From contig CAKQUE010000001.1 of the NCBI GenBank assembly GCA_934277435.1, positions 385,957-449,956 of the forward strand: a DNA stretch of 64,000 bases, written 5' to 3'. The position numbers were made by a program, and so were the translations under genes. Shown here piece after piece: positions 1-64,000 of the stretch. The notes below the pieces were generated by a model that was not told where the DNA came from, ran no database searches, and saw only the letters and a list, made by a program, of their open reading frames with translations. The stretch is from an uncultured Alphaproteobacteria bacterium (lineage in GTDB: Bacteria > Pseudomonadota > Alphaproteobacteria > RF32 > CAG-239). Every line of letters begins with the position of its first letter. Position 1 is the stretch's first letter.

Positions 1-99
1 ATTATATCTGCCGTGGCCGGCTTAATTTTTCATGTTTGAAGACTTGAAATTTAAGTCTTTAGATTATACAGTATAAAAAAATTTAGGGAGATGATTGTT

Positions 100-1122
100 A
101 TGAGCGAGCAAAATACAGTTTATGATGTGGTTGGAATCGGTAACGCTATTGTAGATGTTTTGGCTAAAGTCGGCGATACTTTTTTGAAAGAGCGCAATTT
201 GACTAAAGGCTGCATGACATTGGTGGAAGCGGCAGATGCTGGTAAAATTTATAATGATATTATTCCGGAACGTGAAGTTTCCGGCGGCTCGGCGGCAAAC
301 ACGGTTGCCGGTATGGCGTCGCTGGGTGCGGATTGTGCGTTTATCGGTAAAGTTCATGATGATGAATTGGGACAGGTTTTTAAACGCGATATCGGCGCCG
401 CCGGTATTGACTGCTTTACATCACCGCTGGAAGAAGGTCCGGCGACCGGACGCAGTATTGTTTTGGTAACGCCTGATGCGCAGCGCTCTATGTTTACATA
501 TTTAGGGGCTTCGCGCAAACTTTCTGTGGAAGATATTGATGAAAAGCTTATCAGCGAATCTAAAATAATTTTTATTGAAGGTTATTTATGGGACGAACCA
601 ATGGCGCATGAAGCGGTTTTAAAAGCTTGTGAACTGGCTCACAAATATGGGCGTGAAGTTGCATTTACGGTTTCTGACCGTTATTGTGTTTCTTCTCATC
701 GTGACCATATGTTGGATTTGATAAAAAATCATGTGGACTTGCTTTTTGCCAATGAAATGGAACTTAAGGCCTTGTTTGAAATCGAAGATTTTGCCGCGGC
801 ATTGGATATGATAAAACCAATGGTTAAAATTGCTGCTATAACCAGAGATTCCCGCGGCTCGGTAGTGGTAAACGGACGAGTCAAAATTTTTGTAGAAGCC
901 GAACCTGTAAAACCGGAAACTGTTGTGGATTCTACCGGTGCCGGAGATTTATATGCGGCAGGATTTTTATTTGGTTTGGTTAATAAACGCAGCCTTGGTA
1001 CTTGCGCGATGATTGGCGGTATTGCCGCATCCGAAATTATCAGCCATTACGGAGCAAGGCCGGAAGTTTCTTTGCGAGGATTTGTTCGCAATAAATTATT
1101 GCAATATGGCAAAAGATTTTAG
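100..1122 (+). CDS. PfkB-family carbohydrate/adenosine kinase
   Basis: N-terminal GG motif (VGIGNAIVD) and C-terminal PfkB signature DSTGAGDLYAAGF. GGGAG RBS 10 nt upstream of the ATG at 100; the ORF track begins at 91 in the same frame. Confidence 0.8.
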   Translation: MSEQNTVYDVVGIGNAIVDVLAKVGDTFLKERNLTKGCMTLVEAADAGKIYNDIIPEREVSGGSAANTVAGMASLGADCAFIGKVHDDELGQVFKRDIGAAGIDCFTSPLEEGPATGRSIVLVTPDAQRSMFTYLGASRKLSVEDIDEKLISESKIIFIEGYLWDEPMAHEAVLKACELAHKYGREVAFTVSDRYCVSSHRDHMLDLIKNHVDLLFANEMELKALFEIEDFAAALDMIKPMVKIAAITRDSRGSVVVNGRVKIFVEAEPVKPETVVDSTGAGDLYAAGFLFGLVNKRSLGTCAMIGGIAASEIISHYGARPEVSLRGFVRNKLLQYGKRF

Positions 1123-1130
1123 TAAGCAGA

Positions 1131-1176
1131 AATAAAAAAATATAAAGCCTGTTTGTTATACAGGCTTTATATTTTT
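1131..1176. terminator. Bidirectional rho-independent terminator between convergent genes
   Basis: Stem aaagcctgt / acaggcttt with a 7-nt loop, flanked by an A-run on one side and a T-run on the other. Confidence 0.7.
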
Positions 1177-1768
1177 AGAGTTCTTTTCGCGCTGATAGAG
1201 CCAATTGAATTGTTCCGTCATCCATATAATCAAGTTCTGCTCCAAGCGGAATGCCTTGAGCCAAAGTCGTGACCTTGACCGGAAATTCTTTGAGGCGCGA
1301 CAAAAGATAATGCGCTGTAATCTGACCGTCAATCGTTGCCGGCAGAGCTAAAATAACTTCTTTAATCACGCCGCTGGGCAAACGGGCAAACAGACCTTCT
1401 ACGTTTAAATCGTCAGGAGTAACACCATCAAGAGCCGAAAGTATGCCTCCTAAAACATGATATTGACCGCGATAAAGTCCGACTCTTTCCATTGCCCATA
1501 AGTCGGCAACATCTTGCACGACGCAGACTGTTTCTTTATCACGGGTGGTATCTTGGCAAACAGAGCATGGCTCTTGAGTGTCAAAATTACCGCATATCGG
1601 ACATTTTTTTACATTGTCTGCTACTTCTTGCAAAGCAGTGATTAAAGGTAAAAGAGCTGTTTCTTTCTTTTTTAAAAGCTGCAAAACAATCCGCCGCGCC
1701 GAACGTGTGCCCAAAGCCGGTAGCTTGGCGATAATCTTAGTCAGCTTTTCAATTTCTTTCCCTTGCAC
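1175..1768 (-). CDS. recR: Recombination protein RecR
   Basis: C4 zinc finger (CPICGN...CSVC) and Toprim domain. Conserved dnaX-ybaB-recR order. Confidence 0.95.
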   Translation of the reverse strand: MQGKEIEKLTKIIAKLPALGTRSARRIVLQLLKKKETALLPLITALQEVADNVKKCPICGNFDTQEPCSVCQDTTRDKETVCVVQDVADLWAMERVGLYRGQYHVLGGILSALDGVTPDDLNVEGLFARLPSGVIKEVILALPATIDGQITAHYLLSRLKEFPVKVTTLAQGIPLGAELDYMDDGTIQLALSARKEL

Positions 1769-1783
1769 GATAATGCCTCGATT

Positions 1784-2104
1784 TTAGAACGGAAGTTTCA
1801 AACCGCCCAAACCAACGCCGTTGGTGGCTTCTTTCATACCTTCTTCCATCATCGCATCAATTTTTTGATGAGCGTCGTTATAAGCTGCAAGAATCAAATC
1901 TTCCAAAACATCAACTTCTTCAGCGTTCATCAACGATTTATCGATACTGATTTTTTTCATTTCAGATTTACCGTTCAATACAACTTTAACCAAATTTCCG
2001 CCGCTAACGCCTTCTTTTTCTTCTTGCGCCAATTTGGCTTGAGTTTCTTGCATTTTACGCTGCATTTGTTGAGCTTGTTTCATAATTCCTTGAATGTTTA
2101 GCAT
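1784..2104 (-). CDS. ybaB: Nucleoid-associated protein YbaB/EbfC
   Basis: About 106 aa. Characteristic MQ-rich N-terminus and GGLGGLKLPF C-terminus. Position between dnaX and recR. Confidence 0.9.
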   Translation of the reverse strand: MLNIQGIMKQAQQMQRKMQETQAKLAQEEKEGVSGGNLVKVVLNGKSEMKKISIDKSLMNAEEVDVLEDLILAAYNDAHQKIDAMMEEGMKEATNGVGLGGLKLPF

Positions 2105-3817
2105 TTAATTATCCTCATCATCATAAGTTTCAGAATTTTCTTCCGGAACAACAAATTCAGCCGCTTCTTCATCTTCGGCGTCTTCAACCGCTTTCCGGAT
2201 AACGGTTTCTATTTTAGCACCACTGAACTCACTTAGTATAGCTTTTACTAAAGGATATTCAGAGATATTTTTTTTGTCGCGTTCCAGCTCTTTGTTTTCT
2301 TTAAAAGCCAGAGTTTCGCCAAGTGGTTCATAATCAATATCTATAACCCACGAAACGCCGGTTTCTTTGGCAAGAAATTTTCGCAAATTAGCAATTAAGT
2401 CTTTATCAGCCTTTTCTGAAAGAGCTATTCGCATTTTTCCGGCGGTAAATTCTTTGAACGACATATCGTTTTTAACGGCGTAAAGCAGCAGCATTTGCCT
2501 TTTGGCGTTTAACAGTTTGACTAATTCTTCTGGAGTGGATAGTTCAAAGCCTTCGCCATCTTCAGTCAGCTCCGAGGCAATATGCGTATTTGTATTTGCT
2601 ATACAGGTACTTGAATTTAGAACAATTTGCGGCTTATTCGCCAAATTATTCACTCTTGATTTTTTTTTTAATTCCTTCAGCAGGTCTGCAGGAGTCGGCA
2701 TATTAGCGGAGTAGGCTATGCGCATCAGTATCATTTCCAGCGCATCTATTTGTACATTGGCGTATTGCAGCTCGCTAATACCTTTTATCAGCATTTGCCA
2801 AATCTTTGAAAGTATACTAATCGGTGCCGCGTTAAGTTTTTTACACATTTCACGGTCATTTTCGCCAACAGATGAATCATTGATATAATCCGGAATGATT
2901 TTTACTTTTGCCAAAAGGTGGGTGATATCAACCAAGTCTTGAATAATCAGCATAGGTGTTGCACCGTCGCTATAAAGCTGATGTAAAATCTGTAAAACTT
3001 CGGCAACGTTGCCTTTAAGCAATTTTTCATACATTGCAAAAGTCTGCTGTCTATCTGCCAAACCCAACATATTTTTAACGGTTGCGTTTTCTATTTTGCC
3101 GTTGCCAAGCACAATAGCTTGGTCTAGCATAGAAAGTCCATCACGCGCCGAACCATCGGCAGCGCGGGCAACCATGTGCAGAGCTTCGTCTTCGGCTTCA
3201 ATATTTTCTGCCGCCAAAACCTTATGAAACAATTTGACTAAAGTTTCTATGCTGATACGCTGCAAATCAAAACGTTGGCAGCGAGAGAGAATAGTAACCG
3301 GTACTTTGCGGATTTCGGTGGTGGCAAAAATAAACATTACATGAGCAGGCGGCTCTTCCAAAGTTTTTAGCAGAGCATTGAAAGCACTTTTAGAAAGCAT
3401 ATGAACTTCGTCAATAATGTACACTTTGTAGCGAGCCATGGTTGGCTTATAACGCACACCGTCTAGGATTTCGCGCATATCGTCGACACCGGTTTTGGAG
3501 GCGGCATCAAGCTCAATTACGTCTATATGGCGGTCAGCGGCAATGGCTTTACAGTTTTCGCATTCTCCGCAAGGGTGAATTGTCGGGCCTCCTTTGCCGT
3601 CCGGACCAGTGCAATTTATGGCGCGGGCAATTAAGCGTGCAGTAGTGGTTTTACCGACACCGCGAATTCCGGTCAAAATATAGGCATGATGCAGGCGATT
3701 ATTTTGAATGGCGTTGGTTAGTGTTTGCACAAGCGCGTCTTGTCCAAGCAAATCTTCAAAAGTCTGCGGACGATATTTACGAGCCAAAGCTACATATTGC
3801 GTGTTGTTATCAGCCAT
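2105..3817 (-). CDS. dnaX: DNA polymerase III subunit gamma/tau
   Basis: AAA+ Walker A GIRGVGKTT, zinc module CGECENC, Walker B/DEVHML motifs. 570 aa. Confidence 0.95.
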   Translation of the reverse strand: MADNNTQYVALARKYRPQTFEDLLGQDALVQTLTNAIQNNRLHHAYILTGIRGVGKTTTARLIARAINCTGPDGKGGPTIHPCGECENCKAIAADRHIDVIELDAASKTGVDDMREILDGVRYKPTMARYKVYIIDEVHMLSKSAFNALLKTLEEPPAHVMFIFATTEIRKVPVTILSRCQRFDLQRISIETLVKLFHKVLAAENIEAEDEALHMVARAADGSARDGLSMLDQAIVLGNGKIENATVKNMLGLADRQQTFAMYEKLLKGNVAEVLQILHQLYSDGATPMLIIQDLVDITHLLAKVKIIPDYINDSSVGENDREMCKKLNAAPISILSKIWQMLIKGISELQYANVQIDALEMILMRIAYSANMPTPADLLKELKKKSRVNNLANKPQIVLNSSTCIANTNTHIASELTEDGEGFELSTPEELVKLLNAKRQMLLLYAVKNDMSFKEFTAGKMRIALSEKADKDLIANLRKFLAKETGVSWVIDIDYEPLGETLAFKENKELERDKKNISEYPLVKAILSEFSGAKIETVIRKAVEDAEDEEAAEFVVPEENSETYDDEDN

Positions 3818-3835
3818 TCTTTTCTAAACTCATTA

Positions 3836-3925
3836 AGGCGAAGGGACTTAGACCTTGTACAGACCGTTACGGCTGCTTTCTTCCGAACCTGACCGAGTTG
3901 GCGGTTTTCCAACCCTAAGCCCTTC
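3836..3925 (-). ncRNA. ffs: Signal recognition particle RNA (small 4.5S type)
   Basis: Minus-strand transcript contains GGUCAGGUUCGGAAGAAAGCAGCC, matching the conserved SRP domain IV motif. The 5' segment GAAGGGCUUAGGG pairs with the 3' segment CUAAGUCCCUUC. It lies immediately upstream of dnaX, the usual position. Confidence 0.8.
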
Positions 3926-3984
3926 ATTAATAAATACCCTTTCATAATGGGCAAAATTACATATTTTGCAAGCAAAAAATAAAC

Positions 3985-5346
3985 TTATTGCACGTTTAAC
4001 AAAATCTGGCGCAGCTCATCGGCGTTTTTGCCATAAATTTGCGGCATATAAAAATCGGAAACACCACTTTGCGCATAAGCCGGATTTGCTGAATAAAATT
4101 TATTAGATGCGGCTTCAATTAGCTGCGGACCATTAGCCGTAACTTTTACTATATCCAGACCATGCTCATTTTTTCCGTTAGCAAAAATTCGGAAAGCGCC
4201 GCTCAAACCATAGAAACCGTCAAGCGAAGTTATGGATTCTTTTAGGTAATCTTTATCTTTGTGCGATAAGGCAGAAGACAAAGCCACGGCGTCATAAGCG
4301 AAAATGCTGAGGTCGTTTGAACGTTGATTGAACATATCATAATATTTTTGCTTATAAATAGCCAAACGCGACATAGGCATTATCGGATAAACAGCCCCGT
4401 ATAGTTCTGTTTCTTTGCTTAGGTTGGTGTTGCCCCAAACAGAAGTGCCTAAAAACAAAACTTCGGGCGCAGAAACATCGTAATAGCTAAACATAGAGGT
4501 TATAGCTTTTAAGCGGTTTCCAAATTCCGGAACCAGTAGAGCGTCAAAATCCAAAGGTGCGATTTCTTCTTCTGTTTGTTCTTCTTTTTTGTCGTTAGGT
4601 TTTGTTTTTTGCTGCGAGGCGGTAACACGGGCCGAACCGGTTATTTGCGCCGCTAAATTAGTAAAATCCATACTGTTTGGAGCATAGAAACCAACTTTAA
4701 CAATAGATGCACCGTGCAGTTGAGCAGCGTTTATGGCTGCTTTAAACATATTGATACCGCTTTGGCTGTCCGGCAGCATAATAGCCAGTTTCATACGTCC
4801 TTGCGATACGGCATAGCGGATAATGCGTTCAATTTGCTCTTCATTTAACAAGCCCATAGTATAGACGCCATCTTGTAAAACATTGGGCGCGGTAGAAAAA
4901 GAAATTACCGGAATGTCGGCGCTTTTAGCCGGCTCGGTAATAGCAGAAACTTCTTCACCCAACAGCGGGCCGACAATTAAGTCGCTTTTAGCGTTAACGG
5001 CGTTTTCAACAGCAATGCGAGCGCCGCTTGTTGTACCTTTTGTATCATAAAATTGGACAACCAGATTGTTGTTATTGATGTCGCCTATAGCCATCATGGC
5101 GGCGTTTTTCATATTTTGCCCAGTATCACTTACTTTACCGCTTAAAGGTAATAGCATTGCGACTCGAAAACTATCGGAATTGCCCAAATCAATATGTGAA
5201 TAATCAGTTGTTTCCACCATATTTTGCGGAATACTGTTTTGGTAGTCAAAAGTTTGCTGTGGCATAGAGCCGGAATGCTGAAGCAAACTGCAGCCGGCAA
5301 GGGCAAACGATAAAAGTAGGGCGTTGATTTTTTTTAACACTTGCAT
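3985..5346 (-). CDS. LppC/LpoA-family periplasmic lipoprotein (penicillin-binding protein activator-like)
   Basis: Signal peptide with lipobox LAGC. Periplasmic-binding-protein-like fold. Divergent from rsmI and adjacent to yraN, as in the E. coli rsmI-lpoA-yraN locus. Confidence 0.5.
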   Translation of the reverse strand: MQVLKKINALLLSFALAGCSLLQHSGSMPQQTFDYQNSIPQNMVETTDYSHIDLGNSDSFRVAMLLPLSGKVSDTGQNMKNAAMMAIGDINNNNLVVQFYDTKGTTSGARIAVENAVNAKSDLIVGPLLGEEVSAITEPAKSADIPVISFSTAPNVLQDGVYTMGLLNEEQIERIIRYAVSQGRMKLAIMLPDSQSGINMFKAAINAAQLHGASIVKVGFYAPNSMDFTNLAAQITGSARVTASQQKTKPNDKKEEQTEEEIAPLDFDALLVPEFGNRLKAITSMFSYYDVSAPEVLFLGTSVWGNTNLSKETELYGAVYPIMPMSRLAIYKQKYYDMFNQRSNDLSIFAYDAVALSSALSHKDKDYLKESITSLDGFYGLSGAFRIFANGKNEHGLDIVKVTANGPQLIEAASNKFYSANPAYAQSGVSDFYMPQIYGKNADELRQILLNVQ

Positions 5347-5405
5347 TTTTCCTCAAAATATAAAACAATATCTAGAGTAATAATGCTTAAACTTGTTTTT
5401 GTAAA

Positions 5406-6248
5406 GTGAATTTGATGTTAAAAAGCGGTCTTTATTTGATTTCTACGCCAATCGGCAATTTGCAGGATATCTCTCAGCGGGCTTTAGACGTGTTGAATGA
5501 AGCTCCGATTGTTGCTTGTGAAGATACCAGAATGACAAAAAAACTTTTTTCGCTGTTGGGATTGCCGCTGCATAAAAAGTTTATTACTTATCAGGATCAT
5601 AATGAAGAGCAGCAGGCTCAACAGCTGATTGATATAATTAACGAAGGCAATGTTATGGCTTTGGTTAGCGATGCCGGTGCGCCATTGATTTCGGACCCCG
5701 GTTACAAGCTGGTTAGTAAGTGCCGCGAGCAGGGAGTTTATGTTACGGCGGTTCCGGGGGCGTGCGCGGTTATCACGGCTCTACAGCTATCCGGTTTGCC
5801 GACGAATCGTTTTTTATTTGCCGGATTTATCCCAAACAAAGACAAGGCGAGGGCAGATTTGTTTAAGGAGCTGAAAAACATCAACACTACGCTGATTTTT
5901 TATGAAACAGCACCGCGTTTGTTAAAAACTTTGGAACAGGCGGCGGAGATTTTTGGCGGCCGCAAAATTTCGGTTATCCGCGAGCTGACTAAAATGTATG
6001 AAGAAGTGCAAACAGGCAGTTTTGCTATGGTGCAAGCTCATTTTGAAGAAAACGAACCGAAAGGCGAGTTTGTGTTTATTGTCGCGCCGCCGGAAGAACC
6101 TCAATACTCAGTTGCCGATGTTCGTGAACTGTTGGCAAAACGCTTGCAGGAAACATCGCTGAAAACTGCGGTTAAAGAATTGTCAGAGCAATTCGGATTA
6201 AATAAAAATGAAGTATACGCTTTGGCGTTAGAGTTGAAAAATGAATAA
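5406..6248 (+). CDS. rsmI: 16S rRNA (cytidine1402-2'-O)-methyltransferase
   Basis: Tetrapyrrole-methylase fold motifs (LYLISTPIGN, VACEDTR, GAPLISDPG). Confidence 0.9.
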   Translation: MNLMLKSGLYLISTPIGNLQDISQRALDVLNEAPIVACEDTRMTKKLFSLLGLPLHKKFITYQDHNEEQQAQQLIDIINEGNVMALVSDAGAPLISDPGYKLVSKCREQGVYVTAVPGACAVITALQLSGLPTNRFLFAGFIPNKDKARADLFKELKNINTTLIFYETAPRLLKTLEQAAEIFGGRKISVIRELTKMYEEVQTGSFAMVQAHFEENEPKGEFVFIVAPPEEPQYSVADVRELLAKRLQETSLKTAVKELSEQFGLNKNEVYALALELKNE

Positions 6249-6597
6249 TTACCGCAGCGGTAAATGGGCGGAATTTTTAGCGCGTTTGTATTTGCGGCTG
6301 CATGGTTATCGGATTGTGGCCAAAAATATTATTGTCGGACGCGGAACAACAGCCGGCGAGATAGATATTATTGCCTGCAAGCATAAATGTTTGGTTTTTG
6401 TTGAGGTAAAAAAGCGCCGCACTTTAGATGAAGCCGCATATGCTATTACGCTCAAACAAAGGCAGAGATTGATTAGAGGCGCTGCGGTTTTTGTGGGTAA
6501 TCAGCCACAATATAGAGGTTATGATATTCGCTTTGACGCCGTGTTGGTCAAGCTGCCGTTTTCGATAAGACACTTGCAAAACGCTTGGACCGATTAA
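6241..6597 (+). CDS. yraN: YraN-family (UPF0102) endonuclease
   Basis: About 118 aa with conserved GE-D-I...VEVK core. Overlaps the rsmI stop. Confidence 0.85.
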   Translation: MNNYRSGKWAEFLARLYLRLHGYRIVAKNIIVGRGTTAGEIDIIACKHKCLVFVEVKKRRTLDEAAYAITLKQRQRLIRGAAVFVGNQPQYRGYDIRFDAVLVKLPFSIRHLQNAWTD

Positions 6598-7383
6598 TCA
6601 CAAGCCGGTAAAACGGGCAATTTTTTGCCCCATGGTTTGCGGCAAATGAGCAAGGTTTATATGTTTTTGAATCAGTGAAGTATCATAGTCGGTTTTGGTA
6701 CGTAACTGGTAGCGCAGTTCAATTCCAGTGCCGGCGGTGTAGTCGTTTTCCGGCAAAAAGCTTTTGACTTTGATAAACGGCGCTTGGTGGTCTTGCAGCA
6801 TTTGCACCGGATTGCGCAAAATATTTTCTTGTTTAAATGTGCGAATATAGCTGTTGCCGATAAAACCTTGTTCGGTTAAAAGCGGAGTTAACTCCATTTC
6901 ACAATTGTGTGCGTCATAAGCAAACGGAACGGAGCGCCAAAATTTGTGAAACTGGGCGTTTTTTATAACATCTTGAGAGAAGGCCATGCAATAGCTGTGG
7001 AGGTGAAAATGACTTTCATAGTCGGAAGTGGCACTCCAAAAGTCATAGCCTTTGCGTTCCATGGAGCGGAAAAAATCTTCTAAATTATATAAAGGACCAT
7101 AGACACTGTCATTGCATAAAATTAATTCATCGTATTTTTCTAGTTTTTCCCAGCCTAATTTAGCAATCAGATATTGCCAACAGCCAAAATCTTTGAGCGG
7201 CATATGCTGGGAATAAAACATTTGGGTATATGGTGCAATTTTGAACAATTCATCGGGCGGAAAACGTCCGTTACCCATAAAATATACCTCACTGATTTTG
7301 GATAGTTCTTTAATTAAATAAACCACATAGTCTTGGATTTTGTTGTCTTTATCATAGCCGGCAAATAAACAAATACGACGCAT
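6598..7383 (-). CDS. Putative polysaccharide biosynthesis protein, rhamnan-synthesis-F (RgpF)-like
   Basis: N-terminal ICLFAGYDKDNKIQDYVVYLIKEL resembles the RgpF family N-terminus. No signal peptide. Recalled from memory, not searched. Confidence 0.4.
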   Translation of the reverse strand: MRRICLFAGYDKDNKIQDYVVYLIKELSKISEVYFMGNGRFPPDELFKIAPYTQMFYSQHMPLKDFGCWQYLIAKLGWEKLEKYDELILCNDSVYGPLYNLEDFFRSMERKGYDFWSATSDYESHFHLHSYCMAFSQDVIKNAQFHKFWRSVPFAYDAHNCEMELTPLLTEQGFIGNSYIRTFKQENILRNPVQMLQDHQAPFIKVKSFLPENDYTAGTGIELRYQLRTKTDYDTSLIQKHINLAHLPQTMGQKIARFTGL

Positions 7384-7545
7384 TTTATCTTCCTTTCAAA
7401 TTGTGTGTGCATAAAGATAGTGGCAAAGAATCTGATTTAAAGTGAATTTAATAAAAATAAATCTGTGGTTGAGGTTGCAATATGGCTTGAAAAATAAAAT
7501 TTGGTATGTTAATTATAAAAATGATGTGAATTTTGGAGAAAATAA

Positions 7546-7887
7546 ATGATTGAAATGCCGGAAAATCTGGTGGAAATGGCCTTAAAAACTATGGGCGACC
7601 GCTGGAAAGTAATGATTATTCAAGAATTGATGGACGGCACCAAACGCTTTGGCGAAATCAAAAAAGAGCTTGGCGATATAACGCAGAAGGTTTTGACTTC
7701 TAATTTGCGTGCGTTGGAAGAAAAAGGAATTTTAATCCGTACCGTATATGCGCAAATTCCGCCGAAAGTTGAATATACACTGACTAATTTGGGCTATAAT
7801 TTGAAGCCGGTGCTTGATTCTATGCGCGCTTGGGCCGAAGAATATTATAACCAGAATATGAAACCTTTGTTGCCGGATATGGCTTAG
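7546..7887 (+). CDS. HxlR-type winged-helix transcriptional regulator
   Basis: 113 aa. HxlR signature (RW..MII.EL..G..RF.E) followed by a wing. Confidence 0.8.
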   Translation: MIEMPENLVEMALKTMGDRWKVMIIQELMDGTKRFGEIKKELGDITQKVLTSNLRALEEKGILIRTVYAQIPPKVEYTLTNLGYNLKPVLDSMRAWAEEYYNQNMKPLLPDMA

Positions 7888-7900
7888 GTTTATGATATTT

Positions 7901-7929
7901 GTAAAATAGAAAGACCGCCTAATGGCGGT
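7901..7929 (+). terminator. Rho-independent terminator
   Basis: aaagaccgcc-taat-ggcggtcttt followed by a T-run. Confidence 0.75.
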
Positions 7930-8031
7930 CTTTTTGTCAGTGATATAAATATAATTGCATAAAACAACGTTTTTTTACACCGTTTGAACAGATATTATGG
8001 ATTACGAGGGGTTGAAGTTCGTATTATATTT

Positions 8032-9171
8032 TTAACGCGGCTTATCAGAGATATATTCCTTTACTAATTGGCTGTTTAGCTTATTAGGTTGCTTCGGTGT
8101 CTTAGACTTATTTTCTTGAATGGGGTCTGTTCTTTCTGCTGTTCTTTCTGTTCTTTCTGCTGTTCTTTCTGTTCTTTCTGTTCTTTCTGTTTTTAGTTTA
8201 TTATGAAAATTAGTTAAATGTTCGGATACAGTTCTTTGAATTTGAGCTTGTTCCAAAGAAGCAATTAATGGTTTTTCGCCGCGGTGTGTGGCATTGATAT
8301 ATGTCGCTCTGCCGGCTTCGATTTCTTTTACCAGCGACTCCATTTTTTCAGAATCATTTTTTATTATAAAATCAAAATGCCACTTAGCCGACCATCTATT
8401 ATAATCTTCTTCTGACCTAAACATAATAAGCTGACCGTTATGTTGCATAACATCTTTAGGAGTAACTTCTTGGTGATGAACAACTTTAACATCTCCGGCC
8501 GCGGTATATTCAGTAATATTTCCCTGTTTATCAATTTCAGGCTTAAAATTCTCGCCATCCAAAATAAAAATATGTCCTTTTTTAGCTCCGCTTTCAAAAT
8601 CGGCAAAACGTGTTTCACAGCCTATTAAAATCGGATGATTTTCTTCACTATAATTTATGCTGTAACTGCATTTCTTTAATGCGTAAGCATAGCTGCCGTC
8701 TTGCGGAACAGGCACGCCTTTTTCATCAAAAACGGGTTGATTGTTGTCATCAGTTTTAGATGGAATACCAAAAACACGTTCCGGAATACCAAGTTCCTTT
8801 TGTAAATCTGCCCCCATCGGATAACCGGCTTCCATCAAAACTTCATAAGTCTCTTTGCCAGCTGTTTCAGGGTGATTTTTTCTATAGCTATCAACAAATT
8901 TCTGTTGCAAATCTTTGATTGCGTCCAATTCATTTTGTGTTTCTTTCGGAAAAGCCGGCAGCATCATTTCGGCGTCGCCGAGTTTTGCCTCCGGATGTTT
9001 TTTAGCATAAATATCCTTAAAAGTTTGTTCATCAACGTGTGTACCATGCACAATATATTTAGCTTTTTTTATTCCTTTGCGCTTTTGTGTTTGTTCTTGA
9101 TTAACTTTTGTGAGTACTGCTTTTATATCTTGCAAAAGTTTTTGGATTTCCGGTGAATAATTTTTTTCCAT
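8032..9171 (-). CDS. Hypothetical protein with C-terminal TER/TAER tandem repeats
   Basis: 379-aa ORF with no recognisable family. The C-terminus is encoded by 9-nt tandem repeats. No signal peptide. Confidence 0.55.
   Translation of the reverse strand: MEKNYSPEIQKLLQDIKAVLTKVNQEQTQKRKGIKKAKYIVHGTHVDEQTFKDIYAKKHPEAKLGDAEMMLPAFPKETQNELDAIKDLQQKFVDSYRKNHPETAGKETYEVLMEAGYPMGADLQKELGIPERVFGIPSKTDDNNQPVFDEKGVPVPQDGSYAYALKKCSYSINYSEENHPILIGCETRFADFESGAKKGHIFILDGENFKPEIDKQGNITEYTAAGDVKVVHHQEVTPKDVMQHNGQLIMFRSEEDYNRWSAKWHFDFIIKNDSEKMESLVKEIEAGRATYINATHRGEKPLIASLEQAQIQRTVSEHLTNFHNKLKTERTERTERTAERTERTAERTDPIQENKSKTPKQPNKLNSQLVKEYISDKPR
8126..8190. repeat. In-frame 9-nt tandem repeat (ttctttctg) with occasional 3-nt inserts
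   Basis: Direct reading shows ctgttctttctg repeated about six times. It encodes TERTERTERTAERTERTAERT. Confidence 0.85.
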
Positions 9172-9333
9172 GACGCAAATTCCTTGTTAATATTACATAC
9201 ATTATACGTCTTTTTGTCTAACAAGTCAAGGAGAACCTGCTTTTCAATAACCACCACAGATTGGTACCCGGTTAATCACTGCTTAAAGCTATAAAATTCT
9301 GCTTGATGACATAAATGACCATAAATTTTAGCA

Positions 9334-9375
9334 TTAAAGCAATGCTGCCTACATACACTGGCAACATTGCTTTAA
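9334..9375 (-). terminator. Possible terminator hairpin downstream of the 9398..10765 gene
   Basis: Perfect 11-bp inverted repeat ttaaagcaatg / cattgctttaa. The flanking T-run is weak. Confidence 0.3.
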
Positions 9376-9397
9376 TAAAACACATAGTTTGCCGTTA

Positions 9398-10765
9398 TTA
9401 TTTTTCTATGCCAGACATTTTTTGAGTTGTTGTAACCTTTTCTGATGACAACCCTCGGTTCTGCTTTTGTCTTTCATCTTCTGTTCGCGCAAACATGTTA
9501 CCAAAAGTACCTTTTTTTTCAACTTTGTTATAATAAGCTTTAAAACTTTCATCAGTAATTTTAATCTTTTCTTCTCTCATTAAACATTCAACTACGCGAT
9601 TTCTATTAATTGGAGTATCCGTAACATATTGTTTAAAAGCTTTTTCCATAGGCATTTTTTCAGCGTTTTCCAAATCATTATATAATTGTTTCTGCAACTC
9701 TTTGTTTTGACGCCACTCTTGAGGATTAGCCTGTTTATCGCTTGATATTTTATCAAAGATTGCTCCAGCCAGCACACGCCCTCTTATACTATGCTTTCCT
9801 ATCAATTTAGCCAAACTTTGAGGCATTTTCGGACAAATTCTCCAAGCTTTGCAACAATCTGATAATGTATGTTCATTTTCTATACGATCTTTTGATATTA
9901 CTAAACCGCCGTTATTAACAGCCTTAGCAATAGTTTGTCCAAAATTCATCATTTTTTGTGATTCATCAAGATATTTCATTGGACGCAATATAACTTTAAT
10001 CGGATTAACAAGAGGATTATCCAATTCTGGCTTAGCCTTTAAAATATAATCCAAAGCTTTGGAGGCAGCTGATAAAGAATATTCGGTATTTTTCGGTGAT
10101 TTTAGAGCTTTCATAAATATTTCAAATCTAGAATCTAACAATTCAGGTTTATATCTAGCTATATCGCCAAATGCACCATAAACTCTATCTAAGTGGTTTC
10201 CGTAAAAATCCTCTGAGGATTTTTTAAATCTATTAACAATAGTCTCCGGCGCCACACCATCAGCTTTTACCACTCTACCAACAGCTTTTTGGGCATATTT
10301 TTCTAATGAATTAGTCCCATCTTTATGCGAGTTTGAAGTTTCAATAATTGTATCAATAGCTTCATCCTTATAATCCCTCCCATAATGTTCATCATTTACA
10401 AAAGTCCAAGACACAGAATTAGTACCTAAAACTTTATATGCTTCAGCAAGAGAAGAGGCATCATTTTTAGGTGATTTCATAGCCAGCATAAAGGTCTTAA
10501 ATGCGGAATCCAACGCTAACTTTCCTTCGGAAACAGCTATTATTTCTCCCAACGCGCGGTAATCAACGCTTAAACTTTGCGGATTACATTCTGCTGCTTC
10601 CACTCTCCCCTTAATTTCATCAATTTCTTTCTGCGGATCTTCTTCATCAAATCCTTCAAATCCTAAAGAATCTTTCTCATCATCAGAATGATACTTATTA
10701 TATTGATCATTATAATACGCATCTTCTTTATTTAAATATTCAAAATAATCATTCACATCAAACAT
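9398..10765 (-). CDS. Hypothetical protein with two internal repeat modules
   Basis: 455 aa, acidic N-terminus. Repeats DSAFKTFMLAMKSPKND... and DSRFEIFMKALKSPKNT.... No known family recognised. Confidence 0.55.
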   Translation of the reverse strand: MFDVNDYFEYLNKEDAYYNDQYNKYHSDDEKDSLGFEGFDEEDPQKEIDEIKGRVEAAECNPQSLSVDYRALGEIIAVSEGKLALDSAFKTFMLAMKSPKNDASSLAEAYKVLGTNSVSWTFVNDEHYGRDYKDEAIDTIIETSNSHKDGTNSLEKYAQKAVGRVVKADGVAPETIVNRFKKSSEDFYGNHLDRVYGAFGDIARYKPELLDSRFEIFMKALKSPKNTEYSLSAASKALDYILKAKPELDNPLVNPIKVILRPMKYLDESQKMMNFGQTIAKAVNNGGLVISKDRIENEHTLSDCCKAWRICPKMPQSLAKLIGKHSIRGRVLAGAIFDKISSDKQANPQEWRQNKELQKQLYNDLENAEKMPMEKAFKQYVTDTPINRNRVVECLMREEKIKITDESFKAYYNKVEKKGTFGNMFARTEDERQKQNRGLSSEKVTTTQKMSGIEK

Positions 10766-10902
10766 TTTACATTCCCCTTGATTTACGTTTATTTAGTGCC
10801 ATTTTATACTTTTTTCAAATTTTTGTCAATTTTTTTCTAACGCAGAGGCAGCTTGCAAAAAAATAAAAACGCCACAATGTTTTACTCTGTTTAAGTATTC
10901 AG

Positions 10903-11295
10903 CTATTTTTCAATAATTACCACGGCTTGAGCAAACGGATAGTCGTCGCTCAAAGTTACAAAAGTCTGTGCGGTAACGCTGAGTTTTTGCAAATATGTAA
11001 AAGCCATGCCTCTGATCAACAATTCCGGCTTGCCTAAATCAGTGTGTAGAATTTGAATATCTTTTAGAAAAATGCCGTCACGAAAACCGGTGCCCAATGC
11101 TTTGACAAAAGCCTCTTTGGCGGCGTAGGCTTTCGCCAAACGGCAAGCCAGTTCCTTATAGGTGATGGCTCCGCGTGAATCCAATTCTTCAAGTTCTTCA
11201 TCTCCCATGATTTTTTGTTTGAAACGTTCTAAAAATTGCGGAGATTTTGCAATTCGTTCAATGTTTATGATGTCACAGCCTAAACCTAAAATCAT
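10903..11295 (-). CDS. acpS: Holo-[acyl-carrier-protein] synthase
   Basis: 130 aa. GxGxDI motif (LGLGCDIINIERI). Downstream of spoT as in many alphaproteobacteria. Confidence 0.9.
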   Translation of the reverse strand: MILGLGCDIINIERIAKSPQFLERFKQKIMGDEELEELDSRGAITYKELACRLAKAYAAKEAFVKALGTGFRDGIFLKDIQILHTDLGKPELLIRGMAFTYLQKLSVTAQTFVTLSDDYPFAQAVVIIEK

Positions 11296-11312
11296 TGTGG
11301 TGGTCCTTTTTT

Positions 11313-13451
11313 CTATTTGTTGGCACGAGAAACATAACTGATTGATTTTGCCGATTTCAAGGCTGTTACCAAGTTATTCAGCTGTTCCACGTTTTTAACT
11401 TCTATATCCAGCAAAATTTCAAAATAGCTCAAAGTACGGTAAGTAATGTTGAGGTTTATAATGTTGGAATTGGCTTTTGCCACAATGTTAGCCACATCGG
11501 CCAGCGCCCCAGGCTCATTGCTAATCATTAATTTCAAACGCGCGGTGTGTTTTTCGTTTTCGGCGTCTGCGCCCCAATCAATATCGAGCCAGCGTTCTGG
11601 TTCTTTTTCATAATTTTTGAGCGACGGACAATCTAAAGTGTGAACAGTCACGCCTTTACCGGTGGTCACAATACCAACAATTCTATCTCCTGGGACAGGG
11701 TGGCAGCAGCCGGCAAAATGCACGGCCATACCGTCAATCAGCCCACGGATTTTTAGGGCGTCTTTTTTCGCCTGTTCTTTTTTGAATACCGGCAGCTTGA
11801 TGGAACTTACCATTTTTTCGAGTTTGGATTGTTTATAGGCCGGATGTACGGCGCGCAACACGTCCCAACCGGTAACCAATCCTTCGCCTACTTTGGCATA
11901 AATATCGTCTACGGTTTCGGCTTCAAAATTAGAAAGAACATTGACCAAACCTTTTTCGGTAAACTCCTGTTCTTCCTGCTTAAACAGCTTTTCTAAAATT
12001 TCCTTGCCCAGTGTAATAAACTGCTCACGTTTATTGATACGGACATAGCGGCGGATTGCGGCTTTAGCCTTGCCAGTCACAACAAATCTGTCCCATTCTA
12101 GAGAAGGGTGTTGATTTTTTGCAGTTAAAACTTCCACTTGGTCGCCGTTTTGCAAAATGGTGCGTAGCGGTTTGATTTCTCCGTTAATTTTGGCGCCAAC
12201 GCAGGTGTCCCCCACATTAGAGTGCACAGCATAAGCAAAGTCAACCGGTGTTGAACCAACAGGCAGACCAATTAAATCGCCTTTTGGGGTAAAACAAAAA
12301 ACTTGGTCGTTGTACATTTCAAGCTTGGTGTTTTCCAAAAATTCATCAGGATTTTGCGCTTGATCCAAAATTTCCAGCAGCTCGCGAATCCAGCGGAAGT
12401 TTTTGCCTTCGGTGCGCTGTCCTTGTTTGTATGCCCAGTGTGCAGCTACACCTTTTTCATTGACTTCGTGCATTTCATATGTACGGATTTGCACTTCAAT
12501 CCGCACATCATAAGGGCCGATTACGCCGGTGTGCAAAGATTGGTAACCGTTTGGTTTTGGCGTAGAAATATAGTCTTTGAAACGGCGCGGCACCATGTGG
12601 TATTTACTATGGATAATGCCTAAAGCCTGATAGCAGTCCGCCACGGTATCAACACAGATGCGAAATGCCATAATATCGGAAAGCTGCTCGAAAGAAGCGT
12701 TTTTCAGCTGCATTTTGCGCCAAATAGAATACGGCGATTTTTCGCGTCCGGTGATGGTGCAGTGCACGCCGTTGTCAGCCATGTCTTTTTCCAGCTGCTT
12801 AATAATTTTCGGCACAATGTCATTGCCTTGCTCACGCAAAAAATTCAAACGGGCGACAATGGAGTCATGCGCGTCTTTATATAGTTCGGCAAAAGCGATT
12901 TCATCCATTTCTTCTTTGACTTCTTGCATACCGATACGTTCTGCCAGCGGGGCGTAAATATCCAAGGTTTCTTTGGCAATGCGGGCACGTTTTTCCGGCG
13001 GGCAAAAGTGCAGCGTGCGCATATTATGCAAACGGTCGGCCAGTTTAATCAGCAGCACGCGGATATCTTCCGACATGGCCAAAAGCAGCTTGCGGAAATT
13101 TTCGGCCTGTTTGCTGGAGCCGGATTTTTGTTCTATCATGGCTAATTTTGTCAGACCGTCAACCAGTTGAGCCACCTGATCGCCAAATAAATTGCGGATT
13201 TCATCAAGTGTGGTGTCGGTATCTTCCACCGTATCATGCAGCAATGCGGCAATAATAGATGCGCTATCAAGTTTGAATTTAGTCAGAATACCGGCGACTT
13301 CTATTGGATGAGAATAGTATGGATCGCCAGAAGTGCGCAGTTGCGAACCATGTTTTTTTAGGGCAAAAACATAGGCGCGGTTTAAAGCGTCCTCATCGGC
13401 GTAAGGATCATAAGATTTTACTAAATCAACAAGTTCATACTGTCTTAACAT
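11313..13451 (-). CDS. spoT: Bifunctional (p)ppGpp synthetase/hydrolase Rel/SpoT
   Basis: HD hydrolase motif (HDTVEDT), RelA/SpoT synthetase domain, TGS and ACT domains. 712 aa. Confidence 0.95.
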   Translation of the reverse strand: MLRQYELVDLVKSYDPYADEDALNRAYVFALKKHGSQLRTSGDPYYSHPIEVAGILTKFKLDSASIIAALLHDTVEDTDTTLDEIRNLFGDQVAQLVDGLTKLAMIEQKSGSSKQAENFRKLLLAMSEDIRVLLIKLADRLHNMRTLHFCPPEKRARIAKETLDIYAPLAERIGMQEVKEEMDEIAFAELYKDAHDSIVARLNFLREQGNDIVPKIIKQLEKDMADNGVHCTITGREKSPYSIWRKMQLKNASFEQLSDIMAFRICVDTVADCYQALGIIHSKYHMVPRRFKDYISTPKPNGYQSLHTGVIGPYDVRIEVQIRTYEMHEVNEKGVAAHWAYKQGQRTEGKNFRWIRELLEILDQAQNPDEFLENTKLEMYNDQVFCFTPKGDLIGLPVGSTPVDFAYAVHSNVGDTCVGAKINGEIKPLRTILQNGDQVEVLTAKNQHPSLEWDRFVVTGKAKAAIRRYVRINKREQFITLGKEILEKLFKQEEQEFTEKGLVNVLSNFEAETVDDIYAKVGEGLVTGWDVLRAVHPAYKQSKLEKMVSSIKLPVFKKEQAKKDALKIRGLIDGMAVHFAGCCHPVPGDRIVGIVTTGKGVTVHTLDCPSLKNYEKEPERWLDIDWGADAENEKHTARLKLMISNEPGALADVANIVAKANSNIINLNITYRTLSYFEILLDIEVKNVEQLNNLVTALKSAKSISYVSRANK

Positions 13452-13472
13452 CGAGCGTTATCCTGTTTCTAA

Positions 13473-13518
13473 ATACAAAAAAAGCAAAACATAAATAATA
13501 TATAATACGTTTTGCTTT
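13473..13518 (-). terminator. Hairpin between rpoZ and spoT (terminator or attenuator)
   Basis: Stem aaagcaaaac / gttttgcttt, with a T-run on the minus strand. Confidence 0.45.
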
Positions 13519-13545
13519 ATGAAATGTTAATTTTTTCGATGAAGA

Positions 13546-14022
13546 TTATAAATCGTCATCATCTCCCATACTATCGTCCAATGAGTCATCGCCCAAATCG
13601 GCGTCATCGTCAAAGTCAATGTCTGCGGTGTCCGAATCGAGATTTAAGTCAGCGTCATCATCGCCGCCGTGAACTTGCATAGAATCACTTAAATCTTCGT
13701 CGCTAATCATATCGCTGGAGAATTGACCGTCCATATCTGCCAATTCTTTTTCTGCCGCCAGAATTTCAACTTCTTCATCTTCCGGTTCTTCTACTTCAAC
13801 ATATTTTTGCTGACCCATAACCAAAGATTTTTGCAAGTCTTCAATACTAACTTTATTTTCGGCGATTTCACGCAAAGCAACAACAGAGTTTTTATCATTG
13901 TCGCGGTCTACGCAAAGCGGAGAGCCTGCAGCAATATCTCTTGCGCGTTGTGCCGCAACCATTACCAAGTCATAGCGGTTAGGAATCTTATCAATACAAT
14001 CTTCAACAGTAACTCTAGCCAT
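13546..14022 (-). CDS. rpoZ: RNA polymerase omega subunit with long acidic C-terminal tail
   Basis: N-terminus [30 protein letters not shown] is the canonical omega fold. The last 70 aa or so are poly-D/E. Confidence 0.9.
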
Positions 14023-14107
14023 TTTACATACCTTATTATTTAAAAGTTTTTCTGTTTAGAGTTTATACAAACTATCTGCTGTAAATGCAAGGATTTTTTT
14101 AATAAAT

Positions 14108-15355
14108 TTACGGCATAACCAGCGGAGAGCCCAAAATATTGGCGTTGAAAGGCAAAAGCTTTTCTCTTAGTCGGTCTACTTCAGGTCTTATGGCAGCAAT
14201 GTTTTCCGGCGTGCTGTCAAACATTTGTATGACCGCTTCAATAAAATATTTGTGGGTTTGTCTTTCTTGAGGAGTGTAATAAGAAAATTGATTTATCATT
14301 TTGTAGGCGTAGCCTTTTTTCAAAAGATTTAAGGTGGTGGTGTAGGCGTTGTTTTGACTGGCGGCGCGAAAAGCTTTTAGCGTTTTGTCGCAGGTGTAGG
14401 CCCAATCATCAAGCCCAAACGCCTGTGTGCCAATAACTTGTTGAAACTCGCTGCGGAGTCCTAGCCATTTTACTTTACGGGCAATGCTTTGGCACGGATT
14501 TACGGCGCTTTTTAAAAATGACACATTTTTATCAATACCGTTTTTTTCGTCCCAATAAGATATTAGTCCGCCGATGGCAATAAAATCTATTTCATGGCGG
14601 CCGCTGCGTTGAAAATTCTGTAATCCGTCCAGAGTATCAATAAAGGCGGAAACATCAGCGGTGGAGAGTGGAGTGTTTTGGTCTGCGTTATAATGGCGAT
14701 AATTGTTCTTTTCTTTTTTTTGCGGAGCATTCAAAGCAAAATCTTGGGCAGGTACTTTTTCTGCCAATCGGTCTAAAAATGCTCTTTTGATGCGGACAGC
14801 CGGTATGTTTGGACGATGGCTTGATGGTTGCGGAAATTCTAGAGAGCCGGTATTTTCGCCAAAAATCTGCGGCATTAGATAGATATACAGTTCTGGTGAA
14901 ACAAATTCTATGTTTGGTATTTGGGATAACTTGGAGGCTATGCGTTTAGGAAATTGGTGTTTTGTACCTTTTATCCCCGGTAAGTCCAAAATTTTTCCCG
15001 ATAAGCCAGGAACTTTGTATAGCATTGGACCGATATACGGATAAAAAACCGGCGGAATACGTTTCAGTTCTTGTAATAATTTTTCTTCATCGGCACTGCT
15101 AATGCGTTTTTCGACGTTTCCAAAATATTGAATATTGGCGGAAAATTCTTTATCAAAAACCGGAGGAATATTCCAGCTGAAATCATAATGCCAATCATAA
15201 TCACTAACGCTTTTTCTATATTCTTTTTCTAGTTGCAGCTTGTTGGGAATATTTTCATCTGCCGGAACATCATAGATATGTGCAAATTCTTTGAGCTGGG
15301 CGAGGCAAGGCACATTTATCAGCATTAGGGCGATTATAAAAAAAACAAAGCGCAT
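14108..15355 (-). CDS. Secreted hypothetical protein
   Basis: N-terminal signal peptide (MRFVFFIIALMLINVPCLA). 415 aa. No recognisable domain. Confidence 0.55.
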   Translation of the reverse strand: MRFVFFIIALMLINVPCLAQLKEFAHIYDVPADENIPNKLQLEKEYRKSVSDYDWHYDFSWNIPPVFDKEFSANIQYFGNVEKRISSADEEKLLQELKRIPPVFYPYIGPMLYKVPGLSGKILDLPGIKGTKHQFPKRIASKLSQIPNIEFVSPELYIYLMPQIFGENTGSLEFPQPSSHRPNIPAVRIKRAFLDRLAEKVPAQDFALNAPQKKEKNNYRHYNADQNTPLSTADVSAFIDTLDGLQNFQRSGRHEIDFIAIGGLISYWDEKNGIDKNVSFLKSAVNPCQSIARKVKWLGLRSEFQQVIGTQAFGLDDWAYTCDKTLKAFRAASQNNAYTTTLNLLKKGYAYKMINQFSYYTPQERQTHKYFIEAVIQMFDSTPENIAAIRPEVDRLREKLLPFNANILGSPLVMP

Positions 15356-15489
15356 CTAAAATTCTCCTAGTGTCGTCAGTCTAATTGACATTTATTAAAA
15401 AAAAGTGATGAAGGTCCACTTTTTTATGGACATAAAATAAATAATTTTGTAAACCTTGGAAAGATAATAAAAAAATAAAGGAGTTTGAA

Positions 15490-15945
15490 ATGGCTTGGAC
15501 TGACGAAATGGTTGATAAACTTCGCCAAATGTGGACTGAAGGTAAGACTGCAACTGAAATTGCCAAAGAATTGGGTGTTACAAAAAATTCTATTGTGGGA
15601 AAAGTACACCGTTTGTGTTTGACTGCCAGACCTTCGCCAATTAAATCCAAAGATGAAGAACCGGTTGAAAAAGTAGAAGTTGAAAAAGAAATTCCGGAAG
15701 AAGTTGAAGAAAACGTAGAAGTGGTTGCAGAACCGGTAGAATCTGTAAAACCGGAAAAGACCGAAAAAAAACATAAAAGCAACTGTCATGTAAAGTTGGT
15801 TGAACTTGATAGCCACACTTGCCGTTGGCCGCTGGGCGATCCGCGTGACGAAGATTTTTGCTTTTGTGGCAAAAAAGTCCGTATGGGGCAAACCTATTGC
15901 GAAGAGCATGCCAACATGGCGTATGTTAAAGCCACAAAAAAATAA
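15490..15945 (+). CDS. gcrA: Cell-cycle transcriptional regulator GcrA
   Basis: N-terminus MAWTDEMVDKLRQMWTEGKTATEIAKELGVTKNSIVGKVHRL and C-terminus CRWPLGDP...CEEH are the GcrA signature. AAGGAG RBS. Confidence 0.9.
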   Translation: MAWTDEMVDKLRQMWTEGKTATEIAKELGVTKNSIVGKVHRLCLTARPSPIKSKDEEPVEKVEVEKEIPEEVEENVEVVAEPVESVKPEKTEKKHKSNCHVKLVELDSHTCRWPLGDPRDEDFCFCGKKVRMGQTYCEEHANMAYVKATKK

Positions 15946-16041
15946 TTTGTAAAAAAAATTAAGGAGGTTGGTTTTCAGCCTCTTTTTTTTATAAAATCAA
16001 AGCATATATTTCTCAAAAATTAAAAATAGAGGAAATATGCT

Positions 16042-17184
16042 ATGAAAAAAATTTTTGTTGGGACTTTGGGACTGCTATTGTTGAGCCAAACAGCTAACGC
16101 GATGCAGCCTTCTTTGGGTGAAGATTATTTATCTTTCAAAAATTGGCTGAACAAGGAATATAATCTTGATTACAGTTTAACTTATTCCGTTTTGGGGCAG
16201 CGTACTTCTCCAAGCGGCCGTAACAATGCCGTGCAATCTTATCTGTATCCGTCAATAACATGGACAACGTTTGAAAATGAATACGGCACAGGGGTTTTGA
16301 ATTTTGCGTATAATAGTATTTATTACGGTGGACATTCGGCGGAAGATATTCAAAACCGCAGCGGATTGGTGTCACCGATAAATGATTTTAATGCCTATGA
16401 GCAAAGTTTTGCTGGACTTTATTATACCTATCAATTTCCAAAACAATATAATTGGCTGACTTTGGGTGCAGGTCAATATAATTTGTTTATGTTTGATGGT
16501 ACGGACTATGACGGCAATCAGCAAGTAAATTTTTTGAATTTTTCTTTATCGCAAAACGGCAGCGCCACTTATTCTTCCGCCGGATTAGGCGCCTATTTGC
16601 AAGCGACGCCAGATGATTGGTCGTTTACGGCCGGTTTTCAAGACGCCACCAATATAGAAGCGCCAAGTATTCGGGTTAATCGCCTAAAGAAAAAGCATTT
16701 CACTACGTTTGGGCAAATTGGCTATAATCCGACAATTAAAGGTTTGGGGGCAGGGCAGTATTCGATTATGCTCTATAATCAACCGGCGGTGAAAGAACAG
16801 CCGCAAACGACAAACGGGTGGTCAATCAATATTCAGCAAAGTTTAAACGAAAAATTGGCCGTGTTTGCACGTCTTAACGGAGTTAGCGGACATGTTATTA
16901 CAACAAATCAGACTTATGCAGCTGGTATAGTGTATAATAATCCGTTGGAGCGCAATGAACTAGACCAAATCGGTTTGGCTTATGCTTATAATAAAATTGA
17001 TGAAAAAGCCGTTGGTTCCAAAACATATCATAAAGCCGAACAAATTGTGGAAGCCTATTGGGCTTGGGGAATTTCTAAATGGGCGACAATAACGCCGGAC
17101 TTCCAATTTTATATTAATCCGGCGCTTAATAAAAAGTCAGATTATGGCAGTGTGAGCTCGCTGCGATTGACAGTGTTTTTCTAG
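16042..17184 (+). CDS. Outer-membrane beta-barrel porin (OprB-like candidate)
   Basis: Signal peptide, alternating beta-strand-like pattern, C-terminal ...RLTVFF with terminal Phe. 380 aa. Confidence 0.45.
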   Translation: MKKIFVGTLGLLLLSQTANAMQPSLGEDYLSFKNWLNKEYNLDYSLTYSVLGQRTSPSGRNNAVQSYLYPSITWTTFENEYGTGVLNFAYNSIYYGGHSAEDIQNRSGLVSPINDFNAYEQSFAGLYYTYQFPKQYNWLTLGAGQYNLFMFDGTDYDGNQQVNFLNFSLSQNGSATYSSAGLGAYLQATPDDWSFTAGFQDATNIEAPSIRVNRLKKKHFTTFGQIGYNPTIKGLGAGQYSIMLYNQPAVKEQPQTTNGWSINIQQSLNEKLAVFARLNGVSGHVITTNQTYAAGIVYNNPLERNELDQIGLAYAYNKIDEKAVGSKTYHKAEQIVEAYWAWGISKWATITPDFQFYINPALNKKSDYGSVSSLRLTVFF

Positions 17185-17205
17185 TTGAAATCTTTATAAA
17201 TAAAA

Positions 17206-17243
17206 ATACCGGCTGTTAATTAGTCGGTATTTTCATTTTTTTG
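17206..17243 (+). terminator. Rho-independent terminator
   Basis: ataccggctg...tagtcggtat hairpin followed by a T-run. Confidence 0.6.
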
Positions 17244-17304
17244 CTTTACTTTAGGTAAAAAATAGAGGATTACTAGACCTACAATATTTTTTTGTAATTT
17301 TGAG

Positions 17305-17841
17305 GTGGATATGTTAAAATTTAGACACATGTTATTTGTGTTAGCCTTGGCCGGCTGTACTTCTTCAGAAGTAAAAATGATGCCAGGGATTGTACCGAAC
17401 ACGGCAAAAGAAAAACAAGTGGTGAAAGTTATGCCTAATAATATTATCGGTGAAGTTGAACCAATTTATTTACTGCCGATGAAATCTCCGTTTATGTCAC
17501 GTATTGATACCGGAGCAACTACATCTTCTTTAGATGCCGAAGATATTAAGCCGTTTGAACGTGACGGTCGTAGATGGGTTTCATTTACGGTGGTAAATCG
17601 TGCAACTCAAGAAAAATATACTTTTGAAAAGCCTTTGATTAAAAATGCAAAAATCAAACGAATCGGCGAAAGAGAAAAACGTCCGATGGTAGAAATGGAA
17701 GTGCGTATGGGCAAAGACGTTTTCAGAGCAAACTTTACAATTGCCGAGCGTGAAAAGTTTGAATATCAGACTTTGGTGGGGCGAAATGTGCTTTATGGTC
17801 GTGCCATTGTTGATGTGACATTATCAAACACCCTGAAATAG
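17305..17841 (+). CDS. Retropepsin-like (clan AA) aspartic protease lipoprotein
   Basis: Lipobox LAGC. Catalytic-type motif IDTGATTS. About 178 aa. First gene of the three-gene cassette. Confidence 0.6.
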   Translation: MDMLKFRHMLFVLALAGCTSSEVKMMPGIVPNTAKEKQVVKVMPNNIIGEVEPIYLLPMKSPFMSRIDTGATTSSLDAEDIKPFERDGRRWVSFTVVNRATQEKYTFEKPLIKNAKIKRIGEREKRPMVEMEVRMGKDVFRANFTIAEREKFEYQTLVGRNVLYGRAIVDVTLSNTLK

Positions 17842-17888
17842 GGCAAAAGGCAGAAATTTCTGCCGATTTTTGTTTAAGGATTTGAACT

Positions 17889-19424
17889 ATGCTTAGAAAA
17901 ATTATTTCTGTTCGCGGAATTTTGACCTTGCTGTTGTTATTGTCGGTTGTAGCTGCCGCAGCGGCTACATATTATAAGATTGTTTATTGGGGATTCAGTT
18001 TCCGTCCGCAGGAACGTACAGATGTGTGGACGGTAGATGCTCATGTTTCATTTAAGCCGACAGGTGACCCGATAGAAGTTTCGCTTTCTACACCGCGAAT
18101 CAGCAAAGAATATAAAATTTTGAGCGCCGATGTGGTGGCTCCGGGGTATGAAGTTAATACCGATGAAAAAAATCATCGTGTGATAATGAAGTCTGCCGCT
18201 CGTGTTGTAAAGCAAGATGTTTATTACCGTATTATGATTTATGATAATGAAGATACCAGTGGTAAGGAAGTCAGCGATAGACCTGCTGATGTAAAAATTC
18301 GCTATGATGATGAACAGCAAGAAGAAATGGTGAAAGCCATTTGGACTTTGGCCGAGGCTAAAGATGGCGAAACCAAGGCTCAGCGTTTAATTTCCGTTTT
18401 GAATGAGCAGCCGTTGGCGCCTGAGGTAGATTCATTTTTACCGGTACAGAAAAATCCGCAGATTATGGCGGAAAAAATTATTTTTTTATTGAATGCTAAA
18501 AAAATTCCGGCTCGTGTGGTGCGCGGAGTTAAACTTAGTGAAAATAAAAGAGCCACCGGCGCCGATTTAATGGTTGAAGCCTATGAAGGTTCTAAATGGA
18601 AAATCTATGATATTAATACCGGAAAATCAGGCTTGCCGAAAAGCTTTGTGATTTTTCAACGCGGTGGAAATTCTCTTTTAGACGTTGCCGGCGGCTATGA
18701 TTCCAAAGTTAAGTTTTCGGTTATAAAATCGGTTGTTTCTTCATTTAAAATGGCTGGCAGCCGCGCTAAATATGAAAACAGCCGCTGGTTTGACTTTACG
18801 ATTTATAATTTACCGTCTTTGGAACAGAACACTTTGAAGTGGTTGATGATTTTTCCTTTGGGGATTTTATTGATTGTGCTGATGCGTAACGTTATTGGTA
18901 TTCAAACTATGGGTACGTTTACGCCAATGTTGATTTCTATGTCTTTGGTTAAAACCGGATTTCTCCCAGGGTTGGTGTGTTTTGGGCTGATTATCGGAAT
19001 CGGTTTGTTAATCCGCACCATGCTGACACGCTTGAATTTGTTGCTGGTACCAAGAATTTCATCGGTGGTTATCTGCGTGATTTTAATTATGCAGATGCTG
19101 ACGATTATGGGTTACCAATATAACTTCAGCATTGCTTCTTCAGCCGTGTTTTTCCCGATTATTATTACGGCGTGGATTATTGAACGCGCGTCTATCACTT
19201 GGGAAGAAGAAGGCGTTAAAAACGCAGTTCGTCAGATAGTAAACAGTTTGTTTGTGGCGATTGTAACATATGGTGTTATTAGCAACGAATATATCCGCCA
19301 TATTATGTTTGCTTTCAACGAGTGGAATTTGGTGATTTTGTTTGTGGTAATGCTTTTGGGTACATATACTGGTTATCGTTTAACGGAACTGAAAAGATTC
19401 GCGCCGGTAGCAAGGGGGAAATAA
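17889..19424 (+). CDS. Periplasmic transglutaminase-like domain fused to a 7TM membrane domain
   Basis: Signal/anchor sequence, a soluble region of about 300 aa, then seven predicted hydrophobic helices. Tightly linked to the flanking genes. Confidence 0.6.
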   Translation: MLRKIISVRGILTLLLLLSVVAAAAATYYKIVYWGFSFRPQERTDVWTVDAHVSFKPTGDPIEVSLSTPRISKEYKILSADVVAPGYEVNTDEKNHRVIMKSAARVVKQDVYYRIMIYDNEDTSGKEVSDRPADVKIRYDDEQQEEMVKAIWTLAEAKDGETKAQRLISVLNEQPLAPEVDSFLPVQKNPQIMAEKIIFLLNAKKIPARVVRGVKLSENKRATGADLMVEAYEGSKWKIYDINTGKSGLPKSFVIFQRGGNSLLDVAGGYDSKVKFSVIKSVVSSFKMAGSRAKYENSRWFDFTIYNLPSLEQNTLKWLMIFPLGILLIVLMRNVIGIQTMGTFTPMLISMSLVKTGFLPGLVCFGLIIGIGLLIRTMLTRLNLLLVPRISSVVICVILIMQMLTIMGYQYNFSIASSAVFFPIIITAWIIERASITWEEEGVKNAVRQIVNSLFVAIVTYGVISNEYIRHIMFAFNEWNLVILFVVMLLGTYTGYRLTELKRFAPVARGK

Positions 19425-19425
19425 G

Positions 19426-20376
19426 ATGTTTGATTTTCTCAAAGGTTTTGTATCGCCACAAAAATTGCGTCAAGCGGGCGTGTTGGGTATGAACGCACGC
19501 AACTATAATATTATTGCCAAATTTAACAAGCGTTCGCTTTATCCGCTGGTTGATGACAAGGTGCAGACTAAAAAGCTGGCAAACAGCATTGATATTAATA
19601 CTCCGCATATGATTGGTATTGTAGAACACCAATATGAAGTTAAAGACCTGCTGCAGCTGATTGAGGGACAGAGCGAGTTTGTGATAAAACCGGCTCATGG
19701 CAGTGAGGGTAAAGGTGTGCTGGTGGTGGCGCATTATGAAAACGGTATATTTACCACGCCGTCTGGAAAAGTATTGACCTTTAAAGAAGTGTATCAGCAT
19801 GTTTCAAATATTTTGAGCGGATTATATAGCTTGGGCGGACAATATGACGTGGCGCTGATTGAAGAACTGGTGCATTTTACCGATGTATTTAAAAACTTTA
19901 GTTACCAAGGGATTCCTGACGTACGCCTGATTGTTTATAAAGGCTATCCGGCTTTGGCAATGACCAGACTGGCAACCAAAGAATCTGCCGGCCGTGCTAA
20001 TTTGCACCAAGGAGCTGTCGGAGTCGGTTTGTCTATCAAAACCGGCAAAGCTGTGCAAGCCGTTAGCCACAATCTGCCGATTGCTTTACATCCCGATACC
20101 GGCGCCGATTTAATGCAGCTGCAAGTACCGCTATGGAAAGAACATCTGTTGATTGGAGCACAGGCGTATGAAATGACCGGACTTGGTTACTTGGGGGCGG
20201 ATATCGTTTTAGACCGCGACCGCGGACCGATGATGCTGGAATTAAACGCGCGTCCGGGGCTTTCTGTCCAGATTGCTAACGGTATTGGACTGCAGCCGAT
20301 TTTGCAAAAAATAGAAGAAACTTATCCAAAAGATTTGACGCCGCAAGAAAGAGTTGAGTTTGTCTTGAATAATTAA
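19426..20376 (+). CDS. RimK-related ATP-grasp alpha-L-glutamate-ligase-like protein
   Basis: ATP-grasp motifs (FVIKPAHGSEGKGVLV, LELNARPG). Start 2 nt after the upstream stop. Confidence 0.7.
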   Translation: MFDFLKGFVSPQKLRQAGVLGMNARNYNIIAKFNKRSLYPLVDDKVQTKKLANSIDINTPHMIGIVEHQYEVKDLLQLIEGQSEFVIKPAHGSEGKGVLVVAHYENGIFTTPSGKVLTFKEVYQHVSNILSGLYSLGGQYDVALIEELVHFTDVFKNFSYQGIPDVRLIVYKGYPALAMTRLATKESAGRANLHQGAVGVGLSIKTGKAVQAVSHNLPIALHPDTGADLMQLQVPLWKEHLLIGAQAYEMTGLGYLGADIVLDRDRGPMMLELNARPGLSVQIANGIGLQPILQKIEETYPKDLTPQERVEFVLNN

Positions 20377-20421
20377 AGACGACTTCCTAAATAGGATATT
20401 AGAAATGAAAGGAAGTAAAAA

Positions 20422-21027
20422 ATGACTGATTTATTAGGTAAATCTGATACAAAACATATTGAAAAACCAAACACCAAGCATTTGGAAAATAAAGAAACAA
20501 AAAAGCTGGGAATGAGCGATACTCGTGCAAAGAAAATTAAACATTCTTACAATGTTAAAGATGCAGAAAACGCGTTGCTTTTGAAAACTAAAAACGGGGA
20601 CATCGTTATTGAAATGTTTCCAAATGACGCTCCAAACCATGTTGCTCGTATAAAAGAACTTGTGCGTGACGGTTTTTATAACGGCTTAAAATTTCACCGT
20701 GTAATAGATGGTTTTATGGCGCAAACCGGAGATCCGCGCGGTAATGGTACCGGTGGCAGCGGTAAAAAGCTGAAAGCCGAGTTTAACCGCAATCGTCATA
20801 CTCGCGGCACGGTTTCTATGGCGCGGGCGATGGATCCGGACTCTGCTGATAGCCAATTCTTTATCTGTTTTGCTGATTGTCCATGGCTTGATGGCCAATA
20901 CACCATCTGGGGACAGGTGACTTCCGGTATGGAATATGTTGACCAAATTAAGCGAGGTTCCGGTTCAAACGGAATGGTTGCCGAACCGGATGTGATTGTG
21001 TCTATGTCTGTCATCGCAGATATATAG
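20422..21027 (+). CDS. ppiB: Cyclophilin-type peptidyl-prolyl cis-trans isomerase
   Basis: FHRVIDGFMAQTGDP and WLDGQYTIWGQV motifs. N-terminal basic extension. Confidence 0.9.
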   Translation: MTDLLGKSDTKHIEKPNTKHLENKETKKLGMSDTRAKKIKHSYNVKDAENALLLKTKNGDIVIEMFPNDAPNHVARIKELVRDGFYNGLKFHRVIDGFMAQTGDPRGNGTGGSGKKLKAEFNRNRHTRGTVSMARAMDPDSADSQFFICFADCPWLDGQYTIWGQVTSGMEYVDQIKRGSGSNGMVAEPDVIVSMSVIADI

Positions 21028-21400
21028 GGGAACTCGTCTAATGGTCTACTACTTTTAACTTTTTGTGCTTGTGTACCTCATTGTACACGGCGCAAAAAAG
21101 TTAATGCGTATTAGCCTCATTATCCAAGTCCCTGCGAGTTTGTGCCGGTTGCAGCAATAAGCAGCCGGTTTTTCTTATGTACTAGTTTGTACACTGCGCA
21201 AAAATCTTACTTCGCATTGAGCTCATTATCCGAGTTTCTTAAGAGCAAGAGCAATGCGAATAACGGCACATCTAAAGGCAATTTACGTTCGTTCAGAAAA
21301 TTCATGTACTTCTATGTACACTAGGATTTTCTTCAGAACTAGAGTTGCCTTTATCTGTACCATTATTCGCATTGCTTTATATGATTGTCACTGTTTTGTT
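21028..21400. repeat. Array A of the intergenic repeat family (about 3 units)
   Basis: Each unit has TGTAC-N6-TGTACA, then GCGCAAAAA..., then the hairpin GCCGGTTGC-loop-GCAGCCGG plus a T-run. Near-identical to 32190..32470. It starts with GGAACTCGTCTA directly after the ppiB stop. Confidence 0.85.
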
Positions 21401-21456
21401 TTTAGTTTGTGCCGATTGCAATAAAAATCTTAAAGAATGTTTTTTGTACAAAATTC

Positions 21457-21485
21457 TTGATATTTGGCAAAAACGTTATATAATC
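21457..21485 (+). promoter_or_regulatory. Sigma70-like promoter (TTGATA-16-TATAAT)
   Basis: Near-consensus hexamers upstream of the 21527 ORF. Confidence 0.5.
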
Positions 21486-21526
21486 ACTACATCATTTATA
21501 TTATTCATTTTTTAAATTATTATTTT

Positions 21527-22243
21527 ATGGAACATGTTAATCATTTTGCCGAGACTAATGCCGATGACAAATTAAAATCTATGATTTTTGATTGTATATC
21601 TGGTACATCGCTTGGAGTTTATGATGCCGAAAAGGTTATTTTACAGCTGCCGATTTGTGCCAGAGCTCCGCTTTTGGCCTTGTATTTTATGAGAATACGA
21701 GGAATTGAGAAGGATTGTACAGATAAACATCTTCGTTTTGTGCTGCTGTTGTCTTTGTTTCAGGTCGCCGTGCGGATTTTTGAACGCCATGTGCTTTACG
21801 GTACTTCAAATCGCTTTATTGGAACTGACCGTTTTGATAACAAAAATGTGAAACAGCTTATTACAAATTTGGGAATAAGACAGCAAACCAACACTTTTGA
21901 GCTGGATTCGGTTATTGACAACAATCCTTATTACAAAGAGGTTTTGTATGAAGTGAAGCATAATAATGCTCTCCTCAACTGCAATGTAAAAGCGACAATA
22001 TCTGATTATTTTGTAAAGAAAGTTATGCAATTTGTTGCTTTGTATGCTCAGGATGTGCGAACTTTTTATTCTATGGATGTGCAAACTTTTTATGTGCGTA
22101 CTAATCCATTGGTTTGCGATGAACAATTGTATAAACAATCTTGGATAAAATTCAAGCTACTGACTGTTAAAAGCTTGTTTTTCGTGAATGATTTGAGTGA
22201 AGAAGAGTTTGCTGAATTTTTTGAAAATTACAGCTTGCGTTAA
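21527..22243 (+). CDS. Hypothetical protein
   Basis: ORF with an ATG start at 21527. The 21464 start offered by the ORF track is a TTG. No recognised family. Confidence 0.5.
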   Translation: MEHVNHFAETNADDKLKSMIFDCISGTSLGVYDAEKVILQLPICARAPLLALYFMRIRGIEKDCTDKHLRFVLLLSLFQVAVRIFERHVLYGTSNRFIGTDRFDNKNVKQLITNLGIRQQTNTFELDSVIDNNPYYKEVLYEVKHNNALLNCNVKATISDYFVKKVMQFVALYAQDVRTFYSMDVQTFYVRTNPLVCDEQLYKQSWIKFKLLTVKSLFFVNDLSEEEFAEFFENYSLR

Positions 22244-22507
22244 AAATAAATCCCTTGTTTCTAAAATATAGAAACTGGGGATTTAATTTTTTTAGAATCC
22301 GAAAAATTAATAAAACTTTACATTGTGAATTATTTGAAAAAAAATTTTATAAGGCTATCTGATTGTTTTTTCATTGGCTTTTATTTTTATCTATATATTT
22401 TGTACGAACAAAAGTAGAACAGTTAATAAAATACTAAAAAATCCCATTGAAACCCATAAATTACCATGATATACCATAAATAAGAATTAACCCGAAAGGA
22501 ATCTGAC

Positions 22508-22975
22508 ATGAGAAAAGTTTTTCTCTTTATGGATACCATAACCAACAAAGTAGACGCGAAAGGTCGCGTTTCTTTGCCGTCAGATTATCGCGCAATTGTT
22601 AAAGAATTATCAACAGAGATTGTTTGCTATCGCAGCTTGAGTGCGCCTTGTATTGAAGGTTGCTTGGAGGATTCTTTGGATAAGCTGGCAACAGAAATTG
22701 AAAATTCTACAGATTTCTTTTCGGAAACTCAGGACAATTTAACTAATTTGATTTTTGGCGATGCTAAGCGTTTTCCGTTTGATAGCACAGGGCGAATCGT
22801 TTTGACCGAAAAATTATTGCAGCATGCCGGAATTACGGATTCGGCTGTTTTTGTGGGTAAAGGTCGTAAATTTCAAATTTGGAATCCAGAAAATTGGGCA
22901 AAAGAAGAGGCTCGCATCAGAGCCGAAGTGCTGAAAAACCGCCCAGTGTTAAAGCAAAACAGGGAGGCTGAATAA
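22508..22975 (+). CDS. mraZ: Transcriptional regulator MraZ
   Basis: Two MraZ repeats (DAKGRVSLP and DSTGRIVL). First gene of the dcw cluster. Confidence 0.9.
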   Translation: MRKVFLFMDTITNKVDAKGRVSLPSDYRAIVKELSTEIVCYRSLSAPCIEGCLEDSLDKLATEIENSTDFFSETQDNLTNLIFGDAKRFPFDSTGRIVLTEKLLQHAGITDSAVFVGKGRKFQIWNPENWAKEEARIRAEVLKNRPVLKQNREAE

Positions 22976-22976
22976 T

Positions 22977-23891
22977 ATGCCTGAAATCAGACAAAAACAT
23001 ATTCCTGTGATGCTGCAAGAGGTTTTGACTGCTCTAAAGCCGCAAAAAGGCGAAATTTATGTTGATGCAACGTTTGGTAACGGCGGCTATACAAAGGCAA
23101 TCTTAGAAAATACCGATTGTAAAGTTATTGCCTTAGACCGTGATCCAACTGTGAAAATACGCGTTAACGAATTTAAAAATATGTATGGCGACCGTTTTGA
23201 GTTTAGGGCTGGACAATTTGGTGATTTTGCTGATTTGGTGCCAGAAAAAATCAATGGCGCTGTATTTGATATCGGTGTGTCTTCTATGCAGCTAGATGAG
23301 GCTGAACGTGGGTTCTCATTCAGTAAAGAGGGTGCTTTGGATATGCGGATGTCGCAAAATGGAATATCGGCAAAAGATATTGTCAATAGCTATGATGAAG
23401 AGGCGCTGGCGGATTTGATTTATCAATATGGCGAAGAACGCAAATCACGGCAAATTGCTAAGCGAATCGTGGAATATCGCCAAAATAAAAAAATTGAAAC
23501 CACAACGGAATTAGCCGAAATTATATATTCGGTTATTCATAAAAAATTTGGCGAGATAGACCCAGCAACCAGAACTTTTCAAGCTCTGCGTATAGCCGTC
23601 AATGATGAATTGGGCGAACTTTCGCGCGGTCTATCTGGCGCGGCTAACCGTTTACAAAAAAACGGACGGCTGGTGGTGGTCGATTTTCATTCTTTAGAAG
23701 ATAGAATCGTAAAGAATTTTTTCAAAGAGAACGGAGGCAAGCGGATTCGGGTTTCTAAATACGCGCCGGAATTGCTGCAAGATGAGCATCTGTTTGCCGA
23801 AGTTTCTAAAGTTATTATGCCAACTGCGGAAGAATGCGGAAAAAATCCGCGCGCCCGCTCGGCAAAACTGAGATATGCGATAAGGGGATAG
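22977..23891 (+). CDS. rsmH: 16S rRNA (cytosine1402-N4)-methyltransferase
   Basis: HIPVML start, SAM-binding DATFGNGGY, DIGVSSMQLD. Confidence 0.95.
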   Translation: MPEIRQKHIPVMLQEVLTALKPQKGEIYVDATFGNGGYTKAILENTDCKVIALDRDPTVKIRVNEFKNMYGDRFEFRAGQFGDFADLVPEKINGAVFDIGVSSMQLDEAERGFSFSKEGALDMRMSQNGISAKDIVNSYDEEALADLIYQYGEERKSRQIAKRIVEYRQNKKIETTTELAEIIYSVIHKKFGEIDPATRTFQALRIAVNDELGELSRGLSGAANRLQKNGRLVVVDFHSLEDRIVKNFFKENGGKRIRVSKYAPELLQDEHLFAEVSKVIMPTAEECGKNPRARSAKLRYAIRG

Positions 23892-23894
23892 GAT

Positions 23895-24263
23895 ATGGGC
23901 AGTATCAAAACGGCAATGGTGGTTCTGTGGCTGACGTTTTTCTTGTTTTTAGCAGTTGGTTCTTCGGTGCTGAAAAATCAGGTGCAAGGATTGGAGCGCC
24001 GTCTGGCAACCATTAATGATAATATCCAAAAAGATATTCAGGATATTCACGTTTTGAAAGCTCAATGGAGTTTATATAACACTCCTGACCGTTTACAGAA
24101 ATTGGCTTATGAACAATTATCTTTAGAAAAAGCAAAACCTGAACAAATTATTAACTATTCTGCATTACATTTCAATTATGAAGATGATACAGCCGAAGGG
24201 AAAGTTTCACCAAACAAAAAAGCTTTGACAACTTTGGTAAAAGCAGAGGTAAAAAAGAAATAA
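23895..24263 (+). CDS. ftsL: Cell division protein FtsL (alphaproteobacterial type)
   Basis: Single TM helix, coiled-coil region, position between rsmH and ftsI. Confidence 0.65.
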   Translation: MGSIKTAMVVLWLTFFLFLAVGSSVLKNQVQGLERRLATINDNIQKDIQDIHVLKAQWSLYNTPDRLQKLAYEQLSLEKAKPEQIINYSALHFNYEDDTAEGKVSPNKKALTTLVKAEVKKK

Positions 24264-24264
24264 A

Positions 24265-26037
24265 ATGGGGTTCAATGTAAGTTTTTCTAAGAAAAATACG
24301 GAGCGTTTTTATCTCCCAGGACAGGAGATAAAGTTTTCGCGCGGTATGATTTCGCAGAAAATATTTGCATCGGACGGCGACAATGTGATGGTGTGTCGAA
24401 CCAGAATTTGGCTGGCAATGCTTTTGTTTGCCGCTTGTTATTGTGTTTTGGCGGCGCGTGTTACCTATGTTTGTTTGGGGCATGGGATTAGTATTGATAC
24501 CGCAGTGGCCGATTCTTTGGGTGATGAAGAAGTTATTCATTTTAAAAATCCGGTTAAACGCGCCGATATCATGGATAGAAATGGTGAAATTCTGGCGACT
24601 TCATTGCCGACAGTCAATTTGTTTGCCAATACTAAATTAATTAAAAATCCGCAAGATGTGGCGGAAAAGCTTAATGTTATTTTTCCAGAAATTTCATATG
24701 AGCGTTTGAATGAGCTTTTAAGCCGTAAAAAGAGCTTTGTTTATTTGAAAAGAAATTTATCACCGTCGCAGCAGTCGCAGGTTAATGCTTTGGGTGTTCC
24801 GGGGTTGGAATTTGAAAATTGTGAAAAACGTATATATCCGCATAATAATTTATTTGCTCATGTGCTAGGAAATACCAGCGTTGACAATAAAGGCGTTTCC
24901 GGTTTGGAACGCTATATGGATGAGCGCTTGACCACTTCTACCAAACCGGTGAAATTATCGGTTGATTTAGGTATTCAAAACACAATCCGAGCTGAACTTG
25001 AAGCCGGAGTTGCACATTTTAAAGCCGAAGGCGCGGCGGCAATTTTGATGGATGTTAACACCGGACAAATAGTGGCTATGACATCTGTGCCGGATTTTGA
25101 CCCTAATAAAAGTCTGAAAGTTGCCGATAGAGCAATGTTTAACTTTGCCACCAAAGGCGTTTATGAGGCTGGTTCGGTGTTCAAAGTATTTAATACGGCA
25201 ATGTGTTTGGACAGCGGCAAAATAGATGTCAATAGCCGCTTTGATACTTCTAAGCCGATTTATTTTGGTCGCGCCAGAGTTTCTGACCCGCATGGCTCGC
25301 ATAAAATGCTGACACCGGAAGATATTTTAGTGGAGTCGTCAAATATTGGTTCAACGTTGGAGGTTATGCAGGTTGGCAAGCAGTATCAACGTGAGTTTTT
25401 CCAAAAAATAAATATGGATAAATCTTTAAGCGATTTTGAAGTGATAGAAACTGCTAAGCCTCTGTTTTTATCTGAAAAACGTTGGAGTGAACATACAATG
25501 GCCACAATTAGTTACGGCTATGGTATTTCAACCACGCCGCTGCATATTATTTCGGCCTTTTCGGCCATTGTGAACGGCGGAATTTATAATGAACCGACTC
25601 TGCTGGCAAACAGCAAAAAACAGGGTAAGAGAATCGTTTCTAGCGAAACATCAGAAAAAATGCGTTCGTTGCTGCGCGCGGTTGTGGTTAGGGGAACAGG
25701 TCGCCGTGCTAATGTTGACGGCTATCAGGTGTTTGGCAAAACCGGAACGGCAGATAAATTGGTTAACGGCCGCTATGACCATAAGAAAAGTATTTCAACT
25801 TTTGTTTCCGGATTTCCGGCATCTAATCCAAAGTATGCGCTTTTGGTGGTTTTTGATGACCCCAAAGGCTTGAAAGAAACATTTAACCATACCGAAGCAG
25901 GTTGGAACGCTGTGCCGACAGCCAAAAATATTATTACCGCGGTTGCCCCGCAGCTAAATATTAAAGCTGATTTTGATTTGGAAAAGCAAAAGAGCATTGT
26001 CGATGCCGCATATAAACAAAAAAAATTGGCAAAATAG
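24265..26037 (+). CDS. ftsI: Peptidoglycan D,D-transpeptidase FtsI (PBP3)
   Basis: SxxK (GSVFK), SSN (ESSNIG), KTGT motifs and an N-terminal TM anchor. Exact start is uncertain (24265 or the downstream Met near 24346). Confidence 0.9.
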   Translation: MGFNVSFSKKNTERFYLPGQEIKFSRGMISQKIFASDGDNVMVCRTRIWLAMLLFAACYCVLAARVTYVCLGHGISIDTAVADSLGDEEVIHFKNPVKRADIMDRNGEILATSLPTVNLFANTKLIKNPQDVAEKLNVIFPEISYERLNELLSRKKSFVYLKRNLSPSQQSQVNALGVPGLEFENCEKRIYPHNNLFAHVLGNTSVDNKGVSGLERYMDERLTTSTKPVKLSVDLGIQNTIRAELEAGVAHFKAEGAAAILMDVNTGQIVAMTSVPDFDPNKSLKVADRAMFNFATKGVYEAGSVFKVFNTAMCLDSGKIDVNSRFDTSKPIYFGRARVSDPHGSHKMLTPEDILVESSNIGSTLEVMQVGKQYQREFFQKINMDKSLSDFEVIETAKPLFLSEKRWSEHTMATISYGYGISTTPLHIISAFSAIVNGGIYNEPTLLANSKKQGKRIVSSETSEKMRSLLRAVVVRGTGRRANVDGYQVFGKTGTADKLVNGRYDHKKSISTFVSGFPASNPKYALLVVFDDPKGLKETFNHTEAGWNAVPTAKNIITAVAPQLNIKADFDLEKQKSIVDAAYKQKKLAK

Positions 26038-26232
26038 CGACCTTTGGCAGTTATTTTGGCATAAAAACAAAAAATATGCACAAATTTTATAAATAATCGC
26101 ATTTTTTTTATTTTTGTTATTGAAAAATTTACAAATATTTCTTAAATTACCAACTGTATTAGTTGTTATGCAATTAAATAAACGTTTGTAGAAATGCAAA
26201 CAAAATGTAAAAAACCATATGGAGAAAATAAA

Positions 26233-26697
26233 ATGAAAAAACTTTTAAGTTTGTTCTGCGCACTTGTTGCTTTGTCTGGCTGCTCTACTTTTGGCGCTGA
26301 CGGTGGCTTGTTCAGCGGTGCTGACTGCGAATCAAGATTGGCTCGTGACTTTGTAGAAAATACAACAGACACAGTATTCTTCGCATTTGATAGTTCTTCT
26401 TTGTCTGCAGAAGCTCAAGCTGCTTTGGATACTCAAGTTGCTTGGTTGAAGAAACATGACGATGTAAACGTTATTGTTCAAGGTCACTGCGATGACAGAG
26501 GTACTCGTGAATACAACTTGGCTTTGGGTGAACGCCGTGCCAACGCTGTAAAACAATACTTGGTATCTCAAGGTATTGAAGAAAGCAGAATTTCTACAAT
26601 TTCTTACGGTAAAGAAAGACCAGCTGTTTTGGGTAACAACGAAGCTGCTTGGGCTCAGAACCGTCGTGCAATTACAGTTGTTAGCGCAGCTGAATAA
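26233..26697 (+). CDS. pal: Peptidoglycan-associated lipoprotein Pal
   Basis: Lipobox LSGC. OmpA-like domain (NVIVQGHCDDRGTREYNLALGERRANAV). GGAG RBS before the ATG at 26233. Confidence 0.9.
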   Translation: MKKLLSLFCALVALSGCSTFGADGGLFSGADCESRLARDFVENTTDTVFFAFDSSSLSAEAQAALDTQVAWLKKHDDVNVIVQGHCDDRGTREYNLALGERRANAVKQYLVSQGIEESRISTISYGKERPAVLGNNEAAWAQNRRAITVVSAAE

Positions 26698-26721
26698 TCA
26701 GACAGTTTGATTACCAAATAT

Positions 26722-26754
26722 AAAGGCGCTGCCGAATCGGTGGCGCCTTTTTTG
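26722..26754 (+). terminator. Rho-independent terminator after pal
   Basis: aaaggcgc-loop-gcgccttt followed by tttt. Confidence 0.8.
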
Positions 26755-26855
26755 TGTGTTGCGCCTATTTATAGAATAAACTTGACAGAGTCTATTGTTT
26801 TACTTATAGTCAACGCACTTAGCAATTATTTATGGTATAATTAAATTTACTTATT

Positions 26856-27839
26856 ATGGAAACAAAATTTGAAACTCTTTCTCACGATGCTGTTTTGGGA
26901 GAAATGAAAATGTGGTATGACAACGGTTGCAGAAAGTACGCAGATTATGAAACGCTGTGGCAAATGTTCCGCACTGTTGTTGCCTCAAGCAGTTATGGTT
27001 CTTCCGAATTTGGCGGTCCGGTTTGGATTATGGATTTCAGCCTTGCAAATCTTAAAAAACTTTTTCCTGATAATCCGTGGCTGGAAGCTATGGAAAAGGA
27101 AAAAAATATGTACGTCACCGCTGGAAAGGCTCTAAATCTGGCTAAATTTTCTGAGTGGTTTAAGTTCCGCGCAGAAAGTATGACTAAATTTTTGGGTTTG
27201 GGCAATGTTATCATTAAATATGAAACTGTTGCCGGTGAAGCGGTTATTTTGTATAGCTGGGGTGCTTTTTTGGATGCCGTAGAAAGTGTTGTTAGTGGCG
27301 TGGTAGAACGCCTTAGCTTTGGGTTGATGATTAAGTGGAATTTTTCTTTGCGCGAAAGCGAAGCCGTACGCAAAGGTAAGTTCTTTACCTGTCTAAACAC
27401 CGCTACTATGGTCAAAAAATATCCATGCGTTTCAGAAGATGCGGACGATGTTAAACACAGCGATGTTTATGGCGATGTTTATCGCTTAAAGCATTTTAGT
27501 TTGACAAAGGGCTATGTTGTTCCCGAGACTATTCCTGAAAAAATCTTGATGTTGGTCATCAATGATTTGATGGAAGGTATCGCTGAGGGATATGGCTGCG
27601 GGTTGGATAACAGTAGTTTGGTTTGTCCTTATCCCCACCTAAAGTATGATAAGTATCTTGACAGCATCGGAAGATGTGGACACCACTTTAAAACGACAAC
27701 CGATGTGTTCCGCTGGAGAAGAAAAGACTTTAGCATCGAGGAAATCAAAGTCGACTTGCCGAAGATTGATGAAAAATACGGCGAATTTTGGCATCGTCAG
27801 TTCCCGCCGAAACAAAATTGGCGCGAATTGAAAGACTAA
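26856..27839 (+). CDS. Hypothetical cytoplasmic protein inserted between pal and cpoB
   Basis: 327-aa ORF with no signal peptide and several Cys pairs. Flanked by strong terminators on both sides. Confidence 0.55.
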   Translation: METKFETLSHDAVLGEMKMWYDNGCRKYADYETLWQMFRTVVASSSYGSSEFGGPVWIMDFSLANLKKLFPDNPWLEAMEKEKNMYVTAGKALNLAKFSEWFKFRAESMTKFLGLGNVIIKYETVAGEAVILYSWGAFLDAVESVVSGVVERLSFGLMIKWNFSLRESEAVRKGKFFTCLNTATMVKKYPCVSEDADDVKHSDVYGDVYRLKHFSLTKGYVVPETIPEKILMLVINDLMEGIAEGYGCGLDNSSLVCPYPHLKYDKYLDSIGRCGHHFKTTTDVFRWRRKDFSIEEIKVDLPKIDEKYGEFWHRQFPPKQNWRELKD

Positions 27840-27860
27840 GTGTTCGTTTGTATATCGTTA

Positions 27861-27894
27861 AAAAAAAAGACTGCTTTTTTGCAGTCTTTTTTTG
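27861..27894 (+). terminator. Rho-independent terminator
   Basis: aaagactgc-tttttt-gcagtcttt followed by tttt. Confidence 0.8.
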
Positions 27895-27959
27895 TACTTG
27901 TACTAAGATAAAAAATATTTTATAAATAAGCTATGTTTAGAATTTTTAGGAGACATTTT

Positions 27960-28937
27960 ATGAAATCAGCAGCTTATTCTTTATTTTTTAGCGGTTTGTT
28001 GTTGGCTGTTCCGGCAATGGCAAATTCGGATATGCAAAAAGATATAGAAGATTTGCGTGAAGATTTAATGGTGTTGCAGCGTCAAATTTATCGCGGTGTA
28101 GGTAATACAGGTGAAGTTTCAAAATCAACAACCGTTACTCAAAATCAAGAGGCGGCTGGAAATGTACAGGTTAAAATAGGTGAATATGATGAAACAATCC
28201 GCAAAGTTAACGGCCGTATGGATACATTGGAATATCAGGTAAAACAGCTGGAAAATAAGCTTGATAAAATAAACCGCGATATGGAAATCCGTTTTAAAAT
28301 ATTGGAAGGACGTCCGGTTCCGGCAAATTTGAGCGCGCCAACACCAACAATTCCAACTACATACGATGCTCCGGTGGCCTCTGGTGCGTCTAAGGCTGTA
28401 ACCGGAGATGGTATTCAGGGCGATGATTTAGCTCCGATTGCTGGTTCTAATGTGGCAGCTCCAAAGAATCTTCCTGCCGGCGGCGATGGTGCCCCGCAGC
28501 CGCTGATTACAGATGTTGCCGAGGCTAAACCGGCGGCAAATTCTCAATCTAAATCAGCAGATGAAATTTATGCCAACGGGATGGAAGCGCTGAACGGTGG
28601 ATTGTATGACGAAGCAGAGATGGCTTTTCAGCAGATATTAACACAATCGCCAAACGATAAGCTGGCTGGTAACGCTCAATATTGGTTGGGCGAAACCTAT
28701 TTAAAACGCGGAGATTATTCAAAGGCTATTGTGGCTTTTAAAAACGGTTATGAAAAATATAAAAACGGTAACAAGGCTCCGGATAGCTTGTTTAAGTTAG
28801 GGCTTACATTTAAGGCGCAAAAAGATAATCAAAAAGCTTGTATTGTATTATCAAGCTTTAAAGCTGAGTTTCCAAAAGCTAATGCAGATTTGGCTAAACG
28901 AGTGCAAGCAGAAGCGTCTAAACTCGGGTGCAAATAG
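27960..28937 (+). CDS. cpoB: Cell division coordinator CpoB (YbgF), TPR protein
   Basis: Signal peptide, N-terminal coiled coil, C-terminal TPR (YWLGETYLKRGDYSKAIVAFKNGYEKY). Position downstream of pal. Confidence 0.8.
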   Translation: MKSAAYSLFFSGLLLAVPAMANSDMQKDIEDLREDLMVLQRQIYRGVGNTGEVSKSTTVTQNQEAAGNVQVKIGEYDETIRKVNGRMDTLEYQVKQLENKLDKINRDMEIRFKILEGRPVPANLSAPTPTIPTTYDAPVASGASKAVTGDGIQGDDLAPIAGSNVAAPKNLPAGGDGAPQPLITDVAEAKPAANSQSKSADEIYANGMEALNGGLYDEAEMAFQQILTQSPNDKLAGNAQYWLGETYLKRGDYSKAIVAFKNGYEKYKNGNKAPDSLFKLGLTFKAQKDNQKACIVLSSFKAEFPKANADLAKRVQAEASKLGCK

Positions 28938-30001
28938 TGGAAGAACTGTTTGCTAAATATCAAATTAAAGATGAAGTCGTGGCAGTTGGTGTTTCCGGCG
29001 GGGCGGATTCCTTGGCGCTTGTTTTGCAAGCGGCTGAAGAATTAGCCGTGTTTGGGCGAAAAGTTGTGGCATTGACTGTGGATCATGGCTTGCGTCCTAC
29101 CTCACGTCTGGAAGCTGAATATGTGGCCGGATTAATGCAGAAATATGGTATTGAACACCATATTTTAACTTGGACGGGAAAAAAGCCAACAACCGGAATA
29201 GAAGAGGCGGCGCGGCAAGCCAGATATGCGCTTATTGCCGAGTGGTGCAGCCAAAATAATGTACATGTTTTGCTAACGGCTCATCATGCCAAAGACCAAG
29301 CCGAGACATTTTTGATGCGTCTGCAACGCGGCAGCGGTTTGGAAGGGTTGTGCGGTATCCGAGAATATAGCGTTCGCGATGGATTAGTTATTTTGCGTCC
29401 TTTGTTAGCTATAAATCCTGAAAATCTACGTGATTATCTGCGACAGCGTGCTATTGTGTGGGTGGAGGACGAATCCAACCGCGATACAACTTTTTTGCGC
29501 GGAAAAATACGCCAATATTTACCGGAACTGACAGAAAACATTGGTATAAATATTGAAAAAATCTGTAATGCCGTGCATAATTTGCAAAGTGCTGAAGATT
29601 ATATTGAACAGCAGCTGGATTTGTTGCTGGCGCATGATGTGATATGGGATTTTGGTACTGTTTGCCGTTTTAGATATATGGACTATTTGAGCTGGCATAA
29701 AGAAATGAAATTCAGAGTGCTGGCGCGTTTGTGTCGCCGCGAGTATATTCCCCGCGCCGAGAGAGTTTTGGCTTTGGTAAACGCTTTGAATACGATGCCT
29801 TTTACGGGGGCGACTCTGGGGGGGCGAGAGATTATTTTGGCGTATGACTGGGTTTGGGTTGTACCTGAAAGAATATCTAAAAGAGTGCAAAGCCGCAAAT
29901 TGTGGGCAGAATTTGTGCGGCAACATCCTTTGTATAAAAACATAAAGATGCCCCATAAAGCCAAGTTGGCGATATTACAAAAAGTCGGAGTAAAAAAATA
30001 A
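28928..30001 (+). CDS. tilS: tRNA(Ile)-lysidine synthetase
   Basis: PP-loop SGGADS. Position after pal-cpoB as in other alphaproteobacteria. GTG start overlapping the cpoB stop. Confidence 0.9.
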   Translation: MQIVEELFAKYQIKDEVVAVGVSGGADSLALVLQAAEELAVFGRKVVALTVDHGLRPTSRLEAEYVAGLMQKYGIEHHILTWTGKKPTTGIEEAARQARYALIAEWCSQNNVHVLLTAHHAKDQAETFLMRLQRGSGLEGLCGIREYSVRDGLVILRPLLAINPENLRDYLRQRAIVWVEDESNRDTTFLRGKIRQYLPELTENIGINIEKICNAVHNLQSAEDYIEQQLDLLLAHDVIWDFGTVCRFRYMDYLSWHKEMKFRVLARLCRREYIPRAERVLALVNALNTMPFTGATLGGREIILAYDWVWVVPERISKRVQSRKLWAEFVRQHPLYKNIKMPHKAKLAILQKVGVKK

Positions 30002-30969
30002 TGATTTATGGCAGCTTGTCGGAAATCGCAGATAAGTTTGAAGTGTTTTTGTTTGACGCCTATGGAGTGTTTTGGAACGGTGACGGATTTTATAAAAACA
30101 GCAAAGAAACAATGCAAAAACTGGTGGCGGAAGGGAAAACCGTGGTTGTTGTTTCTAATGCGACATTGCTGCACGATGATATGGTAACTTCGTATCAGCG
30201 TAAAAATCTGCTTGAGGGCCGAGATTATACTTTTATAGTAAGTTCCGGAGAAGTTCTCAGACAAGATTTAATAGATAAAAAGCTGAATTTTGTCGGCAAT
30301 AAATTTTATACTATCGGAGCCAAACATGAAAAGATGTTTGCCGGCACAATTTATCAATCGGTAGAAAATTTGAACGATGCCGATTTTGTGTTTTGCGGCG
30401 TACCATTTTTGATGGCGGAAGATATAGCAAAATATCCAAAGTACAAACACAGTTTTTTACCGGCGAAAGCAGATGAAAACGGCGATATTGTTTTTTGGGA
30501 TAGCACAATAACCGAACCGTTTGTAGAAATTGTAAAAAAGGTGACCAAGTTGAGATTGCCTGCGCTAAATGCTAATCCGGATTATTTAGCGCAAGAAGGA
30601 CATCCTTTGGCAACGGAAAAAGCTCCGCAGTTTGTGGTGCGCAATGGCACAATCGCCGAAATGTTGCGGCAAAGGGGTAGTAATGTTATTGAATATGGTA
30701 AGCCGCACGCAAATATTTATGATTATGTTTTTGCAAAACTGCAGAAAATCGGCAAAATGACGGATAAAGAAAAAATATGTATGGTTGGAGATACGGTGCG
30801 GACAGATATCAAAGGCGCTGTAAATTCTGGTATAGCCCCCATTTTGTGTGTGCAAACCGGAGTTACCGCGCTTGAACTTTATAAGGGGAATACGGTTAAA
30901 AACCTTTGCGAAAGCGAAAATATTGATGTAAAACAAATAATAGAGATTAACAGCGTCGGAGGAGAATGA
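30001..30969 (+). CDS. HAD-superfamily hydrolase, subfamily IIA-like
   Basis: N-terminal FDAYGVFW nucleophile motif. C-terminal GDTVRTDIKGA (motif IV region). Confidence 0.65.
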   Translation: MIYGSLSEIADKFEVFLFDAYGVFWNGDGFYKNSKETMQKLVAEGKTVVVVSNATLLHDDMVTSYQRKNLLEGRDYTFIVSSGEVLRQDLIDKKLNFVGNKFYTIGAKHEKMFAGTIYQSVENLNDADFVFCGVPFLMAEDIAKYPKYKHSFLPAKADENGDIVFWDSTITEPFVEIVKKVTKLRLPALNANPDYLAQEGHPLATEKAPQFVVRNGTIAEMLRQRGSNVIEYGKPHANIYDYVFAKLQKIGKMTDKEKICMVGDTVRTDIKGAVNSGIAPILCVQTGVTALELYKGNTVKNLCESENIDVKQIIEINSVGGE

Positions 30970-31403
30970 TGGCGTTTGAGTTAGTGCCGGGGTTGGCGGC
31001 AAAAGATTATGTGACCGATTTGAAATTGTGCCGAGTATTGTTTGAAGATAACAAATATTATCCGTGGATTTTTTTGGTTCCGATGAAAGAAAATACCAAA
31101 AATATGACCAATTTAAGTATGGATGAACGGTTTCAGCTGATGAGAGAAATTGCGCTGGCCGAAAAAGTTATGATGTCGCTGTTTCCGTGTGACCAAGACA
31201 ATGTGGCGATGATTGGTAATATGACGCCTCAGCTGCATGTGCATGTGGTTTGCCGCAAAAAAGGCGACCCAGATTGGCCTGGGACGGTTTGGAATTCGGC
31301 AACAGCCAAATATGAACCGGCGGAAAAAGAAAAAATTATTGCAAGAATCCGCCAAGCAATCAACGAAGAAATACAAAATCCAATTTATCAAATTTCTAAA
31401 TAA
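30966..31403 (+). CDS. HIT-family protein
   Basis: Histidine triad HVHVV. About 145 aa. Overlapping start/stop (ATGA) with the upstream gene. Confidence 0.7.
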   Translation: MMAFELVPGLAAKDYVTDLKLCRVLFEDNKYYPWIFLVPMKENTKNMTNLSMDERFQLMREIALAEKVMMSLFPCDQDNVAMIGNMTPQLHVHVVCRKKGDPDWPGTVWNSATAKYEPAEKEKIIARIRQAINEEIQNPIYQISK

Positions 31404-31415
31404 AAGGACATAAAA

Positions 31416-32189
31416 ATGAGTAGAGTAATTACTTTAATGCCGGTTAGATTAGCCGCAACCAGACTGCCTAACAAACCTTTGCGCGTGATTAATGGTAAAA
31501 CTATGGTACAGCGCGTTTATGAAAATGTAAAAAAAGCATTGAACACCGATATAGCCATTGCTGCCGGTGACCAAGCTATTGTGGACGAATGCACAAAATT
31601 TGGCGCTAAGGCAATTTTAACCGACCCAAATTTGCCAAGTGGCACGGATAGAATTGCCGCCGCTTTGAAAGAGCTTGATCCGGACGGTTCAAAATATGAT
31701 ATTGTTGTTGATTTTCAAGGCGACAATATCAATGTTGACCCTAAAGTTACATTGCCATTGATAGAAATGGTGGAACGTACCGGCTGCGATATTGCCACCT
31801 GCGGTATGCTGATTAAAACCGAAGAAGACAAAAACAATCCTAATGTGGTAAAAATCATTATGGGACTGAAAGAAGGCGAAAAAGAAGCTCGTTGTCTATA
31901 CTTTACCCGTGCGACGGCGCCTTATACTCGCAATCCGGAAAAATGCCCGAATCAAGATTTATATTATCACATCGGTATTTATGTTTTTAAAGCAGCTTCT
32001 TTGCATAAAATGGTTTCACTTCCTACTGGTGTGTTGGAAAAACGTGAGGCCTTAGAGCAACTGCGCGCTCTGGAAAATGGTATGGAAGTTCGCGCTATGT
32101 TGGTTGACAACATTAAACTTGTTCCCGAAGCTCCGGCGGATATAAATACGGAAGAGGATTTGGCGAATGCTCTTCCTTATATAAAATAA
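31416..32189 (+). CDS. kdsB: 3-deoxy-manno-octulosonate cytidylyltransferase (CMP-Kdo synthetase)
   Basis: MPVRLAATRLPNKPL start and typical KdsB length and motifs. Confidence 0.9.
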   Translation: MSRVITLMPVRLAATRLPNKPLRVINGKTMVQRVYENVKKALNTDIAIAAGDQAIVDECTKFGAKAILTDPNLPSGTDRIAAALKELDPDGSKYDIVVDFQGDNINVDPKVTLPLIEMVERTGCDIATCGMLIKTEEDKNNPNVVKIIMGLKEGEKEARCLYFTRATAPYTRNPEKCPNQDLYYHIGIYVFKAASLHKMVSLPTGVLEKREALEQLRALENGMEVRAMLVDNIKLVPEAPADINTEEDLANALPYIK

Positions 32190-32470
32190 TGGAACTCGTC
32201 TAGCTGGTATCTGCTGGGGATTTTTGCGCTCGTGTACTAATCTGTACACGTCGCTTAAAAATTCCGTCGCATCTACGCACGCTATCCGAGTTTCTGAGAG
32301 TTAGTGCCGGTTGCCTTAAAGCAGCCGGTTTTTCTTGTGTACCACTTTGTACACGTCGCAAAAAAGTTAATGCGTATTAGCCTCATTATCCTAGTTTCTG
32401 CAAGCTTGTGCCGGTTGCAGCAATAAGCAGCCGGTTTTCTTATGTACTAGTTTGTACATAGCGATACCAA
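32190..32470. repeat. Array B of the intergenic repeat family (about 2.5 units)
   Basis: Starts with GGAACTCGTCTA immediately after the kdsB stop. Units share TGTAC-N6-TGTACA, GCGCAAAAAAGTTAATGCGTATTAGCCTCATTATCC and the GCCGGTTGC hairpin plus T-run with array A. Confidence 0.85.
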
Positions 32471-32480
32471 TACAGGTTGC

Positions 32481-32520
32481 AACAAAAAAAACAGCCCTTA
32501 ATTAAAGGACTGTTTTTTTG
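32481..32520. terminator. Bidirectional terminator
   Basis: A-run, then the hairpin acagccctt / aaggactgt, then a T-run. Confidence 0.65.
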
Positions 32521-32525
32521 TTAGA

Positions 32526-33023
32526 TTACGCTGGTGCTTCTGCACCTTCGCTTGTTTCAGCAACCGTGGCTGGATTTTTTTCTTCGGCTTTACGCTCGGA
32601 AGAATAAATTCCATAGTCGCGCGCTCCGCTGACAGTCAAAAGAATGCTTAGAGCAGACAAAAGTCCCTCCCATTCTACTGGTCGAACATTAAAGTATGGA
32701 GATACAATAAAATTATTGCTATACCCCAGAACCAAAATCCAGCCAATAGCAGGAATCCAGAACTTGTTACTCAACTCACGACCACCAGCCGTCGCGTTAA
32801 TAGCTTTTTGCAACGGACCTAAATAGCGGAATCTCTGCAACACTATGTCGCGGGCGCCGCCAAGTCCAATCACAATACTAAATGTCAAAATCAACTGATA
32901 CCAGTCGATAATTCGACAATCAAAATACGGAGCCAATGCGCAGTTGTGAAAGAAACCATACGCAATAACCACTCCTAACGCTGGAATCCACATACGGGAT
33001 TTCTTGACTTTAATCTTAATCAT
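32526..33023 (-). CDS. Small membrane protein with internal 2x (2-TM) duplication
   Basis: Repeats WIPALGVV...SPYF...GARD and WIPAIGWI...SPYF...GARD. Downstream of the pilin genes on the same strand. Confidence 0.5.
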   Translation of the reverse strand: MIKIKVKKSRMWIPALGVVIAYGFFHNCALAPYFDCRIIDWYQLILTFSIVIGLGGARDIVLQRFRYLGPLQKAINATAGGRELSNKFWIPAIGWILVLGYSNNFIVSPYFNVRPVEWEGLLSALSILLTVSGARDYGIYSSERKAEEKNPATVAETSEGAEAPA

Positions 33024-33138
33024 ACTAAAAAAAATATAAAGATTAATAATTTTCTTCCTAAGATTTAAAATACGCCATATGGCCTATTTTGTCAAGGGAT
33101 TATTGTTAATTTGTCTATATTTTTTAGCATTTTCTGTT

Positions 33139-33774
33139 CTAAAATGCCCAAATCGCAATGGCGCAAGTGTTGTTTGTACCGCAGTTGCATGCGTTGGCTA
33201 TAGTTGTTATGGGCATATCCTTATTATAGCAAATAGCAAAATCATTGTCTGAAGTTTCGCATTTTGCGGCTGAGGAATATTGGGTATAGCCTGAAATTTT
33301 AGAAGTACTGTTTGGATTGTTTGAACCGGAGGCAACCAAAATAGTTTTGGGACCGCCCAAACCTTTACTCAAAATTTGGATGCAAGCATCGCGGGACAGA
33401 GATTTCAGCTCAACTATAACACCTTTGTCTGTTGGGGTTAAACCATAAAGTTCTTTTGCCGAACCAACTCTAACTTCACCGCCGTAAACGTGAGTAACCT
33501 TGCCGCTGGAGTTAATCATTTCATCTGGAATAATTTTCATTTTTTTTGCAGATGTGTTATTTAAGCCGGTGTATTTACCGCCTTGACGCAACCCGATGCT
33601 TTTGGCGTTGGCAATAATAGTGCCGATTTGTTCAACAATGTTGTTAACCTTGTAGGCGTCCATGGCTTTACTGAAACCATTGATGCCGCCAACGCTCAGC
33701 ACGCCGATAATTGCCAGCACACCCAGCATTTCTATCATTGAACGACCTTGTTCAAATTTATTGATATTCATCAT
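33139..33774 (-). CDS. Type IV pilin (paralog 1)
   Basis: Prepilin leader ...FEQG^RSMIEMLGVLAIIGVLSVGGI with Glu at +5. C-terminal disulfide loop CNCGTNNTC. Confidence 0.8.
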   Translation of the reverse strand: MMNINKFEQGRSMIEMLGVLAIIGVLSVGGINGFSKAMDAYKVNNIVEQIGTIIANAKSIGLRQGGKYTGLNNTSAKKMKIIPDEMINSSGKVTHVYGGEVRVGSAKELYGLTPTDKGVIVELKSLSRDACIQILSKGLGGPKTILVASGSNNPNSTSKISGYTQYSSAAKCETSDNDFAICYNKDMPITTIANACNCGTNNTCAIAIWAF

Positions 33775-33789
33775 TTGCAGAATTCCTTA

Positions 33790-34398
33790 TTAGTTAAATT
33801 TTAAAGCTACAATACAAGAGTTAGAAGATGAGCAGTTGCAGCCTTTTGCTGCGTCAACAGGCGACATTGGGGTTTTCTCTGCCGGTAATATGGCATATTT
33901 TTTAGCAGCATTAATATCTCCAGCACCATCATCAAGTAAATCTGTCTTAAAATTTTGTTTGTCACCAACGCCAATCATTTGGAAAGTAGAACTCTTGGTG
34001 CCCCAATCTTGAGTGGCTAAATAAATACAAGCAACTTTAGGCAGTCCATTATAAGATATTATATATGACATATCTGTAGGTGTAATTTTTATATTTCCGT
34101 GGAATAGATTTGTTAAAGTTCCATTGCTAGCATTGGCAATCGCTTCTTTAGGAATAGCGCCGAATTTGATGGCAGCTTTGTTGTCTAATCCGTCATAAGA
34201 CGCAACTTCGGAACCGACAGCAGAAAGTTTTGCGGCAATAGCGTTGATTTGTTCATAAGTCTGGGTGATTTTATAACGTTCAAGCATTTGCGAAAAGGCG
34301 GCTATGCCCCCCACGCTTAAAACGCCGACAATCGCTAAAACACCAAGCATTTCTATCATAGAACGACCGGTCATATTCGATAATTTATTATAATTCAT
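33790..34398 (-). CDS. Type IV pilin (paralog 2)
   Basis: Same leader, G^RSMIEMLGVLAIVGVLSVGGI. C-terminal CNCSSSNSC. AGGAGG RBS before the ATG at 34398. Confidence 0.8.
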   Translation of the reverse strand: MNYNKLSNMTGRSMIEMLGVLAIVGVLSVGGIAAFSQMLERYKITQTYEQINAIAAKLSAVGSEVASYDGLDNKAAIKFGAIPKEAIANASNGTLTNLFHGNIKITPTDMSYIISYNGLPKVACIYLATQDWGTKSSTFQMIGVGDKQNFKTDLLDDGAGDINAAKKYAILPAEKTPMSPVDAAKGCNCSSSNSCIVALKFN

Positions 34399-34472
34399 AA
34401 TATCCTCCTGTTTGCTATTTTTGTAACACGTATGCAAGCTGGCGTCAAGCTATATTAAGGCGGAGATAAGTA

Positions 34473-35732
34473 TCAAATTTTTGGCAGCGTCACCATAAAT
34501 GTAGAGCCTTTGCCAAATTTGCTGTCCACAGTGATTTTGCCGTTATATTTTTGCACGATGTCTTTAGCCAGAGCCAAGCCCAGACCAAATCCTCCGCTTT
34601 GGCGATTGCGGCTTTTATCGGCGCGGTAAAAACGTTCAAATATATGGGGTATATCCTCATTTTTTATGCCGCGGCCTTGGTCAGAAACCTCAATTTTCAG
34701 ATTATGTTCATTTTCTGAAACCTTGAGGGAAATATCTTTGTCGCTGGGTGTGTATTTTAGCGCGTTGTCAAGCAATATGGTCAGCAAACGTTCCAAATGC
34801 TGTGCCGACATTTTTATTTTTGCTTTTGCGGGGCAAATCACTTTGATTGGATGTTGCCGTTCTTGATGAACCGTATTCAAACGTTCGGTCAAAGGTTTGA
34901 TGATGTTGGCAATATCGATTTCTGAAACCGCGGTGTTTTTAGTGTTTTCCAAACGAGTAAGTGCCAGTAGGTTTTCAATAAGTTCGGACATATTTTTGGT
35001 TTCATCGCGCATAACCTGCAGCGCCTTGGCATTTTGCGGCTGCTGTTGCAATATTTCGGTGTAAGTCAGCAATACGCTGAGAGGAGTTTTTAGCTCGTGT
35101 GAAGCGTCGGAAACAAATTCTTTTTGTTTGTTATAGGCCTCCTGCAAAGGTTTTACGGCGTTGTTAGAAATTAAATAAGCGGTGAGAATCGAGAGCAAGC
35201 ACAAAAGACCAACCAAAATTAAACCATAGCTTTTATAGCGGTGAGTGACATAAATATACGGTGTGACATTGAGCAAAGCAACTACTTGATATTTGTCGCC
35301 GCTGGGTTCATCAATCCAGCTTTGGGACAAGGCTACAAAGCGCCAGCGCTCGCCGTTGTTTTTGATTTTAACTGTTTTGATTTCTCCGTCTTTTCCCTGC
35401 CACTTGGTCATTTTTTGCGTCAGAATATTACCGGTTTCTCCGGCTGGTTGTTCTAAGCGGCGCATTTGTCCGTTTACAAAGCCATACGAGAAAAAATGCA
35501 GGGCGTTATTGCTTGCGGCGACGGCTATTCTTTCCGGCTTGAATGCGAGTTCGGCGGCTTCTTGCTTAAATTCAAAAACTTCTTCTTGCAAATAGTCATA
35601 AAGGCTTGAAGATATTACATTTTTAGAAATAATGCGATAGGTGGCGTATCCGCCCAAAAATATGAGCAAGGACACGCTGAATAATATTAGCGAATAGCGA
35701 ATTAAAAGTTTATGTTTTAAGGCGTCTATCAT
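34473..35732 (-). CDS. Sensor histidine kinase (PmrB/BasS-like)
   Basis: Two TM helices flanking a periplasmic domain. H-box HELKTPL. G-boxes in the HATPase_c domain. Confidence 0.85.
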   Translation of the reverse strand: MIDALKHKLLIRYSLILFSVSLLIFLGGYATYRIISKNVISSSLYDYLQEEVFEFKQEAAELAFKPERIAVAASNNALHFFSYGFVNGQMRRLEQPAGETGNILTQKMTKWQGKDGEIKTVKIKNNGERWRFVALSQSWIDEPSGDKYQVVALLNVTPYIYVTHRYKSYGLILVGLLCLLSILTAYLISNNAVKPLQEAYNKQKEFVSDASHELKTPLSVLLTYTEILQQQPQNAKALQVMRDETKNMSELIENLLALTRLENTKNTAVSEIDIANIIKPLTERLNTVHQERQHPIKVICPAKAKIKMSAQHLERLLTILLDNALKYTPSDKDISLKVSENEHNLKIEVSDQGRGIKNEDIPHIFERFYRADKSRNRQSGGFGLGLALAKDIVQKYNGKITVDSKFGKGSTFMVTLPKI

Positions 35733-36418
35733 TTGAGTTCCAGCATATATCCAATGTTTTTGAGCAGGTTTATTTGGATGTTATCTTGCCAGATTTTAAG
35801 CTTTTTGCGCAAATTGTAAATATAAGAATCCAAATTGGCGCTGCTGATTTCGGGATTATTGCCCCAAACTTTGTCAAAAAGTGTTTCGCGCAAAATAGTC
35901 TTATCATGGTTTACAAAAAGAATCTGCAATATTTTAAATTCGGTTTTAGAAAAATTAAGCGTTTTCTTGCCGTTGCTCAAGGTATTTTGCGCGCAATCCA
36001 AAACATAGCCGTCGGCTTCAAACAAGCTGTCGACATAAGGTTTGTTTTTGCGGCGCAGCACAGCGTGAATACGCGCTTTTAGCTCGCGGATTTCAAAAGG
36101 TTTGGTAATATAATCATCGGCCCCAACTTCCAGAGCCTGCACACAATCATCAAGCTCGGATTTGGCGGTTAAAAATATGATGCCGCCGCTGTAGTGTCCT
36201 TTTTTGATATCTCTAAGCCATTTGCATACTTCCAAACCAGAAAGCTCAGGCAGCATCCAATCCAAAAGCACCACATCATATTGCGAAGTTCCGTATTTAA
36301 TTTCTTCAATAGCTTCGGTTCCGGTTGTTGCCAAATTTACCTCATAACCGTCAATTTCAAGCAGGGTTTTGATGCCTTGTCCTAAATTAATATCGTCTTC
36401 AACCAATAAAATATGCAT
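35729..36418 (-). CDS. OmpR-family response regulator (PmrA/BasR-like)
   Basis: Receiver domain (LLVEDD...D...LDWMLP). Winged-helix C-terminus. Overlaps the kinase start. ATG at 36418 with a GGGAGA RBS. Confidence 0.85.
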   Translation of the reverse strand: MHILLVEDDINLGQGIKTLLEIDGYEVNLATTGTEAIEEIKYGTSQYDVVLLDWMLPELSGLEVCKWLRDIKKGHYSGGIIFLTAKSELDDCVQALEVGADDYITKPFEIRELKARIHAVLRRKNKPYVDSLFEADGYVLDCAQNTLSNGKKTLNFSKTEFKILQILFVNHDKTILRETLFDKVWGNNPEISSANLDSYIYNLRKKLKIWQDNIQINLLKNIGYMLELK

Positions 36419-36466
36419 AAAGTTATCTCCCAAAACATAGTTTATGTTGTTTTTATTAAGAACTCA

Positions 36467-36540
36467 ATCTGAAAGTTATCTGAGAGAATTTAATTTTTAT
36501 CTGAAAAATTTTTTAGATTCTTTCAGATTGTTTTCAGATT
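36467..36540. promoter_or_regulatory. Phased direct repeats ATCTGAAA / TTTCAGAT in the divergent intergenic region
   Basis: ATCTGAAA at 36467 and ATCTGAGA at 36478 are 11 bp apart. A further ATCTGAAA at 36499. TTTCAGAT at 36521 and 36532 are 11 bp apart in the opposite orientation. This is an OmpR/PhoB-type box architecture. Confidence 0.5.
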
Positions 36541-36579
36541 AGCGTTTTAATTTTGCCAATGTACCAACAGGAGGACAAA

Positions 36580-36858
36580 TTGAAGATAAAAAGAATAAGT
36601 ATAAAATCATCAACATTAATTTGCTTGGTTGCCCTATACTTTGCAACGGTTTTAAACTTGTCGTTTTGGTGCTACATAACACATTATATCCAAATTGACA
36701 ATCCGATGATGTTGATGTTTGCTTTTTCCCTTGGCATATTTATATTTGTTCCGCTGTATGCGTTGTTCAATCTTTTGATTTGTCCTCATGTTGGTAAACT
36801 GATGACAATAATATTACTTTTAGGTGGCGGTTGCTGCCAATTATCAAATGTTAGCTGA
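36580..36858 (+). pseudogene. N-terminal fragment of an EptA-like phosphoethanolamine transferase (truncated remnant)
   Basis: The 92-101 aa membrane ORF aligns by eye to the EptA N-terminal TM domain (KRISIKSS..LNLSFW.....ILLLGGGCCQ versus E. coli KRPSLNLL..LNIAFF...FILVGAAAQY). There is no room for the sulfatase domain. AGGAGG precedes a TTG start at 36580. Confidence 0.45.
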
Positions 36859-36893
36859 CGGCATATATAGAGTTGGCAAGGTTATAAAGTAAA

Positions 36894-36966
36894 TCCCCGC
36901 AAAACAACAGAACATATATCTTATTCCTTCTGGATATATGTTTTGTTGGCGGGGACGTTTTTTTTG
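36894..36966. terminator. Long stem-loop with T-run (bidirectional terminator)
   Basis: tccccgcaaaacaacagaacatatatc pairs with gatatatgttttgttggcgggga, then a T-run of 9. Confidence 0.65.
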
Positions 36967-36969
36967 CGT

Positions 36970-38115
36970 CTAGTCTTTGATTTTGCGGCTCATAAACAGC
37001 AAGTACAGCGCGCATAATATCATTACGGCGACAGCTCCGTGCTGGTTGTTGACAAAGTCGGAGGCAATACCCATCAACAGCGGAAATACGGTGCCGCCGA
37101 AAATACCCATAATCATCAAGCCGGAAACCTCATTACCGTGACGCGGCATGGTTTTGAGAGCTTGCGAAAAAACAACCGGAAAAATATTTGCGTTGCCGTA
37201 GCCAATGCAGGCAATGCAAATATACAGCAGTTCTTTACTGTTGAATAAAAAGATGCCGATAAGGGCAAAAAACATCAAAATCACACTGCCTAAAAAATAT
37301 TTATGGTTGGAGTATTTGGCTAAAATATAGGCGCCGCTAAAACTGCCAATGGTGCGGAAAAAGAAATATATGCTAGTGGCATAGCCGGCTTGTTCCAAAG
37401 TCCAGCCCAGTTTTTGCATAAGCAGTTTCGGGGTGGTTACATTAGTGCCAACGTCAAGCCCAACATGGCACATCACCGCCATAAAACAAAGAAAAATTGT
37501 TCCGTTGCCTAAAAGCATGGCACATTCTTTGAAGCCCGAAGTTTTGCCAACTTCCGTTTCTTCTATTTTTTCGCGTGACAATAAAACAAACGCCAAGACA
37601 GTTTCGGCTAAAAAGAACGGAAACAGCACTTGCCATTTGCCAAAGTGAATAGCACCCCAGCCGGCGAGAATCGGTGCTACAAATGAAGCTGTGGCTTTAA
37701 CAAACTGTCCAAAGGTGAGGGCGCTGGACATTTTATCTTTGGCGACAATGTTCGAAACAAGCGGATTTAGTGAAACTTGCATAATGGTGTTGCCAATACC
37801 CAATAAAGAAAATGAAATCATAATGATTATCATATTGTAGTCAAATATCGGCAAAAGCAAAGCCAGCATAGTGATGGCCAAGCTCAGCAGCACGGTTTTA
37901 CGGCGTCCGATTTTGTTCATCAGCAGACCTGTCGGAACTGAAAAAATCAAAAACCAAAAAAATGTCATTGATGTAAACAAGTTTGCCATTGTGTCGGAAA
38001 GGGCAAAATCGACTTTGACATAGTTGGTGGCTATGCCGACAAAGTCGACGGCGCCCATGGCAAAAAAGGCGAACATAATTGGTATCAGTTTTTTGAACAT
38101 ATCCGTTTTAATCAT
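36970..38115 (-). CDS. MFS transporter (sugar/FucP-like)
   Basis: 12 predicted TM helices. MFS motif NKIGRRKTVL. Adjacent to a sugar kinase gene. Confidence 0.8.
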   Translation of the reverse strand: MIKTDMFKKLIPIMFAFFAMGAVDFVGIATNYVKVDFALSDTMANLFTSMTFFWFLIFSVPTGLLMNKIGRRKTVLLSLAITMLALLLPIFDYNMIIIMISFSLLGIGNTIMQVSLNPLVSNIVAKDKMSSALTFGQFVKATASFVAPILAGWGAIHFGKWQVLFPFFLAETVLAFVLLSREKIEETEVGKTSGFKECAMLLGNGTIFLCFMAVMCHVGLDVGTNVTTPKLLMQKLGWTLEQAGYATSIYFFFRTIGSFSGAYILAKYSNHKYFLGSVILMFFALIGIFLFNSKELLYICIACIGYGNANIFPVVFSQALKTMPRHGNEVSGLMIMGIFGGTVFPLLMGIASDFVNNQHGAVAVMILCALYLLFMSRKIKD

Positions 38116-38135
38116 GGCTATTCTCCTATTACAGG

Positions 38136-38993
38136 TTATTCATATTTTGGCCAAGCGCCGCTTTTGGTGCAGACAAACGCCGCAGTGGCAACAGCTTGTT
38201 TGTGGGCTTCGCGCATGGACTTTCCGGTTAGCAAGCCCATAACGAATCCGGCAGAAAAAGAATCGCCGGCGCCAACTGTGTCGGCAACTTTGACTTTGGG
38301 CGTATCCAAATAAGATTTTTCGCCGTTGGCCGCATAAACAATGCTGTATTTTTCTCCGGCAGTAAAAATCAGATAGCGCAAATCGTATTTTTTTATAAAC
38401 CAATGGCAAATGTCTTCATCAGAGAGATTGAGTTCAAATAGTTTTTGCACTTTAACCATTTCTTCGTCATTGATTTTGAAAACGTTGGCTTCTTGCAAAA
38501 GCTCGTCAATCAGTTCTTTGGAAAAATAGTTGCTGCGCAAATTGACATCAAACAACTTAAAGGCTTTTTGCGGTGCGTGTTTTAAAAGAGTCAGAACCGA
38601 AGCTCTGGTTTGCGGCGAGCGCAGCGCCAACGTGCCAAAACAAACGGCGTCGGCTTTTTCCACCACGGCTATTTCTTTTGGTGTGACGGCCAAATGGTCC
38701 CAAGCAACACCCTCAACAATGGTATAAGTCGGAATACCGTTGTTCAGCTCAATTTCAACAACGCTGGTGGGGTAGTCGTTGCGTTCCAGCACATGGTGAA
38801 TGTGGCTTTTTTCCAGTTCAGCAATGATTTCGTCGCCCAAAGCGTCTTTACCAACCGCGCTGATGGCGTAACCGTCGGCGCCGAGCTGAGTGGCGTTATA
38901 AACAAAATTAATCGGCGCTCCGCCGGCACGCTTGCCTTTTGGCAGCATATCCCACAGAAGTTCGCCGATTCCTACAACAACAGGTTTGCTCAT
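38136..38993 (-). CDS. PfkB-family sugar kinase (fructokinase-like)
   Basis: GG motif and DTVGAGDSFSAGF signature. 285 aa. Confidence 0.85.
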   Translation of the reverse strand: MSKPVVVGIGELLWDMLPKGKRAGGAPINFVYNATQLGADGYAISAVGKDALGDEIIAELEKSHIHHVLERNDYPTSVVEIELNNGIPTYTIVEGVAWDHLAVTPKEIAVVEKADAVCFGTLALRSPQTRASVLTLLKHAPQKAFKLFDVNLRSNYFSKELIDELLQEANVFKINDEEMVKVQKLFELNLSDEDICHWFIKKYDLRYLIFTAGEKYSIVYAANGEKSYLDTPKVKVADTVGAGDSFSAGFVMGLLTGKSMREAHKQAVATAAFVCTKSGAWPKYE

Positions 38994-39084
38994 CTTTGCC
39001 TCCTTTGCTAATAATATAGTTTTAATTTAGCATATTTTAAGTAAAAATCCAATAAAAAAAGGCGGAGAAAAACACCGCCAAAAT

Positions 39085-39660
39085 CTAAAACAAGCCGCCG
39101 TCAATGCGCCATGCGCCGTCATAAACCAAATGAAACACCGCGCAATTTTCTATTTTGCCAAAATCAAAGTGCAGATAGTTCAAAAGACTGCCCATTGTGC
39201 CGCCGTGAATAGCTACGCCGATGACGTTATAAGGTGTTTGCCTCAGGTCTTCTATTTGTCGCCAAACTCTTTCGAGCGCGGCTTGTTTGCTTTCGCCGTC
39301 GGGGTAGGCGATGTTCCAAACTTCTGGATTGCTCCAGTTGTTGTAGACATCAGGATATTTTTCGGCGAGTTCTGATTGCAGCATACCTTCGGCGCGGCCA
39401 TAAAAACATTCTTGTAAATCATCTTTGATAATAAGCGGACAATGCAGTGTTTTTGCCACGGTTTGCGCCGTTTGCACCGCTCTTTTAAGCGGGCTGGAAA
39501 AAATGATATCTAAATTGCACTGAGCCAGTTTTTGCGCCAAAGCGATTGCTTGTTCTTGGCCTTTGGCTGTCAATTCCATATCTATGCCGGAACCTTGCTG
39601 CCGGTGTTGCAGGTTAAATTCGGTTTCGCCGTGGCGGAAAATATAAAAATCTTTACGCAT
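39085..39660 (-). CDS. Histidine phosphatase family protein (phosphoglycerate-mutase-like)
   Basis: RHGETEFN catalytic motif. About 191 aa. Confidence 0.85.
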   Translation of the reverse strand: MRKDFYIFRHGETEFNLQHRQQGSGIDMELTAKGQEQAIALAQKLAQCNLDIIFSSPLKRAVQTAQTVAKTLHCPLIIKDDLQECFYGRAEGMLQSELAEKYPDVYNNWSNPEVWNIAYPDGESKQAALERVWRQIEDLRQTPYNVIGVAIHGGTMGSLLNYLHFDFGKIENCAVFHLVYDGAWRIDGGLF

Positions 39661-39663
39661 GGA

Positions 39664-40143
39664 TTAGAGCGCTTTCAAGCCGACTTTGTGCGCCACAATG
39701 CGGAAAACTTTTTCTTCATCTTCCGGAGTTAATATGCCATAAAGCGGCAGACAAAACGGGGTAAAGTCGCCATTGTGTTTTTGTAAAAAGTTGTATTTGT
39801 AATCAATGCCTTTTTTAGGAATAAGCACAATTACACGGCGTTTTTTGCCGCAACAAGTAACCATGCGTTCTTCGGCAATTTCAATATCTTTCCACGCCAC
39901 CGGATTGGTATGGTCAATTTTGATGGTGTCGTCGGTGATAACCGCCATAATTTGTTTGGTGGCGTATTTATAAATCCAAATTAAAAGAGTTGCCGTCAGC
40001 AGCCCAAACAAAACCTGAAACTCCCACCAATAAGCGTAGGATTTGCTGCAGAACAGACAAGAACAAAGTGCCGCCAACACAAGGATATTCAAGACTAACC
40101 AAACATAGTTTTTTTTGAAATGGTAATAAATAATTTCATTCAT
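39664..40143 (-). CDS. Hypothetical membrane protein
   Basis: Two N-terminal TM helices and a soluble C-terminal domain of about 90 aa. Only 3 nt before the phosphatase gene, so likely co-transcribed. Confidence 0.5.
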   Translation of the reverse strand: MNEIIYYHFKKNYVWLVLNILVLAALCSCLFCSKSYAYWWEFQVLFGLLTATLLIWIYKYATKQIMAVITDDTIKIDHTNPVAWKDIEIAEERMVTCCGKKRRVIVLIPKKGIDYKYNFLQKHNGDFTPFCLPLYGILTPEDEEKVFRIVAHKVGLKAL

Positions 40144-40253
40144 AATAGCCGCCTTTCAAATATTTTATCCAAAACAAGTATATATTATTTTGCGCGTGAA
40201 GGTAAAGTAAAAAATGAAGCTGTTTTTCGATAAATTTATTAATTTAAGTATAT

Positions 40254-40284
40254 AAAAAAATACCGTTTTGCAACGGTATTTTTG
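40254..40284. terminator. Terminator downstream of pilin paralog 3
   Basis: ataccgtt-ttgc-aacggtat hairpin with A-run and T-run flanks. Confidence 0.7.
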
Positions 40285-40314
40285 TGAACTAATGTAATTT
40301 TTGCTGTAAGGAAA

Positions 40315-40974
40315 TCAGTAGTATTTCCACAAAATAGAGCATGTGTTACCTTTATCGCAGTTGCATGCTTTAGCAGCTTGAGTAACTTGCATCGGTACAG
40401 CTAATGTTGTATTTCCTGGCATAGCTATAGAATCACCATCTTCTTTTTTTGCTGAGGCAGAGCCAATATAAACTGTATCCAAGCTGTCATCGCGTGCAGT
40501 TGGAGCAGCAGTTGCTGTGGCATTGCCTTTTACTTCGATAGCAATCAAACCAGAAGAATAGCCAGAACCCCAGTCGTTGGTAGCTAAAGTGATGCAAGCT
40601 TCACGTGATAATTGTGTGAATTCAATTACGAATGCTTTTGTGTCGCCATCCACAGTACTGTCAGCTTCATTGATAAATACAGGACCGTTAAACGCATTTG
40701 TCAGAGTTCCGGCAGTGGCATCTGTAACCAATTCGTCTGGTACAACACCCATAGATACAGCATTGGCATTGTCTAAATCTGTATAAGTATTTTGCTGAGC
40801 ATACAAGGTTTTGATGTTGGCAACCAACATAGAAACATTATCAGAAACTTTATTTGTTTTGAATTTGTTCATAGCTTTTGAATAGCCGGCAATACCACCA
40901 ACAGACAATACACCGATGATGGCCAATACACCCAGCATTTCAATCATGGAACGACCAGATTCATTTACTCTCAT
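40315..40974 (-). CDS. Type IV pilin (paralog 3)
   Basis: Leader MRVNESG^RSMIEMLGVLAIIGVLSVGGI. C-terminal CNCDKGNTC. AGGAGA RBS. Confidence 0.8.
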   Translation of the reverse strand: MRVNESGRSMIEMLGVLAIIGVLSVGGIAGYSKAMNKFKTNKVSDNVSMLVANIKTLYAQQNTYTDLDNANAVSMGVVPDELVTDATAGTLTNAFNGPVFINEADSTVDGDTKAFVIEFTQLSREACITLATNDWGSGYSSGLIAIEVKGNATATAAPTARDDSLDTVYIGSASAKKEDGDSIAMPGNTTLAVPMQVTQAAKACNCDKGNTCSILWKYY

Positions 40975-41175
40975 TGTTTTTCTCCTAAAAATTATATGTA
41001 TAAGGGTCTCCTAAACCCGTTGTAGAATTATACTTGAACAAGCCTCCTAAACTTGTTCAATAGCAACATACTGCTTAATTCTTTCAAAATTATTAATATC
41101 ACAAATTTTTGTTTTTCGCAATACGACAAGCGGTATATTACTTTAGTAATAGTTTGCTACTGAGGTGGCTTGATA

Positions 41176-41208
41176 ATAAAAAAAGCCGTCTAAAAAGACG
41201 GCTTTCAA
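41176..41208 (-). terminator. Terminator after tRNA-Arg
   Basis: aaagccgtc-taaaaa-gacggcttt hairpin. Confidence 0.7.
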
Positions 41209-41214
41209 GCTTGT

Positions 41215-41291
41215 TGGCGCGCTCCGGGCGATTCGAACGCCCGACCCACAGCTTAGAAGGCTGTTGCTCTATCCTGCTGAGCTAGGAGCGC
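41215..41291 (-). tRNA. tRNA-Arg (anticodon TCT)
   Basis: Cloverleaf folded by hand. Acceptor GCGCUCC/GGAGCGC. Anticodon loop CUUCUAA. T-loop UUCGAAU. Encoded CCA. Confidence 0.9.
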
Positions 41292-41434
41292 AATAACATA
41301 CGATGCATCATAAGTCGCACAAAAAATGTTAGTTGTCAATAAATAAAATAAATTATTTTTTTATTTTTTGTGTTGCATTTTAGACAAATTTGAGTTATGG
41401 TCAAAAAGATTTCGAATTTTTAATTTAATTATTT

Positions 41435-41764
41435 ATGGCAGAAAATTTAGTCAACTGTTTTGTTAACTTCTCCGAGGGTGTTAATGGTTTCTCTTCTGAG
41501 GAACGTTCTGAGATTTCTAAGGCCTTCCGCAAAGATCTGAAGGCTTACAAAGTCAGCGGCGCAATCATGAAAATTGTCGAAAGCGCCAGCAACAAGGTTC
41601 CTGTGTACATCAATGTGATGTGTCAGCAATGCCGAAAGAAAAAATTTGTCACAGAGTTCGAAGAGGAATGTTCTCGCCTTCGTCGCCTTTATGCGCGCAC
41701 TCGCCCAGAGGTGGCCTTGAAAATACGACATCTCCATGATGTCGTGATTGACAGCTTGAAGTAA
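41435..41764 (+). CDS. Hypothetical protein
   Basis: 109-aa ORF between tRNA-Arg and rpmJ, followed by a strong terminator. No recognised family. Confidence 0.4.
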   Translation: MAENLVNCFVNFSEGVNGFSSEERSEISKAFRKDLKAYKVSGAIMKIVESASNKVPVYINVMCQQCRKKKFVTEFEEECSRLRRLYARTRPEVALKIRHLHDVVIDSLK

Positions 41765-41784
41765 GGCTGTTCTTAGTAAAAGTT

Positions 41785-41821
41785 AAGCACTGGTTTTGAT
41801 AATGGAACCAGTGCTTTTTTG
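41785..41821 (+). terminator. Rho-independent terminator
   Basis: aagcactggtt-loop-aaccagtgctt followed by tttt. Confidence 0.8.
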
Positions 41822-41835
41822 TGTGCCTAATTTTA

Positions 41836-41870
41836 AAAAATAAAAAAGGCTCTCGCTAGAGAACCTTTTG
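41836..41870 (-). terminator. Terminator downstream of rpmJ
   Basis: aaaggctctc-gcta-gagaaccttt with a T-run on the minus strand. Confidence 0.55.
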
Positions 41871-41884
41871 AATTGTGCCTTAGA

Positions 41885-42010
41885 TTAACCCTGACGAGCT
41901 TTCAGCTTCGGGTTCTTTTTATTAATCACATAAACGCGACCTTTACGACGAACTACTTTACAGTCCTTATCACGTTCTTTTTTAGATTTTAACGAACTGA
42001 AACATTTCAT
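41885..42010 (-). CDS. rpmJ: 50S ribosomal protein bL36 (zinc-independent type)
   Basis: Hand translation gives [41 protein letters not shown] (41 aa). The [11 protein letters not shown]...KARQG core is the bL36 signature. Below the 60-aa cutoff of the ORF track. Confidence 0.8.
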
Positions 42011-42168
42011 TTTTCTTATCCTTTACAAAACATTTTGAGCGCAAAATAAGCTATTTATCGGCAAATGTCAACCTATTTTTTTGCGTATTTGTATAAAATT
42101 AAGATATCTTTTATTTTTTAATCATATATCATATTAAAAATTAACTTTTTTATAAAAGGATTTGATAG

Positions 42169-42723
42169 ATGAAAAAGCTGTGTTTTTTAGCGGTGGCAAT
42201 GTGCTTTTGCGCCGTCGAAGTTTGGGCGGCTAAGCCGATATCTTATATGGATGAAATTCGCCAGCTTGGATATGTGGCCGGTCAGGGCTTGGCTTGCCGC
42301 GCTCGCAAATATCATCAATACGAGCTTTTGGCGCGCGCTTTGCTGGTGACAAAATCGCCAAACGACAAGGCGCAAAAAGAAGCTATGGTGGCATATAATG
42401 AGGCTAAAATAACTTCTATGTCGGCTGTTTTTGCGCAGGATTATGCCGGTTGTGATAGTATTGTGCATGATTTTAATCAACAAAAAATATTTAACAGCGT
42501 GCTTTATGCCGATGGTAAAATAAAGCTTTATGACGGCAAAATGTTGACCCCGCGTAAACTTTATGACGCTTCAAGCCTTTATAAAAAAGACCCTAATATA
42601 TATGATAATGCCTATGCTACATATAAAAAAGCTCTTGCAAAGGCCGAAAAAAACAGGCAGAATGCCAAAAAATTAGAATTTCGTGACGCTAATTATAGCC
42701 GTTACGCCGACCAATTTAATTAA
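42169..42723 (+). CDS. Secreted hypothetical protein
   Basis: Signal peptide MKKLCFLAVAMCFCAVEVWA. Lys-rich C-terminus. 184 aa. Confidence 0.5.
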   Translation: MKKLCFLAVAMCFCAVEVWAAKPISYMDEIRQLGYVAGQGLACRARKYHQYELLARALLVTKSPNDKAQKEAMVAYNEAKITSMSAVFAQDYAGCDSIVHDFNQQKIFNSVLYADGKIKLYDGKMLTPRKLYDASSLYKKDPNIYDNAYATYKKALAKAEKNRQNAKKLEFRDANYSRYADQFN

Positions 42724-42738
42724 ATATAGGAGATTATA

Positions 42739-44418
42739 ATGGCTTCGTACCAATATATTTTTGTTATGCAAAATTTGACCAAAGTTCTACCGGGGGGAAG
42801 AGAATTATTTAAAAATATCACACTCTCATTTTTTCCGGGGGCAAAAATTGGTGTATTGGGTGTTAACGGCGCTGGTAAATCTACACTTTTGAAAATTATG
42901 GCCGGAATCGATAAAGATTTTAGCGGTGAGGCTTGGGCTGCAGATGGAGTTAAAATTGGCTATTTGGAACAAGAACCACAGCTGGACCCAAATAAGAATG
43001 TTATGCAAAATGTGATGGACGGTTTAGGAGAAACTCAAAGTCTGTTGCAGCGTTTTGAAGAGGTGTCGGCAAAATTTGCTGAGCCGATGACCGATGATGA
43101 AATGAATGCTCTAATCGAAGAACAAGCAGAATTGCAAGAAAAAATCGATGCTTGCGGCGGTTGGGATATTGAACGCACTGTGCAAATAGCTATGGACGCT
43201 TTACGCTGTCCGCCGGCTGAAGCCGATGTAACAAAACTTTCCGGCGGTGAAAAACGCCGCGTGGCTCTTTGCCGCTTGTTGTTGCAAAAACCAGACTTGC
43301 TGCTTTTGGATGAGCCGACAAACCATTTGGACGCCGAATCGGTGGCATGGCTGGAACATCACCTCAAAGATTATAACGGAACCGTTGTTATGGTAACGCA
43401 TGACCGCTACTTTTTGGATAATGTTACCGGTTGGATTCTGGAGCTTGACCGCGGGCAGGGTATTCCGTATGAAGGAAACTATACTTCTTGGTTGGAACAA
43501 AAGGAAAAACGTTTGGCTCAAGAAGCGCGTGAAGAAAACGCCCGTCAGCGTACTTTGGCGTTGGAGCTGGAATGGATTCATAAAAATCCTAAAGCTCGTC
43601 AAGCTAAGTCTAAGGCGCGTATTAATGCCTATGACGAATTACTCTCGCAAGCCGGACGCGAAAAAATCAGTACTGCTCATATCAATATTCCAATGACCGA
43701 ACGTTTGGGTGATTTGGTGATTGAAGCCAACCACATCAGCAAAGCGTTTGGCGACAAAGTTTTGATTGATGATTTGTCGTTTAGAATCCCTAAAGGAGCT
43801 ATTGTTGGTATTATTGGACCAAACGGCGCTGGTAAAACAACTTTGTTTAGAATGATTACAGGTCAGGAAAAACCAGATTCCGGAGAAATTCGAATCGGAG
43901 ATTCGGTGGATTTGGGGTATGTTGACCAATCTCGTGATGAACTGAATCCAGATAAAAATATTTGGGAAGAAATTTCTGATGGTTTGGATATGATTCAGCT
44001 GGGGAAAAATGAGGTATCGTCAAGAGCTTATGTGGGACAGTTCAATTTTAAGGGCGCAGATCAGCAAAAGAAAGTCGGGCAGCTTTCCGGCGGTGAACGC
44101 AATCGCGTGCATTTGGCAAAAATGCTGCGCAAAGGCGCTAATGTGATTCTATTGGACGAACCGACTAATGATTTGGATGTTGATACGCTGCGTTCATTGG
44201 AAGAAGGTATAAACAACTACCCAGGCTGTGTTTTGGTTACATCGCACGATCGCTGGTTTTTGGATAGACTTGCCACCCATATTTTGGCGTATGAGGATAA
44301 TGGTCATGTGGAATGGTTTGAAGGCAACTTTGAAGACTATGAAAAAGATAAAAAAGCTCGTTTGGGTGAAGATGCTTGCAATCCGCATCGTATTCGTTAT
44401 AAAAAGCTGGAACGTTAG
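42739..44418 (+). CDS. ettA: ABC-F translational throttle ATPase EttA
   Basis: Two ABC cassettes (Walker [10 protein letters not shown] and GPNGAGKTT, signature LSGGE twice), an inter-domain linker, about 555 aa. Confidence 0.9.
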
Positions 44419-44486
44419 CCGAAAAATTTTATATAAAACGTTATAATGTTTGAATTGTGCTCATATAATCCATAAATATTGATTAT

Positions 44487-44903
44487 ATGAGCATAGCTAA
44501 CAATTTTAGAACCGTGTTAAAATACGCTCAGAATAAGGAGTGTATGATGGTTGTAGCTGATTCTGACTATATTGTTTTATTGGGTAGTAAAATTGCCAGA
44601 TTGCGTAAAATGCAAGGTTTGAACCAGTTTGAATTTGCTGATAAATGCGGTAAAATGGTTAATACTATTTCTAAAATTGAAAGAGGTATTGGCGATCCGC
44701 GCTTGTCTACACTGATTAATATTGCCGAAGCTTTGAATATTTCAGTAACAGAGCTTTTGGATAGTCATTTTATTAGTCCGGCTATGAGCAGAATGACTGG
44801 TGCAGAAAATGTGGATTCTGCCATTGATGGTCTTTTGTTGCAGTGTGATGATGAAACTAAAGCTGTTGTATTGTCATTGCTGCAGCTGTTGGTGAAAAAA
44901 TAA
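44487..44903 (+). CDS. XRE-family helix-turn-helix transcriptional regulator
   Basis: HTH_3 pattern (LRKMQGLNQFEFADKCGKMVNTISKIERG). The real start is probably an internal Met. Confidence 0.65.
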   Translation: MSIANNFRTVLKYAQNKECMMVVADSDYIVLLGSKIARLRKMQGLNQFEFADKCGKMVNTISKIERGIGDPRLSTLINIAEALNISVTELLDSHFISPAMSRMTGAENVDSAIDGLLLQCDDETKAVVLSLLQLLVKK

Positions 44904-44965
44904 TCAAAGCAATTAATTTTTTTATAACTTTTTTACTCTGTCCCCAACTTTAACGATGAACCAGC

Positions 44966-45242
44966 TTGTGTCAAACCCGCTTTTTCGCGGCTTCTTATCC
45001 CTTGATACTTCACCAACAAAAAAAAGCCACCATAAAGGTGGCTTTACTGTTGGTGAGCTCGGTGGGATTACTCCACTTCGTTTCGTTCACTGCGCTCATA
45101 GGCATTGCCTACCGGCACACTCCCGTGCGCCTTTCGCTTGTGTCAAACCCGCTTTTTCGCGGCTTCTTAGCCCTTGATACTTCACCAACAAAAAAAGCCA
45201 CCATAAAGGTGGCTTTACTGTTGGTGAGCTCGGTGGGATTCG
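44966..45242. repeat. Tandem direct repeat (2 x ~102 bp) containing the tRNA-Lys 3' end plus flank
   Basis: 44966..45068 and 45141..45242 are near-identical. Each ends in tggtgagctcggtgggatt (tRNA 3' end) and carries the hairpin aaagccacc-ataa-ggtggcttt. Confidence 0.85.
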
Positions 45243-45297
45243 AACCCGCGACCCTTTGATTAAAAGTCAAATGCTCTACCGACTGAGCTACGAACTC
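45222..45297 (-). tRNA. tRNA-Lys (anticodon TTT)
   Basis: Hand-folded. Acceptor GAGUUCG/CGAGCUC. Anticodon loop CUUUUAA. T-loop UUCGAAU. CCA encoded. Confidence 0.85.
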
Positions 45298-45451
45298 GCT
45301 TAACGAGTATGCTTATATTAGATAAAATTATGGAAGTCAATAGAAAAAATAAAAAAAGTTAAAAAAAATGAATTTGGTGTTTATTTATTAAGATTTATAT
45401 GTTAGTATTTCATAAAATTTGATGAAAACTTTTGTTTTGTAGAGGTTATGT

Positions 45452-45772
45452 ATGACTATTAGCAATGAAATTGGGCAAAAAGGCAGATATAGTATTTTGC
45501 AAAATGCTAAAGGTGAGATTATGTTGATGATGGATAGCCGCGCCGGTGGTCCGGAAAATCCGCGCTTTATTTATGATGGCGGAGAAAAGGCTTTGCTTTA
45601 TCGCTCTCAGGAAAGTTCTGTTGCGTTCAATAACATTGATAAAGACGCACGTTTGCCATTGAAAGCTGTTTCGGAAATTTTGGTTGTCGAAATTGAAAAT
45701 GATGATGTTGAACGTGAATATATTGTTCCTGTTCGTTTGGTTAAAAACGTTCAAAGTCTAATCATTTCTTAG
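45452..45772 (+). CDS. Hypothetical small soluble protein
   Basis: 106-aa ORF immediately upstream of the NuoL-like gene. It is not NuoK-like, since it is not hydrophobic. Confidence 0.45.
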   Translation: MTISNEIGQKGRYSILQNAKGEIMLMMDSRAGGPENPRFIYDGGEKALLYRSQESSVAFNNIDKDARLPLKAVSEILVVEIENDDVEREYIVPVRLVKNVQSLIIS

Positions 45773-45788
45773 TTGCTGCAGGCTCAAA

Positions 45789-47474
45789 ATGATTGCAGAT
45801 ACGACATTTCTGTTAATTGTTATGGCCGTTTTGAGCAGCTTGAAGGTTGGAGTAAAATCAGACAAGTTTATCTCTTGGCTGATTTTTCTGTTTGTAGCAG
45901 GTATTTTTGTATATTTTCTGCAACATAGCCATGTGACTGAAACTACGGTGTTTTCTTTTGTTTGGAATAGTTCGCCAAGCGGAAATATTATGGTCGATAT
46001 TGTTTCAAACTCATATAATTGTCAGCTGATTTTTCCGTTTTTTTTGATGACGTTAATGGCTATCGGCTATAATAATGTCTTCCGCTATGAGGAGCGGCGC
46101 GGGCTTTTTGACGCCGTTATGCTGTTTAATTTAACGGCTTTGATAATGATGATTACCAGCAACAATTTAGTGCAATTGCTTTCTGGGCTTTTTGTTGTGG
46201 ATATTATGGCTTTGCTGATTATAAAAGATGTCGAAAAATCAAAATATTACGCTACATTTAATTTAATTGCCGATATGATGTTGTTTACGGTTTTGGCCGT
46301 GGTGAATTGTCAGTTAGAATCGTTGGATTTGCGGCAAATTATTGAATATAACAAAATTGGATTTCATCAAGATTTTGTAGCTATTGTTGGGTTGTCGGCG
46401 GTATTTATAAAATTTGGCTTGGTGCCTTTTCATGGCAGCATGCTGCGGTTGAAAGACATTCGTTATCATCGTTTGCAGAATGTTTTGTTTTTGACTTCTC
46501 CAGCTTCGGCTTTGATATTGCTGCAAAAATTTTATCCTTTATGGCAAAGTTCTTTATATTTTTTACCAGTTTTACAGGCCGGTTGTGTTTTAGGTTTAGT
46601 GTGGGGATTGGTGCTTTTTGCCATGGGAGAAAGCCTAAAGCTCAAGACAATCTATTGGCAAATGTTTTTTAACTCGATTTTAGTTTTGTTGTTAGCCGAT
46701 AAAAAGGTTGTATGGTCGGAAAATTTTTCAATTTTGCTGGTATGTCAGTATTTGTGCATCAGTTTATGGTATTTTTTGTATTATAATGCGAATCGGTGTG
46801 CAAGTTTATTAAAGCTAAAAAGCTACTGTGTACAAAGACATCTATCCTGCTATATTGTGTGGTGTATATTTCTTTTGGTTTGGACTGCCGAAATTGTGCA
46901 GATATTTTATCTAAAAACTGAAATTAATGGCTATTTGGCAATTTTATGGGCTGTGCCGGCTTGGGTGATGGCTCAGGTGTTTCATTTGTTTTGTGTTAAC
47001 AACAAATCTTCGGAAGCCAAAAAAATAATGGCTCAGCCTAAATTGATGTTTTGGCTGTTGTCGTTTGGGGTTGTTGCTTTGGTTTTGGTAACCACCAAAC
47101 CTATATTTTTCAATATAGATATAAAATTTGTTTGTTTGCCGTTGTTTGTTTTTGTTGTTGCTACATTTATGCCGGTTGCAAACTTTATGTATAAGATATA
47201 TGCCAACAATTGGATTCAAGAAAATGATGTGTTTCAGCGAATATATCATTTTATGATTGTGGAGCCAATACAATGGTGCGGGCGCGTGCTGGCGGTTTTG
47301 ATAGATAGAATGCTGGTAGAAAAAATGATTGTCGGCGCTGCTTCTTTGGGCTTGCAAGGCGCGGTTAGACTGTTTAGAAATATCCATTATAATCGGTTTT
47401 GGGGTGGAATCATTATGTTGCTGCTTTTGGTGCTGTTATTGACGTTGTCTTTCCACAATGGGAGAATAAACTAA
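45789..47474 (+). CDS. Complex I antiporter-like subunit, NuoL-like (highly divergent)
   Basis: Polytopic membrane protein of 561 aa. Gene order L-M-N-birA-rnj is typical of the end of the alphaproteobacterial nuo operon. Sequence conservation is weak. Confidence 0.5.
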   Translation: MIADTTFLLIVMAVLSSLKVGVKSDKFISWLIFLFVAGIFVYFLQHSHVTETTVFSFVWNSSPSGNIMVDIVSNSYNCQLIFPFFLMTLMAIGYNNVFRYEERRGLFDAVMLFNLTALIMMITSNNLVQLLSGLFVVDIMALLIIKDVEKSKYYATFNLIADMMLFTVLAVVNCQLESLDLRQIIEYNKIGFHQDFVAIVGLSAVFIKFGLVPFHGSMLRLKDIRYHRLQNVLFLTSPASALILLQKFYPLWQSSLYFLPVLQAGCVLGLVWGLVLFAMGESLKLKTIYWQMFFNSILVLLLADKKVVWSENFSILLVCQYLCISLWYFLYYNANRCASLLKLKSYCVQRHLSCYIVWCIFLLVWTAEIVQIFYLKTEINGYLAILWAVPAWVMAQVFHLFCVNNKSSEAKKIMAQPKLMFWLLSFGVVALVLVTTKPIFFNIDIKFVCLPLFVFVVATFMPVANFMYKIYANNWIQENDVFQRIYHFMIVEPIQWCGRVLAVLIDRMLVEKMIVGAASLGLQGAVRLFRNIHYNRFWGGIIMLLLLVLLLTLSFHNGRIN

Positions 47475-48883
47475 TGCCGGAATTAATATTGGTTATGATG
47501 TTGTTGCCGTTAGTTGGGTGCTTATTTGTGTTGTCGGCACCAGACAACAAGACAAATGCCTATAGTGTGGCATTTTTTACGTTAGTTACCAATCTTATTG
47601 TTATTTTGCGCTTGTTTTCGTTACTGGACATTAATTCTTCTGCGCTATCATTTGGTTTTGAATATCAGTGGCTGGAAAACTACAAGCTTAATTTATATTT
47701 TGGTGTCGATGCGTTTTCTTTGTTATTGATTATGGCTGTTTATTTGGCTTTGATTATCGGTTTGGCCGGACTAAATCAAAATGCCCGAAAAAATAAAATG
47801 CTGCTGTTGCTGATGCTATATTTTACCAGCAACATAACGGCGTTTTTTACTGCCGGAGATTTGCTTTCATTCTATGTGTTTTTTGCAGGTATGTTGATAC
47901 CGTTGTTTATGTTGATAGGTTATTGCGGCAATGCCAAAAAAATCCAAATTTTATATCGATTTTTTATGTATAATTTTGTTGGAATTTTATTTTTATTGGC
48001 CGCCTCTCTGATTTTATTGAAATTTTATCACGGCAATGTCCGGCTAGAAGAAATTGCGCTGGTAGACATGGCGCCGCGAGTCGGAATTTTAGTGTGGTCG
48101 GTTGTTTGTCTGGCTTTTATTTCCCGCATTCCGGTTTGGCCGTTTCACTCATGGATTGCTTCAGTAAGTATAAATATTAAGAATCCGCTGGTTTATATTA
48201 TGGTTGATATAATGCCGCTAACCGGATTGTATGGTTTTGCGCGGTTTTGGCCTTTGGCTGTGCCTGATAGTATCAGCCTATATCTGCCCTTTATTGAGAT
48301 TTTTACGGTTTTGACTATGTTGTTTTTAGCCCTTATAGGCTTAGTCAGCCGAGAATTTATGTATAAGCTGTTTTCATATTCCACTGTTTATTATTTGTTC
48401 TTTTTGTTGGCGGTTATTTTGCCGGTTGACACGCTGAAAATGAATATAGCGTATTCATTATTTATATTTTTGATAGTTACGTCATCTTTGGCGGTTTTGG
48501 ATTTGCAATTTGAAGAAAAATGTCGGCAGCAGACTTGCGGATATCGTGGAATTTTAGCTTATATGCCGCGTTTTTCTTTTGTGATGTCATTTTTTGTGTT
48601 GACTGCGGTTGGTTTGCCGATATCCTCTTTGTTTTGGAATAATTTTGTGCTGATTTCCGAAATTTTTAGAGAGAGTTTTGGCGTAGGTTTGTGGGTTATG
48701 GCGGCTTTGTTATTGGTGGCGCTGGGTTTGTTGCATGAATTATATGTGATGCGTGATTTGAAACAGCATGAAACTAAGGCGGAAAACATCGAAGATTTGT
48801 CGCCTAGACAGCAAATATTCTTGGCTGGAGTTGTTGCAATTTTGTTTCTGTCGTTTTTTAATCCTCTGTGGTTTATTTTTTAG
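47474..48883 (+). CDS. Complex I antiporter-like subunit, NuoM-like (divergent)
   Basis: The segment FFAGMLIPLFMLIGYCG resembles the NuoM TM5 region. ATG overlaps the upstream stop (TAATG). Confidence 0.55.
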   Translation: MPELILVMMLLPLVGCLFVLSAPDNKTNAYSVAFFTLVTNLIVILRLFSLLDINSSALSFGFEYQWLENYKLNLYFGVDAFSLLLIMAVYLALIIGLAGLNQNARKNKMLLLLMLYFTSNITAFFTAGDLLSFYVFFAGMLIPLFMLIGYCGNAKKIQILYRFFMYNFVGILFLLAASLILLKFYHGNVRLEEIALVDMAPRVGILVWSVVCLAFISRIPVWPFHSWIASVSINIKNPLVYIMVDIMPLTGLYGFARFWPLAVPDSISLYLPFIEIFTVLTMLFLALIGLVSREFMYKLFSYSTVYYLFFLLAVILPVDTLKMNIAYSLFIFLIVTSSLAVLDLQFEEKCRQQTCGYRGILAYMPRFSFVMSFFVLTAVGLPISSLFWNNFVLISEIFRESFGVGLWVMAALLLVALGLLHELYVMRDLKQHETKAENIEDLSPRQQIFLAGVVAILFLSFFNPLWFIF

Positions 48884-48892
48884 GAGAAAAAA

Positions 48893-50317
48893 ATGGTCGA
48901 AAATATATTATATCTTTCTCCGGTATGGATTTTAGGACTCGGCGTTTTGACGCTTTTGTTTTGTTATGCGCGGGAAAGTTCGGTTAGCTTGGTTTTTCGG
49001 CTGGCAAAAATTTTTGCATCTTTAGGCTGGGCTACGGCCGTAATTTTTTATAACCGTTCGGCTTTTCCTGAAATTATGAGCGCCAACGCCTATACGATTT
49101 TATTTATAAATCTAATGTTTTTTGCAATGTGTGCTACATTGTTCCTGTCTAAAAAGTGGTATGCTAGTATGAATATGACAGGGGCGCTGTTTTGCTGTGG
49201 ATTGCTGCTATCCGGTGTTTCTGGCGTTTTGTTGGTAACTTCGCATAATTTGGGATTGACGGCCGCCGCGGTGTTATTGCTGTTATTTTCAAATTATTTG
49301 CTTTTTATACATGCGGACAAGCGAAAAGATATTTATTTAAGCAGCCAGCTTTATGCTTTTTCAGCGGTTGTGGCGGCAGTATTGCTGATGGTTTGTGTTG
49401 GATTTTTATATTGGCAGAATCCAAGTTTAGACTATGATGTGCTGAGTCATTATTTTGAAAACGGAGCCGAAAAAAACGTATTGTTTTTAATGGCAGCGGC
49501 TTTGGTTTTGATTTTTGTATTTTTATTGGGTTTGTCGCCTTTGCATTTTTGGTATACTGAAACCACCGGACAAATCGTGCTGCCCGTATTCAGCTATTTT
49601 ACATTAGTTCCGGTGGGCATCTGCTGGGCGGCTTTTATAAAACTCAACGCCCACGTGCTGTCGGCTATGGAATCAAGTTTGACTTTGTTATATCAGGGAT
49701 TGGCCTTGTTATCATTATTTATGGGAGCTATTGGGGCTTGCAGCGGTAAAAATATCCGCAAAATTTTTGCTTTTGGAGTGGTCTATCAACAGGGAATAGT
49801 GTTTTTGATTTTGCAAAGACTAACACCGGATGCATTAAATACGGCTTTTATATATATGTTTGTATATTTATTGGCCATGTATGGTGTATGCGCTTGTCTA
49901 TATGGGCTTAAAAATAAAGGAGAATATTTGTTTATGCTCAGTGACTTTGAAGGAGCTGCTTTTCGGCGTCCATATATTGCGGCGACGATGACCATATTTT
50001 TGTTTTCGCTGATTGGTTTTCCGCCGTTTTTGGGATTTTTAGGGCTTTTTTCAGTTGTAAACGATTTAATTCAACATCATAATATTTTTCAGCTGGGATT
50101 ATTGTTTATAGCTTTACTGATTTTATCTTACGCATATTTGCAAATAATCAAAACTATGTATTTTGAAAACAGCAATATCGCTTTTGATCGAGCCGATAGG
50201 GGAATTTATCTGGCAATTATGCTGACCGTACTGCTGATGATTTTGATAATGTTGCAGCCGCATTATTTGATACAAGATTTGGAATGGATTTTGGAAGGTG
50301 CTTTGACATGGCAATAG
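48893..50317 (+). CDS. Complex I antiporter-like subunit, NuoN-like (divergent)
   Basis: About 14 predicted TM helices. Position directly before birA. GGAG RBS. Confidence 0.5.
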   Translation: MVENILYLSPVWILGLGVLTLLFCYARESSVSLVFRLAKIFASLGWATAVIFYNRSAFPEIMSANAYTILFINLMFFAMCATLFLSKKWYASMNMTGALFCCGLLLSGVSGVLLVTSHNLGLTAAAVLLLLFSNYLLFIHADKRKDIYLSSQLYAFSAVVAAVLLMVCVGFLYWQNPSLDYDVLSHYFENGAEKNVLFLMAAALVLIFVFLLGLSPLHFWYTETTGQIVLPVFSYFTLVPVGICWAAFIKLNAHVLSAMESSLTLLYQGLALLSLFMGAIGACSGKNIRKIFAFGVVYQQGIVFLILQRLTPDALNTAFIYMFVYLLAMYGVCACLYGLKNKGEYLFMLSDFEGAAFRRPYIAATMTIFLFSLIGFPPFLGFLGLFSVVNDLIQHHNIFQLGLLFIALLILSYAYLQIIKTMYFENSNIAFDRADRGIYLAIMLTVLLMILIMLQPHYLIQDLEWILEGALTWQ

Positions 50318-51045
50318 CAGATAAATGGGGTTATTATTTATTTGATGAAGTTGGCAGTACTAATGATGTTATAAAAGATTATTGTGGCGAATCCGGCAAA
50401 TATGTGGCGGTGGTTGCGGAATCTCAAACTTTGGGACGCGGCAGATTGGGGCGCAATTGGAAAAGTCCAAAAGGAAATTTATTTTTTTCTTTGGCGTTTG
50501 AGTATGAATTGCAACGGGCTGGAGAATTGGCGTTTGCGGCTTCGCTGAGTCTGTTGCAGACGGTTAAAAAAATTGCTCCGTTTGCCGATATAAAATTGAA
50601 ATGGCCGAATGATGTGTTGTTAAATAATGCAAAAATGAGCGGAATTTTGCTTGAAAAAGGTCCTGAAAAGTATATGATTATCGGTATAGGCGTTAATGTG
50701 GCCGCCAGTCCGGAAATTGATAACGCCGTTTATAAGATTACATCACTGGCCGATGCGGGGATAAAAATAGAAGCGCTAAAGCTGTTGCGCCTGTTTATAG
50801 AAAGTTTTTCGCAGAATTTGAGCTTACTGCAAACTAATGGTTTTGCGGTTCTGCGCGAGGAATGGCTCGAAAATGCCAAAAATTTGGGGAAAGAAATTAC
50901 TGTTCGCCAAAGTGGCAAAGAAGAAAAAGGTATTTTTGCCGGAATAGATGAAAATGCCGCGTTGTTGTTAAAAACGCCTGCCGGTACAAAACGAATATTG
51001 GCGGGAGATGTGTTTTTTGAAGAGATGAATAAAAAAGATGAGTGA
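50308..51045 (+). CDS. birA: Biotin--[acetyl-CoA-carboxylase] ligase (group I, no DNA-binding domain)
   Basis: GRGRLGRNW...G motif. The ATG at 50308 has a GGAAGG RBS. Overlaps the NuoN-like end. Confidence 0.85.
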   Translation: MAIADKWGYYLFDEVGSTNDVIKDYCGESGKYVAVVAESQTLGRGRLGRNWKSPKGNLFFSLAFEYELQRAGELAFAASLSLLQTVKKIAPFADIKLKWPNDVLLNNAKMSGILLEKGPEKYMIIGIGVNVAASPEIDNAVYKITSLADAGIKIEALKLLRLFIESFSQNLSLLQTNGFAVLREEWLENAKNLGKEITVRQSGKEEKGIFAGIDENAALLLKTPAGTKRILAGDVFFEEMNKKDE

Positions 51046-52702
51046 ATTTAAAAAAGAAGGAATTTATTTTTTGCCTTTGGGCGGAGCCGATGAAATCGGG
51101 ATGAATATGTATATGTATGCGGTTGACGGCAAGATAATTGTGGTTGATGCCGGTTACGGCTTTTTATTGGACGATTATCCAGGAATGGAGTTGGCTTATG
51201 CTTCGCCGGAATTTTTGGACGCATATAAAGACGATATCGAAGGTTTGTTTATTACGCACGGGCATGAAGACCATTTGGGGGCTATCGCACAAATTTGGCC
51301 GCATTTGCAGTGTCCGGTTTATGCAATGGATTTTACTTTGGGATTGATTAAATCTCGTTTGGCGGAATTTAAAATGGAAGATGTAGTTCCATTGGTTTCG
51401 GTAAATCAGCAAAGAACAGTAGAGTTGCCTAATTTTAGCGTTGAGTTTATCTCAATTGCGCATTCGGTGCCGCAGACCTGTGCTTTGGCTATCCGCACAA
51501 AATACGGCAACATATTGCATGCAACCGATTGGCGTTTTGATGATGAGGCGCTTTCTATGCTGCCAACAGATTTTGACGCTCTAAAAAAACTTGCGGATGA
51601 AGGCGTTTCGATGTTGGTTTGCGATTCAACCAATATTATGGTGGATAAAAAATCACCGTCAGAAGCAGAAGTGCGCAAAAGTTTGATGGAAATTATTCCG
51701 CAAATTGAAGGTGGTTTGATTGTAACTTGTTTTGCGTCTAATCTGATGCGTTTAGAAAGTTTGATTTTGGCGGCCGACAAAGCCGGAAGAACTCCGGTGC
51801 TGTTGGGGCGTACATTAATTAATAATATAAAAATAGCCAAAGAATGCGGCTATTTACAAGATTTGCCGCCTGTTCACACTATGGAGGAAGCAAAGGATAT
51901 TCCAGCGGATAAAGCGCTTTATATTTGTACCGGTTCACAGGCAAATTATCGTAGCGCGTTGAGTATTATTGCAAACGGCGAAAGCAAATATATAAAGCTG
52001 GATAATTCGGATACGATTATTTTCTCGTCTAAGATGATTCCGGGAAATGAAGATAAAATCGAACGTATGCAAGATAAATTGGTAGCGCAGGGAGCAACAG
52101 TAATTACTGATGAAACTGAGTTGGTTCATACTTCTGGACACGCTGGCCGCGAAGATTTGAAACGTATGTATGATTTATTGAAACCGGCTGTGGTGCTACC
52201 GGTACATGGAGATAAAAAGTTTATTCGCGAACATAAGCGTTTTGCCTTGAGCTGCGGTATTAAAGAAGTTTTTTCGGCGCGTAATGGCGATATGTGTTTG
52301 CTGCACAACAATCATATTGAACTTTTGGAACAAGTTTTTAGCGATATTATTGGTTGGGATAGAAACCGTCCGGTTTCGCTTGGTTCTCAACTGATTAAAA
52401 ACCGCCGCCGTATAGCATTTAATTGCAGTATGTTTATCAGTGCCGTAATTAAAGATAAAAAGTTGCTGGACTTGCAGATGTCGTCTATTGATATTTTGGA
52501 AGAAAATGATTGGGATAAATTGGCTGACGAAATTTTGGCAACAGTTAAACCGCTGATAGAGAAAAAATTGCTTGAATGTGAAAATCATACGCAAATAGAA
52601 GATTTTATCCGCGGGCAGATTCGCCGCCGCGTTTTTGCGGCAACCGAGATTAAACCGGTGACATTGTTGCATGTGGCATTTTTGGATAATGAATCAGAAT
52701 AA
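51038..52702 (+). CDS. rnj: Ribonuclease J
   Basis: Metallo-beta-lactamase motif HGHEDHLGA, beta-CASP region, C-terminal domain. 554 aa. Confidence 0.9.
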   Translation: MSEFKKEGIYFLPLGGADEIGMNMYMYAVDGKIIVVDAGYGFLLDDYPGMELAYASPEFLDAYKDDIEGLFITHGHEDHLGAIAQIWPHLQCPVYAMDFTLGLIKSRLAEFKMEDVVPLVSVNQQRTVELPNFSVEFISIAHSVPQTCALAIRTKYGNILHATDWRFDDEALSMLPTDFDALKKLADEGVSMLVCDSTNIMVDKKSPSEAEVRKSLMEIIPQIEGGLIVTCFASNLMRLESLILAADKAGRTPVLLGRTLINNIKIAKECGYLQDLPPVHTMEEAKDIPADKALYICTGSQANYRSALSIIANGESKYIKLDNSDTIIFSSKMIPGNEDKIERMQDKLVAQGATVITDETELVHTSGHAGREDLKRMYDLLKPAVVLPVHGDKKFIREHKRFALSCGIKEVFSARNGDMCLLHNNHIELLEQVFSDIIGWDRNRPVSLGSQLIKNRRRIAFNCSMFISAVIKDKKLLDLQMSSIDILEENDWDKLADEILATVKPLIEKKLLECENHTQIEDFIRGQIRRRVFAATEIKPVTLLHVAFLDNESE

Positions 52703-52776
52703 ATAACATAATATATCATATAAGAATGATGAAAGACTGTGATTTTAAATCATGGTCTTTTTTTTATACAAAAGAC

Positions 52777-52803
52777 TTGACAAACAACCGGGGGGGGTAA
52801 ACT
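52777..52803 (+). promoter_or_regulatory. Candidate promoter with G8 homopolymer in the spacer (TTGACA-15-TAAACT)
   Basis: TTGACA at 52777-52782, then aacaaccgggggggg, then TAAACT. The G8 tract is at 52790-52797. Downstream are a GGAGAA RBS and the ATG at 52836. Confidence 0.4.
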
Positions 52804-52835
52804 GGAGGCGTGAACACTTTATAGGAGAAGTAATT

Positions 52836-53510
52836 ATGATTACCAATGCTGATGCAGAAAAAAAATTTACCTCAAACAATGTTATTGAAGCTGAGCCGAC
52901 GGGTATTCGCCGTGTGATTATTCCAGCTTATGGATTTGCTGGTGCAACTCCTCAAAAAAGACAGGAATGGGGAGCAGACGGACCTTTTATGGAAGATGTT
53001 CAAGGATATAAATTTAATAATCCCAAAGATAATGCTGACCAAATATTAAAAAAGAACGACGGAGTTCTTATTTGCTATGATGCTCCAGGGCGAGTAGATA
53101 AAATTAATAAATATCTAGAAGAAAATCCTAAAACATTTAAAGATGTAGTTCATTTGAAAAAATTCATTTCATTTATGCAACAAGAAACTGGCGATGTGTG
53201 GGATACTGACGTTAATTTTGCGGCCGGCTTAAAAAATGCTCCGGCTAAAGAAGATATTAAACCAGGCAAGGTGTTTACCGGCATAAAAGCAAAAGAAGCG
53301 GTTACAGCTTTTAGGGTAAAAGAAGGTGAACAGTTTGAAGGTGCAGAAGGCACGCCGCAAACTGCAGGTAAAGGTGGTGCCTATGTTATCAAAGATAAAA
53401 GCGGTATAAGAATGATTCAAGCGGCAGAATTTGCTAAGGCTTATACTGTGACCAAGGAACCGCAAAATAATATTAATACGCGTGTAAATTCTACATTGGA
53501 AAATAACTAA
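52836..53510 (+). CDS. Hypothetical protein
   Basis: 225-aa ORF with a good RBS. No recognised family. Confidence 0.5.
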   Translation: MITNADAEKKFTSNNVIEAEPTGIRRVIIPAYGFAGATPQKRQEWGADGPFMEDVQGYKFNNPKDNADQILKKNDGVLICYDAPGRVDKINKYLEENPKTFKDVVHLKKFISFMQQETGDVWDTDVNFAAGLKNAPAKEDIKPGKVFTGIKAKEAVTAFRVKEGEQFEGAEGTPQTAGKGGAYVIKDKSGIRMIQAAEFAKAYTVTKEPQNNINTRVNSTLENN

Positions 53511-53527
53511 AAGAACTATTAGTTAAC

Positions 53528-53567
53528 AAAAAAAATCCCTGTAATTTAAATTACAGGGATTTTTTTG
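53528..53567. terminator. Bidirectional terminator
   Basis: aatccctgtaatt-taa-attacagggatt with A-run and T-run flanks. Confidence 0.8.
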
Positions 53568-54761
53568 TTATTCAAACGAAAACGGCGAAACAAGATAACT
53601 ATTTTGAATTATGTTGTATAGCTCGTTGTATGTTTGCAAATATTGTTGGCGCAATTCAGATGGTTCTGGCGGCAAATTATTAATTTGCTGTGCGACTTTA
53701 TTCAAATTGCTGCGCGAATCGGCAATCAGTTTAACAAACTCGGCTAAGGCTGGTATTTCAGAAAAATCATCAACAAACTCTACAGAATATAGAAATTTTT
53801 GATGATAAACCAAAAAATCTTGACATTTATCCAACAGACAGTCGACATTCAAACGCTTAATATATACATTGGCGTAAAATTGCTTATCTGTGTGTGCATT
53901 TATAATGCACATTTCTGCAGGGTCAACATACGCAAACGTTTCTGTCGGCGTTTCAAAATCCTCGTCTTCTAGCGACATTTGTTTATTTGCTTGCCACATA
54001 TTAAAGATGGAGTGCATATATTCATGTACATTGGCGAGCAAACTGCTTTGGGGTAAAAAGCCGCGTTCAAGGTTCACTCTGTCGTCAAAATACGGCGAAT
54101 TATAGGCAAAAGCCAAACACGTGCGTTCATCTGTAGTCAACTTGGTTTCGTTAGTCTTGGAGGCTTGCAACGCCTGCAAAAAACCATTATAGTCAGCGAT
54201 ATTTATGTATGCTTTCATAATATCTCTGAAAGTGTAGCTATAGATGTCGGCCTTTAGTTTGTCGCCGTATAAACACTCCAGCGTCAATAACAGGTTGCGC
54301 TTTAATTTACTTTCTTTTTCATTTATAGATGCAAAAATAGATTGATAGCGCAAATCCATAGATTCCATCAAGGTTATAACGACTTCATCTTGTAAGTTTA
54401 GAGCCCAGCAATAGGCCGTAATAAGAGCGTCTGAGGATAGAGTTTGCTTAATATTAATTCGGCATATTTGGGAGATTGCTTTTACAAAATCGTACTGCCA
54501 AGGAATTGGAGTATAAAAACGAATCCTGTCGATGGATTTTTGGAATGATTCGTAACTACAATCCACCCATTCGGCCAATTTCCAAAGATTGTCCAAATCA
54601 TCAGTATTCTCGCCAAATTTGAAACAAATTGTTACGTCGTACGTCACCTCTTTCAAATCTGTCAAGAGCAACCCGTGCTGTTGCAATAACATTGTTAAAA
54701 AAATGTATTGCCACAGTTCGTCCTTTTGAAGTAAATGCTTCTTTAAACTGTCTTTGTCCAT
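53568..54761 (-). CDS. Hypothetical protein with an HEXXH motif
   Basis: About 397-aa ORF with HEYMH (zinc-metalloprotease-like motif) and nothing else recognisable. Likely start MDKDSL. Confidence 0.5.
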   Translation of the reverse strand: MDKDSLKKHLLQKDELWQYIFLTMLLQQHGLLLTDLKEVTYDVTICFKFGENTDDLDNLWKLAEWVDCSYESFQKSIDRIRFYTPIPWQYDFVKAISQICRINIKQTLSSDALITAYCWALNLQDEVVITLMESMDLRYQSIFASINEKESKLKRNLLLTLECLYGDKLKADIYSYTFRDIMKAYINIADYNGFLQALQASKTNETKLTTDERTCLAFAYNSPYFDDRVNLERGFLPQSSLLANVHEYMHSIFNMWQANKQMSLEDEDFETPTETFAYVDPAEMCIINAHTDKQFYANVYIKRLNVDCLLDKCQDFLVYHQKFLYSVEFVDDFSEIPALAEFVKLIADSRSNLNKVAQQINNLPPEPSELRQQYLQTYNELYNIIQNSYLVSPFSFE

Positions 54762-54834
54762 AATGATAGGAATAAAATAATGAAACAATAAAATAGAATT
54801 AACGATTTTATTGTTTCACAGTAAGTGTTTTTTG

Positions 54835-55800
54835 TCAAGCGGTAGGAGATATTTTTTTGCGGATAAATTCAGTAAGCTGTTCTGGATTATCCCAAACTAC
54901 AGCGATTTCAAGAACTTTTATATCTTTTTGCAAAAGGTGCGGAATTTTGACATAATCTTTACTGGTGGTATAAACTTCTGCATTGAGTGTTCGAGCTTTT
55001 TCTAAAATTTTATCCAGTTCTTCGCGGCTGTAAAAATGGTGATCCGGAAAATCTATGGTTTCTACCACATTAAATCCCTGTTGGCATAAGGTATGATAAA
55101 ATTTTTGTGGGTGACCAATTCCGGCAAAGGCCACAACATTAGGATTTTCTATATTACAGGTTTGCACTGCTTCGGTATGAGCATAAAAAACGGGTAAGCC
55201 GCTTTTTTCGGCCAGATTGTGTTTGTCTTTGCCCAAAATTACTAAAGCGTCAGCGCGTTTAATGCCGTTGCAAAAAGTTTCGCGCAGTGGACCGGCCGGA
55301 ATTATTTTTCCATTGCCGATACCATAAGTTCCGTCAAAAACCAAAAAGGAAAGATTTTTGCGTAAAGTCGGATTTTGAAAACCATCGTCCATAACAATAA
55401 CATCGGCGCCGTTTCTTATGGCTAATTCCGCACCGGCATAGCGATTGGCGTTTACAACAACCGGAGCTTGCTGTGACAACAACAGCGGCTCATCGCCGAC
55501 TTCGGCTGCCGTGTGCTTTTTGTTGTTAACTATTACATTTTGCAGCTGTCCGCCATAACCACGAGTCACAAAATAGGGGTGATACATTTCAATGCCCAAA
55601 AGTTTAGCAATAGAAATGGAAACCGGTGTTTTTCCAGTGCCGCCGGCGGTAATGTTGCCAACACAGATTACAGGTATTTTAACCTTTTTCGGCTTTACAA
55701 TTTTTAAACGTGCCTGTGTCAAAGCGCCGTACACCCACCCAAGCGGAGCTAATATTTTAGAAATAAAGGAATTTGACTGCCAATATTTAGGTGTTTTCAT
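54835..55800 (-). CDS. lpxK: Tetraacyldisaccharide 4'-kinase
   Basis: P-loop GNITAGGTGKTP. Follows waaA. Start at the ATG at 55800, 11 nt after the waaA stop. Confidence 0.85.
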   Translation of the reverse strand: MKTPKYWQSNSFISKILAPLGWVYGALTQARLKIVKPKKVKIPVICVGNITAGGTGKTPVSISIAKLLGIEMYHPYFVTRGYGGQLQNVIVNNKKHTAAEVGDEPLLLSQQAPVVVNANRYAGAELAIRNGADVIVMDDGFQNPTLRKNLSFLVFDGTYGIGNGKIIPAGPLRETFCNGIKRADALVILGKDKHNLAEKSGLPVFYAHTEAVQTCNIENPNVVAFAGIGHPQKFYHTLCQQGFNVVETIDFPDHHFYSREELDKILEKARTLNAEVYTTSKDYVKIPHLLQKDIKVLEIAVVWDNPEQLTEFIRKKISPTA

Positions 55801-57064
55801 TTTCCATATATCCTTGAATTTTTTCGGCGATACCGTCCAAAACCTTGGCCTCGCTGGTTGCCCAATTGTAGGCAAGGCTGCGTTTTGCTTCTAACAGTTC
55901 TTTATTGCTCAAAAGCTGATCTACCATATCAATCAAATCAACGGTTTCATCAACTTGAATAATACCGTCAGCGCGTTTGGCTCTGTTCATAGCGTCAGTA
56001 AAATTGTGCATATGCGGACCAACAATCACCGCGTCGCGGCATCGTGACGGCTCCATAAAGTTTTGTCCTCCGTGCGGAATTAGAGAACCGCCAATAAACA
56101 CAATCGGGCAAAGTTCATACCAAATTCCCATTTCGCCGATAGTGTCGGCAATATAAACTTCGGTTTCGGGCTGAATCTTTTCATTGGCTGAGCGCAAAGC
56201 CGTTTTCAGCTGATATTTATCTTGCAATATATCGCGTATTTCCACACCTCGGGTTGGATGACGAGGAGCGATAATCGTCAGCAATCCTTCATGTTTGGCA
56301 CTTAGCTCTTTAAGATAACGACCGATTTTTGCTTCTTCATCACTATGAGTCGAACTTACTAACCAAACCGGACGTTCACCGATTTCATCTTGAATTTCTT
56401 TTTTCTTTTCTTCATCTACGGGAATCGGTAGACCGGCATATTTTAAGTTGCCTAAACACATAGCGTCTTTTGCGCCGAGAGCGCGCAAGCGATAAGCGTC
56501 TTCTTCTGATTGTCCCAAACAAGCGGTAAAGCAATCCAAAATTTCTTTAATAACAAAGTCAAATTGCTGCCAGCGTTTGAATGATTTATTAGAAATTCGG
56601 CCGTTTATCAAAATCAAAGGAATGTTGCGGCGTTTAATGGTCGAAAGCATCCCCGGCCAAAATTCGGATTCAAACCAAAGAGCTATTGTTGGCTGCCAAT
56701 GGCGGATAAAACGGGCGGCAAATACCGGATTGTCAATAGGTAAATATTGGTGAAAAGCCCGCTCTGGCAGGCGTTTTGCCATAACTTCCGCCGAAGTGGT
56801 GGTGCCGGTTGTGACCATTACATGGGCATCAGTATATATTTCTAAAAGACGGTTGATTAACGGCAGCATTGAAATTGATTCGCCAACGGACGCGCCGTGC
56901 AGCCATATCAACCTTCCAGCCGGACGTGGTTTGGTTGGGCGTCCGACTCTTTCGTTGAAGCGTTTAACATCTTCTTTGCCAATTTTTTTGCGCTTTTCAA
57001 TGTAGCGGCGAATGACGATTGGGTATAGAGTTCGAACCAAGGTATTATAAATTCCGATAAACAT
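55787..57064 (-). CDS. waaA: 3-deoxy-D-manno-octulosonic acid (Kdo) transferase
   Basis: N-terminal PxGxLIWxHxASVGE motif. 425 aa. Confidence 0.9.
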   Translation of the reverse strand: MFIGIYNTLVRTLYPIVIRRYIEKRKKIGKEDVKRFNERVGRPTKPRPAGRLIWLHGASVGESISMLPLINRLLEIYTDAHVMVTTGTTTSAEVMAKRLPERAFHQYLPIDNPVFAARFIRHWQPTIALWFESEFWPGMLSTIKRRNIPLILINGRISNKSFKRWQQFDFVIKEILDCFTACLGQSEEDAYRLRALGAKDAMCLGNLKYAGLPIPVDEEKKKEIQDEIGERPVWLVSSTHSDEEAKIGRYLKELSAKHEGLLTIIAPRHPTRGVEIRDILQDKYQLKTALRSANEKIQPETEVYIADTIGEMGIWYELCPIVFIGGSLIPHGGQNFMEPSRCRDAVIVGPHMHNFTDAMNRAKRADGIIQVDETVDLIDMVDQLLSNKELLEAKRSLAYNWATSEAKVLDGIAEKIQGYMENENT

Positions 57065-57823
57065 TTATTTTCCTTCTTTTTGATTTTTTTCTGCCAACAT
57101 TTGTTTGCGGCTTTTTTTAGCAACAGTGCCTTGGGGAATATATGGAATGCCCATTTCACGGTCCAATTTCCAAGTCAGTTCATTTAAGGTTGTTTCAATT
57201 TGCAGACGATATTTCTCCAGTTCTTCGGCAGTTGCTTCCGCCGGAATAAAAAACGGTTCTGTAATGCTGTACATTCCACGGCGGAAAGGCAGAGGAACCA
57301 ACATTCTGTCCCAGCTTTTTTCAATAATCTTGGCGCCGGCTATGCTATAGGTGATGCCGATAATCGGCTTGCCGGATTTTTGGGCATAAAAAAGCGGGCT
57401 CATTGTCAATTTCATCCCAGGACCGCGCGGACCGTCAGGAATAATGGCGATGCTGTTGTTTTGCTGTAAATTGCGCATTAGCTCCAACGCAGCTTCGGTA
57501 GAATTTTTATTGGTAGAACCGCTAATGTTGCCAATACCAAATTTTTTGAGGATATTTACAATCAAGCGGCCGTCACGGTGTGGAGAAACCAAAGCGTTTA
57601 ACGGGCGCGATTTGTTCCAAAAATATGGCATTTCCAAGGTGCGACCATGCCAGCCGATAACAATCATGCTGCCGTGTTTATCCAACAGCTCATAAGCCTC
57701 TTTGACGCCGTTAACCTGCCAGCGCGTGGTTAATCCCACAAATTTAAGGTATAGATAAGCCAGATTACCTATAATGGCTTCGCCTTTTTCAGATTTTAAT
57801 AGATTTTTGAGCCAATCTTTCAT
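57065..57823 (-). CDS. DUF374-type lysophospholipid-acyltransferase-like protein
   Basis: Conserved position upstream of waaA in alphaproteobacteria. Acyltransferase-like HxxxxD region (WHGR...DG). Confidence 0.55.
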   Translation of the reverse strand: MKDWLKNLLKSEKGEAIIGNLAYLYLKFVGLTTRWQVNGVKEAYELLDKHGSMIVIGWHGRTLEMPYFWNKSRPLNALVSPHRDGRLIVNILKKFGIGNISGSTNKNSTEAALELMRNLQQNNSIAIIPDGPRGPGMKLTMSPLFYAQKSGKPIIGITYSIAGAKIIEKSWDRMLVPLPFRRGMYSITEPFFIPAEATAEELEKYRLQIETTLNELTWKLDREMGIPYIPQGTVAKKSRKQMLAEKNQKEGK

Positions 57824-57968
57824 TTTTCTTAATTATATTCCGTTATTTGACTTGAAATTAACTACATCATACAGACTTTTTTCTTAAATACAATCTGAAA
57901 AACCAAAATATTAGGTGTTTTTTTACTCTTTTTTATGCTTTAATAGCAGTTAACAGAAAGGAAAAAAG

Positions 57969-59141
57969 ATGAATAGACGCGTTTTGAAACCTGCTCAGCT
58001 GAAAATAGAATTGGAAAAATGTTTGCATTGTGCGGCTAAGCCTTGCTTAAAAGCTTGTCCGGTGCATTGTTCGCCGTGTGACTTTATTGCCGCGGCAAAA
58101 AATGGCGAATGGCAAAAAGCGGCGGAGCTGATTGAAAATCAGAATCCATTGGCGCAAAGTTGTGGATTGATTTGTCCGGATAAGTTTTGCCAAAAAGCCT
58201 GTGTTAGAGCCAATTTGGATAAAGCTATAAAAATTCCGGCAGTGCAGGCGGCAATTATGCAAAAAGCGCGGGACGAAAATATGCCTTTAGCAAATGTAAC
58301 AAATCCAAACGGTCAAAAAGTGGCGGTTATTGGTTCTGGTCCTGCCGGTATTGGCGCCGCGGCGGTGCTGTTGCGGCAGGGTTTTTGTGTGACTATTTTG
58401 GAAAAAAGTAACCAAATCGGCGGAGCGCTTAATTTGATACCGGCAGAGCGGTTGCCACGTGAAGTTATTGCTGCGGATTGGAAAAGAATTGCAGCTAATC
58501 CAAACTTGACGGTAAAACTTAATACTTTGGCTGATGATTATGAAACTTTGCTGGAACAAGGTTTTGAGGCGGTTATTGTTGCGATTGGCGAGCAGACTAG
58601 ACGTATGCTTAATATCGCTGGCGAAGAACTTAGTGTTTCGTATGTGGAATATCTTAGCAATCCGCAAAAGTATCAGACCAATGGTAATGTGGCTGTCGTG
58701 GGCGGCGGTGAAGTGGCGCTCGATTGCGCTTTGACGGCTAAACGGCTTGGCGGAATGGTAGAAATGTTTGTGCGCCGAGGTTTGAGCAATATGCGCATGG
58801 GGTTGGACGATTATGCTGATTTGATTTCAAACGACATCAATGTTACCACCATGACCAGAGTTGCCAAAATAGAAAAGCAAAAAGAAAATTTATTGACAGC
58901 GTATACGATTAAAACTCGTTTTAACACTGACGGAAAATTAGAGGATATTCCAAACACGCAAACTGCGCGGCCGGATTTTTCTTTGATTGTTTTGGCTTTA
59001 GGCAGTAGCTGCCGCGAAAATAAGATAGATAATCCGCGCGTTATTTATGCCGGAGATTGCGTAAACGGCGGTTCAACAGCCGTTGAGGCGGTGGCTTCAG
59101 GTAAAGCGGCGGCACAGAAATTTATGGAACAAATAGCTTAG
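57969..59141 (+). CDS. GltD-family NAD(P)-dependent FAD oxidoreductase (glutamate synthase small-subunit-like)
   Basis: N-terminal Cys cluster region. Dinucleotide-binding VAVIGSGPAG and VAVVGGGEVALD motifs. Confidence 0.7.
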   Translation: MNRRVLKPAQLKIELEKCLHCAAKPCLKACPVHCSPCDFIAAAKNGEWQKAAELIENQNPLAQSCGLICPDKFCQKACVRANLDKAIKIPAVQAAIMQKARDENMPLANVTNPNGQKVAVIGSGPAGIGAAAVLLRQGFCVTILEKSNQIGGALNLIPAERLPREVIAADWKRIAANPNLTVKLNTLADDYETLLEQGFEAVIVAIGEQTRRMLNIAGEELSVSYVEYLSNPQKYQTNGNVAVVGGGEVALDCALTAKRLGGMVEMFVRRGLSNMRMGLDDYADLISNDINVTTMTRVAKIEKQKENLLTAYTIKTRFNTDGKLEDIPNTQTARPDFSLIVLALGSSCRENKIDNPRVIYAGDCVNGGSTAVEAVASGKAAAQKFMEQIA

Positions 59142-60529
59142 TCCACAGGTCCTGTTTCACGCAAATGCTGTTTGATTGCGCCCATCTTCCAGCGTAGAGG
59201 GTCTTTGCTGAATTTGTTGATATAAAAGAAGTAACCGGCGGTCACAAATAATCCGGCAGCGGTCCAAGAAATGGCACTGGCGTAGAATATGCCGGTGTAG
59301 CCCATAACTTTTGCCAAATAAATGGCGGCAAAAATACGGGTTGAAAGCTCAATGAGGCTTGATATAAACGGAACAATCGGTTTGCCCATACCTTGTACAG
59401 TGTTGCGGAAGACAAAAATCAAGCCCAAGAAAAAGTAGAATTGCGTACTGATAATCAGATATTCTTTGCCGATTTTCAAAATGTTGTTGTTGCCGTCGTT
59501 AACGAAAATTCCAATCATATTTTCTCCAACTTCGCGCATTAAAAAGAAACCAAATACGCTCAAGCCGGTAGAAATTAAAAAGGCGTATTTAGCGCCGCGG
59601 CGAATACGTGAAAGCAGACTGGCTCCCCAGTTTTGCGCCGAAAATGTGGCCATGGCCAAACCAATAGCCATTAGCGGCTGAGTTGCCACTTGCTCAATGC
59701 GCAAAGCGGCGGCGAAAGCGGCTATAACTGACGGACCAAAGGAGTTGCATACACCTTGCACAATCAAAATACTAAATGATAGAATGGAAAATTGCAAAGC
59801 CATTGGCACGGCAATATTCAAGTGGTCGCGCATAATCTGCCAGCTGAATTTCATAAAACGGCGTTCAAGACGCAGCAGCGGAAATTTTTTCCACATATAA
59901 ATATAGCATAAAATTACCGAAATTGTGTTTGCAACCAATGTTCCAAAAGCCGAACCGACAACGCCCCATTTGAAATTATTGATAAAAACAAAATTAAGCA
60001 CAATATTAATCAGTGAGGAAAAGACCAGAAAATAAAGCGGGGTTTTGCTGTCACCCAGCGCGCGAATAAAACCTGACAGCAGATTGAAAGTGATAATCAT
60101 TACCGCACTTAAAGAAAGTACAAACATAAACTTGTATGCGTTTGCAAAAATTTCGGCAGGTACGTTCATCAAGTGTAACAGCGGTTTTAGGCTGAATATT
60201 AGACCAAGTGTCATAACAATGCTCAAAGCTAAAGCTGCGACTAGGCTATGAAAAACCGAATATTGTACGCCATCATCGTCATGTGCGCCGAATCGCTGAG
60301 CTGTGACCACGGTTAAACCGCCGGTAAAACCAAAAGCAATCATCAAAAACACCATATAAATAGGTGCTGAGCTGCCGACTGCAGCTAAAGTTTCTGTGCC
60401 GAGCAAACGTCCGACAATTACCATGTCCGAAATTTGATATATTTGTAAAAAGAGGTTGCCCAGCAAAAGCGGAATTGCAAATTTTATAATCAAAGTCAGC
60501 GGATTGCCGGTTGTCAAATCATTAGTCAT
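59138..60529 (-). CDS. MATE-family efflux transporter
   Basis: 12 TM helices. MATE N-terminus (LIIKFAIPLLLGNLFLQIYQISDMVIVGRLLG). ATG at 60529. Confidence 0.85.
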   Translation of the reverse strand: MTNDLTTGNPLTLIIKFAIPLLLGNLFLQIYQISDMVIVGRLLGTETLAAVGSSAPIYMVFLMIAFGFTGGLTVVTAQRFGAHDDDGVQYSVFHSLVAALALSIVMTLGLIFSLKPLLHLMNVPAEIFANAYKFMFVLSLSAVMIITFNLLSGFIRALGDSKTPLYFLVFSSLINIVLNFVFINNFKWGVVGSAFGTLVANTISVILCYIYMWKKFPLLRLERRFMKFSWQIMRDHLNIAVPMALQFSILSFSILIVQGVCNSFGPSVIAAFAAALRIEQVATQPLMAIGLAMATFSAQNWGASLLSRIRRGAKYAFLISTGLSVFGFFLMREVGENMIGIFVNDGNNNILKIGKEYLIISTQFYFFLGLIFVFRNTVQGMGKPIVPFISSLIELSTRIFAAIYLAKVMGYTGIFYASAISWTAAGLFVTAGYFFYINKFSKDPLRWKMGAIKQHLRETGPVD

Positions 60530-60778
60530 CTTTTTTACCTCTTTTTTATTTTCAAATCTTTTAAAATACGTGTGAGTTATAACGCACAAAATTTAAATGT
60601 AAAGAGAAAAAATAATGATTTTTTTGTAAAAACATAGCTTGAAACGAAAAAATATTTGAGCTAATTTTTTGGATATAACAAAAGGTTAATAGATGCAGTG
60701 ATAAAAAAATAAAAAAAATTGAAAAAAATGCTTGCTTTTTGAATTTTTAGCGTGTATAAACATTTTTGTTGATGAGAT

Positions 60779-60854
60779 GGGCGCTTAGCTCAGCTGGAAG
60801 AGCATCTCGTTTACACCGAGAGGGTCGGGAGTTCGAGCCTCTCAGCGCCCACCA
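60779..60854 (+). tRNA. tRNA-Val (anticodon TAC)
   Basis: Hand-folded. Acceptor GGGCGCU/AGCGCCC. Anticodon loop UUUACAC. T-loop UUCGAGC. CCA encoded. Confidence 0.9.
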
Positions 60855-61127
60855 CTTAAATAGCTGCCGCAAGGCAGTTTTTTTGTTTTTAAAGCTTTGA
60901 AGCTCAAACTCCCTCGGGAGTTCGTTTGCATTCGATATAAATTGCTGCGCGCAAAGCTAGTTTGGCTGGCAATTTATGAATGCTGCACCTTTCGTTGAAA
61001 AATATCCATTAAGGGATATTTTTCTGTCTCAAGCCGGTGTCTCAGCGCCCACCACTTAAATAGCTGCCGCAAGGCAGTTTTTTTGTTTTTAAAGCTTTAA
61101 GGCTCAAACTCCATCAGGAGTTCATCG
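60841..61127. repeat. Direct repeat (2 x ~87 bp) of the tRNA-Val 3' end plus downstream flank
   Basis: 60841..60927 and 61041..61127 share ctcagcgcccaccacttaaatagctgccgcaaggcagtttttttgtttttaaagcttt...ctcaaactcc..ggagttc with about 4 mismatches. Each copy contains the terminator ctgcc-gcaa-ggcag plus T7. Confidence 0.85.
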
Positions 61128-61239
61128 TAAAAGTTGGGCAGAGTAAAAAGTTATAAAAAATAGTTCTTTATCTTTACATTTTAATATCAAGAAATTATAT
61201 TTTATGCAGAAATAGTTTTTGTCTTTAGAAGGAGAAAAT

Positions 61240-61764
61240 ATGATGGATAAAAAAGAAAAAATGGAAGCGGCTAAAGAAGAGCATAAATGCTGCTGTAATA
61301 AAAACTGCGATTGCGGTTGTCAAGAGGGTAAAGAATGCACTTGTGGCTGCGGTTGTGGTTGTGGCTGCGGTTGTTGCTGCAAGAAAAAAGTTTTTAAAGT
61401 TTTGGCGGTATTGGTTATCTTTTTGGCTGGTATGGGGTTTCAGGCTTTGTTGCAATGCGGTTTTCGCTGCCCAATGAACAAGCCGCGTCCAATGCCGGTA
61501 CAGATGGCTCCAATTCCGGCGATGCCTATGCCTGCTTATTCTGACGCTCAAGGCGGTGACATCATTATTATTAATACTGATGGTTTAGCCGGTATAGAAA
61601 AGTTTTTGAAGAACAAAGGCTGTTCCAAGGATTGCGGCTGCAAAAAAATAAAACACGACCATGATCATCATTCACACAAAAAAGATAAGCATTCGGAATT
61701 TCACGCAGATAGACATGCTCATATGCCGGAACATGCGCCAATGGCACCGGAAGCGGTTAAATAA
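61240..61764 (+). CDS. Cys-rich / His-rich metal-binding membrane protein (metallothionein-like N-terminus)
   Basis: N-terminal CCCNKNCDCGCQEGKECTCGCGCGCGCGCCC, one TM helix, Met/Pro-rich segment, His-rich C-terminus HDHDHHSH...HADRHAHMPEH. AAGGAG RBS. Confidence 0.65.
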   Translation: MMDKKEKMEAAKEEHKCCCNKNCDCGCQEGKECTCGCGCGCGCGCCCKKKVFKVLAVLVIFLAGMGFQALLQCGFRCPMNKPRPMPVQMAPIPAMPMPAYSDAQGGDIIIINTDGLAGIEKFLKNKGCSKDCGCKKIKHDHDHHSHKKDKHSEFHADRHAHMPEHAPMAPEAVK

Positions 61765-61787
61765 TCTAGAAAAAAATCTAAATTTGA

Positions 61788-61818
61788 GGCTCCCTTACTT
61801 TGCGTGAGGGAGTTTTTT
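61788..61818 (+). terminator. Rho-independent terminator
   Basis: ggctccctt-loop-gtgagggag followed by T7. Confidence 0.7.
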
Positions 61819-61972
61819 TGTGACATTTATATGACAATTTTATAACAAATTTATTTTATGTTTGCTTATTTTACAAGAGTTTGTTAGAATAATTATGGGG
61901 GAGTAGTCCGACTTTATATAAAGTTAGGACTGTATGGTTATATAATTTTAGGAGGCTTTACGATGAGCAAAA

Positions 61973-64000
61973 TGAAGCAAATAGCGGCTTTGACGGCTAT
62001 GCTGGTTGGCGTGATTATGTATGCGTCGCCTGCAAAATGTGCGGTCTGTTTTTTGCCTGATGATGACGGCAGTTGCGGCGGCGGAGATATAGAAATTTCG
62101 GACGGTAGCGGTAGCGATGACGATAAACCGGTAAAAGAATGCAGCGGTTTTACGGTTAGTGCCACAAATTATGACAAGATGAAAGATTGTTTTAATTTTA
62201 CATATTGCACAAAATCAAAAACAAAAGAAGTAGTCTATAAAAAAGGGGGTAAAAAAAGCAATACCCACTGGTATCCTAATTGGAACGCTTGCTGCACAGG
62301 TGGAACAGCCTATGATTTGAGAGAAGGTAAGTGTTGTCCGGCTGGCGGCTGTGTACACGACGAATGTGACGCCCCGAAAGTATGGAGCAGCATTTTGGGT
62401 AACTGCGTATGTCCGGCTGACAGAGAAGAAAATACAACTAGTAATACGTGTTGTCCTGTTGGCGAACACGCAGATGGTGCGATTTGTTGTCCAGATAAAA
62501 AACATAATGAAGGCGGTGAGTGTAAGTGCGACAGTAAATACAATACCGATAAAAATGGTAATTGCGTATTGCCGAATAACTGCACTTATGCCTATCGCCA
62601 AGCTACAACAGCAGATAGCTGTGGTTTAAAACATTTTGAAAATACTACTAAGTGTATGGATAGCATAAATGGCTGTTTGTGTTACACTCAATTGCAGAAA
62701 GTATCATCTGTTTATGCTGGGAGCGCTGGAACTGTTATTCCACTTAACAAAATCAGCAATACGTCTGCAACTTGCATTGATGAAAACAATGTAACTAGAT
62801 ACCAGACAATTTGTCCAGGAACGCCAGAATCAGGATGTACTGATAAAGATAAAGAGTTTAAGCCAAACGGCTGCGTAAGCGATACTTATAACAATGGTTT
62901 TGAAGTTAAGGGTGTTAGATGGGGTGATTGCGTTAAAAAAGAAGAAACCTGCCTTTATGAATATACTATGTTAACGACAAAAGATACAGGCGGAGTCACG
63001 GATATTAGCGGTCAATCACTTAGATATAGTAAGAATTGGAATGATAAGTGTTATAAAGAGGGCCGTAAAATAGAAAAGACTTCTACTTGCTATGGTTATG
63101 AAGGTTCCAATGGTACTTATAGTTGTGGCGGCACTAGTGATGGACCAAAATGCACCAATCCAGGAAGCAGTTGCAAAATTACACAGACTTGCACGATGCG
63201 CTATAATTGTCCAACTCAGGCATCTTGCGGTATAGCGGATAATCCGTCTGTTTATAGTGAAGGTATATTTGTTGGAAGTCACTGGAGCACACCTTATAAC
63301 AGAATAAGTAATGCATCCGCAAGCTGCACAACAATTGATGGAGTAACAAAATATCAAACTATTTGTGAGGGAACTCCTAAACAAAAATGTGATAAAAAAT
63401 TTACACCAAATAACTGCGTAAGTAGTGATTATAGCAACGGTGTTCAAGTCTTGGGTGCAGAGTGGGGAACGTGTGGTTGCGATACAGACAAAGGATATTA
63501 TGATAGCATGGAAACATGCAGAAGTAATGCAAACTCTGACGGCTGTATGACATCCAATATTTATGGTTGCTATCAAACCTGCAAATCCAGAAGAGGGTAT
63601 TTTTCAACCCTAGAAGACTGCAGAGATACAACCTATAGCGTTAGCTGCAATAAAACTGATGATTGTTATGAGAGAAGAATGCAAGGCTTCTTGATTAAAT
63701 ATGAAACAGATTTAAAACTACTAGTAGATTGTCATAGTCCTTATTCTTACACTGTTAGGGTAAATGCGTTCTTAATGGATGTTACTAAAAATAAATATTC
63801 TGGACTAGAAGAAGCAGACAGATACTCTACAACAATTAGCGGAGAAAAACATATAGCTCTGCCTGTAGATACTTCAAAAGGATATCAATATACGGCAGGA
63901 ACCTATTATCTTTGCTACCAAAGCAGCTGTTCATCATCAGGTAGTAATAATCAAAAATGTCCTAATGTTTCTGTAAAATCTGTGCAGTTACTAAAACAAT
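61973..64000 (+). CDS. Very large secreted cysteine-rich repeat protein (5' partial, continues beyond the window)
   Basis: Hand translation from the ATG at 61973 (GGAGG RBS). Signal peptide MSKMKQIAALTAMLVGVIMYASPA. More than 675 aa open to the window end. Over 10% Cys. Internal repeats, for example ...ISNTSATCIDENNVTRYQTICPGTPESGC... and ...ISNASASCTTIDGVTKYQTICEGTPKQKC.... It is missing from the ORF track because there is no stop in the window. Confidence 0.7.

Follow-up and report, generated by a model that had tools for sequence, protein, structure and literature searches.

Tandem tRNA-tail units, probably followed by an insertion-sequence stub, behind tRNA-Val of an uncultured alphaproteobacterium

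A duplicated tRNA 3' end is usually taken as the scar of an island brought in by an integrase, and software that searches for islands relies on this reading. Williams is said to have described, in 2002, sublocation classes of the att sites in tRNA genes, and the minimal attP is about 240 bp in lambda. Primer-binding sites are known from retroviruses and LTR elements and, like typical guides, are 18-19 nt long, while the Neurospora Mauriceville retroplasmid integrates at tRNA genes by way of a hybrid cDNA and homologous recombination. Here we describe a clade of uncultured gut and rumen Alphaproteobacteria in which a gene-less, structured unit of 170-200 nt leaves the same scar; the unit is fitted to each tRNA, and no recombinase gene recurs nearby.

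The DNA analysed (hereafter the window) is a stretch of 64,000 nt from an uncultured alphaproteobacterium. A repeat search revealed one direct repeat at its tRNA-Val, an 84-nt segment found at 60840-60923 and again at 61040-61123 with 80 of 84 positions identical, and a match of this length at 95% identity is far beyond chance. The copies lie 200 nt apart from start to start (1.4 copies of a 200-nt period). The preliminary description had placed a duplicate of the tRNA-Val 3' end and its flank about 200 bp downstream, which holds with small corrections: the repeat measures 84 nt where about 87 bp had been given, it begins 15 nt before the tRNA 3' end (these 15 nt being TCTCAGCGCCCACCA) where 14 nt of tRNA had been counted, and the spacer is 116 nt (60924-61039) and not 113 bp. 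Each copy contains the tRNA tail, an intrinsic terminator and a short hairpin. The structure was independently assembled in three other samples (L010, L001 and L032); the L001 contig begins exactly at the second copy, and in L032 the whole structure lies on a single contig. The features of the locus are as follows.

60779-60854, plus strand: tRNA-Val(tac) (ARAGORN; Rfam tRNA model, 63.6 bits)
60840-61039, plus strand: unit 1, complete, 200 nt, consisting of tail O1, terminator, linker, hairpin H1 and right part
60840-60854, plus strand: tRNA tail O1 of unit 1
60862-60884, plus strand: unit 1's own intrinsic terminator
60907-60924, plus strand: hairpin H1 of unit 1, containing TCGGGAGTTCG
60925-61039, plus strand: right part of unit 1 ("core B"), 115 nt, two hairpins
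61040-61123, plus strand: unit 2, truncated, consisting of tail O2, terminator, linker and hairpin H1'
61040-61054, plus strand: tRNA tail O2 of unit 2
61062-61084, plus strand: intrinsic terminator of unit 2
61107-61123, plus strand: hairpin H1' of unit 2
61120-61160, plus strand: right inverted-repeat end (IRR) stub of an ISL3-family insertion sequence (IS), 41 nt, GTTCATCGTAAAAGTTGGGCAGAGTAAAAAGTTATAAAAAA, matching the IS end of L004 at 90.9%
61240-61764, plus strand: Cys/His-rich protein of 174 aa, carrying one hydrophobic segment and a CGCGCGCGCGCC run; lies outside both the unit and the IS stub
61963-64000 (runs off the window), plus strand: Cys-rich protein, secreted or lipoprotein-like, full length 750 aa (P0121)

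Unit 1 folds into four hairpins (z = -3.63). Within H1, TCGGGAGTTCG (60914-60924) is an 11-nt match to the 5' half of the tRNA-Val T-arm (60825-60835 in the tRNA), and core B ends in ..TCAAGCCGGTG directly before the second tail. Unit 2 was shown to be cut immediately after H1 by the IS stub, the tip of which points toward the tRNA and has GTTC in common with the H1' end; the innermost pair of H1' is A.A in place of C-G.

The same layout had been claimed for tRNA-Lys, 16 kb away, and was found there as a pair of repeats of 105 and 106 nt (45136-45240 and 44964-45069, minus strand) with a period of 171-172 nt.

45222-45297, minus strand: tRNA-Lys(ttt) (ARAGORN; Rfam)
45070-45240, minus strand: canonical unit 1, 171 nt, with tail O1 (45222-45240), terminator (45190-45216), H1 (45143-45166) and conserved core (45070-45142)
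44964-45069, minus strand: unit 2, truncated, ending after ..GACACAAGC (the first core bases), with tail O2 (45051-45069), terminator (45019-45045) and H1 (44971-44994)
44917-44962, minus strand: second ISL3 IRR stub, 46 nt, tip toward the tRNA-Lys units

The conserved core, CTACAAGCGAAA-GGCGGACGGRAGTACGCC-GGT-hairpin-ATGAGCGC, is present in the tRNA-Lys unit of the window and missing from its tRNA-Val unit. A metagenome scan with the tRNA-Lys core found 11 loci, and an nhmmer profile of the core gave 26 matches (25 at E<=1e-4) from 17 sources including the window, where the tRNA-Lys core scored E = 1.5e-19 against a profile whose seed alignment includes this copy. In related genomes the units stand behind at least seven tRNA species (Lys, Gly, Gln, Asn, Pro, Met and Val), in 1-3 tandem copies whose number differs between strains. 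These searches showed that the units are a family behind many tRNA species in the clade. The guess of the preliminary description at a recurrent process or a "small mobile unit" agrees with what the repeated segment is, namely a discrete, hairpin-rich, non-coding unit of 170-200 nt with relatives at all these tRNAs.

Comparison of the loci showed a common order within units: each opens with a copied tRNA 3' tail and an intrinsic terminator of its own, continues through a short linker to H1, and closes with the hairpin-rich core. The 3' arm of H1 copies the T-stem 5' strand of the adjacent tRNA followed by TTCG(A). The match to this strand and TTCG is exact in Gly (two lineages), Gln, Asn, Met and Val (three lineages, the window included), and has 1-3 mismatches in Lys and Pro (for the tRNA-Lys of the window, arm GCGGGTTTGA against tRNA GCGGGTTCGA). 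The next tRNA tail follows directly after the core, so that the core interrupts a copied T-arm of the tRNA at about A58|N59. In 10 loci this second tail is 18-19 nt long, begins within the T-loop, runs to the CCA end and is identical to the adjacent tRNA; that of the Met unit has one mismatch.

Among relatives, tRNA-Val carries a canonical unit with the conserved core in L024, truncated units in L025 and in L011/L012, and none in L026/L027. This bears on the proposal that slippage or unequal crossing-over simply duplicated the tRNA-Val flank in place, independently of any element family. The 1.4 copies of one period formally allow it, as does homology of the first ~95 nt past tRNA-Val to the single-copy flank of the sister species L011. 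However, the L011 flank includes H1 and is itself a truncated unit, L024 has a canonical unit at the same tRNA, the boundary lies in the T-arm at tRNA-Val, tRNA-Lys and 10 further loci, and H1 mimics each tRNA's own T-stem. Contradicted by an architecture found across the family, a purely local duplication is very improbable.

Core B takes the position of the conserved core of canonical units with an unrelated sequence; nhmmer and BLAST gave no match between the two, and among the fetched loci no homologue of core B was found other than in same-species strains. Its first 24 nt are common to L011, where homology ends at window position 60948. The tRNA-Val unit is therefore a putative member of the family by its common left half and its position only. 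In L032, which belongs to the same species, the terminator of unit 1 differs, and this difference points to recombination within units.

Could a tyrosine integrase that targets the T-loop and acts in trans have built the arrays by repeated integration of gene-less miniature elements, attP-only or CIME-like? The tail repeat from T-loop to CCA would suit such elements, as would a unit size near that of a minimal attP and arrays of 1-3 units. The unit also brings a replacement tail and terminator, and in at least six loci (in L003, L014, L015, L016 and L021) the last tail is followed by a different terminator. We nevertheless consider this origin unlikely. Pfam was run on 69 ORFs, each 200 aa or longer, from 18 unit- or IS-bearing loci. 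This census, which covered families present in at least two ORFs and among the best 25 of 80 families listed and could therefore miss a single occurrence, gave no recombinase, reverse transcriptase, TnpB-like or integrase gene recurrent near units, which leaves no candidate enzyme for placing a unit at a new tRNA. The miniature elements would also give no role to the tRNA-specific T-stem copy in H1, 70-85 nt upstream of the tail, and compensatory changes in three hairpins (described below) argue for single-stranded structure, not for duplex protein-binding arms. Units at different tRNAs of one genome, moreover, are diverged (the Pro and Met units on one contig of L021 well so) and give no sign of recent mobility. 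Inspection of the ORFs in the 2.6 kb between two units of L022 showed no recognisable recombinase. Scans of viral contigs with the IS end, the conserved core and the tRNA-Val spacer returned 0 matches each and hence no link of the units to phages.

RNAalifold on the first alignment was uninformative because the core is nearly invariant and H1 was out of register, and explicit pair counting was used instead. Across 17 units, 72% of cells paired, compared with 27-42% when partners were slid, and 11 pairs had changed on both sides, compared with 6.6±1.3 in shuffles (0 of 500 reached 11); the covariation score of these units was 0.195 versus 0.116. Hairpin H2 carries a GGRA loop, and its variants GCGA/TCGC and GCCG/TGGC are compensatory; the conserved core contains a GNRA-looped hairpin, tandem G.A pairs and compensatory changes. 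Rfam 15 covariance models, run on the window and four loci at E<=1 to 5, found only tRNAs and nothing on the units.

The following readings were tried and rejected. A hammerhead core was considered since GAAA and CCGAUGAG occur in type-II order, but CCGAUGAG stands where CUGAUGAG is required, C replaces U4, and stems II and III do not form. A tRNA-like acceptor helix between linker and tRNA tail gave duplex energies no better than those of shuffled linkers (z from -1.8 to +1.4). A MITE was set aside because CTACAAGC.. and ..GCGGAC at the two ends of the core do not form inverted repeats and there is no short target duplication, the sole duplication around the core being the 18-19-nt tRNA tail.

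From these patterns in the sequences we tentatively suggest that tRNA-tail units may be an undescribed class of non-coding element acting as a structured single strand, most likely RNA, which would be either a guide-like or retro-mobile element homing on tRNA genes by way of their universal T-loop or a tRNA-mimic RNA with a cellular role. Since the unit starts with a terminator, an RNA product would need read-through or a promoter not seen. Searches of the literature by words and by the core sequence string found nothing relevant.

Read as a single strand, the unit would have a scaffold of H1, the GNRA hairpin and the covarying hairpin, followed by 18-19 nt copied exactly from the tRNA 3' end and then by a terminator, and different cores would share one T-loop site (about A58|N59 of the T-arm copy).

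A more specific proposal takes the core as a mobile insert, based on RNA or single-stranded DNA, in the T-loop of a copied tRNA 3' segment. It has three versions: (a) an IS200/IS605-type mini-element whose right end and tRNA tail would form a guide-RNA-like transcript of scaffold, 18-19-nt guide and terminator; (b) a retro-copied chimaera of element RNA and pre-tRNA 3' end, integrated by homologous recombination; and (c) a functional tRNA-mimic RNA. Across tRNAs for seven amino acids the core lies at about A58|N59, between ..TTCGA and the tail and without target duplication, and at least two unrelated cores occupy this position (the tRNA-Val of the window compared with that of L024), while the flank of tRNA-Glu may hold a third core type. 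The covarying hairpins, GNRA loop and tandem G.A pairs fit such an insert as well. L024 and L017, loci with a single unit, have a duplicated segment that begins in the T-loop and extends through the terminator, whose end is the 3' end of the primary tRNA transcript, and the 18-19-nt tail has the length of retroviral primer-binding sites and typical guides. Yet no TnpA, TnpB or reverse-transcriptase gene was recurrent nearby among the best 25 of 80 families listed, no omega-RNA or ribozyme family of Rfam matched, the hammerhead reading fails as described above, and the H1 5' arm and linker are left without explanation. We regard the mobile insert as rather improbable.

The 41-46-nt sequence directly after the second repeat is common to both tRNA loci (2 matches against 0 expected). 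In L004 it continues into a DDE_Tnp_ISL3 gene (Pfam E = 5.7e-60; NCBIfam NF033550, 201.5 bits against a cut-off of 180). The full IS in L030 is 1.36 kb long, with two inverted repeats of ~27 nt (IRL GGTTCCCCGTCAAAGTTTGGGGCAAAAG and IRR GGTTCATCGTCAAAGTTGGGGGCAGAGT) and a 392-aa transposase; the transposase of relatives, of 392 aa, has Zn_ribbon_ISL3 and DDE_Tnp_ISL3 domains. The flanks of the L030 IS, AAAAAGCC and GACCGAGG, do not match as an 8-bp target duplication. The window holds only the 41-nt and 46-nt stubs (best tblastn match of the L004 transposase, E = 1.6), and each of its IS sites is one-ended and of IRR type only. The tRNA-Lys stub adjoins the 3' end of an HTH gene (44487-44903). 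IS tips adjoin units at six different internal positions. Homology with L011 stops at window positions 60948 and 44752, beside the stubs, and this comparison showed both stubs at synteny breakpoints.

The two Cys-rich genes reported downstream of tRNA-Val are present (61240-61764 and from 61963), although the second product, previously called giant, is 750 aa in full. The 174-aa protein had no Pfam or NCBIfam match. An exact look-up of the full 750-aa protein returned no contig; the end of this protein is present in L001. The Cys-rich proteins belong to a large clade-restricted family without known domains. The same-species strains L001 and L032 carry the genes, and past them the order in L001 is tRNA-Glu, SodB, a response regulator, a phosphoglucosamine-mutase-type gene (PGM_PMM Pfam domains), OMP, LpxC, BamD and RecN.

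These genes had been taken as cargo of an island integrated at tRNA-Val with its far boundary outside the window. In classical form, such an element would be an island or prophage remnant whose tyrosine integrase left the repeats as attL and an internal att. The repeat does run from the T-arm through the tRNA 3' end, like att sites of tRNA-targeting integrases, and the Cys-rich genes, of a lineage-specific and strain-variable family, are missing from the site in the sister species L011/L012, where an ACP-like gene and a tRNA-Arg block come next after tRNA-Val. The absence accompanies a more extensive rearrangement of gene blocks, the breakpoints of which fall at the IS stubs. The preliminary description proposed to look beyond the window for a third tRNA-Val 3' end and an integrase and held that their absence, together with relatives having the Cys-rich genes in place, would weaken the island. 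Neither an integrase among the called genes nor a third tail copy occurs in the 10.7 kb downstream in L001: with up to 2 mismatches, TCTCAGCGCCCACCA has copies at 60840 and 61040 only, and none in L001 past position 1-15. In the 16-kb stretch from one tRNA to the other, the called genes (gene tables of L010 and L011; Pfam) likewise include no integrase. The genes downstream of the Cys-rich pair are core genes and lie within 3.5 kb, the G+C content across 61-64 kb is ordinary (0.37-0.41, compared with 0.35-0.45 in the flanks), what follows the second repeat is an IS end and not an att arm, and the repeats, spaced 200 nt apart, stay identical far past the tRNA. The Cys-rich genes are a strain-variable, lineage-specific family and not demonstrable cargo, and we give the island reading very little credence.

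We favour, with moderate confidence, the explanation that the tRNA-Val locus comprises a non-coding tRNA-tail unit of 200 nt in 1.4 tandem copies, with an IS stub after them, the unit belonging to the family behind many tRNAs and its history involving recombination and IS targeting. Copy number would change by recombination between the repeated tail (and terminator) segments, either through unequal crossing-over or through loop-out of a circle and its re-entry. The IS would prefer units as targets, and recombination or deletion at IS copies, as judged from the breakpoints alone, may have placed the Cys-rich genes beside tRNA-Val. The unit itself would act single-stranded, most likely as a putative RNA with a tRNA-like 3' tail. 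That units spread in these ways is inferred.

The units have practical consequences. They break metagenome assemblies, several contigs ending in units; they probably act as targets for an ISL3 element, they coincide with synteny breakpoints, and they would give false island calls. If units are RNA-guided, retro-copied or tRNA-mimicking, they would represent a new way to exploit the universal T-loop.

Compared with known integrative elements at tRNA genes (tyrosine-integrase islands and prophages of the T-loop sublocation class, CIME-type remnants that lack an integrase, and tandem accretions), the units share the repeat from T-loop to CCA, an insert that makes the tRNA tail whole again and supplies a terminator, an arrangement in tandem arrays, and a displaced native tail and terminator on the far side. 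In contrast to these elements, they are only 170-200 nt long and gene-less, have no recurrent integrase nearby, and possess a conserved core, covarying hairpins and an extra hairpin that copies the T-stem 5' strand. REP/BIME/REPIN and MITE repeats, such as E. coli BIMEs and Rickettsia RPEs, are similarly short, non-coding, hairpin-rich and located after terminators, and are multi-copy repeats with stems kept by compensatory change that serve as preferred IS landing sites (here putatively for ISL3). Unlike them, each unit is tied to one tRNA, with its 18-19-nt tail and 9-10-nt T-arm half, and has no terminal inverted repeats, short target duplication or GTAG-type signature.

The miniatures of IS200/IS605 (PATEs) and the omega-RNA of TnpB resemble the units in insertion without target duplication immediately 3' of a short, fixed sequence (here TTCGA), in subterminal hairpins, and in a right end followed by a guide-length flank and then a terminator. 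The units differ in having no TnpA or TnpB nearby and no Rfam IS605-orfB or HEARO match, and their "target" is a partial tRNA copy beside an intact gene. As for the IS, full ISL3 elements exist in relatives, whereas the window has 41-nt and 46-nt right-end stubs with no 8-bp target duplication visible. Finally, although the unit copy is in sense rather than complementary orientation and the recurrence census found no reverse transcriptase among the best 25 of 80 families listed, the units may resemble retroviral and LTR primer-binding sites and the integrated Mauriceville retroplasmid in two respects: an 18-19-nt copy of the tRNA 3' end that stops at 58/59, and a tRNA 3' region duplicated on both sides of the insert.

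Calling tRNA genes over the whole window with ARAGORN returned three, and we list these together with the direct repeat found by repeat search at tRNA-Val and two stubs of an insertion sequence (IS):

41215-41291, minus strand: tRNA-Arg(tct), ARAGORN
44917-44962: IS right-end stub at tRNA-Lys, 46 nt
45222-45297, minus strand: tRNA-Lys(ttt), ARAGORN
60779-60854, plus strand: tRNA-Val(tac), ARAGORN
60840-60923 and 61040-61123: direct repeat at tRNA-Val, 84 nt
61120-61160: IS right-end stub at tRNA-Val, 41 nt

The tRNA-Val repeat copies are identical at 80/84 positions, lie 200 nt apart start to start and begin 15 nt upstream of the tRNA 3' end; an intrinsic terminator inside the repeat is hence present twice (60862-60884 and 61062-61084). 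The layout at tRNA-Lys is alike, with repeats of 105/106 nt and a period of 171-172 nt. This structure is not an assembly artefact; it is present at tRNA-Val in three other samples: contig L032 spans it entirely, the 561-kb contig L010 ends inside the second repeat copy, and the 67.7-kb contig L001 has its first base exactly at that copy. The tail duplication and its recurrence at a second tRNA, both noticed in a preliminary description, are therefore real, with the earlier figures off by minor amounts only. A different family of short repeats (CTTGTGTACC..GTACACGGCGCAAAAAAGTT), with no relation to the tRNA units, occupies 21053-21239 and 32229-32438, two sites 11 kb apart with two copies 106 nt apart at each. 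In the window, the N-termini of type IV pilin-like genes at three places (33683-33754, 34304-34375 and 40892-40963) are paralogous, and 40315-40974 has a PilS/Bundlin Pfam match; homologues of this family adjoin tRNA/IS loci in relatives (L011; 3 PilS matches in the ORF census).

The repeats belong to a family of units with one anatomy, each tied to its own tRNA. The spacer motif of tRNA-Lys recurred in loci L003 and L006, a metagenome scan with it yielded 11 loci, and a profile search hit 17 sources, window included, with 26 matches in all, 25 of them at E<=1e-4. On contigs that include the adjacent tRNA, its identity is Lys(ctt), Lys(ttt), Gly, Gln, Asn, Pro, Met or Val. In all units the tRNA CCA is followed by an intrinsic terminator of variable sequence, a linker of ~20 nt and hairpin H1, built from GAA and the T-stem 5' strand's complement, a loop of purines (GARRAA), and the T-stem 5' strand plus TTCGA. 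The conserved core comes next, opening with CTACAAGCGAAA and hairpin H2 (GGCGGAC-GGRA-GTACGCC) and continuing through GGT, hairpin H3, ATGAGCGCAGTG.., an optional fourth hairpin and ..GGAC. A second tRNA tail then leads into the next unit or into a terminator, in most loci unlike the first; this tail starts at T-loop position 58/59, is identical to the neighbouring tRNA, and measures 19 nt in nine loci and 18 nt at tRNA-Val of L024. The 3' arm of H1 reproduces the T-stem 5' strand of its own tRNA plus TTCG exactly for Gly (two lineages), Gln, Asn, Met and Val, and with 1-3 mismatches for Lys and Pro. Taken as a whole, the order ..T-stem-TTCGA / core / AATCC..CCA is a T-arm split at ~A58|N59. 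Units recur with a period of 167-191 nt in arrays of one to three, copy number varies among strains of the window's species (window, L019, L023), and in L024 and L017, which have one unit each, the stretch that is duplicated runs from the T-loop through the end of the terminator. Recombination between repeated tail (and terminator) segments could let such arrays grow and shrink. At L007 (~1797-1933), a partial tRNA-Gly precedes two units of a divergent core subfamily. The tRNA-Arg(tct) trailer (41190-41214, minus strand) begins ACAAGCTTGAAAGCCG, similar to the core start ACAAGCGAAAGGCG; lacking H1 and a second tail, it may be chance or a relic.

Base pairs in H1-H3 were counted on 17 units, with H1 undercounted (several rows were one column out of register). 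Standard pairs formed in 72% of cells, compared with 27-42% when 3' partners were slid; pairs changed on both sides numbered 11 (6.6+-1.3 in shuffles) and the covariation score was 0.195 (0.116+-0.015), values that 0 of 500 shuffles reached. H2 carries a GNRA-type loop and occurs in fully compensated variants, GCGA/TCGC (L024), GCCG/TGGC (L021-Met) and GGCGCAC/GTGTGCC (window), while H3 has Watson-Crick stems in some units and tandem G.A in others. The tRNA-Val unit of the window folds better than its shuffles (z = -3.63), and no Rfam family matched the units. The compensatory changes argue for units functioning as a single strand (RNA or single-stranded DNA) and not as duplex protein-binding arms; the unit probably acts as a structured RNA.

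The tRNA-Val unit of the window has the tail, terminator, linker and H1, which matches the tRNA over the 11 nt TCGGGAGTTCG. H1 is followed by a 115-nt segment with two hairpins (60925-61039), unrelated to the conserved core and ending ..TCAAGCCGGTG ahead of the next tail; no homologue of it was found outside the species. Among relatives, tRNA-Val carries a canonical core unit in L024, a unit truncated after TAACAAGCGAA in L025, one truncated 24 nt past H1 in sister species L011/L012, and no unit in L026/L027. These states indicate that a unit is a long-standing resident at tRNA-Val and that its right half was replaced in the window's lineage. Unequal terminators of units 1 and 2 at tRNA-Val of L032 point to exchange within units between strains.

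Alignment of the two tRNA loci identified a common sequence just 3' of the second repeat, GTTCATCGTWAAAGTTGGG..CAGAGTAAAAAGTTATAAAAAA (2 matches in the window vs 0 expected). Scanning GTDB genomes located it at seven loci in MAGs of uncultured Alphaproteobacteria, in most cases 70-100 nt 3' of a tRNA gene. In L004 it runs on ~920 nt into an ORF for an ISL3-family transposase (Pfam DDE_Tnp_ISL3, E = 5.7e-60; NCBIfam NF033550, 201.5 bits vs cut-off 180), and L030 carries a full-length IS (1407-2763) that encodes a 392-aa transposase and has a terminal inverted repeat of ~27 nt at either end, the right one matching the window sequence. No transposase was found in the window, which holds only the 41 nt and 46 nt of IS right end. 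Other genomes contain stubs of 33-300 nt and one internally deleted copy (L006 2945-3198, ~250 nt, both ends without transposase); independent fragments in different genomes (L005 7528-7827, L008 1436-1733) share the same 300-nt endpoint (..AATAATTCTA). The second tRNA-Val unit of the window stops after H1, its ..GAGTTC leading straight into the IS tip (G)GTTCATCG, and the second tRNA-Lys unit is cut after ..GACACAAGC; elsewhere the tip abuts units after GAGCGCCGTGG (three times), within H1, and after a partial third tail. These various internal positions suggest that units are preferred targets of this ISL3-family IS, a preference comparable to that of some IS families for REP sequences. Some relatives' tRNA/unit/IS loci (L004 789-1820, L007 3274-6396 and neighbours) are flanked by clusters of genes of restriction-modification and RhuM type (Eco57I/N6_Mtase, DNA_methylase, Virulence_RhuM).

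Homology between the window and L011 ends at 60948 and 44752, placing both stubs at synteny breakpoints. In L011/L012 (MATE protein 90% identical) the tRNA-Val tail is single-copy, without IS stub or Cys-rich genes, and is followed by an ACP-like gene and then a tRNA-Arg/ABC-F/HTH block, which in the window adjoins the stub on the tRNA-Lys side. IS targeting of units, followed by recombination or deletion at the IS copies, could have produced the present gene order. The preliminary description had read the tRNA-Val duplication as an island edge with the Cys-rich genes as cargo, and had proposed looking beyond 64 kb for a third tRNA-Val 3' end and an integrase. L001 continues 10.7 kb past the second repeat, through two Cys-rich genes, tRNA-Glu(ctc), SodB and a response regulator to a phosphoglucosamine-mutase-type gene (PGM_PMM Pfam domains), an outer-membrane protein, LpxC, BamD and RecN; neither an integrase nor a further tail was found there, and G+C around the Cys-rich genes is unremarkable. 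The sister species does lack the Cys-rich genes at this place, as an island would predict, but this absence coincides with gene-block reshuffling at the IS-stub breakpoints. The Cys-rich genes are therefore not demonstrable island cargo: the tRNA-Val feature is real, the island interpretation is wrong, and the alternative of a small recurrent unit is right.

The large Cys-rich protein, previously called giant, has 750 aa in full. Its homologues number at least 145, are 500-750 aa long and come from Alphaproteobacteria MAGs wherever a source is named; neither it nor they matched Pfam or NCBIfam. The 51-53% homologues have MurJ on one side and a cation-efflux gene on the other, away from any tRNA. 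The gene is strain-variable within the species (window 61963-64000; L032 7001-9025; L001 924-3174): over 8 kb ending at window 62964, L032 and the window show 96.9% identity, but past that point the gene is replaced in L032 (only a 205-nt stretch matches, at 79%; product 674 aa vs 750 aa), and in L001 it is broken into pieces of 92 aa and 606 aa. Within L001 3150-3685 (~window 64190-64724, just past the window end) a minus-strand tRNA-Glu(ctc) converges on the Cys-rich genes; behind it lie a terminator, an H1-like hairpin (GAACTCGTAGAGTTCGA) mimicking its own T-arm and ~400 nt of G+C-rich, hairpin-rich non-coding DNA, a flank that may be a third core type.

Three candidate routes could account for the first arrival of a unit at a new tRNA. 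A trans-acting integrase might act on a gene-less attP-like circle, or a chimaera with the pre-tRNA 3' end might be retro-copied and integrated by homologous recombination. Alternatively, a reaction of IS200/IS605-like or RNA-guided type might bring the core into the T-loop of a tRNA 3' segment that had been duplicated. L004 (~1966-2045) fits such entry with later decay of the 5' part, as 27 nt of tRNA-Gly (positions 32-58, anticodon loop to T-loop) are fused directly to divergent core-like sequence (CCGCAAGTGAAAGCC..); the junction sits at the truncated inner end of the ISL3 copy. In a Pfam census of 69 ORFs at 18 loci, no enzyme gene recurred near units among the best 25 of 80 families, and the two units that one contig carries at different tRNAs have diverged; these results do not support current mobility. 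The closest known counterparts are tRNA-targeting integrative elements and their integrase-less remnants, REP/BIME-like structured repeats that attract IS, and IS200/IS605 mini-elements bearing guide-like flanks; the units resemble each in some features yet depart from each in its defining properties. We consider it unlikely that they are something categorically new; they are a new variety of tRNA-tail-duplicating elements.

Follow-up and report, generated by a model that had tools for sequence, protein, structure and literature searches.

An undescribed, recombining family of predicted exported cysteine-rich proteins in uncultured gut Alphaproteobacteria

Families of variable surface proteins, also called contingency families, are known from several bacteria and include babA/babB of Helicobacter, opa and pilE-pilS of Neisseria and Vlp/Vsa of Mycoplasma. 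These families encode outer-membrane beta-barrels, pilins or lipoproteins, none of them rich in disulfides. In Myxococcus, TraA is a polymorphic surface receptor, which combines a variable domain with Cys-rich repeats. Uncultured Alphaproteobacteria of human gut metagenomes, to which the gene described below belongs, have to our knowledge barely been studied. [quoted passage not shown]

The window, i.e. the whole stretch of 64,000 nt which was analyzed, contains a Cys-rich gene on the + strand at its right edge. The frame is free of stops from an ATG at 61963 to base 63999 (679 codons) and open to the window edge. A further, internal ATG is present at 61972. The start at 61973 given in the initial annotation is 1 base off, and the frame beginning exactly there was rejected due to many stops; it is the frame shared by 61963 and 61972 which is open. 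Position 61963 was taken as the likely start, because homologues begin with MSKMKQ. Coding on the + strand is indicated by 145 homologues and by a confident AlphaFold2 model (mean pLDDT 81.6), hence, the initial annotation was right in calling a real ORF which runs off the window end. The full gene, which it had proposed to obtain, is represented by P0001, a complete protein of 750 aa with 100% identity to the translated window portion. Merely 71 residues therefore lie beyond the window, and the gene would be expected to end near 64215. At this length the product is not ‘giant’, as it had been called. Similarly, Cys had been put at over 10% of the residues, whereas 8.4% was measured for the window part (57/679) and 8.3% for the predicted mature protein (60/724); 16% is reached only locally (residues 101-150). 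Antisense ORFs are present at 62215-62601 and 63016-63576, both started by TTG, and we infer that they are shadows of the Cys-rich gene.

The following features precede the start codon:

61785..61820, + strand: terminator-like hairpin plus T-run, read from the sequence (CTCCCTTACTTTGCGTGAGGGAG, then TTTTTTT)
61862..61890, + strand: putative promoter TTGCTT-17 nt-TAGAAT, weak, inferred and picked by eye
61904..61932, + strand: 5’ UTR hairpin, a predicted fold which is not exceptional compared to shuffles (z -1.2)
61950..61955, + strand: ribosome-binding site AGGAGG, 7 nt 5’ of the ATG and present in six loci with an MSK-type leader

The terminator-like hairpin, omitted by the scanner due to its loop of > 8 nt, closes the upstream gene, and the Cys-rich gene is therefore its own transcription unit. 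At the syntenic locus L010, a terminator directly follows the stop codon of the Cys-rich gene. With terminators on both sides, upstream and just past the stop (the latter in L010), the gene is monocistronic. The putative promoter, with 8 of 12 consensus matches, was below the threshold of the scanner and was not reported by it; across 8 aligned family loci, its position is kept. Pairing of the 5’ UTR hairpin is retained in its counterpart in L002 via two-sided changes, as judged by eye. A regulatory-RNA role is not claimed for this hairpin, given its z-value and an Rfam search at the Cys-rich locus which returned no match.

Within the window, the encoded protein is divided as follows:

61963..62040, + strand: signal peptide, codons 1-26, from hydrophobicity, with predicted SPase I cleavage after A-K-C/S
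62041..62136, + strand: mature N-terminus AVCFLPDDDGSC, codons 27-58, with the invariant CFLP and a second Cys, then a Gly/Ser/Asp-rich disordered linker
62137..62574, + strand: N-block, codons 59-204, a small domain and a run of CC-containing beta-hairpins (secondary structure)
62575..62949, + strand: module M copy 1, codons 205-329, with 8 Cys and many invariant polar and aromatic residues
62950..63252, + strand: variable Cys-rich insert, codons 330-430, from the alignment, missing in members of ~657 aa
63253..63480, + strand: conserved core of module M copy 2, codons 431-506, E 3e-25 against copy 1
63481..63672, + strand: Cys-rich helical/hairpin connector, codons 507-570, from the alignment and the AlphaFold2 model
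63673..64000, + strand: C-terminal beta-sandwich, codons 571-750 (first 109 residues in the window), strand-rich model with high pLDDT

Hydrophobic windows of 19 residues occur only in residues 4-32, therefore no later membrane segment is present; both the N-terminal signal peptide and the lack of a long hydrophobic segment after it had been stated in the initial annotation and were confirmed. The mature N-terminus follows the family pattern xxCFLP(x5-8)C, continued by a disordered acidic or Pro-rich linker. CFLP is found in 119/120 family members, the alignment columns C29, F30, L31, P32 and C38 are invariant, and residues 1-57 have a pLDDT < 50 in the AlphaFold2 model. Conservation within the family is highest in module M and lowest in the C-terminal beta-sandwich (mean pairwise identity 0.40). 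An internal duplication relates residues ~195-323 to ~398-504 with 37% identity (E 3e-25), and family members carry one or two copies of this module of ~125 aa. The internal repeats of ~65 aa proposed earlier hold insofar as a core of about this length recurs (258-323 versus 442-504), but this is one module present twice and not a long array. CXXC occurs once in 750 aa, and the protein ends with ...SCRALTVRG. Taken together, sequence and model support the prediction of an exported, disulfide-rich, modular protein without a membrane span after the signal peptide.

An exhaustive profile search retrieved only 80 clusters, and the named sources of the family (one source-given name and four genome records) are uncultured gut Alphaproteobacteria. 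The Pfam search gave no family at E ≤ 1 and the best E in the PDB profile search was 0.76. Structural matches of the C-terminal beta-sandwich were weak throughout (Ig-like, ZP-C-like and TNF-like). Features of autotransporters or two-partner secretion were absent, i.e. Pfam gave no match to a beta-barrel or TPS domain and the model has no barrel. A viral origin of the gene was rejected (PHROGs among the searches). No published description of the family was found in the literature. Judged by these searches and the models, the family is undescribed and apparently lineage-restricted, and its modules model confidently, yet without detectable relatives in the PDB.

Family copies occupy fixed chromosomal sites and the neighboring genes of the Cys-rich gene are housekeeping genes. 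The copy in the window (locus A) has tRNA-Val and the gene of a Cys/His-rich membrane protein upstream, and tRNA-Glu and sodB downstream, the downstream context having been taken from the locus of the cluster member P0186. NCBIfam matches of the upstream ORF to TraB and CbiN (E 0.07-0.17) were far under the cut-offs and were ignored. The Hadza MAG CAKQUG01 carries two paralogs (L002 and L003), and two family genes are arranged head-to-head in L009. In the sample ERZ1034897, at least six family copies were found at 37-42x coverage; based on this equal coverage, the six copies putatively belong to one genome.

BLASTP of 120 members revealed a fixed mosaic junction at residue ~204. The N-block behaves like an exchangeable unit and is homogenized between paralogs of one genome. 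The 5’ block shared by L002 and L003 comprises 676 nt at 97.6%, and further near-identical 5’ blocks, of 900 nt (95.6%) and 675 nt (96.3%), occur in the L012/L014 and L023 pairs. Only 2 aa differ between P0191 and P0001, putative paralogs of one genome, in residues 1-177, i.e. in the leader and most of the N-block. Between strains, the nucleotide sequences agree to 94% as far as 62255, beyond which identity collapses; the flanking proteins are 96-98% identical, whereas the Cys-rich protein is 51% identical. L010 equals the window over 6.6 kb apart from 59 differences, which all fall into one patch:

62155..62401, + strand: gene-conversion tract of 247 nt, holding all 59 differences from L010

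Compared in 50-nt bins, this patch of L010 is 94-100% identical to the allele of the paralogous locus B. Gene conversion exchanges 5’ segments among the paralogs. The window positions ~62217-62226 (TCAAAAACAAAAG) are the site of an A-tract, which is A7 and frameshifted in the allele of L010 and L011 (samples ERZ27287485 and ERZ28614608) versus A6 and in frame in L024 and L025. This is the one frameshift allele seen at the tract, and it could be a pseudogene rather than an on/off switch. Hypervariability, gene conversion between paralogs and the frameshift allele would fit a protein exposed to the host or the environment.

Other readings of the gene were weighed against the same data. The invariant Cys stands straight after the signal peptide and is followed by a disordered linker of 20-40 residues, which is the usual layout of a lipoprotein; the Cys of CFLP would then be lipidated and the linker would act as membrane tether. 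However, the usual lipobox requires G, A or S at -1 (PROSITE pattern PS51257), whereas the leader classes read S-A-V-C, A-R-V-C and A-T-T-C, with A-V, R-V or T-T before the Cys, and the pattern [LVI][ASTVI][GAS]C was found at the signal-peptide end of no leader class. Signal-peptide cleavage, suggested as a check in the initial annotation, is instead predicted at an SPase I site (AxA/AxS), which each of the three leader classes has exactly 2 residues upstream of the invariant Cys. Furthermore, 108/119 members have an even number of Cys in the predicted mature protein when the CFLP Cys is included, fitting a C29-C38 disulfide rather than lipidation. A lipoprotein is considered quite unlikely. 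A structural protein of the periplasm or envelope, in which disulfide cross-links stiffen the envelope as in the chlamydial Cys-rich envelope proteins, would agree with the SPase I-type signal and with the Gram-negative envelope of the host, since lpxK, lpxC and a gene of the Kdo-transferase type (Glycos_transf_N) lie close by. It would also agree with the lack of a recognizable device for outer-membrane translocation or anchoring; neither an anchor nor a beta-barrel, sorting tag or secretion partner could be recognized. These negative results, like the housekeeping neighbors, also count against display on the cell or release from it. Nevertheless, 51% identity between flanking proteins of 96-98% is unexpected for a structural protein, as are shuffling and conversion among six paralogs. 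The even Cys parity suggests internal pairing and not free Cys for cross-links, and neither Chlam_OMP6 nor DUF11 was matched, so that this role appears unlikely. Cys residues serving as metal ligands in a periplasmic protein for metal or redox handling are suggested by the neighbors, as locus A lies behind the metallothionein-like Cys/His-rich membrane-protein gene and locus B adjoins a CDF cation-efflux gene. But these neighbors differ between the two loci and are separate transcription units, CXXC is nearly absent (the single occurrence given above), the Cys parity is even with confidently modeled knotted modules, and hypervariability is unexpected for a metal chaperone. Metal handling is thus highly improbable.

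A conserved N-terminus, a variable C-terminus and modules swapped at a fixed junction would also suit a polymorphic toxin or bacteriocin, whose conserved N-terminal part would mediate export and bind the receptor, with the variable C-terminal domain as the toxin. At locus A, however, the stop codon is directly trailed by a terminator, a MITE-like repeat and a tRNA, with no immunity-like ORF. A small ORF follows the family gene at locus B, but it is alike downstream of family genes with different bodies and hence does not co-vary with the body type. Searches of Pfam, PADLOC and PHROGs returned no toxin domain, and the variable domain is modeled as a plain beta-sandwich. A toxin is very unlikely on these grounds. 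Finally, the initial annotation had considered a eukaryote-like protein, which would have been acquired by horizontal transfer and would carry Cys repeats of the EGF, TNFR or furin type. Secreted modules rich in Cys typically occur in extracellular proteins of eukaryotes, and Foldseek gave weak, non-significant matches to laminin (E 0.53), Eph receptor and integrin chains. Against this stand the Pfam and PDB results given above, in which EGF, TNFR or furin-like repeats matched neither Pfam models nor solved structures; the best Foldseek hit in the PDB (E 0.017) was to TNF ligands and not to receptors. As the few clusters have named sources only among uncultured gut Alphaproteobacteria, a eukaryotic origin can hardly be credited.

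With rather more confidence than doubt, we favor a Sec-exported, fully disulfide-bonded modular protein of an undescribed, recombining family in gut Alphaproteobacteria, with a probable exposed or released, surface-diversifying role. The family members are probably recombining binding or coat proteins, either surface-exposed or secreted. The Cys-rich protein may function as an adhesin, as had been proposed initially; a match of its repeats to a known bacterial surface-repeat family, named there as speaking against this idea, was not found (Pfam, NCBIfam, PDB profile and Foldseek). After cleavage by SPase I, the protein would fold in the oxidizing periplasm and would then be displayed on the cell or released from it. 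The conserved leader and N-block could form a common export or attachment stalk, and the parts exposed for binding or as antigens could be the M modules, which are conserved, and the C-terminal sandwich, which is variable. With its many disulfides, the protein would resist proteases in the gut, and recombination among copies, possibly joined by on/off switching, would diversify the exposed surface, on which host IgA, phages or competitors may exert selective pressure.

A bolder version can be put forward tentatively, with a modest chance of being right. Here, xxCFLP(x5-8)C and the disordered linker would be a new N-terminal sorting or attachment signal, delivering interchangeable disulfide-knotted heads, of folds without known relatives, to the cell surface. 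The approximately six loci would form a system of antigenic or receptor variation in a human gut commensal, driven by gene conversion and possibly phase-variable. CFLP-leader ORFs outside the family were found neither in the window nor in the other loci retrieved, therefore the sequence at hand gives no support to a wider sorting signal. For the favored reading of a surface-diversifying exported protein, the family would be the clearest candidate in uncultured gut Alphaproteobacteria for a rapidly evolving, exposed interface at which the cell meets host immunity, phages or other microbes. The gene may also serve as a strain-level marker, since each difference between the window and L010 in 6.6 kb sits inside it, and the tract found in silico makes recombination between locus A and locus B directly testable.

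Compared to the systems named at the outset, the family differs from the eukaryotic VSPs of Giardia in having 1 CXXC, in lacking both a transmembrane segment and CRGKA, in its conserved end being the N-terminus, and in showing no sequence similarity to them. Common to both are a gut organism, a signal peptide, a Cys-rich variable ectodomain, a similar size (~70-80 kDa) and a multigene family with one terminus conserved; the Cys-rich ectodomain is thought to be protease-resistant. With chlamydial OmcB/OmcA, the protein shares Cys-richness, Sec export and a Gram-negative envelope, but Chlam_OMP6 or DUF11 was not matched here, and OmcB is conserved, whereas the family is hypervariable and mosaic. 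A secreted protein with a Cys-rich stalk and a polymorphic recognition domain of beta-sandwich type resembles TraA of Myxococcus, and by analogy a role in cell-cell or kin recognition may be one possibility. Unlike in TraA, no myxobacterial Cys-rich repeat or PA14 was matched (NCBIfam, Pfam), a C-terminal sorting tag is lacking, and stalk and variable domain are in reversed order. From the contingency families, the proteins are set apart by being disulfide-rich, by the lack of silent cassettes, by a single tract-length variant and by a surface exposure which is putative here. Shared with them are the presence of several paralogs in a genome, a variable body behind a conserved 5’ end or signal peptide, gene conversion of segments from locus to locus and a frameshift allele at a homopolymer tract. 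The family would thus add a bacterial disulfide-rich case to the known modes of surface-protein variation.

The cysteine-rich gene was read from an ATG behind a ribosome-binding-type motif, and two ORFs lie antisense to it:

61950-61955, + strand: AGGAGG of ribosome-binding type, read from the sequence
61963, + strand: ATG start; a second in-frame ATG follows at 61972
62215-62601 and 63016-63576, - strand: antisense ORFs with TTG starts

From 61963, 679 stop-free codons extend to the window edge, which bears out the open frame of the initial annotation; its start at 61973 had to be moved, as that frame contains many stops. In the frame of 61975, no stop occurs between a point upstream of the region and the last window base. 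The database protein P0001, 100% identical to the window part, has 750 aa; therefore, the gene is not giant, as had been claimed, and only its last 71 codons lie outside the window. Cysteine accounts for 57 of 679 residues (8.4%; highest local count, 8 in residues 101-150) and not for over 10%. The signal peptide without a later long hydrophobic segment was confirmed (sole hydrophobic stretch, residues 4-32), as were internal repeats of about 65 aa: residues ~195-323 match ~398-504 with 37% identity (E 3e-25) and a conserved core of ~65 aa. Because the + strand product has 145 homologues and a confidently modelled fold, we infer that both antisense ORFs are shadows of this gene.

An AlphaFold2 model of the full protein, built with 120 homologues, had a mean pLDDT of 81.6. 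The protein was divided as follows:

1-57: signal peptide plus linker, disordered
59-107: small alpha/beta unit
108-204: rod of short beta-hairpins bearing CC pairs
205-329: module M, copy 1
330-430: variable insert
431-506: core of module M, copy 2
507-570: Cys-rich connector
571-750: beta-sandwich

Module M modelled by itself reached pLDDT 89.8 and pTM 0.82. A CFLP motif follows the signal peptide in 119 of 120 family members, and all three leader classes have an AxA/AxS site exactly two residues ahead of its Cys (AKS-AVCFLP, ASA-RVCFLP and AWA-TTCFLP, predicted cleavage at the hyphen). In the alignment of 28 full-length homologues, C29, F30, L31, P32 and C38 are invariant. Cys numbers are even in 108 of 119 predicted mature proteins (P0001: 60 Cys in 724 residues), a pattern in keeping with disulfide pairing of every Cys, C29 and C38 closing a small loop, and one that speaks against a lipidated first Cys, that of CFLP. 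The protein is Sec-exported and modular, and its Cys are almost certainly all disulfide-bonded.

The protein family is new, and its modules have no detectable PDB relatives. No matches to the protein were obtained in Pfam (E ≤ 1), NCBIfam, PADLOC or PHROGs, and the best PDB sequence-profile hit had an E of only 0.76. Foldseek gave no PDB match at E ≤ 0.001; its best hits (E 0.017-1) were TNF-ligand jelly rolls and miscellaneous sandwiches. Longer distant members contain no Pfam domain apart from a marginal, probably spurious match in P0181 (E 5e-4). Literature searches found no description of the family. When 1.84 billion representatives were searched exhaustively by HMM, only 80 clusters were returned at E ≤ 1e-3, and no relative was found in IMG/VR. 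The four loci in the genome collection are all titled as uncultured Alphaproteobacteria of the human gut (UMGS1578 and two Hadza MAGs), and one homologue is named ‘MAG: hypothetical protein [Alphaproteobacteria bacterium]’. So far, the family is known only from gut Alphaproteobacteria. Window DNA upstream of the gene is 94% identical to UMGS1578, and the neighbouring lpxK, Kdo-transferase-type and MATE transporter genes indicate a host with a Gram-negative envelope.

The gene is monocistronic. In L010, which is syntenic, the stop codon is succeeded by a strong terminator, beyond which lie a MITE-like repeat, tRNA-Glu, sodB and a response-regulator gene. Family genes recur at two chromosomal sites. 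Locus A, that of the window copy, lies downstream of tRNA-Val and a Cys/His-rich membrane-protein gene and is also occupied in L001, L002 and L010-L012; locus B is flanked by murJ and a CDF efflux gene (occupied in L003, L008, L014, L015, L024 and L025). Further copies form head-to-head pairs (L009, L023). Features in the window and in the fetched loci were:

61240-61764, + strand: upstream gene, 174-181 aa protein (start in the ORF list 61219)
61785-61820, + strand: terminator-like hairpin ending the upstream gene, from the sequence
60779-60854: tRNA-Val
3834-3928, 41218-41291 and 45225-45297, - strand: small SRP RNA and two further tRNA genes (Rfam gathering thresholds)
L001 ~2855-3030, L010 ~11990-12160, L002 ~12016-12164, L008 9514-9718 and L009 7861-8285: MITE-like element
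L008 12187-12501, L024 8209-8556 and L003 12031-12348: conserved small hydrophilic ORF, 104-115 aa, no Pfam match

The upstream-gene protein combines a CxC/GC-repeat cluster CCCNKNCDCGCQEGKECTCGCGCGCGCGCCC at its N-terminal end with a single transmembrane helix and a Cys/His-rich C-terminal tail HDHDHHSHKKDKH...; by appearance membrane-anchored and metallothionein-like, it had no significant family match, and its gene is kept 5’ of the locus-A copies in L001, L002 and L010-L012. An 84-nt direct repeat (60840-60923 and 61040-61123, 95% identical, 200 nt apart) begins in the last 15 nt of tRNA-Val, contains a terminator hairpin and resembles an att-site-type duplication. The other boundary of locus A is tRNA-Glu (L010 12257-12332). 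The MITE-like element (~170 bp, terminal inverted repeats TCAACGTCAT...ATGACGTTGA) lies 3’ of the family gene in L001, L002, L009 and L010 and 5’ in L008, and may promote rearrangement or assembly breaks; the L001 copy had no match in the window (BLASTN, E < 1e-4). Assemblies with an identical 390-aa neighbour (L005 at a contig end, L006, L007) break just before locus A, which fits strain heterogeneity or repeats there. At locus-B and paired copies (L003, L004, L008, L009), an A/T-rich palindrome with a CGATCG or CGGTCG centre, e.g. GTGTGTAAAAATAACGGTCGTTTTTTTTACACAC, lies ~60-100 nt 5’ of the start, between putative promoter and RBS, and could be an operator or 5’ UTR structure; locus-A copies have a different hairpin in this position. 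The small hydrophilic ORF follows locus-B copies irrespective of body type. At 11346-13379 of L023, 4 kb from the gene pair, a different secreted protein of 677 aa is encoded, in which DGSLFPGGxC is repeated in tandem and a second region also contains Cys; BLASTP gave no relationship to the family.

The family is small and hypervariable, and its multiple copies recombine. In L012, the flanking proteins are 96.2% and 98.5% identical to those of the window, against 86% for the Cys/His-rich neighbour and 51% for the cysteine-rich protein; DNA identity stays at 94% as far as base 62255 (codon ~98), then drops to 67-72% or the sequences become unalignable. Conservation among the 28 full-length homologues is highest in copy 1 of module M (mean pairwise identity 0.77, minimum 0.53) and lowest in the C-terminal sandwich (mean 0.40). 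One Hadza MAG carries two copies (L002, L003), and sample ERZ1034897 six on five contigs, whose similar coverage (37-42x) suggests one genome. When 120 members were aligned to P0001 by BLASTP, a sharp junction appeared at residue ~204: many match residues 1-204 only (54-82% identity), others only from 204 to the end. Since these members match on one side only, N-blocks (codons 59-204) and the bodies behind them are, by these alignments, freely combined. P0191 matches P0001 over residues 1-177 but for two residues, and its body is unrelated. Paralogs within one genome have near-identical 5’ segments between unrelated flanking sequence (L002/L003, 676 nt, 97.6%, from 16 nt upstream of the ATG; L012/L014, 900 nt, 95.6%; the L023 pair, 675 nt, 96.3%).

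The L010 sequence comes from a different sample and runs colinear with the window for 6.6 kb; all 59 differences fall within 62155-62401, and the remaining ~6.36 kb are identical. Identity was calculated per 50-nt bin for the first 600 nt of the gene:

L010 versus window: 100, 100, 100, 94, 80, 80, 82, 71, 76, 100, 100, 96%
L010 versus the locus-B allele P0073 (L024): 92, 94, 100, 100, 100, 94, 100, 96, 100, 60, 84, 52%

Because the patch matches the paralogous locus B, it bears the mark of gene conversion, with locus B as donor and locus A as recipient. The L010 allele has TCAAAAAAACGAC (A7), the locus-B sequence TCAAAAAACAAC (A6). In two independent samples, A7 breaks the gene into two ORFs (92 and 606 aa), which makes this allele either a pseudogene or a gene switched ‘off’ at a slippery tract; other assemblies contain the 750-aa protein intact.

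On balance, we slightly favour a protein displayed at the cell surface or released by the cell, whose conserved leader and N-block would form a common export or attachment part and whose M modules and C-terminal sandwich would be binding or antigenic parts, recombination diversifying the exposed surface under outside pressure. This reading is stronger than each rival. A periplasmic structural protein is unlikely and would leave the variability unexplained; a lipoprotein tether, for which both the lipobox and the Cys-parity test failed, is rather less likely. With neither toxin domain nor immunity gene, a polymorphic toxin is somewhat more doubtful again. Metal handling, for which the neighbouring genes are the sole basis, appears highly improbable, and eukaryote-like acquisition, which is without support, the least probable of all. 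For an uncultured organism, the evolutionary evidence is exceptionally clear; the function and localisation proposed here are predictions.

The family differs from lipoproteins, OmcB, autotransporters and polymorphic toxins in the defining features of each. In chemistry, it is like the Giardia VSPs, but P0001 lacks their defining features, since it has a single CXXC motif and neither a transmembrane segment nor a CRGKA tail. In behaviour, it is like bacterial contingency and variable surface-protein families and, by analogy, appears to follow a known evolutionary strategy.
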